Shown here: one piece after another, positions 1-64,000 of the stretch | How the letters are laid out: every line of letters starts with the position of its first letter | Numbering within the stretch: position 1 is the stretch's first letter | DNA from: Tortispora ganteri | Lineage: Eukaryota | Reading direction: 5' to 3' | NCBI GenBank assembly: GCA_003707115.1 | Contig: PPNB01000022.1 | Coordinates: forward strand, 62,001-126,000 | DNA: 64,000 nucleotides | The notes under the pieces: model-generated | Told to the model about the DNA's origin: nothing | What the model saw: the letters and a program-made list of their open reading frames with translations, nothing else | Database searches by the model: none | Translations under genes and position numbers: made by a program

Positions 1-204
1 GGGCCCGAACGCGTGGCACCCATGACCTTGTGATGACCTGATGCATGCTACATCGTTCTTGCGAATGTGTTTAGTTTAGCTATGTAGAAATACGTATAAT
101 GAATATTACGAGTGTACAGTACGGTTATTCATAGAAATGGCAAAGATGAGCGACCTGAATGTAATGCGATGTGTATACAATGCATGACGTTGTCGCAACC
201 AAGC

Positions 205-543
205 TCACGTCATAGCGTCAAGAGCACAGCACACGCACAGCGCGCCAAGACAGGCAAGGAGACAAGACGTTCCGTCCATACCCACAGCTTGCTGCTGCTG
301 TTGCTGGTATACGGGCTGTCCATAGCCTTGTGGCGGGTATCCACCTTGTGGCGGATAGCCCTGCTGATAGCCTTGTTGATAACCTTGCGGCGGATACCCT
401 TGTGGTGGATACCCTTGCGGAGGGTAGCCGCCCTGTTGAGGATAGCCACCTTGTTGAGGATAGCCTTGCTGATTGTTGCCAAAAAAACCTCTGTCCTGCA
501 CTGGAGGATCAGAGGACGACTGGTCGTAGTCAGGAGGGGGCAC
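205..543 (-). CDS. CYSTM-type cysteine-rich tail-anchored membrane protein
   Basis: GYP(P/Q)Q low-complexity repeats followed by C-terminal CLLACLGALCVCCALD, the typical CYSTM architecture. Confidence 0.85.
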   Translation of the reverse strand: MPPPDYDQSSSDPPVQDRGFFGNNQQGYPQQGGYPQQGGYPPQGYPPQGYPPQGYQQGYQQGYPPQGGYPPQGYGQPVYQQQQQQAVGMDGTSCLLACLGALCVCCALDAMT

Positions 544-943
544 ATTGCCTGCTTGGTATTGCTAAGACTGTTAGAATGCTGGAAGCAGACAGGATGTCGG
601 GCAGCTCCCGATAATACGGCAAAATGGTATCGGTACCGCTGAATAAATCGGTACCACATCTGCGGTCGAAAATACTTACATCCTTTCCCATGAATGACGT
701 GTAGAAAAATGGAAGTGCGGGAAAATCGAATAATGAGCCACAGGTATAGGTGTCTAGGGACCCCTTTGGGATGGGTGGGTTGGTTGGTGATAGGTACACC
801 AAACGGGCGTGGCTTTGGAATAGAGTTTAGACCAGATCCAGTAAACAGTAAGAACGGTTCTGAAAGATCGCACAATAAGGTCCAGGGCAGTATCCCGCAC
901 GTGCTTCAATTTCTCTTAGAAAATAAATCGAAAGAAAAAGAAA

Positions 944-1924
944 TCACGAGGTAGCATTCTTCTTGCTTGTTGTCTCGAGGTTTGACTGTTTGTCCGAACT
1001 GGGAGTCTTCTTGGACCGCTTCTTTGCCTTAGTGGTGCCCGAAGGGGAAGGGGAAGGAGAAGGATCAGTTGCGCCAGGGTTGGACGCGTGCGATGCATCG
1101 ACCTCATTAAAAGGCTTAGCCGCTTTGGTTTTCTTAGAAGCAAATTTGGTCGACTTATTCTGTTTTGATTTTGATCGTTTCGAGAGCTTGGAAGACTTCG
1201 AACTGACATCCGTCTGAAGCTGCTTGTCTTTCTCAGCTTCCAATATATGAGCAGCGGACTGATCGTCAGATCCTTTGAAATCAGAAGTGATTAATTCGAT
1301 CGGTTTTGGAGGTTCCTTTTCTGCGGCTGCGGCTGCTGCCCTTTCTCGTCTCCCTGGCTTAGCTGGTTTAGAAGACTTGGCATTTTTAGATGGTTTGCTG
1401 GTCTTCGCTTTGGAGTTGGCATCCTCTGCGTCTTTCGAAGCTGTTTTCTTCCTTGATTTGGCTTTCTTCGATTTGGCAGACTCAGTTCCATTTGCATTTT
1501 TACCTTTCTGACTCTTTTCAGACTTAGGCAGTGATACCACATAGTTCGGGTCTTTCCATTTGAGGTACATGATGTTCTCTCTGAATGTGTTGTTTAGCGG
1601 ATCTGGATTATTCTCGCTTTTTATTGGAGTGTCCTGGTTGATTGCAGGCTCTACACTTAACATCAATGACCCAGATAGCTCTGTGTGTCCGTGCATAAGA
1701 GTTCCTGAGACAGAATTTATAAACGATCTCGCTAGTTCTTCGGTCTTGAAGGTCACATAAGCATAGCCTGGGTGCTCCAATCGGGTCATTCTCTCCTTCT
1801 TACCAGGCTCAAAGCGCATGTACACCGCCGCATCAGCAGGTATATCACCTGCATATTTTAACAAATGATTCGCAAAATCGGTCTCGGTCGCATCATACGG
1901 AATATTGCGCACATGGACCTTCAT
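944..1924 (-). CDS. UPF3: Nonsense-mediated decay factor Upf3 (Smg4/UPF3 RRM-like domain plus Lys/Ser-rich tail)
   Basis: KVHVRNIP..TETDF, FEPGK, AYVTFK, VEPAINQ, DPLNNTF resemble the Smg4_UPF3 pattern (KVVIRRLPP, PGK, AYINFK, VEFAPFQ, DP..GTI). Confidence 0.7.
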   Translation of the reverse strand: MKVHVRNIPYDATETDFANHLLKYAGDIPADAAVYMRFEPGKKERMTRLEHPGYAYVTFKTEELARSFINSVSGTLMHGHTELSGSLMLSVEPAINQDTPIKSENNPDPLNNTFRENIMYLKWKDPNYVVSLPKSEKSQKGKNANGTESAKSKKAKSRKKTASKDAEDANSKAKTSKPSKNAKSSKPAKPGRRERAAAAAAEKEPPKPIELITSDFKGSDDQSAAHILEAEKDKQLQTDVSSKSSKLSKRSKSKQNKSTKFASKKTKAAKPFNEVDASHASNPGATDPSPSPSPSGTTKAKKRSKKTPSSDKQSNLETTSKKNATS

Positions 1925-2183
1925 CGCATGGCGTACTTAATATCTATCGTTGTAAGACCCCAGATAGATATTCATCGAATCATGGTTACTATGATGATTT
2001 TGCCCTAACCCTATTACATAAATGACCATTACTCGGACCCCCATTATTTTAGGGCAACACCGGGAAAAAGCACTGGTCCACTGCTCTTCCCACCACCACA
2101 GCGGTACACCTCCAAACCGCGGCAGAATCGCCTCTGAACCTCTTTAACAATCGCAGACCCGCTCTTCTGGCTTGATATAGAAA

Positions 2184-3107
2184 ATGGGCGATCCGCAAAA
2201 ATGGCTGGAAACTGTCCAACAATGCGAGTATTTACCAGAAAACGATATGAAGAATCTGTGCGAGATGGTTAAAGACTTACTAATAGAGGAGTCTAATATT
2301 CAACCTGTTAACAGCCCTGTCACTGTTTGCGGCGACATACATGGCCAATTTCACGATCTTCTAGAACTTTTTCGGATATCGGGCGGCTTTCCAGACGATG
2401 TAAATTATATTTTTTTAGGCGACTTCGTCGATCGCGGCTACTTCTCGCTGGAAACATTCACCCTACTTCTTTGCCTGAAAGCACTTTATCCTAGTCGCAT
2501 CACGCTGGTCCGCGGAAACCACGAAAGTCGGCAAATCACGCAAGTATATGGCTTTTACGACGAATGTACTAAAAAATATGGCTCCGCTTCTGTCTGGAAA
2601 GCATGCTGTCAGGTGTTCGACTTTATTAGTCTCGCTGCCATTGTCGATGGCCACATTCTCTGCGTGCACGGCGGTCTATCACCTGAAATACGAATGCTCG
2701 ACCAGATTCGTGTCCTTTCGAGAGCCCAAGAAATCCCTCATGAAGGTGGATTTTGCGACCTAGTATGGTCTGATCCAAATGAAACCACTAAAACTTGGGC
2801 TGTCAGCCCCCGAGGTGCTGGCTGGCTGTTTGGTGAACGTGTCGCGCAGGAGTTTAACTATGTTAACGATCTCGACTTGATTGCACGTGCGCACCAGCTT
2901 GTACAGGAAGGTTACAAGCATCACTTCTCAGGCGGCGAAGTTGTCACTGTCTGGAGTGCTCCTAATTACTGCTACAGGTGCGGTAACGTGGCTTCTGTTA
3001 TGAAGCTCGAAGATAATGCTGATCCTGTATTTAGAATCTTTTCGGCTGTGCCAGAAGATGTATTAATGGCCCCTCGTCGTGGAAACCGATCGGAATACTT
3101 CATGTAA
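2184..3107 (+). CDS. SIT4: PP6-type Ser/Thr phosphatase catalytic subunit Sit4/Ppe1
   Basis: [41 protein letters not shown]-terminal EYFM. Confidence 0.92.
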
Positions 3108-3301
3108 TACTACCTCTCCTTTTTTTCTCCTTGAAACCTCACCTCTTCTTACCTTACGACTTTAATGATATCATACTATTGCATAGTAAACTTACCAAAT
3201 ATTTTATTTCTGTTTTTTAGAGATAAAAAAGTTATTTATGTGTATTTAATAAGAACGATAGAAAGTAAATGTCAATCCATCCTTATATGATTGGAAAGAC
3301 A

Positions 3302-5575
3302 TCATCCGTGTTTTGAGCCAAAATAATCGCCTTCACCGGTTCTTAGCAGAGAGAAGGACGAAAAATCTTTGAAGGGGTCACTGACGCTCCTCTTAGATCT
3401 GTGTTTAGGCAGTGTATCCGACGATTCATTAGCAGAAGATTCCAACTCCTTATCTCCCTCGACCTTGTTTAAGTTAGGTACCGATAGCGTAGTGGATGCA
3501 ACATGCCCATGACCGTTTTTTATATTATAAAGGTGCTTATCTTCAGGCGTGCGACTTTGTTGACACTGTATAGCATCATTCACAGCTGAAGGTGTAACGG
3601 CGAGGCGGTGCTTGTTCTCATAATCGGCGGCAGAAAGCGTGCCCGGTGCAACGGGTACCAATGAGTTGCCGTCATCGCCTTCGTCTTCCTCTTCTTTGTG
3701 ATAAAATACTGGTTCAGCAGCTAATTTTTTAACTAGTTCTGGAACATTCGCTGCAGGAATACCGTCATCTGCATCGCCAATGGGACCATCCGAGAATTTA
3801 GCGGCGTCATCGAGTGTGGTGGTTTCAAAATGTCCATTATTGTAGACGCCGTCAAACATTTCAAAATTCTGTTGAACATTAGCAACAGAATCTGAAGTAA
3901 TATCCAACGACTCTGACTCTTTGACAGAAGAGAAATTAGACGTGTCGGCATCGGTGCACAGTTTAGGGACTATAGGGGGAGTCTGGTTTCTCAACAAAGC
4001 CCATTGAGTATTCTTGAAAAATGGGTGAGACTTAATATCAGAGGCGCCAGCGCGTGAGCCAAGTCTTCTTGATTCATCTTTTGTTAGCAGACGTCGAATC
4101 AGATTTTTGCAGACGTTAGAGATTGGTGGTGATTTTACGTCCGGAAAGAGTACCTCGTTGCGCAGAATATTAGCAAAAGTGGAATTGCGGGTTTTACCCT
4201 TGAACGGACTGGTTGCATAGAGCATCTCGTAGATTAGTATTCCAAGAGTCCACCAGTCAACAGCAGAAGTATGGCCTGTACCTCTGATTACTTCTGGGGC
4301 AATGTACTCTTCGGTGCCAACAAAAGAGTTCGTTCGGAAGTCAGCAACACAGGCCTTCGTATCAATTGCAGGGAAAAAGTTATTTAGGGTTCGCGATGAA
4401 GAATTGGAACTAGAAGAAGAGACGGTCGATCCAGCAGAGTTGACAATAGTCGGGCGTCCATTAGACTCAGTCTGTTTAGAGAGATCGAAGTCAGAAAGCA
4501 TTATGTGACCAGATGCATGGAGTAGAATATTCTCTGGCTTGAGGTCTCGATATATAAAGCCCATAAGATGGAGATATTCGAGAGCTGCTGTTACTTCAGC
4601 TGCATAGAAACGAGCGTCTTTCTCTGACAGGCATTTGCCAGTCTGTGTTTGCAGTGCCCTAAAGAACTCTCCGCCCATGCAATATTCCATACATAAATAA
4701 AGATAAGAGTCCGATTGGAAACAGTGATATAGTGTGACAATAAAAGGATGATTAGCTGTCGCAAGAATTTCCTGTTCAGCTAGTGCTCGTTTAATTTTGT
4801 TCCTTTTAATCATTTCAGATTTGGACAGCACTTTCATTGCGTGAAGCTTGCCAGTGGCCTTCTCACGAGCCAAGTAGACTTTACCAACATCGCCTTTTCC
4901 GAGCAATTTTATTTTCTCAAAAGAAGAGGGCCCAACTGTCACTGGATTCATTTTAGTAGCATTTGTGGAGTAAGAGCGTTCCCTTACCGGTGTATCTCGA
5001 GAGTTACGGCTGGACGAAGGCTGACTGCGTGGAGATTGACTATTTTTGAAATTGGGAGCAGAAGAAGTCCTCGGCAGTGGCGGTGTAAGCAGGGAAGGTG
5101 GTGGTTCGAGTGGTGCAGTTGCAGAATCGTCAGTGGATTCGTGTGTAAGGTCGTGTAGATGCTGTTGAGGTTGTTTCGTGGATGATTTAGCCTGGGAGGT
5201 CGACGCCGAGTGTCTAAAGGTGCGTGAGAATGGTGACGCAAGCGGTGAAGAAGGCGATCTAAAGCGCCTGATTTTCGAAGAGAACTTCGATGTGGCGGAT
5301 TGATCAGCTGCAAGTTTTTGTTGGCTTGTATGTATGGCTTGTTCCTCCGACAGATTAACTGCCGCGAGTTTCGGAGAAGTCGACCCAGGAGTGATAGTTG
5401 TTGAGGTGATAGGTACGATTCCTTCAAGACGTGGTGAGACAGAAGGCGAAGAGTTGGAGGAGTTTGAGGAAGGGAACTTCAGAAACGATCTCAACTTGGA
5501 CACGTTGGCGTGAGACGAAGAATCGTGGTCGACTTCCTTGGTTATTTCGACAGCCAAAGCAGGTGCAGGAGGCAT
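3302..5575 (-). CDS. FPK1: AGC-family flippase kinase Fpk1/Kin82/Nrc-2
   Basis: [21 protein letters not shown] in place of [30 protein letters not shown]. Confidence 0.92.
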
Positions 5576-6129
5576 TTCAAAACAAAATAAATAAAATTTT
5601 TCGTCTATTCAAAATAAAAATTGTCTGAATATGCAAGCAGGTTTGCGTTTATGGTGACACTGAAACACGTTGGCAGCGCAGTATCGGACTGCTTTAATAA
5701 AGGTGACAAGGCTTATAGGCGCGGCAGATAGAGGGGGGGAGGGGGGAAGAAACAAGGGTACTTTGGGTAGTTCCAGGCTTTAAGTAGGAATAAGGTTTAA
5801 CTAGCTAGTGCTAGTTGCACATTACATGAAAGCTTGTGCTTATGCTACAAATAGTAGTGACTTCGGCAGGATGTTCCCTCTTTTGTTACTTATTGAGCAT
5901 TTTTGCTTCCACGGCGTATTCATAAAAGCAACCTCATTATGTACCGGTACATTACAATCAGCAAATTACTTTGCTCACGCGCTTAACCGTTGTGACGTGC
6001 TGTTATCTGTAGAAGGTTTTGGGTTTGGCCAGTATCCACCAGACGAAAAGTCTACCTACCTGCAAAGACACTGACACCTACACAAAGCCATTAAAACAGC
6101 GTCTCACAGCTCTGTTTGTCGTCAAAACC

Positions 6130-7644
6130 ATGACCGAGTCCTCTATAAATGCGGGAACGAGCCCTATTGGCCACTACCGCGATAGCATGTCTCCCATGCG
6201 ATACGCGATACGGTCCAAGATCCTGCCATTGATCAGGAAGGAGACCCCAATATTGGCTCGTATTCAGAGCTCTATGCGATCTAACTATCTCGATTGGTTC
6301 TTCTCTATGTTGGCCAATTTCGGTACGCATACCTTTTATCTGCTCTTTTTACCCATTTTGTTTTGGTTCGGCCGCGACATTGAGGCCCGTGGTCTTGTAT
6401 ATGTCCTGGGTTTTGGCGTGTACGCGACTGGCTTCGCTAAGGATTACTTCGCCCTCCCCAGACCATTATCTCCTCCACTCCATAGACTCTCAATGAGCCC
6501 GGATGTTAACTTGGAGTACGGTTGCCCTTCTACACACTCCGCCAATAGCATCTCGGTCGCCCTCTGGGTGTGCTCGGTCATACCGCGTAGCCCTTCTAAC
6601 AAGTACGCTTATGTTGCCGCTGCGATCTACACCTTCGCCCAGTCTTTTGGCAGAATTTACTGCGGCATGCACGGTTTTGTTGATGTTTTTTCTGGGCTTG
6701 TCGTAGGCTATTCTGTCTGGGCATTGGTCTATTACGCCTTGCCGCTATGGGATCAGCTCCTTGCTAACCCTTCCTATCTGGTCCCGCTAGGCTGTGTAGT
6801 TCTTATCGCGCTGCTGCTCTACGCTTGCCCTGACCCGGTAGATAACTGTCCGTGCTTTGACGACTCAGTCGCTTTTCTGGGAGTCATTCTTGGTATCTGG
6901 CTAGTTCAATGGCATTGGGGTGCCGATCCTCGTTCCTGGCGATATCCACCCGCGGACCTCGGCTACAACTACTCGTTCAACGGATTGCCAGTAACCCTTA
7001 TAAAGGGAACTATTCCGTTCAGCACGGCTGGTCTTAGTTCTTTTAAGATCGTCCTCTTCTCTCTTCTCAGAGTCCTGACCGGCGTCACGGCTGTCATCGT
7101 ATGGCGCATCGTCTCAAAACCGCTTCTTTTCAGATACCTCCCCCCAATTTATAGATTTGTGCAGGGCAAATTCCGCGCACTAAATCTTCCTAGAAATTTC
7201 TTTCTTCCAGCGAGCGCCTACAAAATACCTGATAACGCTGACGATCCGATCGTAGTCAGACCTACTAAAAGAATACCCGAAATGATTCAGAACATACGCC
7301 ATCGCGGCCGTGGAGCTTCCATTGGACCTCAGAGTCAAATAGACGCATATGAAGCGATCGCTAGCCAGCGAATTGAGCGTCGTGCATCTGATATCAAATC
7401 GCACTCTCGGGAAGCTTCGTTAACTTCTCCGTCTCCACCGGCCCTTTCGCCGGCCATATCGAACGAGGAAGATGAGGCACGCGATATGTCTCCTGAAGAA
7501 CTGAAGGTGCTTTCTAATGTCCCTGAACGGCCGCTACATTACGATGTTGAAGTAATTGCCAGGACATTGGTTTACGGGGGTATATCCCTAGTATCAGTGG
7601 AAGTCATGGGTCTATTTTTTATAGCCAGCAATCTATTGGTGTAA
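6130..7644 (+). CDS. LCB3: Long-chain base-1-phosphate phosphatase Lcb3/Ysr3 (PAP2 family)
   Basis: KDYFALPRP, EYGCPSTH, GRIYCGMH, PVDNCPCFDDSVAF, YDVEV; multiple TM segments; first ATG at 6130. Confidence 0.92.
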   Translation: MTESSINAGTSPIGHYRDSMSPMRYAIRSKILPLIRKETPILARIQSSMRSNYLDWFFSMLANFGTHTFYLLFLPILFWFGRDIEARGLVYVLGFGVYATGFAKDYFALPRPLSPPLHRLSMSPDVNLEYGCPSTHSANSISVALWVCSVIPRSPSNKYAYVAAAIYTFAQSFGRIYCGMHGFVDVFSGLVVGYSVWALVYYALPLWDQLLANPSYLVPLGCVVLIALLLYACPDPVDNCPCFDDSVAFLGVILGIWLVQWHWGADPRSWRYPPADLGYNYSFNGLPVTLIKGTIPFSTAGLSSFKIVLFSLLRVLTGVTAVIVWRIVSKPLLFRYLPPIYRFVQGKFRALNLPRNFFLPASAYKIPDNADDPIVVRPTKRIPEMIQNIRHRGRGASIGPQSQIDAYEAIASQRIERRASDIKSHSREASLTSPSPPALSPAISNEEDEARDMSPEELKVLSNVPERPLHYDVEVIARTLVYGGISLVSVEVMGLFFIASNLLV

Positions 7645-7675
7645 GGGCGTGTCATTTTCATTAAAGATGTCATGG

Positions 7676-9004
7676 TTATGACGTGGCAGTTTTTGAGCAG
7701 ATGAAGAGAGATTTGTGAAGTTTCTTTATCTTGTCTGTGAGAGAAACATTTTTCTCTTTCATGATTTCCATAGCGAGCAGTTCGCGCTCGCTCTGGCACA
7801 TGCCCTGTTTGAGGAGTATTCTATTCGGGTGACGGCAAAAGCGAATCCAGTTTGCGTTTGTGTAAGGAGCGTCAGGCGCGAACAAGATATCGTTCATGTA
7901 TAGATTATTGTAGTTATGAGCACCTTTGACGACTTTAGTGGCAAGTGTGTAATCTTTCAGAGCGAACGCGAAAAGTAGCATTGAGTGGTAAGCCTGAGCA
8001 TCTAGCGATTCGTATGGGTACCGGCGTGGGTACTGCTTGAAAAGATACCAGAGTTTATAGCCAAGTGTCCTATTTTTTGTGATGGTGGCAACCCATACGA
8101 GAGTAGTGAGAGCGTGCAGCTGCAAGAGCGAGCCGTACTGGTCGACCGTAGTCTCAACTCGCTGGACCCAGTTGTCCGGTCGCAGGAAAACGACTCGTAA
8201 GATACATTCGAGCACAATTTTGTGTGAAAGTGCGACAGAAGAAAACATACGCGATGGCGCAGCCGTCACAATGTTCATGAGCTGCATTGCCTCCGCTTTA
8301 TCGTCGACAAGACGGAGTGCTAGGTATAGCAGCCCAGGAGAAGGGGTTTTGAATGTCAAGAATGTGTTTTTGAGCAAAATGCGGGCTAGTGCATAGTCCT
8401 GAGCATTTATAAGTGCCTTTACGGTACTGTATATGATAGACTGGACCGGGGGAATATGGGAGGAGAATATAGAGGGCAGGTCAGCAGAAATGAGTTCGTC
8501 GTCGGGCTGAACGTACGAGTGCACGTTAACGATTTTGACGGGTGTATCGAGCGACAATGCTGGCAGCAGGCGCGTAGCTTGTGACGACCGTAGGTATCTG
8601 AGAATGCAGTGGAGAGAATCTTCTGGTATTGCGCCTGCAACAGCCGGGTCGAGTAGAGCAAAAGAAGATGACGATTTTAATAAGAATGCAGAGAGTTCGG
8701 ACCTCAGTTCGAGAAGTAGCAGAGACTGGAAGTAAGCAGTGTTTAGGGCAGGAATAGATGAGTGAGATGTTTCTATTGGCCGTGGCAGGGATTTGAAGGC
8801 TTTGAAAGAGAGGTAGGAGTGTGTATCACCAGTGTCTATAGGAGTTGTCGAATCAATGTGTGTCTGAGCCGGCGGTGAACAGTCCTTGTTGAGCGGCTGT
8901 ACGTCTACTGAAGGTATACTAAGTATACGGTACGAGTCACTTGCTAACGGATTCGCTAGAGCTGAGTTGTTTCTTATACATTGCTTGTATAAGAAACGCT
9001 TCAT
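7676..9004 (-). CDS. Hypothetical protein, probably mitochondrial, possibly helical-repeat (PPR-like)
   Basis: 442-aa ATG ORF filling the gap between two known genes; basic presequence-like N-terminus MKRFLYKQCIRNNS; no family recognised. Confidence 0.6.
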   Translation of the reverse strand: MKRFLYKQCIRNNSALANPLASDSYRILSIPSVDVQPLNKDCSPPAQTHIDSTTPIDTGDTHSYLSFKAFKSLPRPIETSHSSIPALNTAYFQSLLLLELRSELSAFLLKSSSSFALLDPAVAGAIPEDSLHCILRYLRSSQATRLLPALSLDTPVKIVNVHSYVQPDDELISADLPSIFSSHIPPVQSIIYSTVKALINAQDYALARILLKNTFLTFKTPSPGLLYLALRLVDDKAEAMQLMNIVTAAPSRMFSSVALSHKIVLECILRVVFLRPDNWVQRVETTVDQYGSLLQLHALTTLVWVATITKNRTLGYKLWYLFKQYPRRYPYESLDAQAYHSMLLFAFALKDYTLATKVVKGAHNYNNLYMNDILFAPDAPYTNANWIRFCRHPNRILLKQGMCQSERELLAMEIMKEKNVSLTDKIKKLHKSLFICSKTATS

Positions 9005-9132
9005 TGGTCAGAAGTTATGTTGTTTAATGGGGAGAAAATGGTTCGATTGAACGGGAAAAATTAGAGTTTGAGAGTAAGCACCGGCAGTCTGTCCAACCAG
9101 CAAACGAGTGTCAATTCTCTTCCCCACAACCA

Positions 9133-9606
9133 ATGCTCGGTATTACAATTTCAGCTGAATTCAACGGCATAATAGACCTTTCTCCTGAAGATGAGGGTGA
9201 TTTCCAGTATGAATTCACCATACAGTGCACGTCATGCCGGGAAACTCATAAGAATAACGTGATAGTATCGCGGAACGACGCCTACGAGCTCAGCAAGGGC
9301 AGATCAGCCGCAAATTTTGTCTTCAAGTGTCAATTCTGCGGCAAGGAAGGTTCTATCAATATTGACAAGGGACCTAAACCGCTCACAACCGAGTCAAAAA
9401 TGCCCTTGACATTCCTAGAACTCGACTGTCGCGGCTGTGATATCACAAATTACTACCCTGGGAACTCATCCTGGCGATGCACAGCTGAGTCCGGACAGGT
9501 TTTTGAAGATATAGATATCAGCGAGTATGAATGGTATGATTATGACGAGAAAGCGAATGTCGAAGTCAGCATTGTCAATATTCAATTTGACATCATCAAG
9601 TTGTGA
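9133..9606 (+). CDS. DUF866/CZIB zinc-binding protein (YCR090C-like)
   Basis: CTSCRETH, ANFVFKCQFC, LDCRG, EWYDYDEKA..EVSI. Confidence 0.9.
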   Translation: MLGITISAEFNGIIDLSPEDEGDFQYEFTIQCTSCRETHKNNVIVSRNDAYELSKGRSAANFVFKCQFCGKEGSINIDKGPKPLTTESKMPLTFLELDCRGCDITNYYPGNSSWRCTAESGQVFEDIDISEYEWYDYDEKANVEVSIVNIQFDIIKL

Positions 9607-9695
9607 TCGCTTTGAAATATCTAGTGCGCGTGGTCACCCTCGACACAGGTTGTCATTGATAATAAGTAAAAGTGAAGTGCGATTCTGGCACAGTG

Positions 9696-10097
9696 TTACC
9701 GCTTCAGATACGGGTGTAATGAATCAACGTAAGAACGTTTAAACAGACCAGATGTATGTAGCCGTAGACTTTTTGACGGCTGGGGTCTGGAGACTGATTT
9801 GGGTACAGACGGTGCTGCCAACGGTGGTGCAGAAGCATTCACTAAACTGACTTTCAGTGTGCCGTCACTTTCATCCACAGACGCTATTGAGTTGTTACTC
9901 TCAACAGACGTAGAGTTTGTTTCGATGTTTGCATTAATGCTTACATCCGGACTCTCATCGACTCTGCTGCTATGGAAGCTCGTACACTGGCCGCTATATT
10001 CAGCTACAGACGTGTGACCTAACGATGCTAAATGTTCTTCAAAATCACTAATTGCGCCAATACTTTCTTCTGAGTCAGATATTCGGTCCATAGTCAT
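9696..10097 (-). CDS. Small Ser/acidic-rich hypothetical protein with a basic C-terminal GL.KR...LHPYL motif
   Basis: 133-aa ATG ORF in a gap; two MCB-like sites upstream. Confidence 0.6.
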   Translation of the reverse strand: MTMDRISDSEESIGAISDFEEHLASLGHTSVAEYSGQCTSFHSSRVDESPDVSINANIETNSTSVESNNSIASVDESDGTLKVSLVNASAPPLAAPSVPKSVSRPQPSKSLRLHTSGLFKRSYVDSLHPYLKR

Positions 10098-10148
10098 GCT
10101 AACGCATAGACATAGGTCGACCGAAACGGATCAGCTTACTTATCAAGT

Positions 10149-10168
10149 ACGCGTAGAGGTAAACGCGA
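10149..10168. promoter_or_regulatory. MCB-like elements (ACGCGT and ACGCGA) upstream of the 133-aa ORF
   Basis: ACGCGT at 10149-10154 and ACGCGA at 10163-10168. Confidence 0.45.
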
Positions 10169-10204
10169 TGTCCCAATGTCTCGGTAGATCCCCCTAATAA
10201 ATCA

Positions 10205-12196
10205 TCACAAATAAATCCTATGAGAGCCGTCGACGTTATAGGTTACTCTTTCCGATAGTGCGTATCCACTTTCATCCGCAGTAACGGCACTGAAATCATA
10301 CCATACAGATGTAGAGTCTGTATTGCGGCTAAACGTCGCATTTAGAGTACCGTTCTCAGGCAGCGTCAGTGCCTGGCCGAGAGGAAAGAAAGCCGGGAAC
10401 CAAGAGCGCAAACAATTTTCAGATCCTGTAATATTGTTAATCACAATATCTCCATACAGAACGGCCTCAAAATACCCCAAGAACCCGTTTATTTTAGTTT
10501 CTGAAGACACATTGTCCCATTCTACCTCTGAGAACCGTTGATTCATCACAGTGGTGTTGCTTAAAAGGTCCATTGGCATCTCCGGGTCTTTATAGATACC
10601 TTGAGGAAACCCAAAACTCCATAATTTAAAAGGTTTAATACCTTTCCACGGAGAGTATACGCTTTTGGTTCCTTCCTGAGCATGCTCTGGATTAGCAGAA
10701 AAGTATCGCACTTTATCGGGATTCACAATCAGAGGCAGTCGTTTAAATTCATCTCTGCTTCTTGTCGCAGCCGTCCATTCGCTATGCAGCAAAGGAGAAT
10801 ATATAGGTTCAACGAAAGTCTTGATGTTTGAAGGGATCATGATGGTGTTGGGCGATTTCATGCTACAGAGTTGCGGAAGGCTTAAGCATTCGGGGCACAG
10901 TTCATTATCGCCAAACGACCCAATAAGTTCTGATACAATAATATCAAACGCTCCAAGTTCAGCTAGACGTACACTTGCTTTCAGCGTGTCTAAAGTCAGC
11001 ACTTTCAGACAGCTGTAGTGAGCCTCGTATCCCTCTTTAACAGCCGCAACTGGCACGGGGTTGCGTTCAATAGCCACGACTTTGAACTCTATGTCATCAT
11101 CGCATTCAGATCGGCAATGCATAATCTCATCAATAATGCGGCCGTAACCTGCGCCTATCAGTAATATAGATATGCAGTTGATTTCAGGGTCACGATCTGT
11201 AATCGTTTTCAGTGCGGAGGCAATAGCAGCTCTATACATGCTATACTTTTTATGGTCGGTTTCCATAGTCTTATACATTGTAGAAGTAAGAAGTTGCTTA
11301 TGTGGCTGCATAGGCGTCTGCAGGACATCGAGATGGGTCTGTTTCCGTTTAGGGAACTGTCGTTTTAGCACTCTCTTGTAGTAAGAGGGAAAGCCCAGTA
11401 CTATTATGTTCTTATCAGATTGAGCCGAAAGAAAATTGCTTTTGTTGGGTAATGCCTCTGAATGTAATCGCAGTGCTATGACTGGAGGGAAAGAGCTTGC
11501 AGCAAAGGCCGCTAGAAGGCTCTCATACGCGGGTCGCAGTGCAGGCAAATTGCGCTGGCCGGGTAGGAACGGAGTCTCGTTCTCGTCCGTTATATCCAAA
11601 AAGATGTGAGAGACAGTAGAAGAGTACCAGTCAAAGAGGGTGGCCGAGAGATCAAGAGAGGCCTTCGAGAATATCAGCACAGGTTTGATGACGATCTGCG
11701 ATGGCAAACCCGAAAGCGCTTCGTGCCACATCTGATAAGACCTCGGCATTTGGGCGTTCCAAAGAATTGAATATGATAGATTAGGATAAGCAAGAAATAC
11801 GGAAGAGAGATTGGAGAAGGAAAAGCCATATAGAGATTGGTCTTTGAAGTCTATATTGATCAGAATTGTGCTGTAGCCGAAGTGTTCAGCTACTTGTATC
11901 TGTTGAAGCAGATGCTGTTTAAGCAAAGAGACAGCATTTTTAGAGATAGAGAAGGTAGATGAAACCATGATTGTGATGATATTTATAGTTTTCTCGTACA
12001 ACATATGCTCGATCTGTGGCAAAACTGGAGTGTGATGATCGGCAAGGGCGCGAATGTGTTCACAAGATTGATCGTACTGCTCCTTTGACTGCACATTCAT
12101 GTAATAGCGATCAAAACTCAAATATTCATACTCTGAATCATGCATTGGGCAAATATAAAGATCACCGCTTAAATCTGATAGGCAAAAGTCGACCAT
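10205..12196 (-). CDS. HSL7: PRMT5-family arginine methyltransferase Hsl7/Skb1 (divergent)
   Basis: LQTPMQP..L.S..Y...E.D..KY, GAGYG, VVAIERNP, DIIVSELIGSFGDNELCPECL, GYFEAVLY, SWFPAFFPL. Confidence 0.9.
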   Translation of the reverse strand: MVDFCLSDLSGDLYICPMHDSEYEYLSFDRYYMNVQSKEQYDQSCEHIRALADHHTPVLPQIEHMLYEKTINIITIMVSSTFSISKNAVSLLKQHLLQQIQVAEHFGYSTILINIDFKDQSLYGFSFSNLSSVFLAYPNLSYSILWNAQMPRSYQMWHEALSGLPSQIVIKPVLIFSKASLDLSATLFDWYSSTVSHIFLDITDENETPFLPGQRNLPALRPAYESLLAAFAASSFPPVIALRLHSEALPNKSNFLSAQSDKNIIVLGFPSYYKRVLKRQFPKRKQTHLDVLQTPMQPHKQLLTSTMYKTMETDHKKYSMYRAAIASALKTITDRDPEINCISILLIGAGYGRIIDEIMHCRSECDDDIEFKVVAIERNPVPVAAVKEGYEAHYSCLKVLTLDTLKASVRLAELGAFDIIVSELIGSFGDNELCPECLSLPQLCSMKSPNTIMIPSNIKTFVEPIYSPLLHSEWTAATRSRDEFKRLPLIVNPDKVRYFSANPEHAQEGTKSVYSPWKGIKPFKLWSFGFPQGIYKDPEMPMDLLSNTTVMNQRFSEVEWDNVSSETKINGFLGYFEAVLYGDIVINNITGSENCLRSWFPAFFPLGQALTLPENGTLNATFSRNTDSTSVWYDFSAVTADESGYALSERVTYNVDGSHRIYL

Positions 12197-12297
12197 GGGG
12201 GGCAGTTATTGGAAAAGTATGGTTGGTGGCACTACTAGTCAATCTATAACTTCCCACCTTCTCTAACCCTTTTTTCCCCCTTTATCATTTATACAGC

Positions 12298-12966
12298 ATG
12301 CAAGGTGGCCGTAGAATACGGATTCCTTCTATCAAAATAGTAGTAGTTGGTGACGGAGGATGCGGTAAAACTAGCTTATTAATTGTATATACTAAAGGTG
12401 AATACCCTGGTGAGTATGTGCCGACGATATTCGAGACATATAATAAAGTGATAGAGATCAATCAGCGGCAGGTGGAACTAACATTATGGGACACGGCGGG
12501 TCAGGAGGAATATGATAGGTTAAGACCGTTATCTTACCCTGAAACAGATGTGTTTCTTGTATGTTTTAGTATCGATAACCGCGAAACTCTAGAAGATGCA
12601 TTCGAGAAGTGGATTCCTGAATGCAAACATTTCTGCCCATTCTCGCGGATATACCTAATTGGGTTGAAATCGGATCTGCGGAAACACGCAAAAGATGGAC
12701 TAGTAGATTACGAGTTGGCTAAAACAAAAGCTGAATTGTTAAATATTAGTTATTACGAATGTTCGTCGCTCAATAACGATTTCGTTACTGAACTGTTTAA
12801 CGATATTATAGTGCAGGATATATACGATTTGGATCATTCCTACAACGCGCGACCCGGAAATCCGCAGTTTACGCGCGCAGAGGCAACCCCCGTCAACAAC
12901 CGGTCTTCGCACTCAAAATCGAATTCAAAGTCGAAATCGAAGCTAAAGAAGTGCGTAATCTTATGA
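12298..12966 (+). CDS. RHO4: Rho-family GTPase Rho4
   Basis: GDGGCGKT, YVPTIFE, WDTAGQEEYDRLRPLSYP, GLKSDL, CaaX CVIL. Confidence 0.85.
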   Translation: MQGGRRIRIPSIKIVVVGDGGCGKTSLLIVYTKGEYPGEYVPTIFETYNKVIEINQRQVELTLWDTAGQEEYDRLRPLSYPETDVFLVCFSIDNRETLEDAFEKWIPECKHFCPFSRIYLIGLKSDLRKHAKDGLVDYELAKTKAELLNISYYECSSLNNDFVTELFNDIIVQDIYDLDHSYNARPGNPQFTRAEATPVNNRSSHSKSNSKSKSKLKKCVIL

Positions 12967-12971
12967 GAACC

Positions 12972-13163
12972 TCACCGCGCCGCGTCTTTTGATATCTGTT
13001 CGATATTTGTCCATAATGACGAGACGTTTTCGAAGTCTCTGCCTATCGCAATACTCTCTTCGATGGACCTATTTAATTCATTTAGCTGAGATAGCACGGT
13101 CTCAAATTTACCTGAAATCTCCGCGATTAGAATCTCTTTTCTGGACTCATACTCCTTGTTCAT
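12972..13163 (-). CDS. DAD1: DASH/Dam1 complex subunit Dad1
   Basis: EYESRKEILIAEI...ETVLSQLNELNRSIEESIAIGRDFENVSSLW matches the Dad1 pattern; ATG at 13163. Confidence 0.85.
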   Translation of the reverse strand: MNKEYESRKEILIAEISGKFETVLSQLNELNRSIEESIAIGRDFENVSSLWTNIEQISKDAAR

Positions 13164-13212
13164 GGTGGTGGAAGCTGTCGAAAACTTAGAGTTCGACAAT
13201 CACCACACTTTT

Positions 13213-13218
13213 ACGCGT
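13213..13218. promoter_or_regulatory. MCB element in the DAD1/DAD3 divergent spacer
   Basis: TTACGCGTCA in an 85-bp ATG-to-ATG spacer. Confidence 0.6.
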
Positions 13219-13248
13219 CAAACCTCTCTCTACTTACTACCACCGGTC

Positions 13249-13476
13249 ATGAACCAAATACAGGCTCAACAAATACTACTGCAAGATTATGAATCATTGA
13301 ATAATTCATTAACTGAATTAATAGAAATTTTGCTTAAAATAAATCAGAAAAACGTCCCTGAAATATCAAATTCATTAAGAAACGTGGAAACTAATCTAGC
13401 ATTAGTGTCCACGCTCATGAAATCTTCCGTGTATTCAATATTCATGGAAGAACAGCCTAGTGACGTTAGCTACTAA
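13249..13476 (+). CDS. DAD3: DASH/Dam1 complex subunit Dad3
   Basis: QQILLQDYESLNNSL...EISNSLRNVETNLALVSTLMKSSVYSI matches the Dad3 pattern (LR.LE.K..LV.TL.KASVYS); ATG at 13249. Confidence 0.82.
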   Translation: MNQIQAQQILLQDYESLNNSLTELIEILLKINQKNVPEISNSLRNVETNLALVSTLMKSSVYSIFMEEQPSDVSY

Positions 13477-13520
13477 TCGATGTTGTGTAATAGCTCCAAG
13501 TCACTTAGAATCTTTTCCTT

Positions 13521-14564
13521 TTAGAACCCAAAGTATCGTTCAGAGACATCCGTAATTCGCTTACCTCTACCTCTGGCGATATCTTCAGGCAGCACTTGGT
13601 GCTCAGTCAATGCTAAAAACGCCGCTTTTGCGACATTCATTTTATTTCGACTGCCAAATACCCGACCTGAAACATCTTTCAGCCCGGCTGCCCGGCATAT
13701 ACCATGTACTACATGGTTAACGCGAAGACCGTATCCCAGTGGCGCAGGAAACAGCTCGAGCCTCACTCCATGGTACTTCACCCGTACCGGACTGTATAAT
13801 GTTCGCTCCTCGTATCTAGGTACGTATTTCAGGCCTCTAATAGCATTCATTCGCGCCAGTTGACGCACTTGTGACGAGTCGTAAGGATGCCGACCGTAAC
13901 CCAGCGACATCATACCATTTTGATCTCCGGCGACGCACAAGCAATTCAAACTGTGCTTTTTGCCCAATCTTGTCTGATTAGAAACAAACCCCAATAAAAT
14001 GTATTCCGTGAACATGTTATTCACAGCGTACTGCTCTATTCCCGCTATTCTTGCGATCTCTCCTATTCTTGTGTTTTCCGTGCTGCCCATCGTAGTTCCT
14101 TCCTTCGCCGGCTCCGTAACGTACGGCTTGCCTTTGAATTCCTCACCTGGACGTAAAAATGGATCTTGTTCTTCTTTCGATTGTACCTTAAACTCGTTCA
14201 GGTTACTGTACACCACATGTTGCGGCAACGGCTGCCGCGGCGCCGGGAATGTTGTCCATTCGCCCCGTGCAAAGTCATAAACCGGGTCGTACGTCGCAAA
14301 ATCATCCTTGTAGATGGGTCCAAATTGGTTACGTCTTTGTGGTCGTGCTCGTGCATAATCAACAGGGTCAATCTCGCGCTCTGCCTTGAGTATGCTATTT
14401 ACAAGTTCAATAGGATAGTATTTCATCAGTTTCTCAATGTGTTCTCTCCGTCGGTCTTTTTCCTTCTTTATATCATGTTTAATAGGTCCGACAATCTCAC
14501 TATTAAACCGCATACCTAATCGAAAAACCCTTTGGCTTCGCAGCAATCGGCTGCTGCTAAACAT
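13521..14564 (-). CDS. MRPS5: Mitochondrial ribosomal protein uS5m
   Basis: VSNQTRLGK, AGDQNGM..LG, PRYEERT, GYGLRVNH, GSRNKMNVAKA, IARGRGK; ATG at 14564. Confidence 0.92.
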   Translation of the reverse strand: MFSSSRLLRSQRVFRLGMRFNSEIVGPIKHDIKKEKDRRREHIEKLMKYYPIELVNSILKAEREIDPVDYARARPQRRNQFGPIYKDDFATYDPVYDFARGEWTTFPAPRQPLPQHVVYSNLNEFKVQSKEEQDPFLRPGEEFKGKPYVTEPAKEGTTMGSTENTRIGEIARIAGIEQYAVNNMFTEYILLGFVSNQTRLGKKHSLNCLCVAGDQNGMMSLGYGRHPYDSSQVRQLARMNAIRGLKYVPRYEERTLYSPVRVKYHGVRLELFPAPLGYGLRVNHVVHGICRAAGLKDVSGRVFGSRNKMNVAKAAFLALTEHQVLPEDIARGRGKRITDVSERYFGF

Positions 14565-14801
14565 ATCCGCCAAAAAAAGTTCGCTAAATTTCCACCTTTG
14601 TGGTCGTTTCAGCGGTCGAAAGTCTCTCTTGTCAAATTGGCTAGGCTCCAGGTTGCTCCGAGGAAATTTGTTGAATCCACCTAACTCTAATGCTCGCTCA
14701 CCCTTGCTGATTGGCTGCGTCTTGGGTAATTACCTGCTCCTTATTGGCCAAACACCCTTCCAACGACCTTTGCTCGATTTTTTCCTACCATATCTTTTTG
14801 T

Positions 14802-16301
14802 ATGTACATAAGACGAGCGTTCTGTTCCTCTTCCAGCCAGCTCTTTATGTCGAAACTAAAGTCTAAGAAACTGAGGGCACAGCTTGATCCGGCATCTGAA
14901 GAGAATGTACTCAAATCAGACATCTTCAAAGCTTTGGCGACCCGCGGCCTCACATGGGACGACGTCGCAGTCGACATGGCACTATTACGGCCCAAAAGAC
15001 AGAAACTGACACCTGAGCAACTTCAACTACGTGTACACAAACCTACTGTGTCTACATCTATTATTGATCTTACCTCTCATGGAGATGGAATTGCCATATA
15101 TGACCATCAGTCTACACCACGTGCGCCTGGCATCAAACGGTTCGAAGTGCTTTTGATCCCCTTTGTCTTACCTGGCGAACAGGTCACTGCCAGAATAAGG
15201 TACACTGAACAGTTCTGGTCTCGTTGCGATCTGTTGAGCATTGATTCTCACTTCTCACCAATGAGAAATAATGACCTTGTACAATGTAAATACTTCGGAC
15301 AATGTTCAGGGTGTCAATTTCAGATGATTCCGTATACCGACCAGTTGATCTTGCTTAGAAATACCGTCAAACGAGCCTACGAGACTCTGTGCGACCTTCC
15401 GAAGATCCCGCAAATTCTTTCGACCATGCCCAGCCCGCAACAGTTTATGTACAGAACAAAGATCACACCGCACTTCTCAAAACCAAAAAATAATGATCCG
15501 CTCAAAATTGGCTTCAACCTGGCCGGCGGCGCGCCTGGTGAAATCGATATAGAAGATTGCATTATTGCCACCCAGCCTATTCGTGATTCAATGAAACAGG
15601 AACGGCTCAAAGTTGCTGCAAATATTGACAAATACAAAAACGGTGCAACCTTACTATTACGTGAAACTTACAAACTGGAAGACAATGGAAAATTTTATCC
15701 TACAACTACTACCGATAACAATGAAACAGCTACAACTTTTGTTGGTAAATGGCGGTTTGAGTATTTTGCAGGTGATTTCTTTCAAAATAATGCCTCAATC
15801 CTGGTTGATTTCACAGACTACGTCAAACAAAATATCAGCACTAATATTAAGTATTTGGTCGATGCTTATTGCGGAGCAGGCTTGTTTTCAATTACCTGTT
15901 CTGATTCAGCTGAACGCATACTTGGAATCGATATTAGTGTACCTTCAATAAAAAGCGCCAAAAGAAACGCGGAACTAAACAATGTCAAGAACGCTACCTT
16001 CATTGCTGGGAACGCCGAAGCCATATTTGAGCCTGTTAAAGCAGAAACAGAGCCTGATCTGACAGCTGTTATTATTGATCCGCCTCGTAAAGGGTGTGAC
16101 ACAAAATTTCTGAACCAACTGCTTGAGTTCAGCCCTAAAAAGATCATCTACATCTCGTGCAATGTGTTCACTCAGGCCAGAGATTTGAAGTACTTCCTCA
16201 CACACCCTTCTGCTGCACCATACATAGTTGAATCCGTGCGCGGTGTAGATCTATTTCCGCAAACCCGCCATGTCGAATCAATTGCCGTTTTGTCTCGTTA
16301 A
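14802..16301 (+). CDS. TRM2: tRNA (uracil-54) methyltransferase Trm2
   Basis: CKYFGQCSGCQ, YRTKITPHF, FFQNN, LVDAYCGAGLF, IDPPRKGC, YISCN, DLFPQTRHVES; start may be the later ATG (MSKLK). Confidence 0.93.
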   Translation: MYIRRAFCSSSSQLFMSKLKSKKLRAQLDPASEENVLKSDIFKALATRGLTWDDVAVDMALLRPKRQKLTPEQLQLRVHKPTVSTSIIDLTSHGDGIAIYDHQSTPRAPGIKRFEVLLIPFVLPGEQVTARIRYTEQFWSRCDLLSIDSHFSPMRNNDLVQCKYFGQCSGCQFQMIPYTDQLILLRNTVKRAYETLCDLPKIPQILSTMPSPQQFMYRTKITPHFSKPKNNDPLKIGFNLAGGAPGEIDIEDCIIATQPIRDSMKQERLKVAANIDKYKNGATLLLRETYKLEDNGKFYPTTTTDNNETATTFVGKWRFEYFAGDFFQNNASILVDFTDYVKQNISTNIKYLVDAYCGAGLFSITCSDSAERILGIDISVPSIKSAKRNAELNNVKNATFIAGNAEAIFEPVKAETEPDLTAVIIDPPRKGCDTKFLNQLLEFSPKKIIYISCNVFTQARDLKYFLTHPSAAPYIVESVRGVDLFPQTRHVESIAVLSR

Positions 16302-16350
16302 TGAATTCTCATGATCAATTTATTTTATAATTTATTAGTATTCGTGTAGG

Positions 16351-16386
16351 TTAGGGCTACTGAAACTTTCTATAGGGTTGTGACTG
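16351..16386. promoter_or_regulatory. RPL22 promoter: TTAGGGCTA/TAGGG (Tbf1/Homol-E-like) plus Homol-D TGTGACTG
   Basis: TTAGGGCTA at 16351-16359, TAGGGT at 16373, TGTGACTG at 16379-16386; the same pairing occurs upstream of RPL6. Confidence 0.65.
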
Positions 16387-16468
16387 TCATTTGTTGGGAG
16401 AAACGCACGTACAACACAATATCGAAGTTCCTGAATTAATTACCTTGCTTATACACACACATATCATA

Positions 16469-16946
16469 ATGGCACCTGTAAGTAGAATTTATTGGATTGT
16501 ACTCAGCTGAAAATTAAATACCGTGGGCTTTGCTGGCAGTGCAGCGCATCAAAGAACAGTAGGCTAACATGGTATAGGTCGCAAAAGCTCTTGGAAAACG
16601 TGAATACGTTATCGATGTCAGTGCTCCTGCTGGAGACGGCATTTTCGATGTCGCCAGCTTTGAGAAGTTTCTCAATGAGCGCATCAAAGTCGACAACAGA
16701 CCCGGAAACCTTGGTGAGAGCATAACTGTATCCCGACAAGGTACCGGCAAGATTGTCATCTCCGTGAAGAACGTCCCCTTCTCCGGCAGATACCTCAAAT
16801 ACCTCACTAAGAAGTACCTCAAGAAGAATTCTCTTCGTGACTGGCTCCGTGTTATTTCCGTCAAGCGCGGTGTGTACGAGCTCCGCTTCTTCAACGTTGT
16901 CGGTTCTGATGATGAGGAAGAAGAGGAAGAGGAGAGCGCTGAATAG
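16469..16946 (+). CDS. RPL22: 60S ribosomal protein eL22; exons 16469-16477 and 16578-16946
   Basis: ATG GCA CCT, then intron GTAAGT...GCTAAC...TAG (16478-16577); exon 2 reads IDVSAPAGDGIFDVASFEKFL...FSGRYLKYLTKKYLKK..LRDWLRV. Confidence 0.95.
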
Positions 16947-17008
16947 ATGCCATCTACTCTTTAGTATGGGGAAACGTCTTTAATGAATATCTCTTTGTCT
17001 TTTTTGTT

Positions 17009-17887
17009 TTATTTGTGTATGTAGACTCTGTAGAAATGTCTTGAATCCTCTAGCGGTAAATTGTACCTTAAGTGGGGCAGTCTGACCCAGTGTGAGTCGT
17101 TCTCGTAAATCGTCTCCCATGAATCTCGCAGAATATGGTCCAGCAGAATATGTAGCGAAAATGTCTTTGTTCCTACTGTAATGTTTGAGTAACTTCCTGC
17201 TGGTTCAACGAGAAACAATCGTGTTCCCCTCCGAGCATGGGCTGAGATCACGGATAGCATTCGTATGAACTTCTGCTTGTCTTCCTTGTAAAGTTCGGCA
17301 GATGTAAACAACAATGATATAATATCGGCGTTTACAATCTGTAGTGTATATGTATCTGCGTCAAGAATATCCTGCTGCATAAATGTTATTTCTGGCAAGT
17401 CGTCCACGGCCTGTTGTAGTTTCCCTGTTAGTCTGTCAACGACGATCGACCAGTCCGCAATGTCTATTAATGTGATCGATTGAGGTATTGAAATAGGATC
17501 TTTACGTTGTCTTACTACATTCGCGAGAGAGATAGGGCCCTTCTGCGCGTGTTGTGGCTGAATCGTAGGGTATTCGTCTGGATCGATCAAAGATGCAAGA
17601 CAGAAACCTACAAGCTCACCACCTGGGCCGCCACCAAGGCACAGAAAGTTTTTAGGAGTACCAGTAGACAGTTTCAGTTGGCTGCACAAAATCGCATACA
17701 TCGCTGCACGCGAAGGACTCCAGCGACATGCATAGGCGACGCGGTAGGGCTCTGTCGCAAAGGCCTGCATGTACTCGCGGTCGTACAGGTGGCCCTTTAC
17801 CTCTTGAATCTGCTCGTTTAGAGACTCAATATCAGATAGCTCTGACTTGAACGCCTCTGTAAATATATTGACACAATTTTGCGCCAT
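17009..17887 (-). CDS. BMT6: 25S rRNA uridine-N3 methyltransferase Bmt6
   Basis: IQEVKGHLYDREY..AF, AYACRWSPSRA, CLGGGPGGE, DIADW, LFTSAEL, EPAGSYS. Confidence 0.88.
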   Translation of the reverse strand: MAQNCVNIFTEAFKSELSDIESLNEQIQEVKGHLYDREYMQAFATEPYRVAYACRWSPSRAAMYAILCSQLKLSTGTPKNFLCLGGGPGGELVGFCLASLIDPDEYPTIQPQHAQKGPISLANVVRQRKDPISIPQSITLIDIADWSIVVDRLTGKLQQAVDDLPEITFMQQDILDADTYTLQIVNADIISLLFTSAELYKEDKQKFIRMLSVISAHARRGTRLFLVEPAGSYSNITVGTKTFSLHILLDHILRDSWETIYENDSHWVRLPHLRYNLPLEDSRHFYRVYIHK

Positions 17888-17951
17888 GTGGAAAGCGTAT
17901 ATACATGAAAAAGAACGCGAACATGCAAGCAGAACGAATATAAGCAGAGTT

Positions 17952-17973
17952 TTAGGGTGTGTTAGTCACGTGA
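17952..17973. promoter_or_regulatory. TTAGGG plus GTCACGTGA (Tbf1- and Cbf1-like sites) in the BMT6/mS38 divergent spacer
   Basis: TTAGGG at 17952-17957 and GTCACGTGA at 17965-17973. Confidence 0.5.
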
Positions 17974-18054
17974 TAATAAAGCTGCCAGTAATTTTTCACT
18001 CCCCCCTACTGACCAATTGACCCAAAGGCTATTAGAAAGCGATACTATTATCTA

Positions 18055-18669
18055 ATGTTACCACGAACATTGAGGAGGCCAAACTTGAATGCTTTTGGCC
18101 GAAGTTTGAGGCTTACACCTCTACCTGGACGCAAATACAGTTCGTCTGAGGGTCAGAATACGACGAAGGAAGTGTATACTGAACCGTTCAAGATCTCCAG
18201 AGCGCCTACCACACAACACAAGAGCTTCCGCGACATCATGGAGGCGTCGTTCTTTGCGTGTCATCGGCCGTTAAATTTTTCTAGAGAGCAAATGAAAAAT
18301 GAAATTAGTCTAGAAAAGTTGGGGTTTATGACCGTTACGGTTCAAGGTGGCGGAAGCATTGGTTATGAAGGAGCCGGCAGCTCTATAGAAGGAGACAATA
18401 TTGTTATTGAATCACTGCCTAAACTGTTAAGGCATTTGATTGAATCGGCGCATGACCAGATTCCTTCCGTGGAAAAAAGACTGCAATCATTGATAAATCA
18501 TAATATTAGAATAGACCAGAAGCAGATGGAACAAATCGAAGCGCTATTCAGTCCGGAAACCGTCGAACTCACATCTGTGCGTCGTAAACGGAAACTCAAG
18601 ATCAACAAGCACAAGTTGCGTAAACGACGTAAAGCGCAACGTGCGCTTAAGAGAAAGCTGGACCGCTAA
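18055..18669 (+). CDS. QRI5: Mitochondrial ribosomal protein mS38 (Cox24/Qri5, DUF1713)
   Basis: Presequence-like N-terminus, SFFACHRPL, C-terminal LTSVRRKRKLKINKHKLRKRRKAQR. Confidence 0.85.
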   Translation: MLPRTLRRPNLNAFGRSLRLTPLPGRKYSSSEGQNTTKEVYTEPFKISRAPTTQHKSFRDIMEASFFACHRPLNFSREQMKNEISLEKLGFMTVTVQGGGSIGYEGAGSSIEGDNIVIESLPKLLRHLIESAHDQIPSVEKRLQSLINHNIRIDQKQMEQIEALFSPETVELTSVRRKRKLKINKHKLRKRRKAQRALKRKLDR

Positions 18670-18887
18670 TTGTGTTCACTACTTGGCTGTCGGCATGTTA
18701 GAGGCTTATATGTCTCTTCTTGTTGAAAAGACAATTCTGACAGTAGTTATAACCCCTATTGAATGAGAATGAGAACGATGTATGTTTGGAAATGTTTTTT
18801 TTAAGTATCTTAGAATATTTGCGGAACGTAAGGTGTGGTCGTTAATATGCGAGTTCTGGTACACTGCTAACAACAACTTTGATAACG

Positions 18888-19340
18888 TTAGTTGTACTTC
18901 TCGATGTAATACCTAGTAAGCGCGTTTATAGCGCTTGTATCTCCACTGCGCCACAGGTTAGCAGAGTCGACGTTTAATGGGCTGTCTGGCTCCGGTGAAC
19001 TCAGCAGCTGTCGGATGGCGACTAAAGCTGAAGCTAGTGTCCATGCCGGGGACCACTTATCGCTCAACACGTCGAGGCATATGTCGCCTGTTTTTAAGTC
19101 AATATTTGGATGTGATATGCGATTTTTAAATTTGATTGTCGGAGGCTTTATAGGGTACTGATCTGGCACGTTGATAGTCAGGTCAAATGTGGTGTTTTCG
19201 AACGGCGAGGACGGTGGTCCCTCTATCTTAGCTGTCCAGTGGTATAGATCTGCGTCATCTATAACGTTGAGAGCTGCTACGCCTTCAGGTAGCTCAATTT
19301 GAGCTTGTCCAAGCTCTCTGAGCAGTCTTCCGGGGGACAT
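18888..19340 (-). CDS. PEX4: Ubiquitin-conjugating enzyme E2, peroxin Pex4
   Basis: RLLREL, HPNIDLKTGDICLDVL..KWSPAWTL, PEPDSPLNVDSANL; ATG at 19340; near PHB1 as in S. cerevisiae. Confidence 0.8.
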   Translation of the reverse strand: MSPGRLLRELGQAQIELPEGVAALNVIDDADLYHWTAKIEGPPSSPFENTTFDLTINVPDQYPIKPPTIKFKNRISHPNIDLKTGDICLDVLSDKWSPAWTLASALVAIRQLLSSPEPDSPLNVDSANLWRSGDTSAINALTRYYIEKYN

Positions 19341-19419
19341 ATAGAAGCAGAGTTCTGAGTGAGGATATGGGTGCGGTGGGGAATAATTGGTGAACCTTAA
19401 TATTCGATATACATACACC

Positions 19420-20412
19420 ATGCTGGAAAAGCGGGTGCTTAGACAAACGGATATCGCTGTGTTCGAAAAGAGCGCCACTGGGAAGGAGATCTTAGGATTT
19501 ATACTGGGATTGAATGATTCTTGCAAGAATGTTCCGCTAGATGCAGACTGCTCAGTATCTGATAGCGTGCAGAAACTGATTGCGGCGTTGGATCAAGTAG
19601 AACAGCTAGTGAAGGCAACGCCTCCAATAGAGACAGCTTCACGTTTTGGTAATCCTGCATTTAGAGACTTGTACGATAAAATATACGATGCACAATTATT
19701 GAAAGAATTTGGTCTTACAGCTGACGACGACTCCAGTCAGTACCTTTGCCGAGCGTTTGGTGACCGTGAGCGAATCGACTACGGGTCCGGCCACGAGCTC
19801 AACTTCATGTGCTGCCTATTGTGCCTAAAGAAGCAAGGATTCTTCACAGAGGACGACTACTGTGCATTGGTCATAAAAGTGTTTGAAAAATACATAAAAG
19901 TCATGAGACACATACAAGCAATGTACTTTCTGGAACCCGCTGGATCGCATGGCGTTTGGGGTCTCGACGACTACCATTTCCTGCCGTTCATGTTTGGATC
20001 GGCTCAGCTATACAACCACAAGTATTTAAGGCCTAAGTCTATTCATGATCTTGACGTGCTGGAATCTTATTCGCACTTAAGTATGTACTTAGACGCAGTC
20101 AGGTACGTGAACTCAGTAAAGACGGCCAGTTTGCGATGGCATTCGCCCATGCTCGACGATATATCTGGTGCCAAGTCCTGGTCAAAGATTAATGACGGCA
20201 TGATAAAAATGTACAAGGCAGAAGTTTTGGGAAAGCTGCCTATCATGCAGCACTTTCTTTTTGGCAAAATTCTGCCTGCCGATCCAGACATGTCGCCAGC
20301 AGGTACCGAGCCGGAACATGTGCACAGCACCTGGGGCGAATGCTGCGGAATTAAAGTGCCGTCCGCGATGGCGGCAGCCTCTGCTGAAGGATATACGATT
20401 CCGTTCGACTGA
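19420..20412 (+). CDS. RRD2: PP2A phosphatase activator (PTPA) Rrd2
   Basis: SRFGN, RIDYGSGHELNF, LEPAGSHGVWGLDDY, SLRWHSPMLDDIS, WGECCGIKVPS, C-terminal IPFD. Confidence 0.92.
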   Translation: MLEKRVLRQTDIAVFEKSATGKEILGFILGLNDSCKNVPLDADCSVSDSVQKLIAALDQVEQLVKATPPIETASRFGNPAFRDLYDKIYDAQLLKEFGLTADDDSSQYLCRAFGDRERIDYGSGHELNFMCCLLCLKKQGFFTEDDYCALVIKVFEKYIKVMRHIQAMYFLEPAGSHGVWGLDDYHFLPFMFGSAQLYNHKYLRPKSIHDLDVLESYSHLSMYLDAVRYVNSVKTASLRWHSPMLDDISGAKSWSKINDGMIKMYKAEVLGKLPIMQHFLFGKILPADPDMSPAGTEPEHVHSTWGECCGIKVPSAMAAASAEGYTIPFD

Positions 20413-20510
20413 ACTACATGTCTACTAGTAAGTGCAATGGCAGTAAAATGGTGTTATAAGTCGTGGTGAAAGGGGTGAAAGCTGGAAAATAAAAAAGATA
20501 ACAGATCAGC

Positions 20511-20795
20511 TCACGCGGCCTCCAAAGCCTCCAAGGTCTTACGACCGGCTTTCGTGTACAAGAAATCGTTAAATTTGTGAGCCTTGTAGAAAGTGTAAAG
20601 GTAAATACCGGCGGGAACGGTGATGATCAAAAACTTAGCGCTAACTCTTCGGAAAGTGTTGAAGATGGCGCTGTGTAAAGCACCAGCAAAAGGGCGCTGC
20701 GCATAGCCTGATACAGAGTATGAGGTAACTCCGCGAACAGGGAAAGCGCTCATATAGCCCCAATGACCAATGTATCCGTAGTGTCCTCCAGCCAT
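20511..20795 (-). CDS. QCR8: Cytochrome bc1 complex subunit 8
   Basis: YIGHWG, GVTSYSVS.YAQRPFAG..HSAIFNTFRR, FLYTKAGR; CCAATCA upstream at 20875-20881. Confidence 0.93.
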   Translation of the reverse strand: MAGGHYGYIGHWGYMSAFPVRGVTSYSVSGYAQRPFAGALHSAIFNTFRRVSAKFLIITVPAGIYLYTFYKAHKFNDFLYTKAGRKTLEALEAA

Positions 20796-21039
20796 TTTTC
20801 TATTCGTGCGATGTGGTGTATGGAAAAAGAATGGTGAACTTGTTGGTAAGTGGAACTAGTTGTTGGAGTTGCCGTGATTGGTTTGTAATGTTGCCATGAC
20901 ACCTACCTTTTCCATAGAAACGGTCACTGCGTTTTTACGGTGCGTGCACCTTTCGAAGGAAGTTTCTAATTTCTACGTCTTTCCGCCTCCCTTTTCTTGT
21001 CGACGAACTGAGCGGCTTTACTAATCTGATAAAATTAAA

Positions 21040-21879
21040 ATGTCCCGAGCATTATCTCGGATTGGCATGATTGCCATTGGAGGTATTTTTGTAGCACAAC
21101 AAGCACTGTATGACGTCAAAGGTGGCACTAGAGCGGTTATTTTCGATCGCCTTTCAGGAGTTCAAAAAACCGTCGTCGGTGAAGGCACGCATTTCTTAAT
21201 TCCGTGGCTCCAGAAAGCGATCGTTTTTGATGTCCGTACTAAACCCCGTAATATCTCTACTACTACTGGATCTAAGGATCTTCAAATGGTTACATTGACA
21301 CTGAGAGTGTTACACAGACCCGATGTGCCGCAGCTTCCCCAGATATACCGAAACTTGGGTCTAGACTATGACGAAAGAGTCTTACCCTCAATCGGTAATG
21401 AAGTTCTAAAAGCCATTGTTGCTCAATTTGATGCTGCGGAACTTATTACACAGCGTGAAGAGGTTTCAGCTCGAATCCGCCAAGATCTGAAAGCTCGTGC
21501 TGCTGAGTTTGATATTGCACTTGAAGACGTTTCCATTACCCATATGACATTTGGACGTGAGTTCACTAAAGCTGTTGAGCAGAAACAAATTGCACAACAG
21601 GATGCGGAACGTGCTAGATTCATTGTTGAAAAGGCAGAACAAGAGAAACAAGCTGCCATCATTCGGGCAGAAGGTGAAGCTGAAGCAGCAGAGCATATTT
21701 CTAAAGCATTACAGAAAGCTGGCGATGGATTATTACTTGTGAGAAGAATTGAAGCCGCTAAAGAGATCGCAACCACTCTTGGGCAGAGCTCTAATGTTAC
21801 ATATTTGCCTTCTGGACACGCGCAAGAGTCTGGCAACGGCTCAGGAGCAACAAACTTGTTATTAAACATTGGAAGGTAG
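21040..21879 (+). CDS. PHB1: Prohibitin subunit Phb1
   Basis: [53 protein letters not shown]. Confidence 0.96.
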
Positions 21880-21956
21880 TGGTGTATTACCGTTACAAAT
21901 GTGATTTCAGCGACATTTAGTATTTAAATGTAAATATTCGTCTATTTTAAAACGCC

Positions 21957-22977
21957 CTAGTTGGAAGGTTCACCGTAGATGAAGTTTCTAGCCCAAGTAG
22001 GGAGAATGAATGAGGCGGCGTGGATCTCCTTGTTGTAGTATTTGCACAGTTTACTTTCCTCATCAGAGTCCCAGGTGCGCAAAGGCTTTCTGACATTGGC
22101 ATTAGGGTCTTTGGAGCAGACCATGAATCCGATTTGGCCAGAGGGATATGTCGGAATAGTAGTGTAAGCATAGTCAGCGACTGGGAACACTTCAGCGCAA
22201 GCTTTGCGAAGGTCTTTGATCAAAGGCATATGAAGCCAGATATTCTCAGCTAAATAAAGAGTTAGTAAAACAGTTTAATGAGTGGGTGGGGATAAAAATA
22301 GAGTAGGATACTTATCCTGCCAAGCAGCGAATGGCAGTAGCATTCGATACTTGGTGAAACTTCACAGCACAACCTTGCGTAGTAATACAGCCCTTCTCAG
22401 TAAGGGCTTCGTGGAGCAATTCAAAGTACGGTTTCTGGAACAGAGCTTCAGCGGGGCCTTCGGGATCAGAAGAGTCGGTAATGATAACGTCAAATTCGTT
22501 CTTGTAATCAGCAAGGAACTTAAATCCGTCGCCTACATGGACCTTGACTTTAGGGTGCTCAAAACCGACGCTCATTCCAGGCAAGTATTTCTTAGAGACA
22601 CGAATGACACATTCGTCGATGTCACAAAGAACGGCCTGTTCTACGCATTCATGTTTAACGATCTCACGAAGGACACCACCGTCACCACCACCGATAACGA
22701 GCACCTTTTTGGGGTTGGGGTGAGAGTTCATAGCCAAATGGCAGATCATCTCCTGGTAGGCAAACTCATCACGCTCGGTAGCCTGAATGACACCATCCAA
22801 AACCAAAACGTTACCGTAGTCGGTAGATTCGAATACAAGTACATCTTGATACTTGGACTTCTCAACATGGAGGATCTGTTTGACACGCAAAGTCATAGCC
22901 TGACCAGGCCATAGCTCGTCGCTGACTTCACGGAACCATCCATCGTTAATAGTGGGGTGAGAGAGTTCAGAAGCCAT
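21957..22977 (-). CDS. SPE3: Spermidine synthase; exons 22977-22374 and 22249-21957
   Basis: GWFRE, WPGQA, LDGVIQ, IGGGDGG, DSSDP; splicing GTTGTG...TACTAAC...TAG (22373-22250) restores ITTQAENIWLH and PTYPSG. Confidence 0.93.
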
Positions 22978-23064
22978 TGTATTATATATTTATATAAGGA
23001 CAACAAAGAAAAAGCGTTGGTGGGGCTAGAAAATATATATTATTTTTTTTTTCTCCTTACAGGG

Positions 23065-23072
23065 CCGGGTAA
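23065..23072. promoter_or_regulatory. Reb1-like site CCGGGTAA upstream of SPE3
   Basis: Exact CCGGGTAA beside a poly-T tract; same motif at 49753-49760 and TTACCCG at 44133-44139, all in intergenic spacers. Confidence 0.5.
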
Positions 23073-23148
23073 CTAGGTTGTAGTGCCGTTATACGTATAA
23101 ATCGGGTCCAGCGGTATACGCGGATGGATCTGCAAAGCGTAAATTTCT

Positions 23149-24219
23149 TTATTCATTAAAATGAAAAACCAAGTAATGTGGCAACCCGTATGAATGGTAG
23201 TTTAGACGCTTAGCCATTTTGGCAAAGCCTTCTGTCTCGATGAGATGGTAGAAAGGGAATGTGGGAAACATGGCACCGTCTCTGTGCACTTCGGCCTTAA
23301 CTAGCAGGACGGCACCGCCTACTCCATCTAGTTCGATCTCGATTTCCGGGTCCTGCGCAGGATCGTACAAGTGAGCCATCAGTGTTCTATATGTAGGCAG
23401 CTCTGCGTATCCCTCGAGCAGAATCTCGTCGTCACCTAAAGTTGCAGCAAGATTCTGAGCTTCCTGAGAATCGATCCAGTTGTTGAAATCGTATGGTCTC
23501 GAAAGGATTTTGCCGTTTTCTTTGTATTTCTGATACACATTCGGTGCTATTATGGATTTGTTGTGTGAGGTGAGATCTTCAATGAGAGTTGGTGGGGTTT
23601 CGACAATGTCAGTGTCTAGCCACAAGACCCATGACACATCAGGTTTCAAATTCGTAAAAAGAGCGGAGTTTCGCGCCCGAGCCATCGCTGACCTTCTTTC
23701 CTTTTGTGCTTCAAACTTGTGCCTTGATTTCTCGTCTTGTGCCACACGGTTCTGGAAATCCTCACGTAAAATAGTCACTTTACCGAACCTTGACTGCGGT
23801 GGATTCATCTGAATATCTGCAACTGCCTTCCTAAGTTTATCCTCTGTATCTCTTCCATCATTATCTCTGGGAAGTATAAACACTACGTCGATCAGTTCCC
23901 TTGGATACTTCAGTGCGAGCAGGTTGTGCCAGTACGCGGGCTCGAAACGCACCATTGGCGATATCACTAACACACGTTCTTTGTTCTTTGCCGCATTAGG
24001 GGTAGACTTTAGGGTATTAAAGTTGTGTCTACGTATAGCGGATTTCGGAGATATTCTTGATCCAAAATCTGTACGATCACGTACGCCAACGCTGTTGGTC
24101 TTACCAGTAAAACCGAACCTTCTAAGTACAACGAAACAACACGCTGCTACAGCGATATACAGAATAATCCTGTGCACCTTTCCTAGTCGCTTACGCGTGT
24201 TCCAATACTGTGTAGACAT
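23149..24219 (-). CDS. MNN9: Mannan polymerase subunit Mnn9 (Anp1/GT62 family)
   Basis: Type II TM anchor, AQKERRSAMARARN, WVLWLDTDI, YDFNNW, LDGVGG, FYHLIETEGFAKMA. Confidence 0.92.
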   Translation of the reverse strand: MSTQYWNTRKRLGKVHRIILYIAVAACCFVVLRRFGFTGKTNSVGVRDRTDFGSRISPKSAIRRHNFNTLKSTPNAAKNKERVLVISPMVRFEPAYWHNLLALKYPRELIDVVFILPRDNDGRDTEDKLRKAVADIQMNPPQSRFGKVTILREDFQNRVAQDEKSRHKFEAQKERRSAMARARNSALFTNLKPDVSWVLWLDTDIVETPPTLIEDLTSHNKSIIAPNVYQKYKENGKILSRPYDFNNWIDSQEAQNLAATLGDDEILLEGYAELPTYRTLMAHLYDPAQDPEIEIELDGVGGAVLLVKAEVHRDGAMFPTFPFYHLIETEGFAKMAKRLNYHSYGLPHYLVFHFNE

Positions 24220-24433
24220 GATGCAGCTAGACCCTCAAACTGGTGATTCTAGTGCTTTTTTACGGCCTACTACTAGAGATAAGAAGGCCTCTTCTATAAC
24301 AAAAAATGTGTAAAGGGGGGGTGGTAGCAGGTTTGGTGCAAAGTGTCACAAAGTTGGGTTAGCTGTATGGTTTGACGAAACTTTATTACATTTAAAGTTT
24401 GAATGATTCGACAAGAGCTTCAATTAGCCCCGT

Positions 24434-25666
24434 CTATAGAGAATTCGTAGAGCTCATAATTTCTCCTGCAGCGATTACGATATCGTCTGAGTAGAGCACA
24501 CATATCTGACCAGGTGCTACAGCGCGAACAGGCTGCTTAAACTTTATGCTGAGGCTGTCAGAACTGTCTCGGTCGACAGCAGCGATGTCGTGGAACGGTC
24601 CCAGAGAGGAAATCCGCGCACGAATATGAGGAAATGTCAGGACGCCTGGAAGTTCCAAGATGTTCTGTAGGGTCATGGAAAGCTGGTCAGAAAAGAGTTC
24701 AGGGTTATCGTGGCCACGAACAATATGAATAGTGTTGAGATTGACGTCTTTACGGGACACAAACCAGGTTCCTGTCTCGAGAGGGTCGGCTTGATGCATG
24801 TGCACGCGCGCACGTTGACCGATAGTGTAATTCCATATACCGAGATGGTCGCCTGTAAGTCTCACAGAGCCGTCGTCTCTATGTGCAATAATCGGTCCAG
24901 GCCGGTCAGGAATGTAGTCGGCGAGAAATTGCGAGAAATCAGAGTAAGACTCGCCGACAAAACAGAGACCTTGTGAGTCTGGGTTTTGAGCAGTTTTGAG
25001 GCCGAAATCGGTAGCGATCTGGCGTGTTTGTTTTTTGGTGATGCTACCGAGCGGGAACATGACATTCACTAGTGACTTTGCTGGTACTGTTGACAAAAAG
25101 AAGGATTGATCTTTGGTGATGTCGATGGCAGTCATGAGCACAATTGCGTTTGATATAGGGTCATGCATGATACGCGCATAGTGACCGGTAGCGAGCCAAA
25201 TATTACCTGAAGAAGTGCGTGTCCGCAGTATGTCGGCCAATATTCCAAATTTTATATGCGCATTACAAGCGACATCCGGATTCGGCGTCCGGCCGTCGGC
25301 GTAAGCTTCGATCATAGGTTGGAATACGTGCGCCCAATACTGCTTTTCGAGATTGATTCGCTCTGCAGGGATCTGTAACTGTGCGCATACCGTCTGTACG
25401 TCTGTCCATTCCCGCTCAGTGCATCCTGGTTCCTTCGATCCGATAACTGGCGAGTCTCCCCAGTTTGCCATGTAAATTCCACGAACGTCGTTGTACTGCT
25501 GGGCGAGCTGGGCAGCGACCACCGACGAATCAACACCTGAACTCATCGCCACGTAGATTGTATCACCATGTCGCGGCTGCGGGTGACGCAGACTAGAGAC
25601 GTCAAGCTTGTAGGTTCTTGCCCGCGGAATGCAAGGGCTACGGCGTAGAAGCCGATTGAAAAGCAT
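24434..25666 (-). CDS. SLM3: Mitochondrial tRNA 2-thiouridylase Slm3/Mtu1 (MnmA)
   Basis: VAMSSGVDS, TPNPDVACN..IKFG, LATGHYA, KDQSFFL, DSQGLCFV, YTIGQR, APGQ; ATG at 25666. Confidence 0.92.
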   Translation of the reverse strand: MLFNRLLRRSPCIPRARTYKLDVSSLRHPQPRHGDTIYVAMSSGVDSSVVAAQLAQQYNDVRGIYMANWGDSPVIGSKEPGCTEREWTDVQTVCAQLQIPAERINLEKQYWAHVFQPMIEAYADGRTPNPDVACNAHIKFGILADILRTRTSSGNIWLATGHYARIMHDPISNAIVLMTAIDITKDQSFFLSTVPAKSLVNVMFPLGSITKKQTRQIATDFGLKTAQNPDSQGLCFVGESYSDFSQFLADYIPDRPGPIIAHRDDGSVRLTGDHLGIWNYTIGQRARVHMHQADPLETGTWFVSRKDVNLNTIHIVRGHDNPELFSDQLSMTLQNILELPGVLTFPHIRARISSLGPFHDIAAVDRDSSDSLSIKFKQPVRAVAPGQICVLYSDDIVIAAGEIMSSTNSL

Positions 25667-25756
25667 ATGAGCCACTAGCAAAAATCTGCGGGAGCGTGGT
25701 GTATATTTGTGCCTGTGTGTGTGAACCTTACTTTCTCCCCGCGTACACAGCGAGAA

Positions 25757-26323
25757 ATGAGGCTGCTGGTGCTGAGTGGTGCGACGGCGCCCTTTGAACT
25801 GCTCATTGAGCTGATTCTAAGCGAAGAAGTACTTCAGAGCGTTTATGATGCTGGCGTAACCGAGTTACGCGTACAGTACGGTATGGCCGAGACCATGTAT
25901 GAGCAATGTCTTCAACGACTCCGCCAGCGGCTCGACGACCAGCTCGACACTAATGTTCCCGAATGGACTTCTGTTGATATTAGCGGATTTGGATTGACTT
26001 CCAAAATTGCAGATGAGATTCAGGCTGCAGATCTTGTAGTCTCACATGCCGGAACAGGATCCATCCTTGACAGTCTCCGTGCAGGCAAACGGCTACTAAC
26101 AGTAGTGAACCCTGATCTCATGGACAACCACCAACAACAAATCGCTGACCAGCTTGCAGCCTATCAATATTTAGTGTCTTTTGTGCCGTTGAAGCGTGAC
26201 GATGATAAATTGGCCCTTGGTGCATCTATCCAGGCTCTTTTAGGCGCACCTATACGCCCTCTGCCACCACCGCAAAGCACCAAACTCGCGAACATAATCG
26301 ACACTGTCGCTGGCATAGTATAG
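25757..26323 (+). CDS. ALG13: UDP-GlcNAc transferase catalytic subunit Alg13
   Basis: GATAPF, VQYG, LVVSHAGTGSILD, VVNPDLMDNHQQQIA; ATG at 25757. Confidence 0.92.
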   Translation: MRLLVLSGATAPFELLIELILSEEVLQSVYDAGVTELRVQYGMAETMYEQCLQRLRQRLDDQLDTNVPEWTSVDISGFGLTSKIADEIQAADLVVSHAGTGSILDSLRAGKRLLTVVNPDLMDNHQQQIADQLAAYQYLVSFVPLKRDDDKLALGASIQALLGAPIRPLPPPQSTKLANIIDTVAGIV

Positions 26324-26407
26324 TCTACATTAAATTGGCATCTATAACCATTACAAAAATAATAATACAATGTACCAATGCGCGCAATGTTTGTCTTTTC
26401 TCGTATG

Positions 26408-27676
26408 CTAATGTAATGCATCAAGGCCGTACTCTAATTCCTTCTCAAGGTCAGCCGTGTCGTTGTTGCCCAGGTTCTCTTGCGGTTTAGGCACTTCGTC
26501 ATATGCTGATTCGTATTCAACAGAAGCTGATTTATCTGAAGCCGCTACGGCAGTCGCTGCAGTGAAATCGAGCTGGCTGGGTCTATGAGCTCCTGAGATC
26601 TCATTCCGCATATCTATCACTTCGTTCAATATGATCTCACGAAGCTTATCCATGTCGTTGATCGTCTCAAAAGAAAAATCAAACGGGATAGGACACTCAA
26701 TCTCGTCCACGGGGTCATGCCACAGCTTCAGGTACTCGTGTTCCAATGCCTCCTGCACCGTGATGCGGCGGTCTGGGTCAAATGCTAAAAGTTTATCGAG
26801 CAGATCCAGTGCTAAAGGATTGGCCTCTGGAAAAAGCTTGGAGAACGACACCTTAGGCTGCGCTGGTAGTGAGCGGACGTAGTCTTGCGCACGTTGCGAA
26901 CCGATGCGCGACAAAGTGTCCTCGTCTGGTGTACCAAGCACTGACAGGATCTGGTTCAGCTGGTCTACATAGTCGCGTCCGCGGAACAACGGTCGTCCGC
27001 CAAGCAGCTCGGCGAGAATACAGCCCACAGACCACACGTCAATTGCCTTGGAATAGCTCTGAACAGAAAGCATGATTTCCGGGGCCCGGTACCAACGCGT
27101 AGCGACATACTCGGTCATAAACCCGGCGTTACGTTCCGGATCCTCGCTGAACCCTCTGGCAAGGCCGAAGTCGCAAATCTTCAGCTCGCAGTCGGCGTTA
27201 ATGAGCAAGTTGCCTGGTTTCAGGTCGCGGTGCAACACGTTCGCAGAGTGTATGTACTTCAAACCGCAAAGCGTCTGGTAGATGAACGACTGATAATGCA
27301 TATCCGTGAGCGGTTGTTTAGACCGTATTATCTGGTGCATGTCACACTCCATGAGTTCTTCATAAAGGTACACCTCATTGAAGGCATTTACATCGACGAT
27401 ATCGAGGTTGTACAAGCAGACGATGTTCTTATGATTGCGAAAGTGTCTGAGCAGCTTGAGTTCACGCAATGCTCGCTTACAGACAATAGACCGCGAGAAA
27501 ACGTTAGTCACCTTTTTCACTGCCACACCTTTACCATTTGGATCGTCCGCAGGCTTAGCAGAGCATACAATACCGTATGCACCCTGACCAAGTTCGCGGG
27601 TAAGTTTTAACGATTTGTCAATAGTGAAATCCTGTCCAAATGTTCTATACGTGTGTCGAGGCATATCGAGAGCCAT
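26408..27676 (-). CDS. SLT2: Cell wall integrity MAP kinase Slt2/Mpk1
   Basis: [51 protein letters not shown]. Confidence 0.94.
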
Positions 27677-28056
27677 AGTATCAAAATTTGCGGTCTATAG
27701 CAAGAATGTAAGGGGTGTAAAGGCTAGCTAGAGCCTGGAACGTGCTATTTGGTAAGTCTCACAATGCTATTCTTAGTATTCCTGCACCCCTTAACAACCA
27801 AGAAAACTCAAACAGCCGCATAATACTAGGTTCCCAGTTAATATGCAATCATGTTACAGTACAATCAATTGTTAAACTACAATGTAGGCATCTAATACAA
27901 AGACATTAATCATATACTAGCACAATCTATTATTATATATGCCATCACCTAGCCTTTTCAGTGGCTGTTAAGCACCAGGCAGTTCATGGACAGCACCTTG
28001 AACTAGGAAAATTGCATGCATCTGTGCGTTGGCAAATCCATTAGGGTATGATACAC

Positions 28057-29826
28057 TTAACACCAGAAACGATAAGTGCGGATCAGAAAGTTCTTCTTTG
28101 CCAGTTCTTCACGCTCAATACGGAGCTCCTCATTCAGAGCATCTAGATCCAGCTCACGACGTCCCGAAGTGATATCTGCCGTACCAGGCCTGACAAATTT
28201 CGTTCGGAACCAAATCTTATAGCACAAGAAAAGTGTGATCACGAGAGGCGCTCCAAGGTAGGATGAAAAGAAGCTCTTCGCGTTTGGTGATGCACCTATT
28301 GGCCATACTGAGACCCAAAATGTGACAACAAGAACAAGAATGTTGAAGATAAATCCAATGTATGAACCTATCACGCCAGCTTGACTCGTGAAAGGAATCT
28401 CTTCAAGTGTGTGTCCTTGCTTCTTCCAAGCAATACGGAAAAGAATATGACTGAGACAGATAGATCCCCAGGTAAAAATACAGGACAGTCCAGTAAGCGC
28501 CAACAACCAGGTGAATACTTCGCCCTGTGCCGGCGAAGCAGCGATAAAACCTAATAGACCAAATGCCAATATGGTTATGATTGAAACAAGCGGTCGACCC
28601 TTACGATCAATGTAGGAAAATATCTTAGGAGCCATGTTCTGCTGTGATAGGGCGCAGAGGGTACGCGAGAATCCGAATATACAAGAATTGCCCACAGACA
28701 GAACAGCAACTAAAATTACAGCATTGATGATAGATGGCAGCGCGTTAATCTGAGCATTGACCACCGCTATGACAAAAGGGGACGCCTTAGCATCAACAGA
28801 TGAGTCACCGAGAAGGCGTGGGTCATTGTAAGGCACCAAGAGGCCGACAATTGTAAGACCTACAATGTAAAACAAAGTGATACGCCAGAACACTTGTTTA
28901 GCAGCCTTAGGCAACGTCTTACGAGGATTCGCAGTTTCAGCAGCAGCCAAACCTACTAATTCAGTGCCGGCGAATGAAAACGCTGCTGTCACGAATACCC
29001 TGCAAAGACCTTTAAATCCATGATTGAAGGCACCCGGATCATGCCAGTAAGTTCCACCGATATATCCCCCGACAGGTCCACCACCGCAGACAAGTACAAC
29101 ACCCAGAATGACAAAGCCAATAACTGCTATGACTTTGATAAGGGAGAACACAAACTCAGCTTCACCGTATCCTCGGACTCCGAAAAAATTAATGAACACA
29201 ATGCAAACCCAGAAAATGGCGACAAATACTGCAGGGCTGATAGATGTTGTCCAAAATTGAATAGTCATGGAGGCTGCAACAAGCTCAAGAGGAAATCCAA
29301 CGAACCATTGCATGGCATAATTCCAACCCATAGCAAAACCCCATGCAGGGTCGATGAATCGTGTGGAATATACAGCAAAGGCACCCGAGACTGGAAATAG
29401 AACTGCGAGTTCACCCAGCGCGTGAACAGTGCAGTAAAGCATGATACCAATGAGAGTAAATGCAATTAATAAAGAGGCTGGGCCACCATCATTAAGAGCC
29501 TTACCTGAGCCTACGAAGAGACCGGTACCTATAGCTCCGCCTATGGCGATCATCTGTAGATGGCGACCTTTAAGACTTCGGCTGAGCGGTGACTTAGCAA
29601 GCTTTATTTTGACAGCCTCTTCATCAAAATTTCGCCCAATGCTACGGGAGGCAGCCTCTATCTCAGCCTTTTCTTCAGGGCTGAATTCGTATGGTTTAAA
29701 AGAATTAACAAACTGCCTTAACACACCAGGTTCTTGATTAGCACCAACATGTACGTCGTGCTGATTATCAGATCCATAAGAGTAATCAGAAGCATCATCA
29801 ACTTTTGCAAATCGATCTTCCGCCAT
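28057..29826 (-). CDS. Yeast amino acid permease (YAT/APC), Gap1-like
   Basis: RHLQMIAIGGAIGTGLFVGSG, AFSFAGTELVGLAAAE, SPFVIA, C-terminal FWC. Confidence 0.93.
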   Translation of the reverse strand: MAEDRFAKVDDASDYSYGSDNQHDVHVGANQEPGVLRQFVNSFKPYEFSPEEKAEIEAASRSIGRNFDEEAVKIKLAKSPLSRSLKGRHLQMIAIGGAIGTGLFVGSGKALNDGGPASLLIAFTLIGIMLYCTVHALGELAVLFPVSGAFAVYSTRFIDPAWGFAMGWNYAMQWFVGFPLELVAASMTIQFWTTSISPAVFVAIFWVCIVFINFFGVRGYGEAEFVFSLIKVIAVIGFVILGVVLVCGGGPVGGYIGGTYWHDPGAFNHGFKGLCRVFVTAAFSFAGTELVGLAAAETANPRKTLPKAAKQVFWRITLFYIVGLTIVGLLVPYNDPRLLGDSSVDAKASPFVIAVVNAQINALPSIINAVILVAVLSVGNSCIFGFSRTLCALSQQNMAPKIFSYIDRKGRPLVSIITILAFGLLGFIAASPAQGEVFTWLLALTGLSCIFTWGSICLSHILFRIAWKKQGHTLEEIPFTSQAGVIGSYIGFIFNILVLVVTFWVSVWPIGASPNAKSFFSSYLGAPLVITLFLCYKIWFRTKFVRPGTADITSGRRELDLDALNEELRIEREELAKKNFLIRTYRFWC

Positions 29827-31573
29827 TGTGTGAATTATAAAGAAAGGAGAACAATATAGAATGTGAGGTCGTGTTAGTTTAACGGTTGAGAATAGCGCGG
29901 GGTCTTAGAAAATTTAGATCAGTGCGGCTCTATTTTAGGTGCCGTCAAGAAAATAATCTAGTACTAGACTATATTAAACCTTTAAGAATTGGTCGAGAGC
30001 GGTATGTGATGTTAGAGAAGTAGAAACTTCACTTAAAGCCCGCGATACAATGAATAGCTGGCGTCCGATCAATGCAAATGCGAATATAATAATTGAGAAG
30101 AAGCAAAGACAAAGCCAAGGAGAATCCTTCCGCACTTAATTAATTGTTTAAGTTGCTGTAAGGCAGCCAAAAAGAGAATGTTATATATATTTGGCACTTG
30201 TATTTTTTCCCTTTTTAGGTTGGTTTACCTTGAGTTGATCAACCTTAAAAATAGATTTAACGTTTGTTAGCAGCCAATGCACGGTGTCTTACCGTACTTA
30301 AAGTACTTCGACGTTACACTCTGCAAGTATAAGCTTTGTGAGGCACAATTTTGACGAATTAAAATGGACAACTATAAAACAAGGTGTCAGGCTAAAGCGA
30401 GACGTTTCTTAAGCACTCTCATTTTAGAAGATTTCGTCATTTGGAAAAGAACAGTCATCATCCGTGTTCGCGGCGAAATGATCAACTTCATGCTCATTCC
30501 CACGGCGATAAACGCCTTGCCTAGCTTTGAGAGTATGTAACATGATAGAACTTGAAGGGTAACCTTAACAAGTTGATGCCGTGTATGAGAACAATAATAC
30601 CTAGCATGCTGGCCAGGCAGGAGGAAGGTTTAGCAATTAAAACGACTTCAGAGATTGCGACATTGGGGTCGGCAGACAGTTGACAACGGCACAAAGACTA
30701 TATGTGAAGCTATCAAACGGCCAATGGTTAAGCACAGATGCACGACTTCTCCTAGGGCTAGAAGAATTCGAACAAAAATGATGTGATCTTCCGTCGAGCC
30801 CTGTTCGGCATACCCTGCGGCACTGAAAGCGGGCCTGCATTGTGCGGTAGAAATTGGATCATCAGCGGGTGAGTTTAATAGAGCACTACATGTTGCCACG
30901 CCATTTGATGCGGCCAGAGAAAAGATCCAGATCTTGGCGTTCTGGAATGAGGTGATTGCACGCTCTAGATGGCTGCAAATCTCAAAAATGAAACCAGAAC
31001 TAATGAAACTTGGCATTAGCTAATTACGAATGTTATATTTTCTTGTGGAAGTATAAACCCCCCGCCACCCCTTTGACTGCAGATCATTGACGAAACCAAG
31101 GAAACCGTTGTTATCGCCAATTAAAAATCAAAAGCGTGCAAATAATACTAATTTAGAAAGAAACTGCAATTTAGAATCTACAGGAGAACGGTATATGCTC
31201 GTGTAGAGTTTACCTGTTGATTTGCACGGCTGACAGTCGTAGACAATTGTCGAGCGAGTATCAGGTTATAAAAGTCGTCATTTATACCAGGTATAGTCAA
31301 TAGTCATGAATGACTGTACCATTTATATTGTATTGCCAAACTCTCTCTAAATCACCCGCTATTAACTCTGAAAGACGCAATTATAATTGTGATGGTAGCA
31401 TAAAAGACATTGACTAGCCTGATGGAAGAGTGCACGTTGTTGGGGAGAAGAGTGATTAAGCCATAGCAACGGTAATGCCAAGCCGCATAAAACTCCCCAC
31501 ATGGTGGAAAACAGGGTACGAACCAAGACATTACAAAAGGACCTAGAATACACGAACACAATTTTTGACGCTA

Positions 31574-34468
31574 ATGGAGTCGCTGGAAGTGCATCCACGA
31601 AGCTTTGTCATTAAATGGGTGTCGATTCCAAAGGGCTGTACGCTTTACTATTCGATAGCACCTAAAAAGAAATCAATTAATTTCGGTATCTTCTCAAAGA
31701 ATCCCTCGACCGCGAGCGTGCCATATGAACAACACTACGTTAACCTAATAGATGATCCATCCTCTATAAACATTCACCGCAAAAGTGTTGTCTCTTCGCG
31801 TCACAATTCTTCGGTTTCAAGTGATGAATCGCTTTCAGTTCTTTCAGACACGCTGTCCATGTCTGGTCTCTTCCCGGTTCAATGGAAAGGACGGATTCCA
31901 GGCAACGACACCGTCGAAGGCTCTTTCTGCCCTGATTCGACATGCAATTCGCTCGAATTTGCCCTAGTCTTCGACAATCTTTTTTCCAAAACTACATCAA
32001 AGTCCATTCGCTTTTCAAAATCCCTCTCAGCCCCCAGCTCTATCTTCCCCCTTACCTCGTCTACTGCAGATAACTCTGCTATCCGCCACGGGACTCTCCT
32101 AAAACACAAGAGACGCAGAGGACAGGGTTTCGCGAAACGCCAATTTTTACTCGATCGTCGAACAGGCGTGCTTTCTTACTTTCTTAATTTGTCTTCTGTC
32201 TTGCGTGGCTCAATCCAATTGCATGACGCCGCCATCTCCGCCAAGAAGGCCACGCGCGAATTCTTCATAGACTCTGGCTCCGAAGTTTGGCACTTAAAGG
32301 CGCTCACTGATGATTCATGGCAATCCTGGTTTGATGAATTCAGTTTGATTAAGGCGATTCCCCCAGCATCGTTTACTCCAACATTGACCCATCCTGACCT
32401 ACCTGCCTCCTCTGCGTCTCGAATTTCTCATATACTCACCAACGCTGCCTCCTCCTGGGCTCAGGTCGACGCGCTCTCTGACCGTATAGAAAGACTGGTC
32501 GGCTCTCTTGCGTCAGCTGTTTCGGAACGGTCTGTTGAACCTAGCATGCAAAGAAGGTCTTCTTTTCTGCGACTCCGTCGTCGTACCAACGATGATTTAG
32601 GAACCGCATCCGTGACTAACTCTGCTTCATCTTTCACTCCTGCCTCTAACTCCTCACGATCTTCATTAAATGAAGAGTCAGACATCTTACTTTCAGCTTC
32701 TTCAGAGTTAAACCATATAGCGTCTCTGCTCAGGTCAATATCGTCTCTGAACAAATCCTCCATAGAGCATGCACAGTCAGACATTTCCCTGTCAATTGAT
32801 AATGGACGTCTAAAGACTCCAGAACCTTTGTCTCCTATTATATCAAGCCTCCGCAGAGCTTTCAGTATCTCCTCTGGCGAATCGGTTTACGCAGATGCAA
32901 TGGAAACATTATCACCTCCACCCCCTAGCCAGAGGATAGCCGCTACGCAAGCACAGAACTACGAACCAGAAGCCGATTTACACGATCAAGGCCAAGTGGT
33001 ACTACTCCCCGATCACGACGATGATTATAACGAGTCATCTGAAGGTGTGGACTCCTACAACGATATGTCTGAAACTGAAGAAAGTACAAGCTCTGTCAGT
33101 GACTTACCAACAACAGATGAGATGGTATCTCATGCTGCCAGTACGGCAGACCCCGAAGAGCACCCTGAGATTAGAGATTTATCTCCGCTTCCATGGAAAT
33201 CGCCTGTTAAACGAAGGACTAACGTCCCATATTGCGATATAGCACCTATTAGCTTGTTTGCGTTCCTAAGAAAAAATGTGGGAAAAGATGTTACGTCTAT
33301 CGCTATGCCTGTTTCGTCAAATGAACCTATTGGGTTATTGCAACGTTATTCTGAGGCTATGGAGTACTGTCACTTACTGGACGAAGCTGCAGCCGTGAGC
33401 AATAAAAACGGTGAACAGATTTTTCTAGTGGCTGCATTCGCTATATCTACGGGCTCTAACAACAGGGAGAGAGTGAGAGCCAATCGGAAACCTTACAATC
33501 CTTTGCTTGGTGAAACGTTCGAACTTGTCAGAGAAGACATGGGATTCCGGCTCATCGCTGAGAAAATATCGCATCGCCCACCCGTTATGGCCACATACTC
33601 AGAGTCGCAGAATTGGACCTTTCAACAAGCGCAGCGTCCCGACCAAAAATTTTGGGGTAAGAGCGTGGAAGTAATGACTGGAGGCACTGTTATTTTGAAT
33701 ATACATGGCCCTGATGGTAACACAATGTATAAATGGAATATGCCGACCAATATGTTGAGAAACTTGGTTGCTGGAGAGAAATACTTAGAGCCGCAAGGCA
33801 GTTTTAGTATTCATGGTTCGGACGGTAGCTCTGTTGTGATTCAGTTTAAGTCAGGAGGAATGTTTAGTGGAAGAACAGAGCGAGTTATGGCTACAGGTTC
33901 AGATAGGAAACGTCATGCATATAATCTCACGCTTACCGGCAGTTGGGTTGAAGATTTAGAATTGGCTACAGTTGACGGAAAGCCCATTAAAGATCTGATT
34001 TGCATAAATTATCCACAGGATAATGATTCTGAGAAATTAAGAGAGTTGCGAACAGTGAAAAGCAAGCTTAAGAATGAGAGTCGATTTGAAGTTTGGCATG
34101 TGGGTAATATTGTTGAAGACCCTGTTCACCACTACGGGTTTACTGAGTTTGCAGCACAATTAAACGAGATAACTGAGATTGAAGACGGTCATATGGCGCC
34201 TACCGATTCACGACTGCGACCTGATCAGAGATTGTGGGAGCAAGGAGACGTCGATGCTGCGCAGAAGTGGAAAGACAAAGTCGAAGAGAAACAACGCGAG
34301 CGACGTAAACTGTACCCTGAAGGCCAGGGTACGTTCATGAGCAAATGGTTTGAGAAAACTAACATGGAATGGGTGAGCAATGAGGCTCTGTTTACGCCTA
34401 AACGAGGTAAAGACAGCTACTGGGCGACAAGAGAGAGGCAGGCATGGGAACCGTGTGAGCTTTGGTGA
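31574..34468 (+). CDS. OSH3: Oxysterol-binding protein Osh3 (GOLD, PH and ORD domains)
   Basis: MESLEVHPRSFVIKWV, FDNLFSKT (GOLD); GTLLK..RR.GQGFAKR (PH); KPYNPLLGETFE, EKISHRPP, PTDSRLRPDQ (ORD). Confidence 0.93.
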   Translation: MESLEVHPRSFVIKWVSIPKGCTLYYSIAPKKKSINFGIFSKNPSTASVPYEQHYVNLIDDPSSINIHRKSVVSSRHNSSVSSDESLSVLSDTLSMSGLFPVQWKGRIPGNDTVEGSFCPDSTCNSLEFALVFDNLFSKTTSKSIRFSKSLSAPSSIFPLTSSTADNSAIRHGTLLKHKRRRGQGFAKRQFLLDRRTGVLSYFLNLSSVLRGSIQLHDAAISAKKATREFFIDSGSEVWHLKALTDDSWQSWFDEFSLIKAIPPASFTPTLTHPDLPASSASRISHILTNAASSWAQVDALSDRIERLVGSLASAVSERSVEPSMQRRSSFLRLRRRTNDDLGTASVTNSASSFTPASNSSRSSLNEESDILLSASSELNHIASLLRSISSLNKSSIEHAQSDISLSIDNGRLKTPEPLSPIISSLRRAFSISSGESVYADAMETLSPPPPSQRIAATQAQNYEPEADLHDQGQVVLLPDHDDDYNESSEGVDSYNDMSETEESTSSVSDLPTTDEMVSHAASTADPEEHPEIRDLSPLPWKSPVKRRTNVPYCDIAPISLFAFLRKNVGKDVTSIAMPVSSNEPIGLLQRYSEAMEYCHLLDEAAAVSNKNGEQIFLVAAFAISTGSNNRERVRANRKPYNPLLGETFELVREDMGFRLIAEKISHRPPVMATYSESQNWTFQQAQRPDQKFWGKSVEVMTGGTVILNIHGPDGNTMYKWNMPTNMLRNLVAGEKYLEPQGSFSIHGSDGSSVVIQFKSGGMFSGRTERVMATGSDRKRHAYNLTLTGSWVEDLELATVDGKPIKDLICINYPQDNDSEKLRELRTVKSKLKNESRFEVWHVGNIVEDPVHHYGFTEFAAQLNEITEIEDGHMAPTDSRLRPDQRLWEQGDVDAAQKWKDKVEEKQRERRKLYPEGQGTFMSKWFEKTNMEWVSNEALFTPKRGKDSYWATRERQAWEPCELW

Positions 34469-34570
34469 AGTGTGCGTGTGCAAAAAAAAAAAAGAAAAAA
34501 AAAGCCCGAAAAAGAAAAAACCTAGATGAACAAGGAATACTTATGAATGATATGATATATTGCATAGAGA

Positions 34571-35176
34571 TCAGAATAGAGAAGTGACCGTGTCCGTAGA
34601 GATGTAGGACAACGATTTAACGAACGGCTGGACAGAATCATAAAGATCAGTTAGGTCCTTGGGGAGCAAGACCGAGTCAAACTCGGGACCCAAATGCCGG
34701 ATTACATGAGTCATTCCTTCGTAAGAATCACATGGTATGATTTGAGAGAGAGAATGAACAAGTGGGCTGTATAGTCGGAACATGTCCGGAGTGGCTGAGC
34801 CGGATGAATCGATTGAGGCAGAGGCGGATCCAGGTTCGGGCGTTGATTCAGGTTTGACCGATTTGAAGATAATTACGAGATTTTTATCTCTAATTACGTT
34901 ATCCAGTAAAATGTCTAGATCACCTGAATCGTTGGCCGTAGAATTCACCACAACTATTGCCTTCTTCTTCAAGCTAGAGGCCCATTTTGATTTTGATCTC
35001 GGTTTCGGTTTTGGCTTATCTAAGTCTGATGGAGGCTGTTGGTCGCCACTTTTAGATGTCCACAGCTTATAGCCAGAGTAAGCAAGAGCTACTATGCTAG
35101 TAGCAACTACAGCCGCTCCTATGACCGCGCCAATTCCTGCGACCTTCAAATTGCGGCGGTGTCGAGCTCGATTCAT
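34571..35176 (-). CDS. PEX22: Peroxin Pex22-like membrane anchor of Pex4
   Basis: Basic N-terminus plus one TM; IIPCDSYEGMTHVIRHLG and V.PFVK resemble S. cerevisiae Pex22 IIYCDSMDGLWSCVRRLG and IGRFVK (recalled). Confidence 0.7.
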   Translation of the reverse strand: MNRARHRRNLKVAGIGAVIGAAVVATSIVALAYSGYKLWTSKSGDQQPPSDLDKPKPKPRSKSKWASSLKKKAIVVVNSTANDSGDLDILLDNVIRDKNLVIIFKSVKPESTPEPGSASASIDSSGSATPDMFRLYSPLVHSLSQIIPCDSYEGMTHVIRHLGPEFDSVLLPKDLTDLYDSVQPFVKSLSYISTDTVTSLF

Positions 35177-35328
35177 GTTTGAAAAGTTGCAACAAGTGGT
35201 GAAAGAGGAGGGCTAGAGTAATTGCCGTATTTGGATAAAAATCAGAAATAAGGTTTGGCATGTGAAGATCGCACAGCATATACAACGCGGTACATGTAGG
35301 AGAATTGCAGCTAGAACAACGTACAAAT

Positions 35329-36066
35329 ATGTCTGTATCTAGTTCTGAATGGCGGCGCAGGCAGATATTAAAGACATTTCCGTTTCTTGTAGGCGTTGGG
35401 AGGCGTATTGTATTCAGAGACGGCACATCGGTGGCGCTAGTTGAGCGGAAGGAGTTAGAACACCGGCAGAGGAACGCGACTGTGCGCATAGAGATGTGTC
35501 TTGCAACTATTGACTTGGTAATTTACTGCTCAGAACTTATACAGGCAATTGCAAATGTTCCAAGAGAGAATTTGTACAGCGTCGGAGACTTTGTGTGTGG
35601 AATGAACAGTTCGGGAGCGATCCAGCGCGCCCGAACTAAGAAAGAATCGGAGGCATTGACAGATGTCTTTTCCCTTGTAGTTTGCATGAGTTCGCGAGGT
35701 CAGATTGCTCCGGGGTACGTTGTTGGCGGCAAAAAGCACAAGAACTCGTATAGTAGTCTAGAGAAAGACTGTATGCGCGGTGGGGTGTCTATTGACGGAC
35801 TTCTAGACCGAAAGAATGTTATCTGCTGGTATAAGAAGGTGTTTTGTTTGCATACAAACCAGTATGCAGATAAAACAAAGGATATCGTGTTGATTGTGGG
35901 CGCTGTGGGCTGCGATGATAGTTTCGAGAGTATCCTGAAAGGACATGTGAGCCTGAAGAACGTGAAGATAATCGAGGCCCCGCCCGGCTATGCCTACTTC
36001 ACGCCACTAGAGCACTATATATTCAGAAGAATGGGTCGACACTTAAACAGCAGCTCTATGAGCTAA
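35329..36066 (+). CDS. pogo/Fot1/CENP-B-like DDE_1 transposase-derived protein, catalytically degenerate
   Basis: Colinear DDE_1 blocks: PRENLYSVGD, LVVCMSSRGQIAPGYVV, SIDGLLD..VICWYKKVFCLHT, IVLIVG, NVKIIEAPPG..FTPLE..IF; uninterrupted 245-aa ORF; no TIRs seen. Confidence 0.65.
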   Translation: MSVSSSEWRRRQILKTFPFLVGVGRRIVFRDGTSVALVERKELEHRQRNATVRIEMCLATIDLVIYCSELIQAIANVPRENLYSVGDFVCGMNSSGAIQRARTKKESEALTDVFSLVVCMSSRGQIAPGYVVGGKKHKNSYSSLEKDCMRGGVSIDGLLDRKNVICWYKKVFCLHTNQYADKTKDIVLIVGAVGCDDSFESILKGHVSLKNVKIIEAPPGYAYFTPLEHYIFRRMGRHLNSSSMS

Positions 36067-36167
36067 GTAGCCTGAGTCATGAAGATTTCTTTACAAAAGT
36101 CCTGCCTTTTACATGATCTGTGGTTTAGGTTTGACATTTAGGAAAACGACATAACTATAGAGAAACG

Positions 36168-36854
36168 ATGTGCGGCGGTCATGGATTACATGCTAAAATT
36201 GCGCCATCGATTTTATCGAGCGATTTTGCCAACTTGGAGCGCGACTGTAAACATATAATTGCGTCAGGTGCAGATTGGTTGCACATTGATATAATGGACG
36301 GTCATTTTGTGCCTAACATAACTATGGGCGCGCCTATAGTGCAATGTTTGCGGAAAGCTATTCCGAAAGGTGAAACGTTTTTTGATTGTCACATTATGGT
36401 GTCTAATCCGAAACAGTGGGTTGACGATTTTGCCAAAGCGGGCGCTGATCAGTACACGTTCCACGTTGAAGCTACCGAGAACCCTTCGGAGCTCGTAGAT
36501 TATATCAAATCGAAGGGTATGCGTGCGGCGTGTGCGATCAAACCAAAAACTCCCGCTTCAGCTGTTTACAAGTTTGCCGAAAAGCTCGATATGATTTTAG
36601 TGATGACTGTAGAGCCTGGATTTGGTGGCCAGAAGTTCATGCCCGAGTGTATGCCGAAAGTCAAAGAACTGCGCCAGAAGTTTCCGGATGTCGACATACA
36701 GGTAGATGGCGGGCTCGCCCCCGATACAGTGGATATGGCCACTACTGCTGGTGCGAACGTCATTGTCGCAGGTACCTCTGTGTTCAAAGCACCAGATGCA
36801 AAGGAAGCCATCGATACTCTACGTAGTTCGGTTACCAAGAACATCCTTGAATAG
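36168..36854 (+). CDS. RPE1: Ribulose-5-phosphate 3-epimerase
   Basis: [48 protein letters not shown]. Confidence 0.96.
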
Positions 36855-36905
36855 TCATTACTGTTACTGTACCTGTGTTGCGATGCTTATTGCGATTTAT
36901 TCATG

Positions 36906-37301
36906 CTAGTCTTTAGCTCGTCCCAGTGCGTAGCCTGCAGAAAAAGACAGGCTGGCGATAATGGCGATCCCGGCCATGTAGGAGAGTCTTGCGTAGGTAT
37001 CATTACTAGTTGCCGCCAGCCTTCTGTTTCGTGCACTGCGTATTCGTCGTCGTCTGCGAAGTCGCATACGTGCATCTTCGTCATCTAGCTTTGTTGATGG
37101 TGACCGCGATCCTGTAGATGCTCTTGATAAGCTTCCTGATGAGTTTGACCGGTTGTTTGCCCGCTCATTGTTGATCCGTCGTATAATTGATTCAAACGAC
37201 GCCTTCAAGTCAGCGTTGTCACCCTCTACATCTTTCATATTGTACGTGCTATCGCTCGAATATTCTGATCCATCGTTTAGATCGATCCACGACCCTTCCA
37301 T
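36906..37301 (-). CDS. Small tail-anchored protein with N-terminal SWIDL motif
   Basis: 131-aa ATG ORF; Ser-rich body, Arg cluster, C-terminal TM YMAGIAIIASLSFSAGYALG and short basic tail. Confidence 0.7.
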   Translation of the reverse strand: MEGSWIDLNDGSEYSSDSTYNMKDVEGDNADLKASFESIIRRINNERANNRSNSSGSLSRASTGSRSPSTKLDDEDARMRLRRRRRIRSARNRRLAATSNDTYARLSYMAGIAIIASLSFSAGYALGRAKD

Positions 37302-37546
37302 TGCAGCTACTGTTCTTCTCAAACTGCGGTGGTGATCTGCTAGCAGTAGATTCTGGTATCGTTGATGTCCGGATACAAGCTAACCTTGAAATCGCGAACC
37401 TTATTGACCAAAGTCCCAATACTCAGCCAATCATGTGCACCGGTAAACTCTGCTGCCCGTTATCTCCGAGTACCGTGTCTTATTTCTTTTACGGGCACAT
37501 TCAGCCAAACAAAACAACAAGGATTCGGCATCTTACCGCGCGCCTA

Positions 37547-39664
37547 ATGGATACTACCACCAGTGCGCGTTTTCGACGCCGAAACCGCATCCCTTCCGCA
37601 TGTCGCTTGTGCCGTATGCGCAAGCTTAAATGCGATAAAGCACGTCCCGCGTGCGGTACCTGTAAGGCTGCCAACGCTGAATCGGCATGTGTGTACGAAA
37701 GGCAGCCATGGGAACTGGATTTAGGTGAAATCAAAGATCTCATAGCAGAAAATCAAAGACTTAGAAAACTTCTCAGCGATTCTGGTCAAACAACAGAGTT
37801 TAATGGCCAGCAACCTGCGTCTGGCTCTGCTAATGGTGTGGTTCTACGATCTCCAGGCATTTTCGCTATCAAGAACTCACGCGTGCTTTATCTAGGTATC
37901 ACCAGTTGCAAGGGCCTTATATATTATGACAGATTCATTCAAAAACCAGTTAACAGGGCATTTGGGTCCTTTAAGACATCGCTACTAGACTTTCTTGACC
38001 CAGATGAGTCCACTGGCAATTTCCCTGACTCAGCTGTTCGCTACTTCAAGTCTCATTTGCCTTCCCCGCTTCATCTCATGGGCTCTGCATCCTCACATGA
38101 TGTCCTCAACAGTATAATCAGGTGTTTTCCCACTTCCACGGTGTCTAATATGCTTATAGACCGTTTCTTTATCGCCGTGTACCCTTTAATCCCTCTGCTC
38201 GACGAGATATCTTTCAGAAGACGCGCGTCCGCGACCCTCGAGATCGTATCTTCATTCAGCTCTGCTGCAAAACGCCTCCATTCAAATGATTTTGGATTTG
38301 TTGCGCTGTATTTTCTTGTCCTCAGACTTGGTAGGCTATCTCTACCCTTCGATTGGACGCCGGAAATGGGCGTAGGCACCAACACTCTTCCGCATACCTA
38401 CAGTAATATAAAAGCTACCGCGGTAGGACTCGGTACCGAATACTTGTTTGCGGCCAGATGCTGCTTGTCTGCTTACGACTTTTTGCGCAAGTCTGAGATC
38501 ACCACTGTTCAATGTCTCCTACTTCTTTGGTTCGACATGCGCGCTTCACCAGAAGAAGGTGACGGTGCAGACGGCTCAGATGGCGCCGTCATATTTGGTC
38601 TCGCAGTAGAAATATCGAGATCAATCGGTATTGATCAGGAGCCTGCTCCGCAGTTCAAGATTTCTCCAAACGTCATATACCTTTGGAGGAAGATCTTTTA
38701 CTATATGTACTATTACGATTCAGTACTGGCGCTCAATCTGGGTCGTCAGCCATGCTTCACACCGGGAACATACTCTGTAATTTTACCTGATCCTGATCCT
38801 GCGAACGTCCCGGTGTCGTTCAAAGACAGCAGGCTGCGTCAGGAACTCGAAATTCTCAAGTTCATGAATGTCCAATATTCGGCTACCGCAATCAAGCGAC
38901 AGGCTATCCAAGATTTGCTAAGAATTGACGTACGGCCTAGCCGCGAACAACTTTGGGCACATTATCAAAATACTGCTAGGTTTATTGATTCTGAACTCAT
39001 ACCGGAACTTAAAAATGCCATAGAAGACAAGTCCGCGTCAAGCGATGCATGCTATTCGCGGCTCAGTACGCTCTATTCGAACATTCTATCCGTGCAAGCT
39101 GCTATATTTCATATCTTACTGCTTTCTTTTGATGATGTGGAGCCAGATAAGTGTCTAGAAGACTATATGTTCAACGACTGTATACATATAGGTTCAATTA
39201 CCGCGACGAAAACGCTCGAATACGTATCCACTATGTTTGCACGCAAATCTATGCACGTTTGGTTGCTTGTTCCAATCCATACGCATAATATTATGCACGC
39301 GCTATTTCTGTCTTCATCTCTGCTGCTTCGCGCGTGTGCAGAGTGGGTAATCAGTTTCAACGAATCTGAATCTCTGAATCGACTAGTTTCCGCGTGGGAT
39401 CACACTATGGGTGATTTCAGAATCTACAGCCAGCATTATTATGCAATATACCGACTGTATGAGCCTATGAACAACCTCCTGTCTGAGATCAAGGGTTTGC
39501 TAAATCCAGTGAAATCAAACACACCACTAGAACCACCTCTGGCGCCCAGCGAAGTTCTAGGCGGTTCAGATGATATTCTGTCTAACCCGGATATATTAAA
39601 TCCAGAGTATCCGCAATTTATTGAGTCGAATGACCTCGACTGGCTGCTAAATTTCGAGTTCTAA
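37547..39664 (+). CDS. Zn(II)2Cys6 transcription factor with fungal middle homology region (Oaf1/Hap1/Mrr1-like)
   Basis: RRRNRIPSACRLCRMRKLKCDKARPACGTC...CVY; GDGADG; LWRKIF; acidic C-terminus. Alternative in-frame ATG at 37433. Confidence 0.92.
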   Translation: MDTTTSARFRRRNRIPSACRLCRMRKLKCDKARPACGTCKAANAESACVYERQPWELDLGEIKDLIAENQRLRKLLSDSGQTTEFNGQQPASGSANGVVLRSPGIFAIKNSRVLYLGITSCKGLIYYDRFIQKPVNRAFGSFKTSLLDFLDPDESTGNFPDSAVRYFKSHLPSPLHLMGSASSHDVLNSIIRCFPTSTVSNMLIDRFFIAVYPLIPLLDEISFRRRASATLEIVSSFSSAAKRLHSNDFGFVALYFLVLRLGRLSLPFDWTPEMGVGTNTLPHTYSNIKATAVGLGTEYLFAARCCLSAYDFLRKSEITTVQCLLLLWFDMRASPEEGDGADGSDGAVIFGLAVEISRSIGIDQEPAPQFKISPNVIYLWRKIFYYMYYYDSVLALNLGRQPCFTPGTYSVILPDPDPANVPVSFKDSRLRQELEILKFMNVQYSATAIKRQAIQDLLRIDVRPSREQLWAHYQNTARFIDSELIPELKNAIEDKSASSDACYSRLSTLYSNILSVQAAIFHILLLSFDDVEPDKCLEDYMFNDCIHIGSITATKTLEYVSTMFARKSMHVWLLVPIHTHNIMHALFLSSSLLLRACAEWVISFNESESLNRLVSAWDHTMGDFRIYSQHYYAIYRLYEPMNNLLSEIKGLLNPVKSNTPLEPPLAPSEVLGGSDDILSNPDILNPEYPQFIESNDLDWLLNFEF

Positions 39665-41298
39665 GAAAGAAACGAAGGGGGAATATTGGAGCAAATCTCA
39701 ACATAATCTTGGAAGGAGGCGGACGGTTTGCGGCCAGCCCAAAAGGCGCACCAATTTGAATCGGGAATTTTGTAGGATCCTTTGCATCGTTCGAAGTACC
39801 ATTTATTAACTGGATTTGTCTTTCTTGATCTCCATATGACCTCGTCGGGGAACAGTCTAAGGACCATTGCTTTGAACACGATATCTGCCACGCCAGTTGA
39901 TCCTTGTGCGGATTTGGCTACGCCTATTTTATCTAAGTAAGGCACTATTTTGCCCGATGAGTTTGCCTTCTCGTATGTGATGATCGCACCGCCTGCATAT
40001 GTGTTGTCTGAGTCGATCGCCAGTATGATAGCCGCAACATTGTTGTCAACTCTACTGAGATAAGACTCGACGTCTAGTTTCTTTCCGAAAGAGTCCTCGA
40101 GCATTTGGATAAGGAGATCCAAATCTATTTCGTGGCAGTTTTTAAGAGAAAATCCTGAGTTATAGTCGGCTCGAACGATCTTTAGGGGCATGCCGCGTCG
40201 CAGGATTGTAGTGTTGAGCGTGGGCGTGCGTATGTTATCCAGTGGCAGGGAAGGAGAAGCTATGGGTCTATCGGTAAGCAGATTATAGACGACTGGATTT
40301 CGAGTAGAGTTGCCGATAGCTATTTCCGGGGTGGTAATGATACCAGTTGATGTTGTAGGGAGGACTGAGAGGATTGCGAACATTGCCTTGACATTTTCTA
40401 TATGTATATTTACGTCGTCTGGTGATATTTTTGAGCCTGCTAAAGCTGTGAGATCATAGATGATTTCGTCGTACTCCTGTAAGAGGTTGATAAAGAAATG
40501 AGCGCCGAGGTTTCGTTCAGAGGAAGGCACTCCACCGAGTGGTTCGACGAAGATGGTCTTGTCGACAGGTATATGGTACTTTGTGAGCATTTTGGCAAGC
40601 GCGAGGACAATGGAGTTGAGATCAGATCTGACGGAGACGTTACGTGTGGGCGAGTAGACAACATTGGTGATGACAGGGATGGCATCGCGCGAAAGCGGGT
40701 GTATGAGTCTTTTAGGGAGTGCAACATCTAGCGGAATAATCGAGGCCGGATCAAAGGAGACTGGTGTAGGAGAAACTGATGGTAGATCTAGGTGATCAGT
40801 TTCGTCAAATATACCGTCGAGTAAGCGGAACCTCTGACGATTTGTGGAGTTGCTGATGAACTTGTTAACAAACTCTGCATCTGCATCTACGACAAGAATT
40901 GACCTGAGACCGAGTGTATTAAGCTTGATCAGTGTAGCGGCGAGCATTTGCAGTGTGGCGTGATTGTGTTGGTCAAAATTGCGTACCTTGAAAATAGCCG
41001 AACGGAAGCCCGGGTTAAGTTCATTTGCGAACGCCTTTATTTCTTGAGGTGAGAAAAACGCTGGTACTTTTGCATGATGTTCAACTTCTAATGCTGTGCT
41101 CAATTGAGCGTTCTCTTTATCGTCACTACTAAATCGTTGCAGGTACTGTCTAGCATCGCGCTTAGTAGCCGACGATTGGAGCACGGTAGTGATAAGATCA
41201 CGTGTTCTATCTTTTGGGGTGTTGTAGGTGCGTGAAAACAGTCTAGTGAATTGTACATAATATGCGTTTCGCTGTAGATGTTTGTATTGTATTAGCAT
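39661..41298 (-). CDS. ARG2: Mitochondrial N-acetylglutamate synthase Arg2
   Basis: VLQSSATKRDARQYL, PLGGVPS, HFFINLLQEY, NLLTDRP..SPSLP, YLDK, WRSRKTNPVNKWYFER; ATG at 41298. Confidence 0.92.
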   Translation of the reverse strand: MLIQYKHLQRNAYYVQFTRLFSRTYNTPKDRTRDLITTVLQSSATKRDARQYLQRFSSDDKENAQLSTALEVEHHAKVPAFFSPQEIKAFANELNPGFRSAIFKVRNFDQHNHATLQMLAATLIKLNTLGLRSILVVDADAEFVNKFISNSTNRQRFRLLDGIFDETDHLDLPSVSPTPVSFDPASIIPLDVALPKRLIHPLSRDAIPVITNVVYSPTRNVSVRSDLNSIVLALAKMLTKYHIPVDKTIFVEPLGGVPSSERNLGAHFFINLLQEYDEIIYDLTALAGSKISPDDVNIHIENVKAMFAILSVLPTTSTGIITTPEIAIGNSTRNPVVYNLLTDRPIASPSLPLDNIRTPTLNTTILRRGMPLKIVRADYNSGFSLKNCHEIDLDLLIQMLEDSFGKKLDVESYLSRVDNNVAAIILAIDSDNTYAGGAIITYEKANSSGKIVPYLDKIGVAKSAQGSTGVADIVFKAMVLRLFPDEVIWRSRKTNPVNKWYFERCKGSYKIPDSNWCAFWAGRKPSASFQDYVEICSNIPPSFLS

Positions 41299-41434
41299 TA
41301 AAATGTGGTGAGTGGGTTGGTGGATGTTGGAGAAGTCTCCCTGATCGATAGAAGAGAAAGAAGAAGTAAGTATGTTACGTTGCCAATGTGAAGCTCTATT
41401 GTGGGTAGTAGTAGTATTAGTATTGTGTAACCAT

Positions 41435-42142
41435 TTAAAGTTTTGAGATGCTGTCTGCGAAATCGGCCATTGAATTGAAGACCAAGTCATAAGCTGGCAT
41501 TTTGTGTACTTCAGGTGTAGCTCCCCAACCGGGATCATCGTAGCGTCGATTTATCCAGACTGTCTTGAGACCTATCTCCTTGGCCGGGACGTGATCGTGG
41601 TACAGGCTTTGTGCGACATGAAGTATCTGAGCAGGGTAGATTCCGTGTGTCTGCTTAAGGTAGTTTAGCAAGAAATGAAAGTTCCTGGGATCAGGTTTGT
41701 ACGATCCGACGTCCTGTGCGGTTATGACGTCGTCAAATTCTATACCGAGTCGTGCTTCACTTGCACGGAATGATACACGGTCAACGTTCGACAGTACAAC
41801 AAGCCGGTATTTCTGTTTCAAGGTCCTGAGTGCGCGAGCAGAGTCTAGAAATGCGGGCCAGTCAGGAACCGAGGCGCCAAATGTGTTCGCTTCTATGCTA
41901 GTCACCGGCAGGTTCCATTCATCGGCGAGCATATGATATACAACAGACAATAGCTGCGAGTATACCATCTGCGGTGTTCGTTTCTGCTGATACGACTCGA
42001 GCCTAGCAAATGTCGTCAGCACATCTTCACGAGATATAGAGGCACGTCTTTCAATCAAAGGTCTGAGTGCTTCATAAATGCCAGTTTCCCAATCGATGAG
42101 TGTACCGTAGGTGTCAAATACGAGACATGTAATATCATTCAT
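41435..42142 (-). CDS. Haloacid dehalogenase type II-like HAD hydrolase
   Basis: FDTYGTLIDWETG, WPAF.DS, LSNVD, TAQDVGSYKP, HVAQSLYHDHVPA; ATG at 42142. Confidence 0.9.
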   Translation of the reverse strand: MNDITCLVFDTYGTLIDWETGIYEALRPLIERRASISREDVLTTFARLESYQQKRTPQMVYSQLLSVVYHMLADEWNLPVTSIEANTFGASVPDWPAFLDSARALRTLKQKYRLVVLSNVDRVSFRASEARLGIEFDDVITAQDVGSYKPDPRNFHFLLNYLKQTHGIYPAQILHVAQSLYHDHVPAKEIGLKTVWINRRYDDPGWGATPEVHKMPAYDLVFNSMADFADSISKL

Positions 42143-42318
42143 ATTGTAGTCGAAGTTTAAGTTAATCAGAGAAGAAAAAAAAGAAAGTAATTTTTTAACC
42201 AACTTTTATAAATTATCTTCTTTATATTTTTAATTAATTTTTCAATATATTTGTACATTGATTCTAGGTGTCATTATTGTTACCTTGAACCAACTACTAC
42301 TTTACCTTCACCTACACC

Positions 42319-43308
42319 ATGAACACATTATTTGATGTCGAAGGATGGAACGTATCCAAGAACGTCCAACCTGAACTCAAAAAGAAAAAGAAAGACAAAA
42401 AAATTAGCAAACCGAAAAAGAAAAGAAAGAATGTTGAAGACAAACCTATGAAGGTTGTGCCAATCGAAAGAAATTCAGTCGTAGAGGAATCGAAAAATTT
42501 GATTAAAAAAGAGACCCCCAAATTAACACCATTACAAGAGAAAATGGCGGCAAAACTCTCAGGAGCACGGTTCAGGTGGATCAATGAACAACTGTACACT
42601 TGTTCATCTGAAAAAGCCATGGAACTCCTGAAAGAAGATCCAGAAATGTACGATAGATACCATATAGGATTTCGCAAACAGGTAGAGAACTGGCCTCAGA
42701 ATCCTGTCAATATCTTTATAGAGAAACTCCAAGATATGTTTAAAGCAAGACAACTACCTCATTCTGGTGGCAAGACTGTCATCGCTGACATGGGCTGTGG
42801 CGACGCAACTATTGCATCCAGCCTAGACCGACCACCGTACTCGAAGAAGTTACTAATTCATTCCTTTGATCTTCAAAAGACTAATAAATATGTTACCGTT
42901 TCAGACGTCTCTAAGACTCCATTAGCTGATGAGGAAGTAAATGTCGTCATTTTCTGTCTCTCACTGATGGGCACCAACTTTCTGGACTTCATCACGGAGG
43001 CCTGGCGTATCCTTAAACAACGTGGATTCCTGTGGATTGCCGAAATTAAATCGCGCTTTACAGACTCCGATGGCAGCCAGTTTGTGGATGCTCTGAAAGC
43101 TATTGGGTTTAAACATATTGATACAGATGATTCAAATACTCATTTTATCATATTCCAGTTCACTAAACCTATTCCAAGAGATGAACGCAGAGGCGCTCCT
43201 AAACTCAAATTCACGGATCCTGAAGCCTATGTTAACCTTCAAAAGAAGCGCGAGACTGCTCCGGAAGGCAAGTGGCTGCTTAAACCGTGTCTATACAAGA
43301 AGCGATAG
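42319..43308 (+). CDS. RRP8: 25S rRNA adenine-N1 methyltransferase Rrp8
   Basis: LTPLQEKM..KLSGARFRWINEQLY, IADMGCG, FCLSLMGTN, IAEIKSRF, LKPCLYKKR. Confidence 0.95.
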   Translation: MNTLFDVEGWNVSKNVQPELKKKKKDKKISKPKKKRKNVEDKPMKVVPIERNSVVEESKNLIKKETPKLTPLQEKMAAKLSGARFRWINEQLYTCSSEKAMELLKEDPEMYDRYHIGFRKQVENWPQNPVNIFIEKLQDMFKARQLPHSGGKTVIADMGCGDATIASSLDRPPYSKKLLIHSFDLQKTNKYVTVSDVSKTPLADEEVNVVIFCLSLMGTNFLDFITEAWRILKQRGFLWIAEIKSRFTDSDGSQFVDALKAIGFKHIDTDDSNTHFIIFQFTKPIPRDERRGAPKLKFTDPEAYVNLQKKRETAPEGKWLLKPCLYKKR

Positions 43309-43331
43309 ACGTCGCAACGTTAGATTCAACT

Positions 43332-44000
43332 TCACGCGCTGTCCACAGGCTTATACTTAGTGCGGTACTCGTCAATCGCAGCCTTGTACTGCTCTGGAAT
43401 CATTTCAGCGCCTTCTACGAGGAAATCGTCGACAGTGAGAATACATTTGATCGGAATATTGTACTCTGTGCTAAGCGCTTGGATCGTTGAAGGGCTAGGC
43501 TCATCCTTAATCCTCTCCATGCGGTCCAATATAAGTACAATGGCCACTATCGAGCCACCTTCGCTCGATATTATTGGAGTGGATTCTCGCACTGCTTTTC
43601 CTGAAGTCATTACATCGTCTATGAGCAGAACACGCTTACCCTGCATTGAATGGCCCACCAGTACACCACCTTCGCCGTGGTCTTTGGCTTCCTTTCTGTT
43701 GAACGCGTAGCCAACGTTACCGTACTTTTCCGGTGCGAGCTCTGCTAGTTTGAGTGCAGTAGTGCTTGCGAGCGGAATGCCTTTATACGCGGGTCCGAAT
43801 AGCACATCAAACTCGATGCCGCTATCTATAATTGTTCTAGCGTAGGCCGTCGCCAGCGCGGACAGATGTGCACCAGTATTGAACTTACCGGCATTAAAGA
43901 AGTATGGAGATACACGGCCGGATTTCAGCGTGAACTCACCGAAATACAGCATACCGCCATCAATGGCAGTTTTGATTAGATCGCTTTTGTAAGAAGACAT
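43332..44000 (-). CDS. URA5: Orotate phosphoribosyltransferase
   Basis: FGEFTLKSGRVSPYFFNAG, LFGPAYKGIPL, NRKEAKDHGEGG, IDDVMTSG. Confidence 0.96.
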   Translation of the reverse strand: MSSYKSDLIKTAIDGGMLYFGEFTLKSGRVSPYFFNAGKFNTGAHLSALATAYARTIIDSGIEFDVLFGPAYKGIPLASTTALKLAELAPEKYGNVGYAFNRKEAKDHGEGGVLVGHSMQGKRVLLIDDVMTSGKAVRESTPIISSEGGSIVAIVLILDRMERIKDEPSPSTIQALSTEYNIPIKCILTVDDFLVEGAEMIPEQYKAAIDEYRTKYKPVDSA

Positions 44001-44205
44001 TTCTCAGAAGCTTAGATACGAAATTCAGGTTCTTTTTTTAAAAAAATTACCGTAAACCTTAACAGCCGTGCAATCAAACCTTTGCCTGAAAAGGGATATA
44101 TGCCTTTTAGCCCAAAATGACACTTTTGACGATTACCCGCGTACAACTGCACCGTTTGAACTTTTTGCGTGGTTGTTTTCTTTCTTTATTTTTTAACTTA
44201 GTTGA

Positions 44206-45978
44206 ATGAAAATTACCCAAAAGCTTGAAACGGCTTCAAAACCGTCGTACTCTTTCGAGTACTTCGTGCCAAAAACATCACAGGGTCTACACAACCTGTA
44301 TGACCGTATGGACCGTATGTACCTCCTCGGCCCGCAGTTTATAGATATCACATGGAATGCCGGGGGCTCAAACGGCTCCCATTTAACACCCGAAATGGTC
44401 GCAACTGCACAGTCTATATATGGTCTTGAAACGTGTATGCACTTAACTTGTACGAGGATGCCACCCGAGAAGGTCGATGAGGCCCTCGACGCTGCCTACG
44501 AATCCGGGTGCAACAACATCCTTGCGCTCAGAGGCGACAAACCTGATGAGGACGATATGAAGAATGGCGAAGACCATTTCACCTATGCTGTAGATCTTGT
44601 CAGACACATACGATCACGTTTTGGCGACCATTTCGATATTGGCGTTGCCGGATACCCGGAAGGCCACGATGAGCAAGACGATTCCAGTTTGCTCATGCAA
44701 CATTTAAAAGAAAAAGTAGATGCCGGCGCAACATTTATAATTACTCAAATGTTCTATGACGTTGACAGATTTCTTGTATGGGTGCAGGAATGTCGAGCTG
44801 CTGGCATCACTGTCCCTATTATCCCTGGCATCATGCCAATCTCTACATACGCAGCCTTCATACGCCGCGCGACCTGGTGCAAGGTAGTGGTTCCAGATTA
44901 TTTTATGCAGGCTATAGAACCACATAAAGACGACGATGCCAAGGTCAGAGATATTGGTGCCGACTTGGTCGCCGACATGTGCCGCAAGATATTGGCTGCA
45001 GGGATCACACATTTACATTTTTACACTATGAACCTCGAAAAGGCTACTTGCATGATCCTTGATCGCCTCGGTATTACTCCCGAAGTTGACGCTGTCAATC
45101 CGCTGCCTTGGCGCCAGTCTTTAGCACGTAACCGCCGCAGCGAGAATGTTCGCCCTATTTTCTGGAAGAATAGGAAACTGTCTTACATTGCGCGAACACA
45201 GGACTGGGATGAGTTTCCAAACGGTAGATGGGGTGACTCAAGGTCTCCTGCTTATGGTGATCTGGACATAAACGGCGTGGCTTTCCGGCTAGTGACGTCT
45301 CAGAAGGCGGCGCAGCAGTGGGGTGAGCCTAAGACCATTGGCGACATCAGTGAGTTGTTTGTGAAGTACGTCAAGGGTGAGCTTTCAGCTTTGCCATGGT
45401 CTGATTCGCCTATTTCACCTGAAGTCAACTGCATCCAGGATCGGCTTATTGAACTTGACCAGAGAGGGCTGTTGACGATCAACTGTCAGCCTGCGATCAA
45501 TGGTGTACCGTCTAGCGATCCAGTGCACGGTTGGGGTCCCAAAAACGGTTACGTGTACCAGAAGGCATATCTTGAGCTGCTTCTTCCTCCAAATGTCGTG
45601 GACCAGCTGATAGCTCGTGTCAATCAAGTTAATAGCAAGCAAAATGACGTTGTCACGTACTACTGTGTGAACAGCAACGGCGATCTCAGAACGAATTCCG
45701 TGGAAGACGGCCCTACCGCTGTCACGTGGGGTATATTCCCTGGAAAAGAGGTCATTCAGCCGACAATAGTAGAATCGACCTCGTTCATGGCATGGAAGGA
45801 TGAGGCATACAGACTGGCCGGTGAGTGGGCCAAATGCTATCCTGCTTCTTCGCCTGCACGAGCGCTTATAGAAACCATTGCTGAATCATGGTGCTTGATT
45901 AACATTGTGCACAACAACTATTTTGATAAGACAGCAATTTTCGATCTGTTCGATGGCATATCTGCACTGCCGACGTGA
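44206..45978 (+). CDS. MET13: Methylenetetrahydrofolate reductase Met13
   Basis: SFEYFVPKTSQG..NLYDRMDRM, MHLTC, NILALRGD, GYPEGH, WDEFPNGRWGDSRSPAYG, AVTWGIFPGKE. Confidence 0.94.
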   Translation: MKITQKLETASKPSYSFEYFVPKTSQGLHNLYDRMDRMYLLGPQFIDITWNAGGSNGSHLTPEMVATAQSIYGLETCMHLTCTRMPPEKVDEALDAAYESGCNNILALRGDKPDEDDMKNGEDHFTYAVDLVRHIRSRFGDHFDIGVAGYPEGHDEQDDSSLLMQHLKEKVDAGATFIITQMFYDVDRFLVWVQECRAAGITVPIIPGIMPISTYAAFIRRATWCKVVVPDYFMQAIEPHKDDDAKVRDIGADLVADMCRKILAAGITHLHFYTMNLEKATCMILDRLGITPEVDAVNPLPWRQSLARNRRSENVRPIFWKNRKLSYIARTQDWDEFPNGRWGDSRSPAYGDLDINGVAFRLVTSQKAAQQWGEPKTIGDISELFVKYVKGELSALPWSDSPISPEVNCIQDRLIELDQRGLLTINCQPAINGVPSSDPVHGWGPKNGYVYQKAYLELLLPPNVVDQLIARVNQVNSKQNDVVTYYCVNSNGDLRTNSVEDGPTAVTWGIFPGKEVIQPTIVESTSFMAWKDEAYRLAGEWAKCYPASSPARALIETIAESWCLINIVHNNYFDKTAIFDLFDGISALPT

Positions 45979-46409
45979 ACCGTGGACGCCTAGACCAAAA
46001 AGCCTAATGCTTCTCACAAGCCTACAGACGACCAGTCACATGACAGCCGCTGTCCATCACGCCGCTCACTTACAACATATTTTCCTTTTTTAACGACGTT
46101 CAACACATTCTTTAATTTTTGCAACCTTCATTCTGCTTGATTTTCAAACCAGACTCAACACACTGGCTTGCAATACAATCTATGACCCACTTATACGTTC
46201 GATAGCCTTTAAACCTTATTCTAGATTAACGAAACACTATTGGCCGATACCGCTGAACGGCCCCCCTCCCCCCACCTCCGCAAGCCTGTCTGCCAGATAC
46301 ACCTTTACAACTTTGTCAGCGCGGTATTCTAAGATTTCTGATTCGCTCTGTATAACGAATTTGCGCTGCTATTGCTATATTGTGAACGGCTAACAGATAT
46401 TGATTGATC

Positions 46410-48116
46410 ATGGCTAGAGATGCCAATCTGCCTTCGAAGTCTATACGTGGATTGAGCTGGTTCCACAAACAACAGGATCAAGCAGACAAGAAAGAATCTG
46501 CTGCTGGACGTGCTTCAGGCATTAACGAGCGGCACGGGCCTCTACCGCGCCAGAATTCATCTGTCGGACCGCTGGATACAAGCCATTCAACAAAACCATC
46601 AGCACATATACATCGAAATGACCCCTCATACAAGATTACACCTCTTACAGAAGACAGCCGCACTGCGAAGGCGTCAATCAATGTGGCCACTGGTAGCAAC
46701 CCCAATGTTCCGAACCCACATCGCAGAGATTCTAATCCGGCCATTAAAGAGGACAATACGCTAGTACCTGTAGACTCAAGGGGATCTGGCAGCATTCGAT
46801 CTGGTCTCGCGGGGGTTTATGCTCCGCAGCGTACGCCGTCGCGACCCTCCTCTATTATTTCGGGCATCTCAGGACGCTATTCACAATCGCGCAAGTCGCG
46901 GCGGTCGCTGGATGACCTGAAACCAACAATGCGTGTGCCTACATTTAGTTCGATAGTGTCTGAAGACACTTCGTCCTTCGATTCTAACCCTACAAGCGAC
47001 TACTCGCTAGAACGGATCTCATCAGAACAGCGCCAGCAGATGTGGGAGAGTTTTCTGCGGTTTGAGGAGAACACACTAGTGTCTGATGCTGTGACTTATG
47101 GACAGATACGCAAGGAGGCCTGGCTTCAACACACACATACGTTCTCGGGAAAATCGCTGGACTCTGAAATGACTGATTTGTGGCTTATGACTGCGCTGCG
47201 GTACTTCTTCAATGGACAGCATCTGTTCTCGCCAGCTAAGGACGATATTACGCTTGTCCCTAAAGGTGGCAAAGCTAGACATGTATTAGACATCCAAGGT
47301 CTTGTTTCTTCGCAATGGACGTGGCAAATTGCCCTAGACCATCCTAGTCTGCTGATTTTTGGACTACAGTTTCAGCCTACGCGATCGAACCGACCTTCTG
47401 TGTCATCAGGTGATACCTCAAGTGGCAGTTTTGTCTCAGCAGAGCAAGGGGTAGCCAATACAATCTCAGGAGAGACACTGGCGACGAGTACTACGACGAA
47501 TTCGGCAGCGCGAGAATCGGAGCTTTCGCAGGACGCCGAAGAACTCGGAGGCTTATATGGACCAACTAACTACCAGCATTTATACACAGCAGACCTTTGT
47601 ACACTGCCGTTCCCTGATGATTTCTTTGACGTGATCACTTCTAAGAGCATATGGTACTTACTGCGGACGAAGGACATAGGACGCTTCATGAAAGAGGTGT
47701 ACCGGGTGCTGAAGCCCGGTGGATATGTAGAAATGATTGGAGTAAATCTACAGATTATTCCAGAGTCAAAAAACGAGATGGTTCAAGAAGCTATGGCGAT
47801 GCTGAAGAGCGGGCTGGAAGAAGTTGGGCTGTCTGTTGACTCGAGCGAGAATTATTTGCATGCGATGAATGAATGTGGACTGATCGATATAAACGAGGCA
47901 CACTGGCTGCTGCCTTTGGGATGGGGTGGTAATATTCGGCACGTTTCTGAATTTCTAGGATTCCATTATTTGCAAGTTATGTTTTCTAATTTCACGAGGA
48001 TTACACGAGGACACATGACGAGTCTGTTTCATTATTTATCTACAAGCGAGGCGCGCGGGGAGCCAAATGTGATTGGGCTGAGTCTTGGATATGGACAAAA
48101 GCCACTTAATAAGTAG
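46410..48116 (+). CDS. Fungal protein with disordered N-terminus and C-terminal class I methyltransferase-like domain
   Basis: HVLDIQG...WTWQIA, LPFPDDFFDVI, EVYRVLKPGGYVE; glycine-rich motif I is degenerate. Confidence 0.8.
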   Translation: MARDANLPSKSIRGLSWFHKQQDQADKKESAAGRASGINERHGPLPRQNSSVGPLDTSHSTKPSAHIHRNDPSYKITPLTEDSRTAKASINVATGSNPNVPNPHRRDSNPAIKEDNTLVPVDSRGSGSIRSGLAGVYAPQRTPSRPSSIISGISGRYSQSRKSRRSLDDLKPTMRVPTFSSIVSEDTSSFDSNPTSDYSLERISSEQRQQMWESFLRFEENTLVSDAVTYGQIRKEAWLQHTHTFSGKSLDSEMTDLWLMTALRYFFNGQHLFSPAKDDITLVPKGGKARHVLDIQGLVSSQWTWQIALDHPSLLIFGLQFQPTRSNRPSVSSGDTSSGSFVSAEQGVANTISGETLATSTTTNSAARESELSQDAEELGGLYGPTNYQHLYTADLCTLPFPDDFFDVITSKSIWYLLRTKDIGRFMKEVYRVLKPGGYVEMIGVNLQIIPESKNEMVQEAMAMLKSGLEEVGLSVDSSENYLHAMNECGLIDINEAHWLLPLGWGGNIRHVSEFLGFHYLQVMFSNFTRITRGHMTSLFHYLSTSEARGEPNVIGLSLGYGQKPLNK

Positions 48117-48119
48117 TCA

Positions 48120-48383
48120 TTATGACATACTCTTTAGGAAATTAGCTGTACGTATATTTTTACGGTTTTTAGCTCTCCATTCTTTTCTGGCCATTTTTTC
48201 CGGGTCTTGAGAGAGTCGTTGTTTTTGCGCCTCAGGGTCAAGTAATGTCCATAACCAGTCCGGGTATTCATTATCTGGTTTAGCTAGTGGATCTGTACCA
48301 TTCTTTTTGAGATTTATACCTTTTAATATAGTACCCTGTGCAATAGTGGAATTGTAGCGTACAAATCGTTGTATTTTGAGCAT
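48120..48383 (-). CDS. MRPL37: Mitochondrial ribosomal protein mL54
   Basis: GTILKGIN..KNGTDPLAKPDNEYPDWLWTLL, NR..IR.ANFL. Confidence 0.92.
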   Translation of the reverse strand: MLKIQRFVRYNSTIAQGTILKGINLKKNGTDPLAKPDNEYPDWLWTLLDPEAQKQRLSQDPEKMARKEWRAKNRKNIRTANFLKSMS

Positions 48384-48553
48384 TTTGGTAGTTGAAGTAG
48401 ATTAGAAAGCTGAAAGTGTCCCAAGATGTTGAAATTTCACACTAAAGGCTATAGCTAAACCTACTAGTCAATCTTGTTGGTGATTCTAAAAAAGTCTGTT
48501 ATATAAAGGTAAAAACTATACGTATAATTACATTTAAAAAAAACACTCAAAAA

Positions 48554-49108
48554 ATGGAGCATAGTGCAGCTGTGGTATCATACTTGGCTGAGGAACAACT
48601 TGTGAGTATCGTACCACGACAATCAATGGAAAGTATTACTTTAATTGGGCGGTCAATGCCCGCATTACGGCCGTTGGTGCGAAAGGAAGTGCCATTATGG
48701 CTCGCATTACTACTTAAACGACACGGCAAATGTTCAATCGTCGCTCCTGCGTGGCTGGATATAGAAAACTTGCGGTATATTTATGAACAGGAACAAGTCA
48801 ATAGGAATAGATTCTCAAAGCTGCCTGAGCACTGGATTGAAACTAGCGAGCTATTGCTCAACGAGGCTGCAGACGACATATCCAGTGAACCGCACACTAT
48901 AAGAGCGCTCCTACAAGATATCAAGGAAATCCGTCAGAGCAAAGCACGTGAAGGAATGGGCCAACTTACAAGTTCTTACATTCAATTAGACAACCTAGGA
49001 CGCATGGAGATTCATGAGCTTCGCGGATTTATGACCGGTATAATGAGACAATTACATAAGTTGGACAGTTTCATAGAACAACCTACTAGCGATTATGATG
49101 ACGATTAA
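48554..49108 (+). CDS. PSF2: GINS complex subunit Psf2
   Basis: YLAEEQLVSIVPR, VPLWLALLLK..KC.IVAP.WL, LP.HW.E, LLQDIKEIRQSK, LDNLG.MEI.ELR. Confidence 0.94.
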   Translation: MEHSAAVVSYLAEEQLVSIVPRQSMESITLIGRSMPALRPLVRKEVPLWLALLLKRHGKCSIVAPAWLDIENLRYIYEQEQVNRNRFSKLPEHWIETSELLLNEAADDISSEPHTIRALLQDIKEIRQSKAREGMGQLTSSYIQLDNLGRMEIHELRGFMTGIMRQLHKLDSFIEQPTSDYDDD

Positions 49109-49155
49109 ACAAGACATGCTTGATGCTATGTACCTATATGTACTCTTCTTACCTT

Positions 49156-49650
49156 CTACGAACTCACTCTCTCCCCGTTTATGCTTATGACCACCACAGC
49201 AACATCGCCGCACACGAATTTACGTGAATCGTCAGTACTGTGCTCGGTAACTTTCTTCAGAAAGAATTCGCGTTCAGAGGGTTCTTCAATAATACTCGCA
49301 GTTCCACTTAATGTCACCGACACCGATCCACGTTCGTTGCGGTTTATAGCTTGGAGAATCTGCTCCAGACTACCTGATTCCGCCATAGAGGTCGCACTCG
49401 TCCAATCATGGATTAATAAAGATACCTTGGGATTTTTTACCATATTCAAATACTTTTTGCTGCTCTTTTGTGTAACAATTACAATAGACGGGCTGCTCAC
49501 GTATGGAGTCCCGCTCTCACCATCTACTAGCAGGTAGTTCATCAGCGACACATGCGGCTCATCCTTATAACTCGTGCCTAAATGCAGATATTTCGCAGAT
49601 TCAATCGTCTCCTTCACCTCATCACTCAATTTGTAGACAGCATTAGTCAT
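49156..49650 (-). CDS. Pyridoxamine 5'-phosphate oxidase-like FMN-binding protein (YLR456W/YPR172W-like)
   Basis: YLHLGT..D.PHVSLMNY, SKKY.N..NPKVSLLIHDW, SVSVTLSG.A; ATG at 49650. Confidence 0.85.
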   Translation of the reverse strand: MTNAVYKLSDEVKETIESAKYLHLGTSYKDEPHVSLMNYLLVDGESGTPYVSSPSIVIVTQKSSKKYLNMVKNPKVSLLIHDWTSATSMAESGSLEQILQAINRNERGSVSVTLSGTASIIEEPSEREFFLKKVTEHSTDDSRKFVCGDVAVVVISINGERVSS

Positions 49651-49835
49651 TTTTATAGCGATTTCTTTATTCTGCTGCTGCGTCACTTTCGATCTAATCA
49701 GGCACAGCTATGGGCCAAGTTCGCAATTCTGTCATTTGTGAACAATTGAAAGCCGGGTAACTTCATCCCCTCCTGCAATCCATCGACCCTATTATACTCG
49801 TCTCGAATGACTACAACCTGCATCTGCACGCTTTC

Positions 49836-51101
49836 ATGGTACCGCGTCCGAAACTCGTAGGCCTTGAGTCACAGTTTGACATCGTGTATGACATGCTCGA
49901 GCAAGTGCTGCTCAGCAGAAAAGGTGATTCCCTGTTCGTAGCTGGCCAGCGGGGGTCCGGCAAGTCCACGTTGATCGATACGGCTTTGGATCAGCTCTAC
50001 GCCGAGTTCCCGGATAAGTTCGTGACCGTGCGCGTCACCGGCTGTGCATTTCAAGAAGACCAATCAGCATTTCAAAGCATTTGTGACCAGCTTATGCGGT
50101 TCTACCATATACAGAACAACCTCGAACTCCCCGACAAATCTTCGTTCGCATTGTCCCTCGAGGAACTCTACCGGACGCTGGTCGCCTCACCTAACCCGGA
50201 TTCAGTGCTCCCGATCTTCGTTATCATTGATGACGTCGAGTTCTTTGCGCGGAGGAATAAGCAGTCGCTGCTCTACAATCTCTTGGACATGGCACGCTCA
50301 TCGAAAGTGCCTGTAGCTGTGGTCGGTGCAACGCCTGTGCTTAGTATTAGTCTCCATCTCGAAAAGCGCGTCTACTCTCGTTTTTCGCAGCGTACACTTC
50401 TAGTGACACCGGCCTCATCGATAGAACAGTTCTGGCGTATATGCAAAGAAACTCTAGCGCTGCATGCACCCGCTGAGAATAGCGAAAAGTGGATACATGC
50501 TCTTGACGAAGTCGTCAAGACGTCTAAGGTTCAGACCTTGCTACGGTCTGTATACCACTCATCATGCGATCCGCGCCAGTTTGTCAACTACTGGGTCCCT
50601 ACGTTCAAGGCAGAACTGCCGACAGCCGACTTGGTTTTGCCACTGGATGCTATCGTTATGCCTAGCCTCGAAGACACGCTGCTCGGTCTGTCAGAGGCAG
50701 AAATTATTATATACACATGTGCGGCGCGAGCATACCACAAGACAGAACGTAAATCAATTAACTACAACATGACAATGGATGAATACAAAAACATGTTCAA
50801 ACAGATACGCGGTGAGATTATCGTCGGTACCAATCCTTTGCATGAGTCAGCTTCGTTAAACAGTGGCGATTTGGTGCTCAACGGTCAGGGACTGGCTACT
50901 TCAATGCGGGAAATCCCGCCAGAGATACGAAAGTATGCGTGGGAAAACTTGACACGCGTACATCTGTTGATCTCTACAACCATGACGCAAATGCGTGATG
51001 CCGACGCATACAATCCCTTCCGAGATGTGAAACCGGATTTGCCCTTGGAACTGCTCATGTATATCATTCCGGATCGGCTGAAGCGATGGGCTCGACTATA
51101 G
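49836..51101 (+). CDS. ORC4: Origin recognition complex subunit 4
   Basis: Walker A GQRGSGKS, Walker B IIDDVEFF, KQSLLYNLLD, LEKRVYSRFSQR. Confidence 0.92.
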   Translation: MVPRPKLVGLESQFDIVYDMLEQVLLSRKGDSLFVAGQRGSGKSTLIDTALDQLYAEFPDKFVTVRVTGCAFQEDQSAFQSICDQLMRFYHIQNNLELPDKSSFALSLEELYRTLVASPNPDSVLPIFVIIDDVEFFARRNKQSLLYNLLDMARSSKVPVAVVGATPVLSISLHLEKRVYSRFSQRTLLVTPASSIEQFWRICKETLALHAPAENSEKWIHALDEVVKTSKVQTLLRSVYHSSCDPRQFVNYWVPTFKAELPTADLVLPLDAIVMPSLEDTLLGLSEAEIIIYTCAARAYHKTERKSINYNMTMDEYKNMFKQIRGEIIVGTNPLHESASLNSGDLVLNGQGLATSMREIPPEIRKYAWENLTRVHLLISTTMTQMRDADAYNPFRDVKPDLPLELLMYIIPDRLKRWARL

Positions 51102-52210
51102 ATTCAGAGCTGGGTTTCTTGTTGTCACAATAGCGCGTGAACCCTGCAGCATATGACACTGATGACTCATTGATAGAGCGAACTTCGCTCGACTGTGCAT
51201 AATGTAGCCATTTGATAGGCCCAACTTCTGCGTGCTGCATAGCCACAATTAGAATGCTTATGGGATGTCTACCGCAAATAGTATTGCGAGTGGCGTTTAG
51301 GTACTCTGCCCATAGTGGGTGACTGATCAGTGAAATGACCTCCAGCGCCTTCGAGTCCAGGTACTGTATGCCCTTGAAAATGGGAACTTTAGGGTCATAA
51401 GACGCCGTTCCGAGCGACCGGTAGGAGTCGTAAACTTCTGGACTGGCCGCGTAGCCAGTATATGAAAAGCGTCGACCCCAATGACAAAAATCAGACGAGA
51501 TAACAACTGCGTTCTTGGGATCTGAGAAGTATTTCTCCAATAGCAGCCCATACAAGTTCTCAGTATGAGTGTCGATAGCGCCTACAAGAATAGGAATTAT
51601 AGGTCTGATTCCATCCTTGTGCATAGACATCTTTTTGTAGATGAATGGCATGTGCATTTCCAAACTGTGTTCGTCTTCGTCGTCCGCGATATTCATTTTC
51701 TCAAATTCGCTGGTATTATCTAGATCATCTACGGTTTCCGTGCAGATCGGCAGATCTCCTAGCGGGGTTTCATATACTTTGCACGCCGTCAAAGCGCAAC
51801 CGTCAAGATACAGGTGATGCGCTGGTCCAAGCACAAACACACGCTCACTATTTTGCTGTTAGAATTAAATGATCGCCATATCCGACATGATCCTTGATCG
51901 GGCTTTCACTTACATTCCATCCAGGTCCCACACGCTGTAAGCGTGACCAGCAGTGGGCCCAGAATATGCATATCCAGCATGTCTATAGTTAGTAATTTGT
52001 ACATACACAAAACAATTCATGAACATCATAATATCAATATCGCGCTACCTACGGGGCAATAATTACTCGAGCTCCTGGGACAATCGATCGTTCGCTGTCC
52101 TCTAAGAACTCCGTCAATTCCGCATCAAGAGTAGCCGCATCGCTTGAATACCAGCTTCCAGCGTGTGATGCCTTCCTGTTATCGCTATATTTAGGTCGTT
52201 TTCCTAACAT
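51064..52210 (-). CDS. MHO1: MEMO1-family protein Mho1; exons 52210-52053, 51982-51914, 51847-51064
   Basis: RKASHAGSWY, IIAP/HAGY across intron GTAGGT..TACTAAC..TAG, second intron GTAAGT..TTCTAAC..TAG, VFVLGPAHH, EHSLEM, ISSDFCHWG, NTICGRHPI, SSVSYA. Confidence 0.93.
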
Positions 52211-52328
52211 TAGTCAAGTTGCGAAGTGGCACGTAGTGTTTAAGAGCAAACTTGCGCCCCTTCCGGGCCTGCTTTAGCACTAACGGATCTCCCAAACTCA
52301 ATTTTAACAGTTGACCAATAGCAGCTCA

Positions 52329-54974
52329 TCACATGGTTGTACCTGACAGGCCTATGTCCCTGAGGTACTGCGAGAATAGCTCGCGAAGACGCGGAATGCA
52401 TTCCAAATCAGGCTTAGCAGGCTCTTGGTTCTTTTTCTTTTTCTCATTAAGCTTAACACGCTCCGCCTCTATAGTCTCTATCCATGTCTGCTCATCTGTC
52501 TGCTCTTCATCGCTCTCGAAGTCATCTAAGTCGGCGTCCTCCAGGCCAAAGTCAGAGTACGTAAAATCGCCTATAGGTATCGCTCCGCTCCAGTCAAGGT
52601 CTTTCTCTTCGCCAGCGCCCATCTTTGCTTCAGCTTTCCGCAGCTTCCATACTTTCCGCGCACGCTTCCATTCAATTATCTGGTTCGTCTCTTCCAGAAG
52701 AGCTTCGGCGCCAACTAGCTCACTAGCATCTTCAAAGAACTTCTGCATATCAATCTTTTCCTGATACCCGACCCGCAGGAATGACAAGAGGTCCTCCACC
52801 CAGTGCAATATCTCTCCAAAAAATCCATTGTCATTCACATAAATGTCGTGCAGAAACCTGTAAAAGCTGGGTGAGTGCTTCTCCACCAACGCAATAAATT
52901 TATGCACAAGATCGCCCGTCTGTTCCACTTCTTCCATAGCTAAGGTCACAACCTTAATCAAGTCATCAGCAAAGTTTTGAAAATCAACAAGCGCCTGATA
53001 TATGTCTGCTGACTTGTAGACGTAAGCCAGTGGACCGTAGAACATAACAAACATTTGCTTGCATAGACTGAGTGTAGCGTTGTCGGTAAAAATCTGCGAC
53101 AAAAGCTCATTGTCCCTTTTACGAGTAAGACATTTCAGTAACCTGTTGAGCGCAACAAACTGACTTACACGCTTTCGTTCAATGCTCGTAAGCGAATCAA
53201 TCCCAGCTTCATTTTCAATTGCTTTAGTAAAGGCCATCTCTCCCTCCATCACCCGCTGCAGCCGGAAGTGCGATATACCGGGACCCAACTTGTTAGTAGA
53301 TGCAATTGCATAAACTAAGCTACAACTTTCCTTCTCAGATTCATCCTTGATGATCTTTCGCTCTGCTGGTGAAAGAGCTACATACTTGGATAAACGATCA
53401 CATACGGCATCATCCGCTAGTTCTTCCTGTAGCGCAGCTATCTCGTCATTCTGCTCTCGGATCTGTTGCGAAAATGTCATCCCAAGGATGCGCTGAAATA
53501 GCGAGCGCCTGCCAAACGGTTGGGCCATAAACAAATCTATAAGACTCTTCATTACTGTCATTGGATTAGAAATCCATAGAATGTTCCGTAAGACCCGATA
53601 AGGCAGCAATTGGTGTATATGCTTCATTTGGTGGAAGAACTCCTCCGACCAGTCTTCTCCCAGGAAAAGGTGGTACAGAGTAGCAGCAATTTCTATTTGG
53701 AACCATTCAACAAGTTTGCTGTACCTCTCTGAGAGTTCTTCTAGTTTGGCGCACTTCTTGATCTCGTTAAATAAGCGGGTAAGACCGTCAGCACGAATCA
53801 AGTCGCTTCGAAACTGCGACATATAGGCCTCAAGGTCTTGAGATCGTGCTTTGGCTATGAGAAGGAATTCTCTCTGGTTATTGGCACGTAATTCGCTGTA
53901 CCTTTCACGTAGATGTATGTCGTCTAAGGACTGCTTGTCCAGAGAAGTCTTTGAGCCTTTAGTGACGAAGTCTTTAAAGGCACGCGTTTTAGTCACTTTA
54001 GGGTTTTGTGCTAGTTTGGACAGGTATGATTTCAGCTGCAGTCTTTGACGCTCACGGTATATGAGGTAGCGACCGTCCTGGACCTCATTGGCGGAGGAGA
54101 TGGAAGTGTTGTCGTCGGTGACTGTACCAGATGTACCAATTAACCCTTCGATATCGGCGGCGTCATCGACAATGGAGACGATGGACTCAGAGTCTGACTC
54201 AACTGTATACTGGCCAGATACATCGTCGACTACCAGAGAAGAGGATGCATAGACCTTTGGGGGTAGGCGAGGTAGCTTGCCGACGACCTTGATAGATTTG
54301 TGGAGCCGTCGGAAGTCGCCATAACGCCGAAAGACGTAGGCGGGATTGGGATCTGAGGAAGTGAACACTTTGACAATAAACCTTGCATGTTTAGTTGATT
54401 TGACTTTTGATGTTGTCTTGGAGACCATTTGGACGCCAACCACATCTATAAAGGTGGCCGCTGTTGCTGAGGAGGAGGATGAGGCCTTAGAAGAAGGCGG
54501 AGACAGGCGGGAGTTGGACAGCGGATGGACAGGATCGTTAGATGCGGTGGCAAGTGTTCTAATAGATCGCTGTTCTCTTGTAGCATCTTCAAGGCCTGAT
54601 TTAGTTTTTATACCTGAAGAGAAACATATCTCAACAAGTCGCCGCAGCATTTCAGTGATCTTCTGTCTTTTGAGGTTCTCTGACTGGTCCTCGACGGTTG
54701 AGAGGTCAGCACCGAGGAACATTTCTATAAATACTTGAACATTATCTTGCCAAAATTCTTTTTCGCTTGCTGATCTGACAAATGGGAAAGTTTTTACGAA
54801 TTTGTTCAGCATGTAATTGATGAGCTGGAACTGACCAGTACTAGTACCTTTGAAGGGGCTACCTATATGACTTAGAGCACCCGGTTGAGATAACAGATCA
54901 AACTCGTATTTTGTTTGCTGACTAATCAATTCGCGTTTTAAATAGTGCTCCTGAATACCGTCTAACCGAGACAT
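52329..54974 (-). CDS. PX-domain protein of the YPR097W/DUF3818 type
   Basis: QEHYLKRELI, FPF...FWQD.VQ.F, RRYGDF..L, RERQRLQLKSYL, DLFMAQPFG..SL.QR; ATG at 54974. Confidence 0.88.
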   Translation of the reverse strand: MSRLDGIQEHYLKRELISQQTKYEFDLLSQPGALSHIGSPFKGTSTGQFQLINYMLNKFVKTFPFVRSASEKEFWQDNVQVFIEMFLGADLSTVEDQSENLKRQKITEMLRRLVEICFSSGIKTKSGLEDATREQRSIRTLATASNDPVHPLSNSRLSPPSSKASSSSSATAATFIDVVGVQMVSKTTSKVKSTKHARFIVKVFTSSDPNPAYVFRRYGDFRRLHKSIKVVGKLPRLPPKVYASSSLVVDDVSGQYTVESDSESIVSIVDDAADIEGLIGTSGTVTDDNTSISSANEVQDGRYLIYRERQRLQLKSYLSKLAQNPKVTKTRAFKDFVTKGSKTSLDKQSLDDIHLRERYSELRANNQREFLLIAKARSQDLEAYMSQFRSDLIRADGLTRLFNEIKKCAKLEELSERYSKLVEWFQIEIAATLYHLFLGEDWSEEFFHQMKHIHQLLPYRVLRNILWISNPMTVMKSLIDLFMAQPFGRRSLFQRILGMTFSQQIREQNDEIAALQEELADDAVCDRLSKYVALSPAERKIIKDESEKESCSLVYAIASTNKLGPGISHFRLQRVMEGEMAFTKAIENEAGIDSLTSIERKRVSQFVALNRLLKCLTRKRDNELLSQIFTDNATLSLCKQMFVMFYGPLAYVYKSADIYQALVDFQNFADDLIKVVTLAMEEVEQTGDLVHKFIALVEKHSPSFYRFLHDIYVNDNGFFGEILHWVEDLLSFLRVGYQEKIDMQKFFEDASELVGAEALLEETNQIIEWKRARKVWKLRKAEAKMGAGEEKDLDWSGAIPIGDFTYSDFGLEDADLDDFESDEEQTDEQTWIETIEAERVKLNEKKKKNQEPAKPDLECIPRLRELFSQYLRDIGLSGTTM

Positions 54975-55157
54975 GTTATTGAGCTGATAATTGTGTATAT
55001 AGAAGAGATAGAGGAAAGGTTCAATTGGGGGTGGAATATTACAGTCTATTTGCACAAGTTGGGACAAACTATATCCGTGCAACTTATGCCAAAAAAAAAA
55101 AAAAAAGGAAAAATGAAGGAGATTTGCTTGATCCAATCGTGATATATTATAACACCA

Positions 55158-57062
55158 TTAACGTCGTTGGTTCTTGCCAATACCTCTCTTTCCAGAGAAT
55201 AAATGCTTCGGCAAAGTATCGGGCGTGTGACGATCTGCTTCGCCTACCCGCGCCATCCGGTTCCGTTGTCGTTGTGCCTTCTTCGCGGCTTTGTGTAGTC
55301 TCTCAATAGCTTCCTTTGACGATACACCATCTTCCAATCTATTCGATTGAATAACATTCGCATCATGAGCCTCAGATTCACGCATAACAATATCCTGACC
55401 TGTCTCTGCAGGAACTCCAGATCGGCTCTTTATAGCTCGGTCTACTGTCGCAGACGGATCTACGCCAATATCTTCCATGTGGCTCACAAACTGCGATAAT
55501 GTACGCACTTTTTTGCTGCGTGGAATAAGCGCATTGTTGTTCAGCCCTTTTCTAATCCGGCCTTCAGCTTTCATGATTTTGTGTTTCTTTCGGATCCACG
55601 CCGCTTTTCTTCTAATCTCTTCAGCTTCGTCGTCCTCTATTTCTTCTTCACTTTCGTAAAATCCTTCTTGCTCAAGTCGTTCTTCTTCCTCTTCTAATGC
55701 TTTCAGTTTCGCTGAAATTTGAGGATCAATAAAATCGTATACATTCTTGCCATCCAAAATCTCAGGCATAATGTCGTTCTTCCATTCTTCATCTTCGAGA
55801 ATGTATTTGTCTTTCAAGTTTACACTGAACACGCCCGCACCTCCGTTCTCTTCCTCAATATCACGCGCAAGCTTGCGGCGTTGCTCGCTACTCTTGTCGT
55901 AAGAGTGCAACAGCTCCAGAGCGCCTTCGGGAATATAGTGCTCGCGTACCTTATCGTCGCGCCGCTGTGGCGTAGCCAAGTGAATCTTGTTCAATACATT
56001 GTTAACCTTTGTGCCCTTAAGCTTCTGTTCAATACGCTGAGAAAGAAGCTTTTCGCATGCGCGGTTGCGTACATCAAAAATTCCATCCTGAGATTGGCAC
56101 GACAGCTGCATAATTTCAACGCCCTCAACCTCAGTCAGTGAATTGATCAATTTCGTGCGTTCCTCATCAAGCTCTTCTAAACGCAAAATATCAGTCTTGT
56201 TGATCACTACCAGGACGCTCTTGTTAGAAAAGAGCGGCTTAATATTGTGGAACAATTTAACTTGCGCCTCAACGCTGTAACCGCACTGCTCAGATAAGTC
56301 CATAAAATACAGACAGCAGGACCGTATATGTGCAATCGCATAAATAGATTGCATCTCAATGGTGTTCATCTCGTCCGTAGGGTGGTCCAAAATACCGGGC
56401 GTGTCGATAGCCTGGAACCGCAGGTACTTGTAGTCAAAGTGGCCCACGTACAGCGATTTCGTCGTGAACGCGTACGGCTGTACTTCGACATCTGCGCGGG
56501 TAATCGAACGCAAAAATGAAGATTTGCCAACATTAGGGTACCCGCAAATGATCAAAGTGCGCGTGTTCGGGTCGATCGACGGCAGACGACCAAGATGCTG
56601 GCGTACCTGCTCCAGGTAGATCAAAGGGTCCTTGAGTCGCTTAATAATTGTGGCCATTCGGCCAAGTGCTGCGCGCTTCAGTTGCTTGCATTGAAACAAA
56701 GATTGACCGTACTTCAAGAGACGCACATAGTCTCTAGATACTGATTCGATCAATGATTTAGAAGTAGTCATCTGAGATAACGCAATCTTGTAGTGGTTCT
56801 TCTCGTAGAGTGTGTGCATCAAGTCTCTGTGGAACGGATGAATGTCGTCTAAACGCGGAAAAGAATCAACAATTTCTTGCAGCTTCTCTGCAAACCCGTC
56901 GGCTGTAAATCGTACTTTCCGCATATAAAACGCACGGATCCTAGAGATACTGTAACCTGGCCGGATCACAGTAGGAGTTTTCCTCTGTGTTCGATTGAGA
57001 ACAACATCAAGAAAATCATTTGAATTAGGAATAGGCGCAATATCCTTCCACGCCGTTTTCAT
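55158..57062 (-). CDS. NOG1: Nucleolar GTP-binding protein Nog1
   Basis: RTQRKTPTV, CGYPNVGKSSF, YAFTTKSL, DTPGILD, NKTD, PKHLFSGKRGIGK. Confidence 0.97.
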   Translation of the reverse strand: MKTAWKDIAPIPNSNDFLDVVLNRTQRKTPTVIRPGYSISRIRAFYMRKVRFTADGFAEKLQEIVDSFPRLDDIHPFHRDLMHTLYEKNHYKIALSQMTTSKSLIESVSRDYVRLLKYGQSLFQCKQLKRAALGRMATIIKRLKDPLIYLEQVRQHLGRLPSIDPNTRTLIICGYPNVGKSSFLRSITRADVEVQPYAFTTKSLYVGHFDYKYLRFQAIDTPGILDHPTDEMNTIEMQSIYAIAHIRSCCLYFMDLSEQCGYSVEAQVKLFHNIKPLFSNKSVLVVINKTDILRLEELDEERTKLINSLTEVEGVEIMQLSCQSQDGIFDVRNRACEKLLSQRIEQKLKGTKVNNVLNKIHLATPQRRDDKVREHYIPEGALELLHSYDKSSEQRRKLARDIEEENGGAGVFSVNLKDKYILEDEEWKNDIMPEILDGKNVYDFIDPQISAKLKALEEEEERLEQEGFYESEEEIEDDEAEEIRRKAAWIRKKHKIMKAEGRIRKGLNNNALIPRSKKVRTLSQFVSHMEDIGVDPSATVDRAIKSRSGVPAETGQDIVMRESEAHDANVIQSNRLEDGVSSKEAIERLHKAAKKAQRQRNRMARVGEADRHTPDTLPKHLFSGKRGIGKNQRR

Positions 57063-57290
57063 CCTGGCTTTCTTTTTTGCTTCAGCGGCTGAAACAAAGG
57101 TGAGGTAGAGACGCTAAGCAAGAAATTTTCTGCGTTCACTTTTTTTCTTAAGGTCCCACCCAGAAGGGGGGGATTTTTTTTTTTTCGCTTGGGAAGTTAA
57201 ATCCCTAACCCGAGATTATCAGCCAATTATACACCTTAATGGAGACACTGGGAATTACCCCTTTGAGTTGCTTTCATATAAATTGTTTTG

Positions 57291-58784
57291 TCATTCAAGT
57301 GCATCAGTGCCTTTTATCTTACCTTGGCCCTTCTCCATTTTGGCTGATCTGGCCCCAAACTGAATTGCACGTTTAGGTGTATCGGCTACAAATCCCAAAG
57401 AAAGACTTCGCGCCAGTTCGCGCAGCAGGAACTTGTCTTCGTCGGTCTCACAGTTGAATTTAGCTTGCAGCGACAGACCAAGCGCGTAGTCGACAACGTC
57501 CTTGTCTAGATAAGGATACCGCAGCTCTCTAGCCCAGGAACCTGTCACTCGGTCGTCTCGACCAAGGTTACGAGAGTGGAGTCTGTTGAAATCAAACTCC
57601 AGTTCTTCTGCGAGTGCGTCATAGCGTTGTTCTATACTAGTCGATTGACGCTGGAATATAGATCTGTGTCGCTTGTACCCTGCAAACAGTTCATCAGCAC
57701 CTAGACCGCTTATAAACACTTTGGAAGTGCATCTATAGCCTCTAGTACATTGTTCCGAGTTACCTGACTCTAAAAGGGTGGCATCGTCAGCTCTAGCCGC
57801 GAAATAGAACGCCAATGCGATCGACAAGTCCATTACGGAGTCGAGCGGTTTTATTAGATCTGTCACACGCTGTTTGTGCGTTTCTACGAGGCTGAAGGGG
57901 ACGTTGACGGCGACAAACCGTATAGGCCTTTCTGATAATTGTATGAGCGCGCGCCAAGATTGCAGCCCAAGGTGTCTGTCTGGTGCGTCATCTGCAGCCT
58001 TGTTTGTGCGTGGATGGTCAAACGCAACGTTTACGAGATCTATAGGATGTCCAGGAGGTAGACAGAGATCGGCAATTCTTGCGAGAATAGTGCAATCGAG
58101 GCCACCCGAGAAGAGTACGGCGAGAGGTTGGTCGGGTATTCTGGTGATGCGTCGTCGGACGGCAGTTGTGAGCGTGTTGCACATCCGCTGGACGGTGGTG
58201 GCAATGTCGCTCAGGCTGATGTGTCTGGAGAGTACAGGTCGCTCGAAGATCGGTGCGGTAGATAGTGTGAATGTAGTTATGTCGAGCTTGTAGAGCAGGT
58301 AAGGTACGACTTCAATTGGTTCAGCGAGACCAGCACTGGCAACAATAAATGAACATTCGTGCAATGAGTATACAAGGCTGCGCATACCGATGTGATCACG
58401 TAGAAAGAATATGGCTTGTTCTGAGGCGCTATAATAGACTACTGCGTACTCGCCTGTGATGGCATTGAGAGCCGGCACCAGTCCATGTTGAGCAATCTGC
58501 TCAGATAGGTAGCGGGTATCATTGATATGAGAATGAAGAACATAATCGGGTTGGTATAGCTCACCATTGAATAGAAGCCAGCTGCCATCAGTGAACTGGA
58601 CTGGTTGTTGCACGAGCGGATCCCGTAGACTTAATACTGATCCCATAGCTGAGATTGTGCAAGCACCACATTGTGTTATTATTTGATTATACACATCAGG
58701 ACCTCTGTCTTTACATGCGGAAACTAACCAATCAGAGATTATGGGCTTGCCTGCGAGTACAGCATTGACAAGGATCCCACACAT
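57291..58784 (-). CDS. Asparagine synthetase domain-containing protein (ASNSD1/YML096W-like)
   Basis: MCGI, RGPD, VLFSGGLDC, DLVNVAF, GLGADELFAGY.RH, RNLGRDDR, KRAIQFGARSAKM. Confidence 0.93.
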   Translation of the reverse strand: MCGILVNAVLAGKPIISDWLVSACKDRGPDVYNQIITQCGACTISAMGSVLSLRDPLVQQPVQFTDGSWLLFNGELYQPDYVLHSHINDTRYLSEQIAQHGLVPALNAITGEYAVVYYSASEQAIFFLRDHIGMRSLVYSLHECSFIVASAGLAEPIEVVPYLLYKLDITTFTLSTAPIFERPVLSRHISLSDIATTVQRMCNTLTTAVRRRITRIPDQPLAVLFSGGLDCTILARIADLCLPPGHPIDLVNVAFDHPRTNKAADDAPDRHLGLQSWRALIQLSERPIRFVAVNVPFSLVETHKQRVTDLIKPLDSVMDLSIALAFYFAARADDATLLESGNSEQCTRGYRCTSKVFISGLGADELFAGYKRHRSIFQRQSTSIEQRYDALAEELEFDFNRLHSRNLGRDDRVTGSWARELRYPYLDKDVVDYALGLSLQAKFNCETDEDKFLLRELARSLSLGFVADTPKRAIQFGARSAKMEKGQGKIKGTDALE

Positions 58785-58955
58785 AATAAGTAGTGAGCGA
58801 GCTGGCTAAAGAGGGTGGTGGTGGTTGTTGTTGTTGGGACTTGAAGATTATCACATACAAACATACAACCCACCAATCCCTGTGCGTCAACCATAATAGA
58901 CAACGACACAGCAGAAGGCTAAGTGTATCAGAATAAAAAGGAAAGAAAATCAAAG

Positions 58956-60329
58956 ATGGATACTGAACGTCAAAGACTACCTGAACCAGAAGATGAGAAA
59001 CCGTTTGATTTTCAACGGTTTTTAGATCAATTACGACATAAATCGGCAGATTCAATAGCAAGGTATCTTCGTAGTTTTCTGGCTGAGTTTTCAAGGTCAA
59101 CTTGGCCCGTTAGTGACCAGGTCCGTATTATTAGTGACTTTTTGAACTTCATTTATCCGAAAATGCGACAAACAAAACCCTTTTCAACACTCTCAGATGC
59201 AGAATTCGATAATGCTAAAGAAGGAATGGAAAAGCTCATTATGAGTAGACTATACTCACAAACTTTCTCCCCCACAATCGCCCCGTCAAAACTTGATTCG
59301 TCGCATGAAGAAGACCTCCTCCGAGATAAGGTCATAGATGAAAAATTATTGCTTTGGTCTTGGATCAAGGGCGAACACCTAGATCTCGATAAGGAAATCC
59401 TCAATAACTCTGCTATTGCCAAGCGGTTTATCGGACTCGCAAGGAAAGAGCTCGCTAAGATAAATAACTATCGTGCGCCCCGCGATAAGCTCATATGTAT
59501 CCTTAATTGCTGCAAAGTCATATTCGGTATGCTTAGACAGCTCAAAGTTGAAGGTAGTGCAGACAAGTTCCTCCCTGTCCTTATCCTTATCGTCATCAGA
59601 ACCGCTCCTGAGCACCTCAACTCAAACGTACAATATATAATGCGCTTCAGATCCCCAAACAGACTCAACGGTGAAGCCGGTTATTATCTTTCTTCCTTAC
59701 AGGGCGCTATAAGCTTCATTGAAGCCCTTGATAGGTCATCCCTTACTATCTCCGACGAAGACTACGAGAAGAACGTCGAACAATGCGTCGCTAAGCTAGC
59801 TGAACGTGATAAAAGGTATCATAACCACTCACGCAGCAGAAAATCATCAAATGCATCTTTATCTGACCTGAAATCTCGCTCCCGAAACAACTCATCAGCT
59901 TCCTTGCCTAGCGCGCGATCTCTAACCCCGACACTCCTAGACTCAGCCGCTAACATCTCCTCTTTGGTTACCTCTTTCAAATCAATGACTACAAAACTAT
60001 GGGACTTCGACACATCTTCTATTATTAATACTACAACAGATGACTATGCATCCTCCCGCACTACCTCTAAACCGCCTGCATCTTCAGAAGAGGACCAGCT
60101 CACTCCGACAATGCTTCGCATACACGAACTCGAGCAAGAAGAGCACAAACAGGCCACATTATCTCTTCAGGAGATGTTTCCAGTCCTTTCTGAGTCTACA
60201 ATTAGTGATATCCTCGTGCAGAAGCAGGACAGAATCGGCGAGGCTGTTGACGCTTGTCTGAGCTTAGCTGCCGCGTCTAGCCAAGAACCGTTACAGGAAC
60301 GCGCATCGACTCCATCTCGTGACGGCTAA
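58956..60329 (+). CDS. VPS9: Rab5/Vps21 guanine exchange factor Vps9 with C-terminal CUE domain
   Basis: FDFQRFL.QL, EGMEKLIM.RLY, RAPRDK..CILNCCKVIFG, SADKFLP, GEAGYYLSSL, LQEMFP..IGEAVDACL; ATG at 58956. Confidence 0.94.
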   Translation: MDTERQRLPEPEDEKPFDFQRFLDQLRHKSADSIARYLRSFLAEFSRSTWPVSDQVRIISDFLNFIYPKMRQTKPFSTLSDAEFDNAKEGMEKLIMSRLYSQTFSPTIAPSKLDSSHEEDLLRDKVIDEKLLLWSWIKGEHLDLDKEILNNSAIAKRFIGLARKELAKINNYRAPRDKLICILNCCKVIFGMLRQLKVEGSADKFLPVLILIVIRTAPEHLNSNVQYIMRFRSPNRLNGEAGYYLSSLQGAISFIEALDRSSLTISDEDYEKNVEQCVAKLAERDKRYHNHSRSRKSSNASLSDLKSRSRNNSSASLPSARSLTPTLLDSAANISSLVTSFKSMTTKLWDFDTSSIINTTTDDYASSRTTSKPPASSEEDQLTPTMLRIHELEQEEHKQATLSLQEMFPVLSESTISDILVQKQDRIGEAVDACLSLAAASSQEPLQERASTPSRDG

Positions 60330-61300
60330 AGCGCAATGAAGGGGTTTACCCTAACCGTTTCCACTATGACACACTTGCATCGACGAACAACACGCCTGTG
60401 CGTAGCCTTACTGAGCTGTTAAATGCCCGACGTGAGTCGCTTCAGACAATTCCCTCAGTGAGCATTGTATTCCGGCGATTAACTTTGACGCAGCGCTGAG
60501 TTTACTGACTTTGTTTGTATTGTTAATGTTTAACGGCTAGTTAACAAATTTTCTGTTTAGCCAATTAAGTTTATAAACGAACATTCCCGGATCTTGAAAT
60601 CTTGAAATCTTGTTCTTGAAATCACTTGGCAATGACGCGCCATTGGAATTTTCTCGTGCGGCGGTAAAATTACCCACAATTTTTTATTTTCAAGACGCTG
60701 ACTCTTCAAATCAATTGCTTTAACGTACCGATGTACGATTGGAATCGATTGGAATCGATTCATATATTTTCTTTTTTAGAAATTGTACTCATAGCGTTTC
60801 ACCGATATTAAGCTTCTCAGTACATTCTTTTGAGTCAACATTTACCCATGAAGTATACGCCAAGGTGGGCTAGAAAATGCCTTATTTACTTTACTGCAGA
60901 AAAAAAGTGCGCAGGGGGGAATATATTTCTTTCTGTAAACACCGCTTAATTTTTTTAATCCGCCTTTTCCGTGGATTATAACTCAGCGGGCTCTACCGAA
61001 TTTTGTCTTTTTGCCTATAAAGCATAATGCGAAAAAACACCGCTTTCGGTGCGTTACGGAAACAAAATAAACTTTCTAACACTTACAAGACTTACTAAAA
61101 CAAACTCGAAACTACGTAGGTTTTTCTTTTTTGATCAGATCGATAAACTCAACTGTAAAAGCCCTGACCTACTGCCTAAGTGTGACTAAACGAATTCGAA
61201 AACCAGAAACAACGCACTCTATTCTTTATAACATACGCGTGAAGATCGCTCGCATAACCTGTGATACTTTTAAAGAGGAACTGCAATAGGTTCCGGTAAT

Positions 61301-61327
61301 CGTATTTACCGTATTTACCGTATTTAC
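61301..61327. repeat. 9-bp tandem repeat (CGTATTTAC)x3
   Basis: cgtatttac cgtatttac cgtatttac read directly. Confidence 0.8.
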
Positions 61328-61422
61328 TGAAACTATTGTGCCGACAGCCGGAGTCATCATGACCGCGCCTTAAATTTTTTCCTCACACTCAAAGTCTGGA
61401 ACTTCTTGTGGAGAAAAGATCA

Positions 61423-61461
61423 ATCTGATAACCTTAATAAAGATAAAGATCATTAGCCAAT
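61423..61461. promoter_or_regulatory. GATA cluster (ATCTGATAA, AGATAA) plus CCAAT upstream of the GPI gene
   Basis: ATCTGATAA at 61423-61431, AGATAA at 61441-61446, CCAAT at 61457-61461; TATATAAA at 61921. Confidence 0.45.
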
Positions 61462-62005
61462 TACAACTAGTATTTGCACTTTAAAGTGTATATCTGATTG
61501 AATAATATTTACCTGTTCGTCGCGAAAGGTTAATGTATTATCCGTTTTGGCAATCTAATTTCTATTCTAGTATTTTCTGTTTAAGCGCGCGTAAAATGAG
61601 CAGTACGACGTTAGTGGTGGAGACTATTATTTCAATAAATGCAGGCATAATAAAGCTATTTGACATACATAAATTGAGCGTTCAGTATCCTTCGCCAGAA
61701 GCGGTAGGACAAATTGTGATAGCAAAGGAAATAGTGCGTAAAGAGGAATGTCATCCTGAAAGCTTCACGGGACGATTATACTTTAACGCTTAGCCCCCAC
61801 GCGAAATCGGGCTTTTGACTTAGAAAAAAAAGTAAAATTTAATCTAAAATAAGCTATTATACAAAAAATGTTTGCTAGCTTTTTCCAAAGTCCGTACTTC
61901 AATGAAGCCAAGACTGACAATATATAAAGACTTGAATTTCCCCCATTGTTTTCCCAGGAAATCCGAACTCTTTAGACACTCGCTTAATTTTCTATACTAC
62001 TAATA

Positions 62006-62683
62006 ATGAAGTCTGCTATTGCCTTTTCTACTATTGCTGCCGTTGCTCTCGCACAAGGCCCCGGTGGTGGTATGTCCGATGATATGTTCAATTGCCACGC
62101 TACTTGCGGAAGCTTGATTACCAACACTAAGGAATGTGCTGGCGACGCTGCCTGCCTCTGCACTGACACATGGTACTCTTCCTATGCTGAGTGTGTCTCT
62201 TGCTCTGAGAGCGGAGAGTACAGCGTTTACGATATGTACTACAATTCTTTCGCACCCGGTCTTGAACTATGTGGTGATGCTCCCGCTGTTGTCTCTTCCG
62301 AAGCTCCTGTCGCGACTTCCGAAGCTCCTGTTGCGACTTCCGAAGCTCCTGTTGCGACTTCTGAAGCTCCTGTTGCGACTTCCGAGGCTCCTGTTGCGAC
62401 TTCCGAGGCTCCTGTTGCGACTTCTGAGGCTCCTGTTGCGACTTCTGAGGCTACTCCTGACGCTACCAGCTCTCATGGCCATGACCATCACGTTATTTCC
62501 ACTGCTGTCACTTTCGAAACCAGCATTGCCACCACTGTTACTGCTAGCATTGAGGGTGGAAACAAGACTGTTACCTGCACAGAAGGCTGCGCCAAGCCCA
62601 CCTATGTCAACGGTGCTAGCCCCGTTCAAGTCGGTGCTGGTGCCATCGTCGCTGGTGTCGCCGCTGTTGTTGCTCTTTTCTAA
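62006..62683 (+). CDS. GPI-anchored cell wall protein with 8-Cys CFEM-like domain and SEAPVAT repeats
   Basis: Signal peptide, eight Cys including ECAGDAACLC, Ser/Thr stalk, HGHDHH, NGA omega-like site and hydrophobic tail; strongly biased codons. Confidence 0.88.
   Translation: MKSAIAFSTIAAVALAQGPGGGMSDDMFNCHATCGSLITNTKECAGDAACLCTDTWYSSYAECVSCSESGEYSVYDMYYNSFAPGLELCGDAPAVVSSEAPVATSEAPVATSEAPVATSEAPVATSEAPVATSEAPVATSEAPVATSEATPDATSSHGHDHHVISTAVTFETSIATTVTASIEGGNKTVTCTEGCAKPTYVNGASPVQVGAGAIVAGVAAVVALF
62297..62443 (+). repeat. Coding minisatellite, 21 bp x7 (SEAPVAT)
   Basis: TCYGARGCTCCTGTYGCGACT units differing only at synonymous sites. Confidence 0.95.
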
Positions 62684-63043
62684 ACATTGATGAGTGATAA
62701 TCGCCTCAAAGTGGAGGCACGACAGTAAAATTTCCTTTCTTTTTTATTATTTTTAACATTGTATAAGTTTATTTTTTTTTCTCTTCGGCGTTTTTCGGTA
62801 ATTTGTACTTTTGGCTCGTCATCGCTTACGCTACATATAAGCGTATGCGGCTGCGACCTGTAACATAAGTAATAGAAATAAACAGCTATTTTTTCCTTAT
62901 ACGTAATATATGCCTTAATTAATTGTGCATGAAAGTATCCGGAGCAAACCGAAATACCGATGAGAAAAGTCGATTAGGGTTTCATGCCAAGATAGATGGC
63001 TGAATTTGTTGAGTAAAAGTCGTTGTCAAGGGTCAGCCACAAT

Positions 63044-63061
63044 AACCCTAGAACAGTCACA
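63044..63061. promoter_or_regulatory. RPL6 promoter: AACCCTA plus Homol-D CAGTCACA
   Basis: AACCCTA at 63044-63050, CAGTCACA at 63054-63061, further TTAGGG near 62974. Confidence 0.65.
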
Positions 63062-63144
63062 TTTGCACATCCCACATGCCCACTCCCAAGGACGCATACA
63101 CACCCTATCTTCCAGGGTTACTTACCAATCTACTTACAACACAA

Positions 63145-63663
63145 ATGAGCTCTAAGACTGCTAGTGGAGCTGCTCCCGCTGCTAAATTCTATCCTTCTGA
63201 GGATGCTCCTGTGAGAAAGGCCAACCGTAAGGCTGCTCGCGCATACAAACTCCGTGCATCGCTGAAGCCTGGAGCTGTTCTGATCTTGCTTGCAGGTAAA
63301 TTCCGCGGCAAGCGTGTAGTGCTCTTGAAAGCTCTTGAAGACGGCACCTTACTAGTTACAGGCCCTTTTAAGATCAACGGCGTTCCCTTGAGAAGAGTCA
63401 ACCCTGCCTATGTTATTGCCACCTCTACTTCTGTCCCCGTCACCGGACTTAACTTGGACAAGTTCACTGTAGAGTATCTGTCCAAGGACCGCGCTCGCAA
63501 GGCTAGCGGCGACAAGGCTGTCCCTACTGAGCGTGTTGAAGACCAAAAGACCGTCGACAAGACTTTATTGGAAGAGATCGCTAAAATCGAACACCTCGAA
63601 GCCTACCTTGGCAGCACATTCAGCCTCCGCAAAGGAGACAAGCCTCACCTTATGCAATTCTAA
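63145..63663 (+). CDS. RPL6: 60S ribosomal protein eL6
   Basis: [64 protein letters not shown] at 63145. Confidence 0.96.
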
Positions 63664-64000
63664 GTTGCTTATGAATAAATTCTCAACCTGCCTTCAGAAG
63701 GAGGTCATGTTTAGTGGCTAATAGTTACTGTTACGTCTTTGATATGTAGATATTATCATGTAGATAGCGTAAGCTACATCGAGCAGAAGAGCGACTTGTT
63801 TACCTGCTGTACCACCAACCGATGCCGTGCGCAAAAAATTAAAAACAACAACAACACCAAATTGCCCATGTCCGATCTCATACATTGCCAGTAGCAACAA
63901 AAACTGTTGCCTTTGTTTGATAGTAGCGCGTAGTGTTAATTGCGGTTAGCTGTTGGCCTGCGATTGTCAGGCCAAACTCCACCCAACATCTCATATCGCT

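Follow-up and report, generated by a model that had tools for sequence, protein, structure and literature searches.

A PRMT5/Hsl7 of the yeast Tortispora ganteri carries methionine at the product-specificity phenylalanine and might have a changed methylation specificity

Phe327 of human PRMT5 has been treated as the defining residue of type II product specificity, and in the papers that we found the sole functional version with methionine at this position is engineered. Could a PRMT5 that evolved naturally have lost this phenylalanine, and what would such an enzyme make? Phe327 stands in the way of methyl transfer to the second position (PMC6272650). As the hindered step is a second transfer onto the already methylated nitrogen, the symmetric product is enforced. 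Phe327 corresponds to M48 of type I PRMTs, a methionine facing the substrate guanidinium, and type I identity needs other residues as well, such as Arg54, Tyr148, and His293 of PRMT3 (PMC6272650). In Caenorhabditis elegans PRMT5, the F379M mutation raises activity and both symmetric and asymmetric dimethylarginine (SDMA and ADMA) are made; the human F327M mutant gains ADMA (PMC6997592, PMC10147102). Because F379M raises activity whereas F379A/G lower it (PMC6997592, PMC10147102), methionine is the one tested substitution known to keep the enzyme active. The original prediction relied on the type I methionine and on the two products of the engineered enzyme, and both points hold in these three reviews.

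The window, a stretch of 64,000 nucleotides of a T. ganteri contig, contains a gene whose 663-residue product (P0001) is a full four-domain PRMT5/Hsl7 by its domains, fold, and catalytic motifs (Table 1). The PRMT5 methyltransferase domain (PF05185, 118.8 bits versus a cut-off of 22.9, E 2.9e-34) and the C-terminal beta-barrel (PF17286, 82.4 bits versus 30.3, E 4.8e-23) both scored above the curated Pfam cut-offs, and all eight matches at E ≤0.001 in a PDB sequence search were PRMT5s, including human, C. elegans, and Xenopus chains. The structure model, built on an alignment of PRMT5s (mean pLDDT 81.5), matched human PRMT5 (4GQB) with a Z-score of 38.0 and an r.m.s.d. of 2.9 Å for 570 aligned residues, spanning residues 1–663, compared with a Z-score of about 25 for type I enzymes. 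Identity to human PRMT5 is low overall, at 20–23%. The N-terminal region is too diverged for the Pfam profile PRMT5_TIM (PF17285), which gave no match there, and residues 1–285 alone had no usable match in an atlas search, in which the whole protein matched PRMT5 clusters at 0.97. As the model and human PRMT5 match from end to end, the N-terminal 280 residues would form the TIM barrel despite the missing Pfam match. The T. caseinolytica protein (P0002) is 91% identical; its public model of 514 residues begins at the counterpart of Met150 (window 12196–11750 missing) and is thus without about half of the TIM barrel, whereas the T. ganteri frame is open from Met1, as used in our model. The start annotated in the public model probably lies too far downstream.

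A Rho-family GTPase gene (12298–12966, plus strand) lies head to head with the PRMT5 gene, and the two probably share a promoter because their starts are only about 100 bases apart (12196–12298). The window also contains a Dad1 match (frame 13199–12972, minus strand) and a Dad3 match (13162–13476, plus strand), adjoining genes of DASH-complex subunits (12972–13476) that lie head to head on opposite strands with their starts nearly touching.

Table 1. Features of the PRMT5/Hsl7 gene in the window, with human PRMT5 numbering for the counterparts
Feature	Position	Strand	Basis and state
PRMT5/Hsl7/Skb1 gene (P0001)	10205..12196	-	Single uninterrupted frame, 663 aa; Pfam and structural match
N-terminal TIM-barrel domain, ~residues 1–282 (predicted)	11351..12196	-	Alternating strands and helices in model; whole-length structural match
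Met296 (Leu312), second of three arginine-tunnel residues	11309..11311	-	Gap-free block; Leu in 166/169 others
His299 (Leu315), SAM pocket	11300..11302	-	Alignment; non-conservative; Leu in 165/169 others
Met311 (Phe327; C. elegans Phe379), product-specificity position	11264..11266	-	Gap-free alignment; codon ATG
Lys317-Tyr318 (Lys333-Tyr334)	11243..11248	-	Alignment; kept
Motif I GAGYGR	11138..11155	-	Alignment; three glycines kept; Tyr351 for Arg368, Arg/His353 for Pro370
Post-I motif Glu377-Arg378-Asn379 (Glu392-Lys393-Asn394)	11060..11068	-	Alignment; acidic residue kept
Asp403-Thr404-Leu405 (Asp419-Met420-Arg421)	10982..10990	-	Asp kept; Thr for Met420, Leu for Arg421
Double-E loop: Glu423, Glu432, Ser427 (Glu435, Glu444, Ser439)	10889..10936	-	Alignment; kept
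Ser598-Trp599-Phe600-Pro601 (Ser578-Trp579-Phe580), type II counterpart of THW loop	10394..10405	-	Alignment; kept
C-terminal beta-barrel, ~residues 456–663	10208..10831	-	PF17286 and model

Met311 is encoded by an in-frame ATG and lies within a block (residues 288–329) that phmmer aligned to the human PRMT5 chain of 4GQB from residue 304 without any gap, placing it at Phe327 as originally predicted; this and the other residue assignments are based on sequence alignment instead of a residue-level structural alignment. The same block pairs Tyr308 with Tyr324 and Lys317/Tyr318 with Lys333/Tyr334, and Glu312 and Asp314 also match invariant neighbors. No other phenylalanine takes the place of Phe327 in the alignment, and the helix of residues 305–312 was modeled with a pLDDT of about 90. 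The codon was confirmed in assembled contigs, as distinct from raw reads: the contigs of four runs with four organism labels (X1, X3, X7, and X8) are gap-free at this site and none differs from ATG, with 4, 18, 25, and 25 differences from the window, respectively, elsewhere over 521 bases. T. caseinolytica also has methionine at this position. Since X7 and X8 are identical over the compared stretch and have the same 12 amino-acid changes there as the T. caseinolytica protein, these sources represent about three close lineages and not five, and the silent divergence among the methionine-bearing lineages is at most 0.10.

Methionine at this position is not common in the PRMT5 family. Among 169 other PRMT5s, namely the nearest protein matches of the T. 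ganteri protein and the best 150 of 1181 matches among 50%-identity representatives, the column contains Phe in 167, Gln in one, and Met in one. When the best 120 of 4135 protein matches and 80 of 540 metagenome loci were added, the 349 distinct other PRMT5s had Phe in 342, Gln in four, and Met in two, with the column not covered in one; the fraction 342/349 overstates the conservation because the two added samples favor canonical sequences, and the search that gave the 1181 matches was driven by the T. ganteri protein itself and is biased in the opposite direction. Saccharomyces cerevisiae Hsl7 and more distant Trigonopsidales were not identified among the comparison sets. The fungal Hsl7/Skb1 proteins are single-copy like the T. 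ganteri protein but have phenylalanine in all ten members of the budding-yeast group in our tree (named clusters: Wickerhamiella sorbophila, Lipomyces oligophaga, and Limtongia smithiae), and Schizosaccharomyces pombe Skb1 has phenylalanine (F319) as well. A literature search, with most subscription journals outside its coverage, found no natural methionine orthologue of PRMT5; the papers on F-to-M mutants that it returned concern engineered forms only, and there was no paper on this enzyme among the matches listed for Tortispora.

The few other proteins without phenylalanine look different from the T. ganteri enzyme. All four Gln rows belong to a single Trifolium repens cluster (P0038, P0172–P0174), in which the second catalytic glutamate is also replaced by Gln. 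This clover copy has Gln at Phe327, Met at Lys333, and Gln at Glu444; the last substitution serves as an inactive mutant of human PRMT5, and the copy is likely a pseudo-enzyme paralogue. The two Met rows (P0119 and L088) are one lineage in metagenome contigs with Asp at the first catalytic glutamate. It is represented by a short PRMT5-like protein of about 380–390 residues (L088:1420–2568, plus strand), apparently without the TIM barrel, and is probably an independent PRMT5 offshoot, degenerate or repurposed. Both kinds share with the T. ganteri protein the non-Phe site and the loss of the Arg-Gly-Pro pattern of motif I but, unlike it, have each lost one catalytic glutamate. Among the PRMT5s examined, the T. 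ganteri enzyme is, by the residues aligned, the sole one that combines this methionine with a complete set of catalytic residues.

Met311 does not stand alone. There are 65 columns whose residue is kept in at least 90% of the 167 reference PRMT5s, and the T. ganteri protein departs at 18 of them, Met311 included; the references themselves depart at a median of 1 and a maximum of 10 columns, and no other PRMT5 in the set diverges as much. Conservative replacements (L/I/V/M, K/R, E/D, or W/F/Y) account for about ten of the 18 departures. The T. ganteri protein differs from human, Xenopus, and C. elegans PRMT5 (4GQB, 4G56, and 3UA3), apart from a TIM barrel below Pfam detection and the low identity, by Met for Phe327 and Leu312, His for Leu315, Tyr for Arg368, Arg/His for Pro370, Thr for Met420, and Leu for Arg421. 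W579, F327, and L312 line the arginine tunnel (PMC8539453), and L315 has been placed in the SAM site (PMC10094674). Asp419 and Arg421 are found in 166/167 and 165/167 references, respectively. At Met420, the threonine of T. ganteri (10985–10987, minus strand) is outside the four commonest residues in the reference set; the M420T mutant of human PRMT5 has known structures with inhibitors (PDB 7MXG and 7MXN).

Motif I is altered as predicted, with GAGYGR for GAGRGP, except that its final arginine is a feature of the window and not of X1, X7, X8, or the T. caseinolytica protein, which have histidine there. We rejected a broken SAM loop because all three glycines are kept. The Arg368 column has arginine in 159/169 others. 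In Xenopus PRMT5, the R364-D65 salt bridge connects an arginine to the TIM barrel of the partner in the head-to-tail dimer (PMC3581573), and the altered motif I more plausibly reflects a missing arginine of the dimer interface than a damaged glycine loop. The widely used dead PRMT5 mutant is G367A/R368A (PMC8132155, PMC2755859); the Gly367 counterpart is kept in T. ganteri and Arg368 is changed. In addition to Phe327, the type II active site comprises Lys333, Glu435, Ser439, Glu444, and Ser578 (PMC6272650; motif definitions also in PMC13047808), and all five counterparts are kept, as are those of Tyr324, Tyr334, Glu392, Asp419, and Trp579. Both glutamates of the double-E loop can be read from the frame, in agreement with the original prediction, and none of the published catalytic residues is lost.

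The 47 kept conserved columns have no difference between the T. ganteri and T. caseinolytica proteins, versus 32/311 other positions (Fisher p 0.013), and the 18 changed columns differ at 1/18, versus 32/311 (p 1.0, too few changes to tell). Over residues 260–431, dN/dS is about 0.25 against X3 (8 amino-acid-changing and 9 silent, 17 of the 18 differences of X3 being counted) and about 0.30 against X7/X8 (13 and 12, respectively); against X1 there are 4 amino-acid-changing differences and 0 silent ones, which are small numbers. These ratios, from this gene alone, indicate that the gene is under purifying, but loose, selection; exact look-ups of ten further proteins of the genome, intended for a divergence comparison with T. 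caseinolytica, returned none. Its stem branch in the tree has 3.55 changes per column versus a median end branch of 0.67. The Rmt1 of the same genome is close to human PRMT1 (406 bits), so the fast evolution seems, from this single comparison, particular to the PRMT5 gene. Given such a fast-evolving gene, the Met311 swap may reflect drift rather than a new function. The free tree placed the T. ganteri protein outside fungi among long branches (support 68/0), and a tree with the protein among 17 ascomycete homologues was not rejected (AU p 0.239). A kinship with the methionine protein P0119 was rejected: long branches meet there with the same support of 68/0, flagged as long-branch attraction. 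Three queries (PF05185, a Pneumocystis protein, and the Wickerhamiella cluster) found this PRMT5 only and no second, canonical copy in the 1044 contigs of the genome, which may be incomplete. Scans with the Pfam profiles of pICln (PF03517), SMN Tudor (PF06003), and PRMT5_TIM (PF17285) gave no match, but neither did their controls, and these scans do not indicate absence. The type I genes Rmt1 and Rmt3 are present and intact, each with its own methionine, and Met311 falls in the same register as that of Rmt1 in a weak BLAST segment.

The T. ganteri protein and the type I PRMTs (PRMT1/Rmt1 and PRMT3/Rmt3) have the methionine of the M48 position in common, but the former has a TIM barrel and is without the THW loop, Arg54, and Tyr148, having Ser-Trp-Phe, Lys317, and Ser427 instead. 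Because it has neither the Phe327 of canonical type II enzymes nor the THW/Arg54/Tyr148 set of type I enzymes, its sequence fits neither activity class. The closest resemblance is to the engineered F379M and F327M mutants, which carry the identical substitution at this position and likewise retain the catalytic glutamates; the mutants were reportedly described by Sun et al. in 2011. These are single changes in a canonical enzyme, whereas the T. ganteri protein is natural, with the methionine fixed in about three close lineages and with 17 further conserved-column changes. The worm and human single-mutant result cannot simply be transferred, since the swap sits amid changes of the cofactor pocket and the dimer contact.

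What could such an enzyme methylate? Among the Sm-like frames of the genome (L010, L011, L017, and L018), read exon by exon, those which we take to be SmB, SmD3, and SmD1 are without RG-repeat tails, and a presumably Lsm4-like frame keeps an RGG-rich tail with nine RG pairs. Histone H4 keeps Arg3, and H2A is without Arg3. Both H3 and H4 (L103:2097–2507, plus strand, and 1477–1788, minus strand) have a few fold residues (e.g., H3 ~78–80 and H4 ~70–75) that seem unusual for yeasts. The demand for symmetric marks might be low because the presumed SmD1, SmD3, and SmB frames are without RG tails and H2A is without Arg3. According to PMC9017121, SDMA is undetectable in S. cerevisiae lysate, and HSL7 deletion leaves bulk methylarginine (MMA/ADMA) unchanged. 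The cell-cycle roles of Hsl7 and Skb1 are independent of catalysis (PMC2172454, PMC3681693, PMC10219947), and one of these papers reports that the role of Skb1 in chromosome rearrangement requires Phe319 and both glutamates.

We tentatively prefer, with a confidence slightly below even, to read the protein as the single PRMT5/Hsl7 of its lineage, still a SAM-dependent arginine methyltransferase but under relaxed constraint, in which Met311 would have removed the steric guard for the symmetric product. On a few substrates, for which histone H4 Arg3 and the Lsm4-like RGG tail are candidates, it might first make monomethylarginine (MMA) and subsequently both SDMA and ADMA. Rather than having been selected as a switch, the swap would have persisted because this yeast has little need for a mark that is strictly symmetric. 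The long stem branch and the tail-less frames with their putative Sm labels are consistent with the relaxation. Catalysis is favored by the 47 kept columns, which include all the catalytic Glu, Lys, Ser, and Trp of PMC6272650 and are invariant between the two species, by the dN/dS ratios, and by the contrast with the other non-Phe proteins. The 18 changed columns, including Leu315, Arg368, Pro370, Met420, and Arg421, speak against it; they are no more conserved between the species than the remaining positions, although the changes are too few to tell. Of the claim that this is a naturally evolved PRMT5 with changed specificity, the residue assignment, the rarity, and the engineered precedent stand, whereas nothing shows selection for the methionine and the 18 changes weaken it; a change in specificity is plausible but unproven. 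It is possible, though somewhat less likely than not, that a wild PRMT5 writes ADMA as well as, or instead of, SDMA via a tunnel doubly lined with methionine (Leu312Met and Phe327Met); the only PRMT5 of an extant eukaryote would then be an enzyme of dual type I/II that arose in nature.

A rather unlikely, though substantial, alternative is an active but weak enzyme that makes mainly MMA, or still SDMA via compensating changes of the pocket, with Met311 having no effect that matters. As Hsl7 adds nothing measurable and SDMA is undetectable in S. cerevisiae (PMC9017121), the second methylation may hardly happen; MMA is reported as the in vitro product of Hsl7 by the title of a cited paper, and PRMT5 is described as non-processive in a review. 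The lost Arg368 dimer bridge together with six other non-conservative changes may slow catalysis, and the protein lacks the counterparts of Arg54, Tyr148, and His293 of PRMT3. However, one F-to-M change was enough for two distant PRMT5s to make ADMA although they lack those type I residues, and the second tunnel change, Leu to Met, should loosen rather than tighten the tunnel.

We consider it unlikely that the protein has little or no catalytic activity and is kept as a scaffold for cell-cycle or morphogenesis functions of the Hsl1-Hsl7-Swe1 or Skb1-Cdr1 type, with Met311 as a mark of decay. The catalysis-independent roles of Hsl7 and Skb1 would fit a scaffold, as would the highest number of changed conserved columns in the set, the degenerate look of both other kinds of non-Phe protein, the amino-acid-changing differences of X1 (small numbers), and the dead mutant that touches Arg368. 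Decay should strike catalytic residues, as in P0038 and P0119, but the T. ganteri protein keeps all of them, invariant between lineages, and about ten of its 18 changes are conservative. The most diverged part is the TIM barrel, on which a scaffold function would presumably rely.

An adaptive conversion, in which the pocket was remodeled by the two methionines and selected for mainly asymmetric marks on PRMT5-type substrates, seems improbable. Two of the three tunnel residues have become methionine with the catalytic residues unchanged, and methionine is the type I residue, also in the register of the yeast's own Rmt1 by the weak alignment. However, ADMA writers are not missing because Rmt1 and Rmt3 are intact with their own methionines, there is no sign of selection on the methionine, and the Ser-Trp-Phe loop, Lys333, and Ser439 are still of type II. 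An artefact of sequencing, assembly, or alignment is very improbable, despite the low identity to human PRMT5 and the sequence-based mapping, in view of the gap-free block with its invariant flanking Tyr, Glu, Asp, Lys, and Tyr, the ATG in four runs, the methionine in T. caseinolytica, and the well-modeled helix.

A natural, intact, single-copy methionine enzyme offers a test of the one-residue rule in an evolved background. It also tests the effect of a second tunnel methionine and whether a eukaryote keeps a PRMT5 without strictly symmetric marks. Were the enzyme dead or restricted to MMA, it would clearly, if less surprisingly, exemplify a PRMT5 on its way to becoming a scaffold. If the dual-type reading is true, the lineage would live without a dedicated SDMA writer.

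Follow-up and report, generated by a model that had tools for sequence, protein, structure and literature searches.

It is well established that pogo transposases have repeatedly been domesticated, Pdc2 being one of the resulting genes, and the usual explanation lies in their DNA-binding HTHs. Domesticated pogo genes named in the consulted parts of the literature include CENPB, TIGD, JRK, POGK and POGZ (PMC7386202) and, in S. pombe, Abp1/Cbh1/Cbh2 (PMC10799480). In the consulted sections of PMC7386202, Pezizomycotina and Basidiomycota are listed as carrying the Fot family of the pogo superfamily, and for Saccharomycotina Lemi alone is listed, in two species. Many putative TE co-options have been described in Saccharomycotina (PMC10799480, consulted in part), and 'Tortispora' is absent from the main text of that paper. 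Outside the pogo superfamily, the PgmL proteins of Paramecium are dead transposase derivatives that have been proposed to act as architectural subunits (PMC6143343, in the parts consulted). Our own literature search, mostly at the level of titles and listings, turned up no publication that describes a gene of pogo origin in Tortispora.

We analysed a window of 64,000 nucleotides from Tortispora ganteri (contig PPNB01000022.1, positions 62,001 to 126,000). Within it, an ATG-started ORF of 245 codons without internal stop (35329-36066, plus strand), here called P0001, was assigned by profile and alignment as a candidate DDE_1-like core derived from a Fot/pogo transposase, with a dead site, a short C-terminus and no recognisable HTH. 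A sequence-only reading had presented this ORF as an intact but catalytically dead pogo/Fot1-type transposase gene, packed between PEX22 and RPE1, and as a candidate new domestication. The uninterrupted frame at that place was borne out by the translation, by the Pfam assignments of the neighbours and by shuffling of the 991-bp gap between them, which gave an ORF of P0001 length in 0 of 3000 trials (maximum 205). The start of the divergent PEX22-like gene (34571-35176, minus strand; Peroxin-22-like by Pfam with an E of 1.5e-5, narrowly below the cut-off) is separated from that of P0001 by 152 bp, and RPE1 (36168-36854, plus strand; Pfam E 5.8e-73) follows 101 bp downstream. The start codon, preceded by A at -3 and followed by TCT, has a context like that of several window genes. 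No CTRAC branch-site motif was found in 35100-36200, so there was no sign of an upstream exon; with the divergent gene 152 bp away as well, such an exon was judged unlikely. The reported absence of TIRs also held, since no inverted pair was found between the 152-bp and 101-bp flanks, where the best match (7/8 to 13/20 bases) was at chance level. The copy number, a check proposed together with that reading, was determined as one protein match and one DNA match in the assembly, both lower bounds, with no dispersed copies. An exact-sequence look-up in a protein collection found 0 of 7 window proteins.

P0001 shows part of what defines a domesticated gene, namely a single copy, an intact frame and no TIR. 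It is like CENPB and TIGD3-5, as portrayed in the consulted part of PMC7386202, in being single copy, without TIRs and with a triad that is no longer recognisable. Compared with the Fot family as described there (PMC7386202, same sections), P0001 has a DDE_1-type core, colinear blocks and near-DD35D spacing, whereas the triad, the DNA-binding domain, the TIRs and the dispersed copies of active members all fail. P0001 descends from the active Fot family without being a member of it. The vertebrate pogo domesticates, according to the same sections (PMC7386202), retain the whole DDE domain and mostly one or two HTH motifs, whereas in P0001 the core is shortened and no HTH is detectable. Because those domesticates keep the full DDE and mostly their HTHs, an HTH-less core such as P0001 would be a variant.

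The homology of P0001 lay below the reach of standard searches. Pfam gave no match at E<=1 for the whole protein and none at E<=10 for residues 78-245, and no match was obtained among PDB sequences. No relative was found with phmmer among 5.8 billion proteins in two length ranges (134-429 aa and 430-2000 aa, the latter a weak search), nor among 1.84 billion representative proteins. In metagenome contigs 146 pattern matches were obtained, of which 0 were confirmed, and viral contigs gave 0 matches to the Fot motif. In the ESM Atlas, the top match of P0001 was a cluster in which 59% of the members are DDE_1 (at a score of 0.94 and recognition 3296, with 173 of the 256 features shared), the ten best family-assigned matches were all of the same family or clan, and no usable match was left when PF03184, PF03221 and PF13358 were skipped. 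Fot references were gathered by a Fot-type motif, from 21 loci and a further 80 among the matches listed, giving 139 frames; a seed profile was matched by 114 of these, and the Fot/pogo profile was built from those 28 in which no fewer than 170 residues follow the motif. P0001 scored 12.0 bits against this profile (P 4.4e-6), a score reached by none of 5000 full and none of 2000 local shuffles (best 8.9), and it was the top-scoring of 102 window frames. A ranking of 2691 frames, taken from 625 kb of the genome, placed P0001 second (E 0.014) after a gene that we call P0002 (48.4 bits), with the next frame at 5.7 bits. A HMMER-type comparison with DDE_1 therefore came out differently for the two kinds of profile: Pfam DDE_1 gave no match, and the custom Fot profile scored above shuffles. 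Core identity to Fot transposases ranged from 15 to 24%, and the best values (20-24%) were to fungal Fot-type sequences.

The six DDE_1 blocks named in the sequence-only reading were all present in the translation; taken singly, only residues ~109-186 (35653-35886, plus strand) stood clearly above chance. The block equivalent to IECISA-PP (residues 109-150) was equalled by 0 of 500 shuffles and that equivalent to NGWT-W-F (residues 149-186) by 7 of 500. The second-D and third-D blocks were marginal (37/500 and 27/500, respectively), and the first-D block was equalled in 155 of 500 shuffles. The supposed end of the HTH in residues 1-78 was not borne out, 203 of 500 shuffles reaching the real score. 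On these comparisons the homology of P0001 to Fot transposases is real yet faint. The claimed pogo/Fot origin is supported at the level of the whole protein, by the ESM Atlas and by the Fot profile above shuffles, and is in our judgement highly probable.

The predicted RNase H-like DDE core was placed by alignment and an alignment-driven model at residues 76-238 (35554-36042, plus strand). In the alignment, G86 stands at the first catalytic Asp column (35584-35586, plus strand), with D87 at the following Glu column, V190/G191 at the second (35896-35901, plus strand) and E228 at the third (36010-36012, plus strand). The first and second columns were assigned by position only, because their blocks were not clearly above chance singly. 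The second column was V190 by MAFFT and G191 by the HMM alignment, the register being uncertain by one with no acidic residue either way. The coordinates reported earlier for G86 (35584), G191 (35899) and E228 (36010) were correct, and the accompanying spacing of 36 residues, near DD35D, was reproduced by the HMM alignment, whereas MAFFT gave 37. The alignment shows no DDD triad, in agreement with the dead catalytic site proposed before, and given a Fot origin P0001 is almost certainly catalytically dead as far as aligned residues can tell.

Both ends of P0001 differ from those of Fot transposases. The N-terminal 75 residues (35329-35553, plus strand) showed no significant resemblance to the Fot HTH/linker in shuffles and had pLDDT <50 over residues 20-49 in the model, and neither an N-terminal HTH_psq domain nor one of the HTH_Tnp_Tc5 type was detected by Pfam or profile. 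At the other end, the protein stops ~17 residues after E228 and is without the C-terminal helices of Fot transposases and P0002, a point that the earlier reader missed. A 24-codon stretch in the -1 frame over the stop (36042-36116, plus strand) is loosely like the next Fot helix and adds 2.1 bits to the profile score; it is possibly the lost C-terminal helix, in which case an old frameshift would have shortened the protein. A programmed -1 frameshift was rejected, since the gain was only 2.1 bits and 36051 C>T, seen in both DNA runs described below, is a stop in that frame. The single-sequence AlphaFold model of P0001 was unusable (pLDDT 32.6). The model from a 30-row Fot alignment reached pLDDT 69.7 and was high over most of the core, with the alignment steering the fold. 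Compared with structures, this steered model had its best matches in Mos1 at Z 9.2 (rmsd 3.2, 146 aligned), Metnase at Z 8.6 and Sleeping Beauty at Z 8.0, and Foldseek returned nothing at E<=0.001. We take the steered model to indicate compatibility with an RNase H-like fold only.

We further investigated if the frame was kept after the loss of the catalytic site. Conserved Fot columns were defined as the 35 columns that 85% or more of the references keep. P0001 keeps 13 of the 35 and active members keep 80-100%, a comparison in which the decay of P0001 could be inflated by a distant ancestral lineage, as the 28 references were picked by motif pattern; an ancestor far from the references would start with fewer conserved columns, though not without the triad. 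In neutral simulations (~0.5 substitutions per site, four templates with 2000 runs apiece, indels ignored), the core of 162-163 codons was still free of stops in 0.2-0.7% of runs once decay had reached the level of P0001. An open frame with such deep decay was rare under neutrality, and the frame was therefore very probably maintained after catalytic death. That selection was what kept it we consider probable.

The evidence on present selection was less clear. Variants were read from two DNA runs of two studies, one of which may be the source of the assembly. The frame of P0001 was open in both runs covering the ORF, with no indel and no stop. Its five variants comprised three synonymous and two non-synonymous changes (K105E and Y230D), and in the neighbouring genes 11 of 11 variants were synonymous and 0 of 11 non-synonymous. 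By hand calculation from site counts, the pattern gave P ~0.16 versus neutrality and P ~0.08 versus the neighbours, and the variant data separated P0001 neither from neutrality nor clearly from its neighbours. Over 32500-38500, 18 of the 19 single-base differences in the two runs sat in 34988-36960, a block of ~2 kb with higher divergence that spans PEX22, P0001 and RPE1.

Under a host coding model, the true frame of P0001 was the best of six, yet it ranked third from the bottom among the 43 ORFs of the window. After training on a larger set, the host-like coding score fell below that of P0001 in only 3 of 131 ORFs (200-399 aa), and shadow ORFs scored as high in 7 of 22 cases. Dissecting the composition, 4 of 131 ORFs were lower in amino-acid make-up, which for P0001 was within the range of active Fot references, and 11 of 131 were lower in synonymous codon use. 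An annotated T. caseinolytica orthologue of P0001 was found neither by phmmer at 134-429 aa or at 430-2000 aa (a weak search) nor among 1.84 billion representatives. T. caseinolytica is listed with 4657 genes (PMC5499181, seen in part), close to the ~4400-5100 per 9.2 Mb extrapolated from our ORF density, ORFs cut by stretch ends being lost from that figure, and the annotation is for this reason not grossly incomplete. A low-scoring ORF without Pfam match could escape the T. caseinolytica gene callers. The domestication put forward earlier was accordingly supported for the past, by a frame open despite decay, and not for the present, given the missing annotated orthologue, the atypical composition and the indecisive variants. 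Domestication of P0001 is plausible, the chances that it is functional now are about even, and present constraint on it looks weak.

P0002, the second dead Fot gene of the genome (L002:1312-3171, minus strand; G000:C657:45428-47284), is DDE_1-like and lies upstream of a SPO11-like gene. Unlike P0001, this single-copy Fot-type gene is full length (619 aa), retains HTH remnants, reaches 48 bits with the Fot profile and has a typical host coding composition in its DDE part; the residues in its triad columns are S, N and E. Its orthologue in T. caseinolytica, CANCADRAFT_32703 (ODV89452.1), is 85% identical, rising to 94% over residues 310-600, and the differences are clustered in the low-complexity linker. 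P0002 is a stronger domestication candidate than P0001. The two are alike in genome, superfamily and dead triad, and of the 14 conserved columns at which both are altered, 5 have the same new residue in the two proteins (1.2 would be expected; the crude P is 0.004). FastTree paired P0001 with P0002 at support 0.815, with 2.6 substitutions per site on both branches, and this pairing may be long-branch attraction. Over the core, P0002 was the least similar to P0001 of 29 aligned sequences (13% identity), and BLASTP between the two was not significant (E 0.06). From the shared replacements, descent of both from one dead gene appears possible.

Other pogo sequences were sought in the same genome. 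Besides P0002, no further dead pogo gene was found in 625 kb (6.5% of the assembly, hence low power). As to active pogo, no DDE_1 match over the Pfam cut-off was obtained in the assembly, and an intact Fot protein as query gave no match in a weak search that missed P0002 too. Of the HTH families, PF03221 and PF05225 had no match in the genome, and a PF18107 match under the cut-off sits in what we take to be a ribosomal-protein gene.

We propose that P0001 represents what is left of an ancient Fot-type pogo transposase, namely its catalytic-domain core, the frame of which was retained by the host long after the element died. Without the DDD triad, as judged by alignment, it would be unable to cut DNA, and neither profile nor Pfam recognised an HTH with which it might bind DNA sites. 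The remaining RNase H-like fold would then work through protein contacts, as a pseudo-nuclease subunit or modulator, under weak constraint. We tentatively assign this whole explanation a probability of roughly 0.45. A role as subunit or modulator is favoured by analogy with PgmL (PMC6143343, in the parts consulted), though the Paramecium proteins are of the piggyBac family and serve an active partner, whereas both known Tortispora pogo derivatives look dead.

The likeliest partner would be P0002, whose HTH remnants could supply DNA binding. That P0001 acts specifically with P0002 is doubtful. Doubtful, too, is a Tortispora two-gene system from one dead Fot transposase, in which the DDE-only paralogue P0001 would dimerise with a full-length, DNA-binding P0002 and tune the role of P0002 in chromatin or transcription. 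If this two-gene reading were true, pogo domestication would here have retained a dead catalytic fold alone, without HTH and too faint for Pfam, and more such genes would be hidden among yeast orphan genes. A retained HTH-less core would also isolate the role of the dead DDE domain itself, which is an open point for CENP-B-like proteins, and P0001 is a small, deletable yeast gene. Should P0001 be retained, some yeast orphan genes would be relics of transposases that Pfam fails to detect; should it instead be decaying, it would be a minor fossil, with the conserved P0002 as the lasting result.

The retained-core explanation has to be weighed against one in which a dead-Fot gene that the host once domesticated, and that may have arisen by duplication of the P0002 ancestor, has lost both ends and is drifting to a pseudogene with no current function. 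Such decay would account for the truncation at both ends, for a -1 stretch past the stop that may be a lost helix, for a composition in the lowest few percent, for two non-synonymous variants of five (indistinguishable from neutral, P ~0.16) and for the lack of an annotated T. caseinolytica orthologue. However, all 245 codons are open in both DNA runs, the start context is good, three of the five variants are synonymous, and the orthologue search was made on annotated proteins, from which gene callers tend to miss low-scoring Pfam-less ORFs. We regard decay as a real possibility, short of our preferred view. A plain transposon fossil that was never useful to the host, its frame open by chance, would share the weak composition and the missing annotated orthologue and would explain the lack of a DNA-binding domain. 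This is unlikely, as a core at such decay stayed stop-free in only 0.2-0.7% of neutral simulations and the searches of the assembly and the flanks revealed neither a further copy nor a TIR nor any active relative.

Two further explanations concern what P0001 does or where it came from. The sequence-only reading had suggested a transposase inhibitor. Such a protein would poison the multimers of an active pogo transposase, and a dead core without DNA-binding domain would be its expected anatomy. No target was visible for it, as the assembly yielded no pogo sequence that passed the Pfam cut-off and none by the intact Fot query (the weak search that also missed P0002), and the core identity of P0001 to Fot transposases is 15-24%; we give this role very little credence. 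Alternatively, P0001 might be an unrelated orphan gene resembling DDE_1 by chance. The lack of any Pfam, phmmer or PDB match, four of six blocks not clearly above chance singly, and a good model obtained only when steered by the Fot alignment (pLDDT 32.6 from the single sequence) would be expected of such a gene. That two different methods, the ESM Atlas and the Fot profile, reach the same family, and that the blocks are colinear with near-correct spacing, makes a chance resemblance quite improbable.

Several minor observations were made in the course of the analysis. Among the 21 Fot-motif matches in prokaryote genome contigs, seven (L004, L009, L016, L017, L020, L021 and L022) looked fungal-type by eye, and fungal-type Fot transposases in prokaryote assemblies are most likely fungal contamination. 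In the window, an ORF of 131 codons at 36906-37301 (minus strand) is without a credible Pfam match and has a hydrophobic end, and both of its variants are synonymous. Two genes run towards each other at 37433-41538, one for a Zn2Cys6 transcription factor and one acetylglutamate-synthase-like, and their stop codons overlap by 4 bp.
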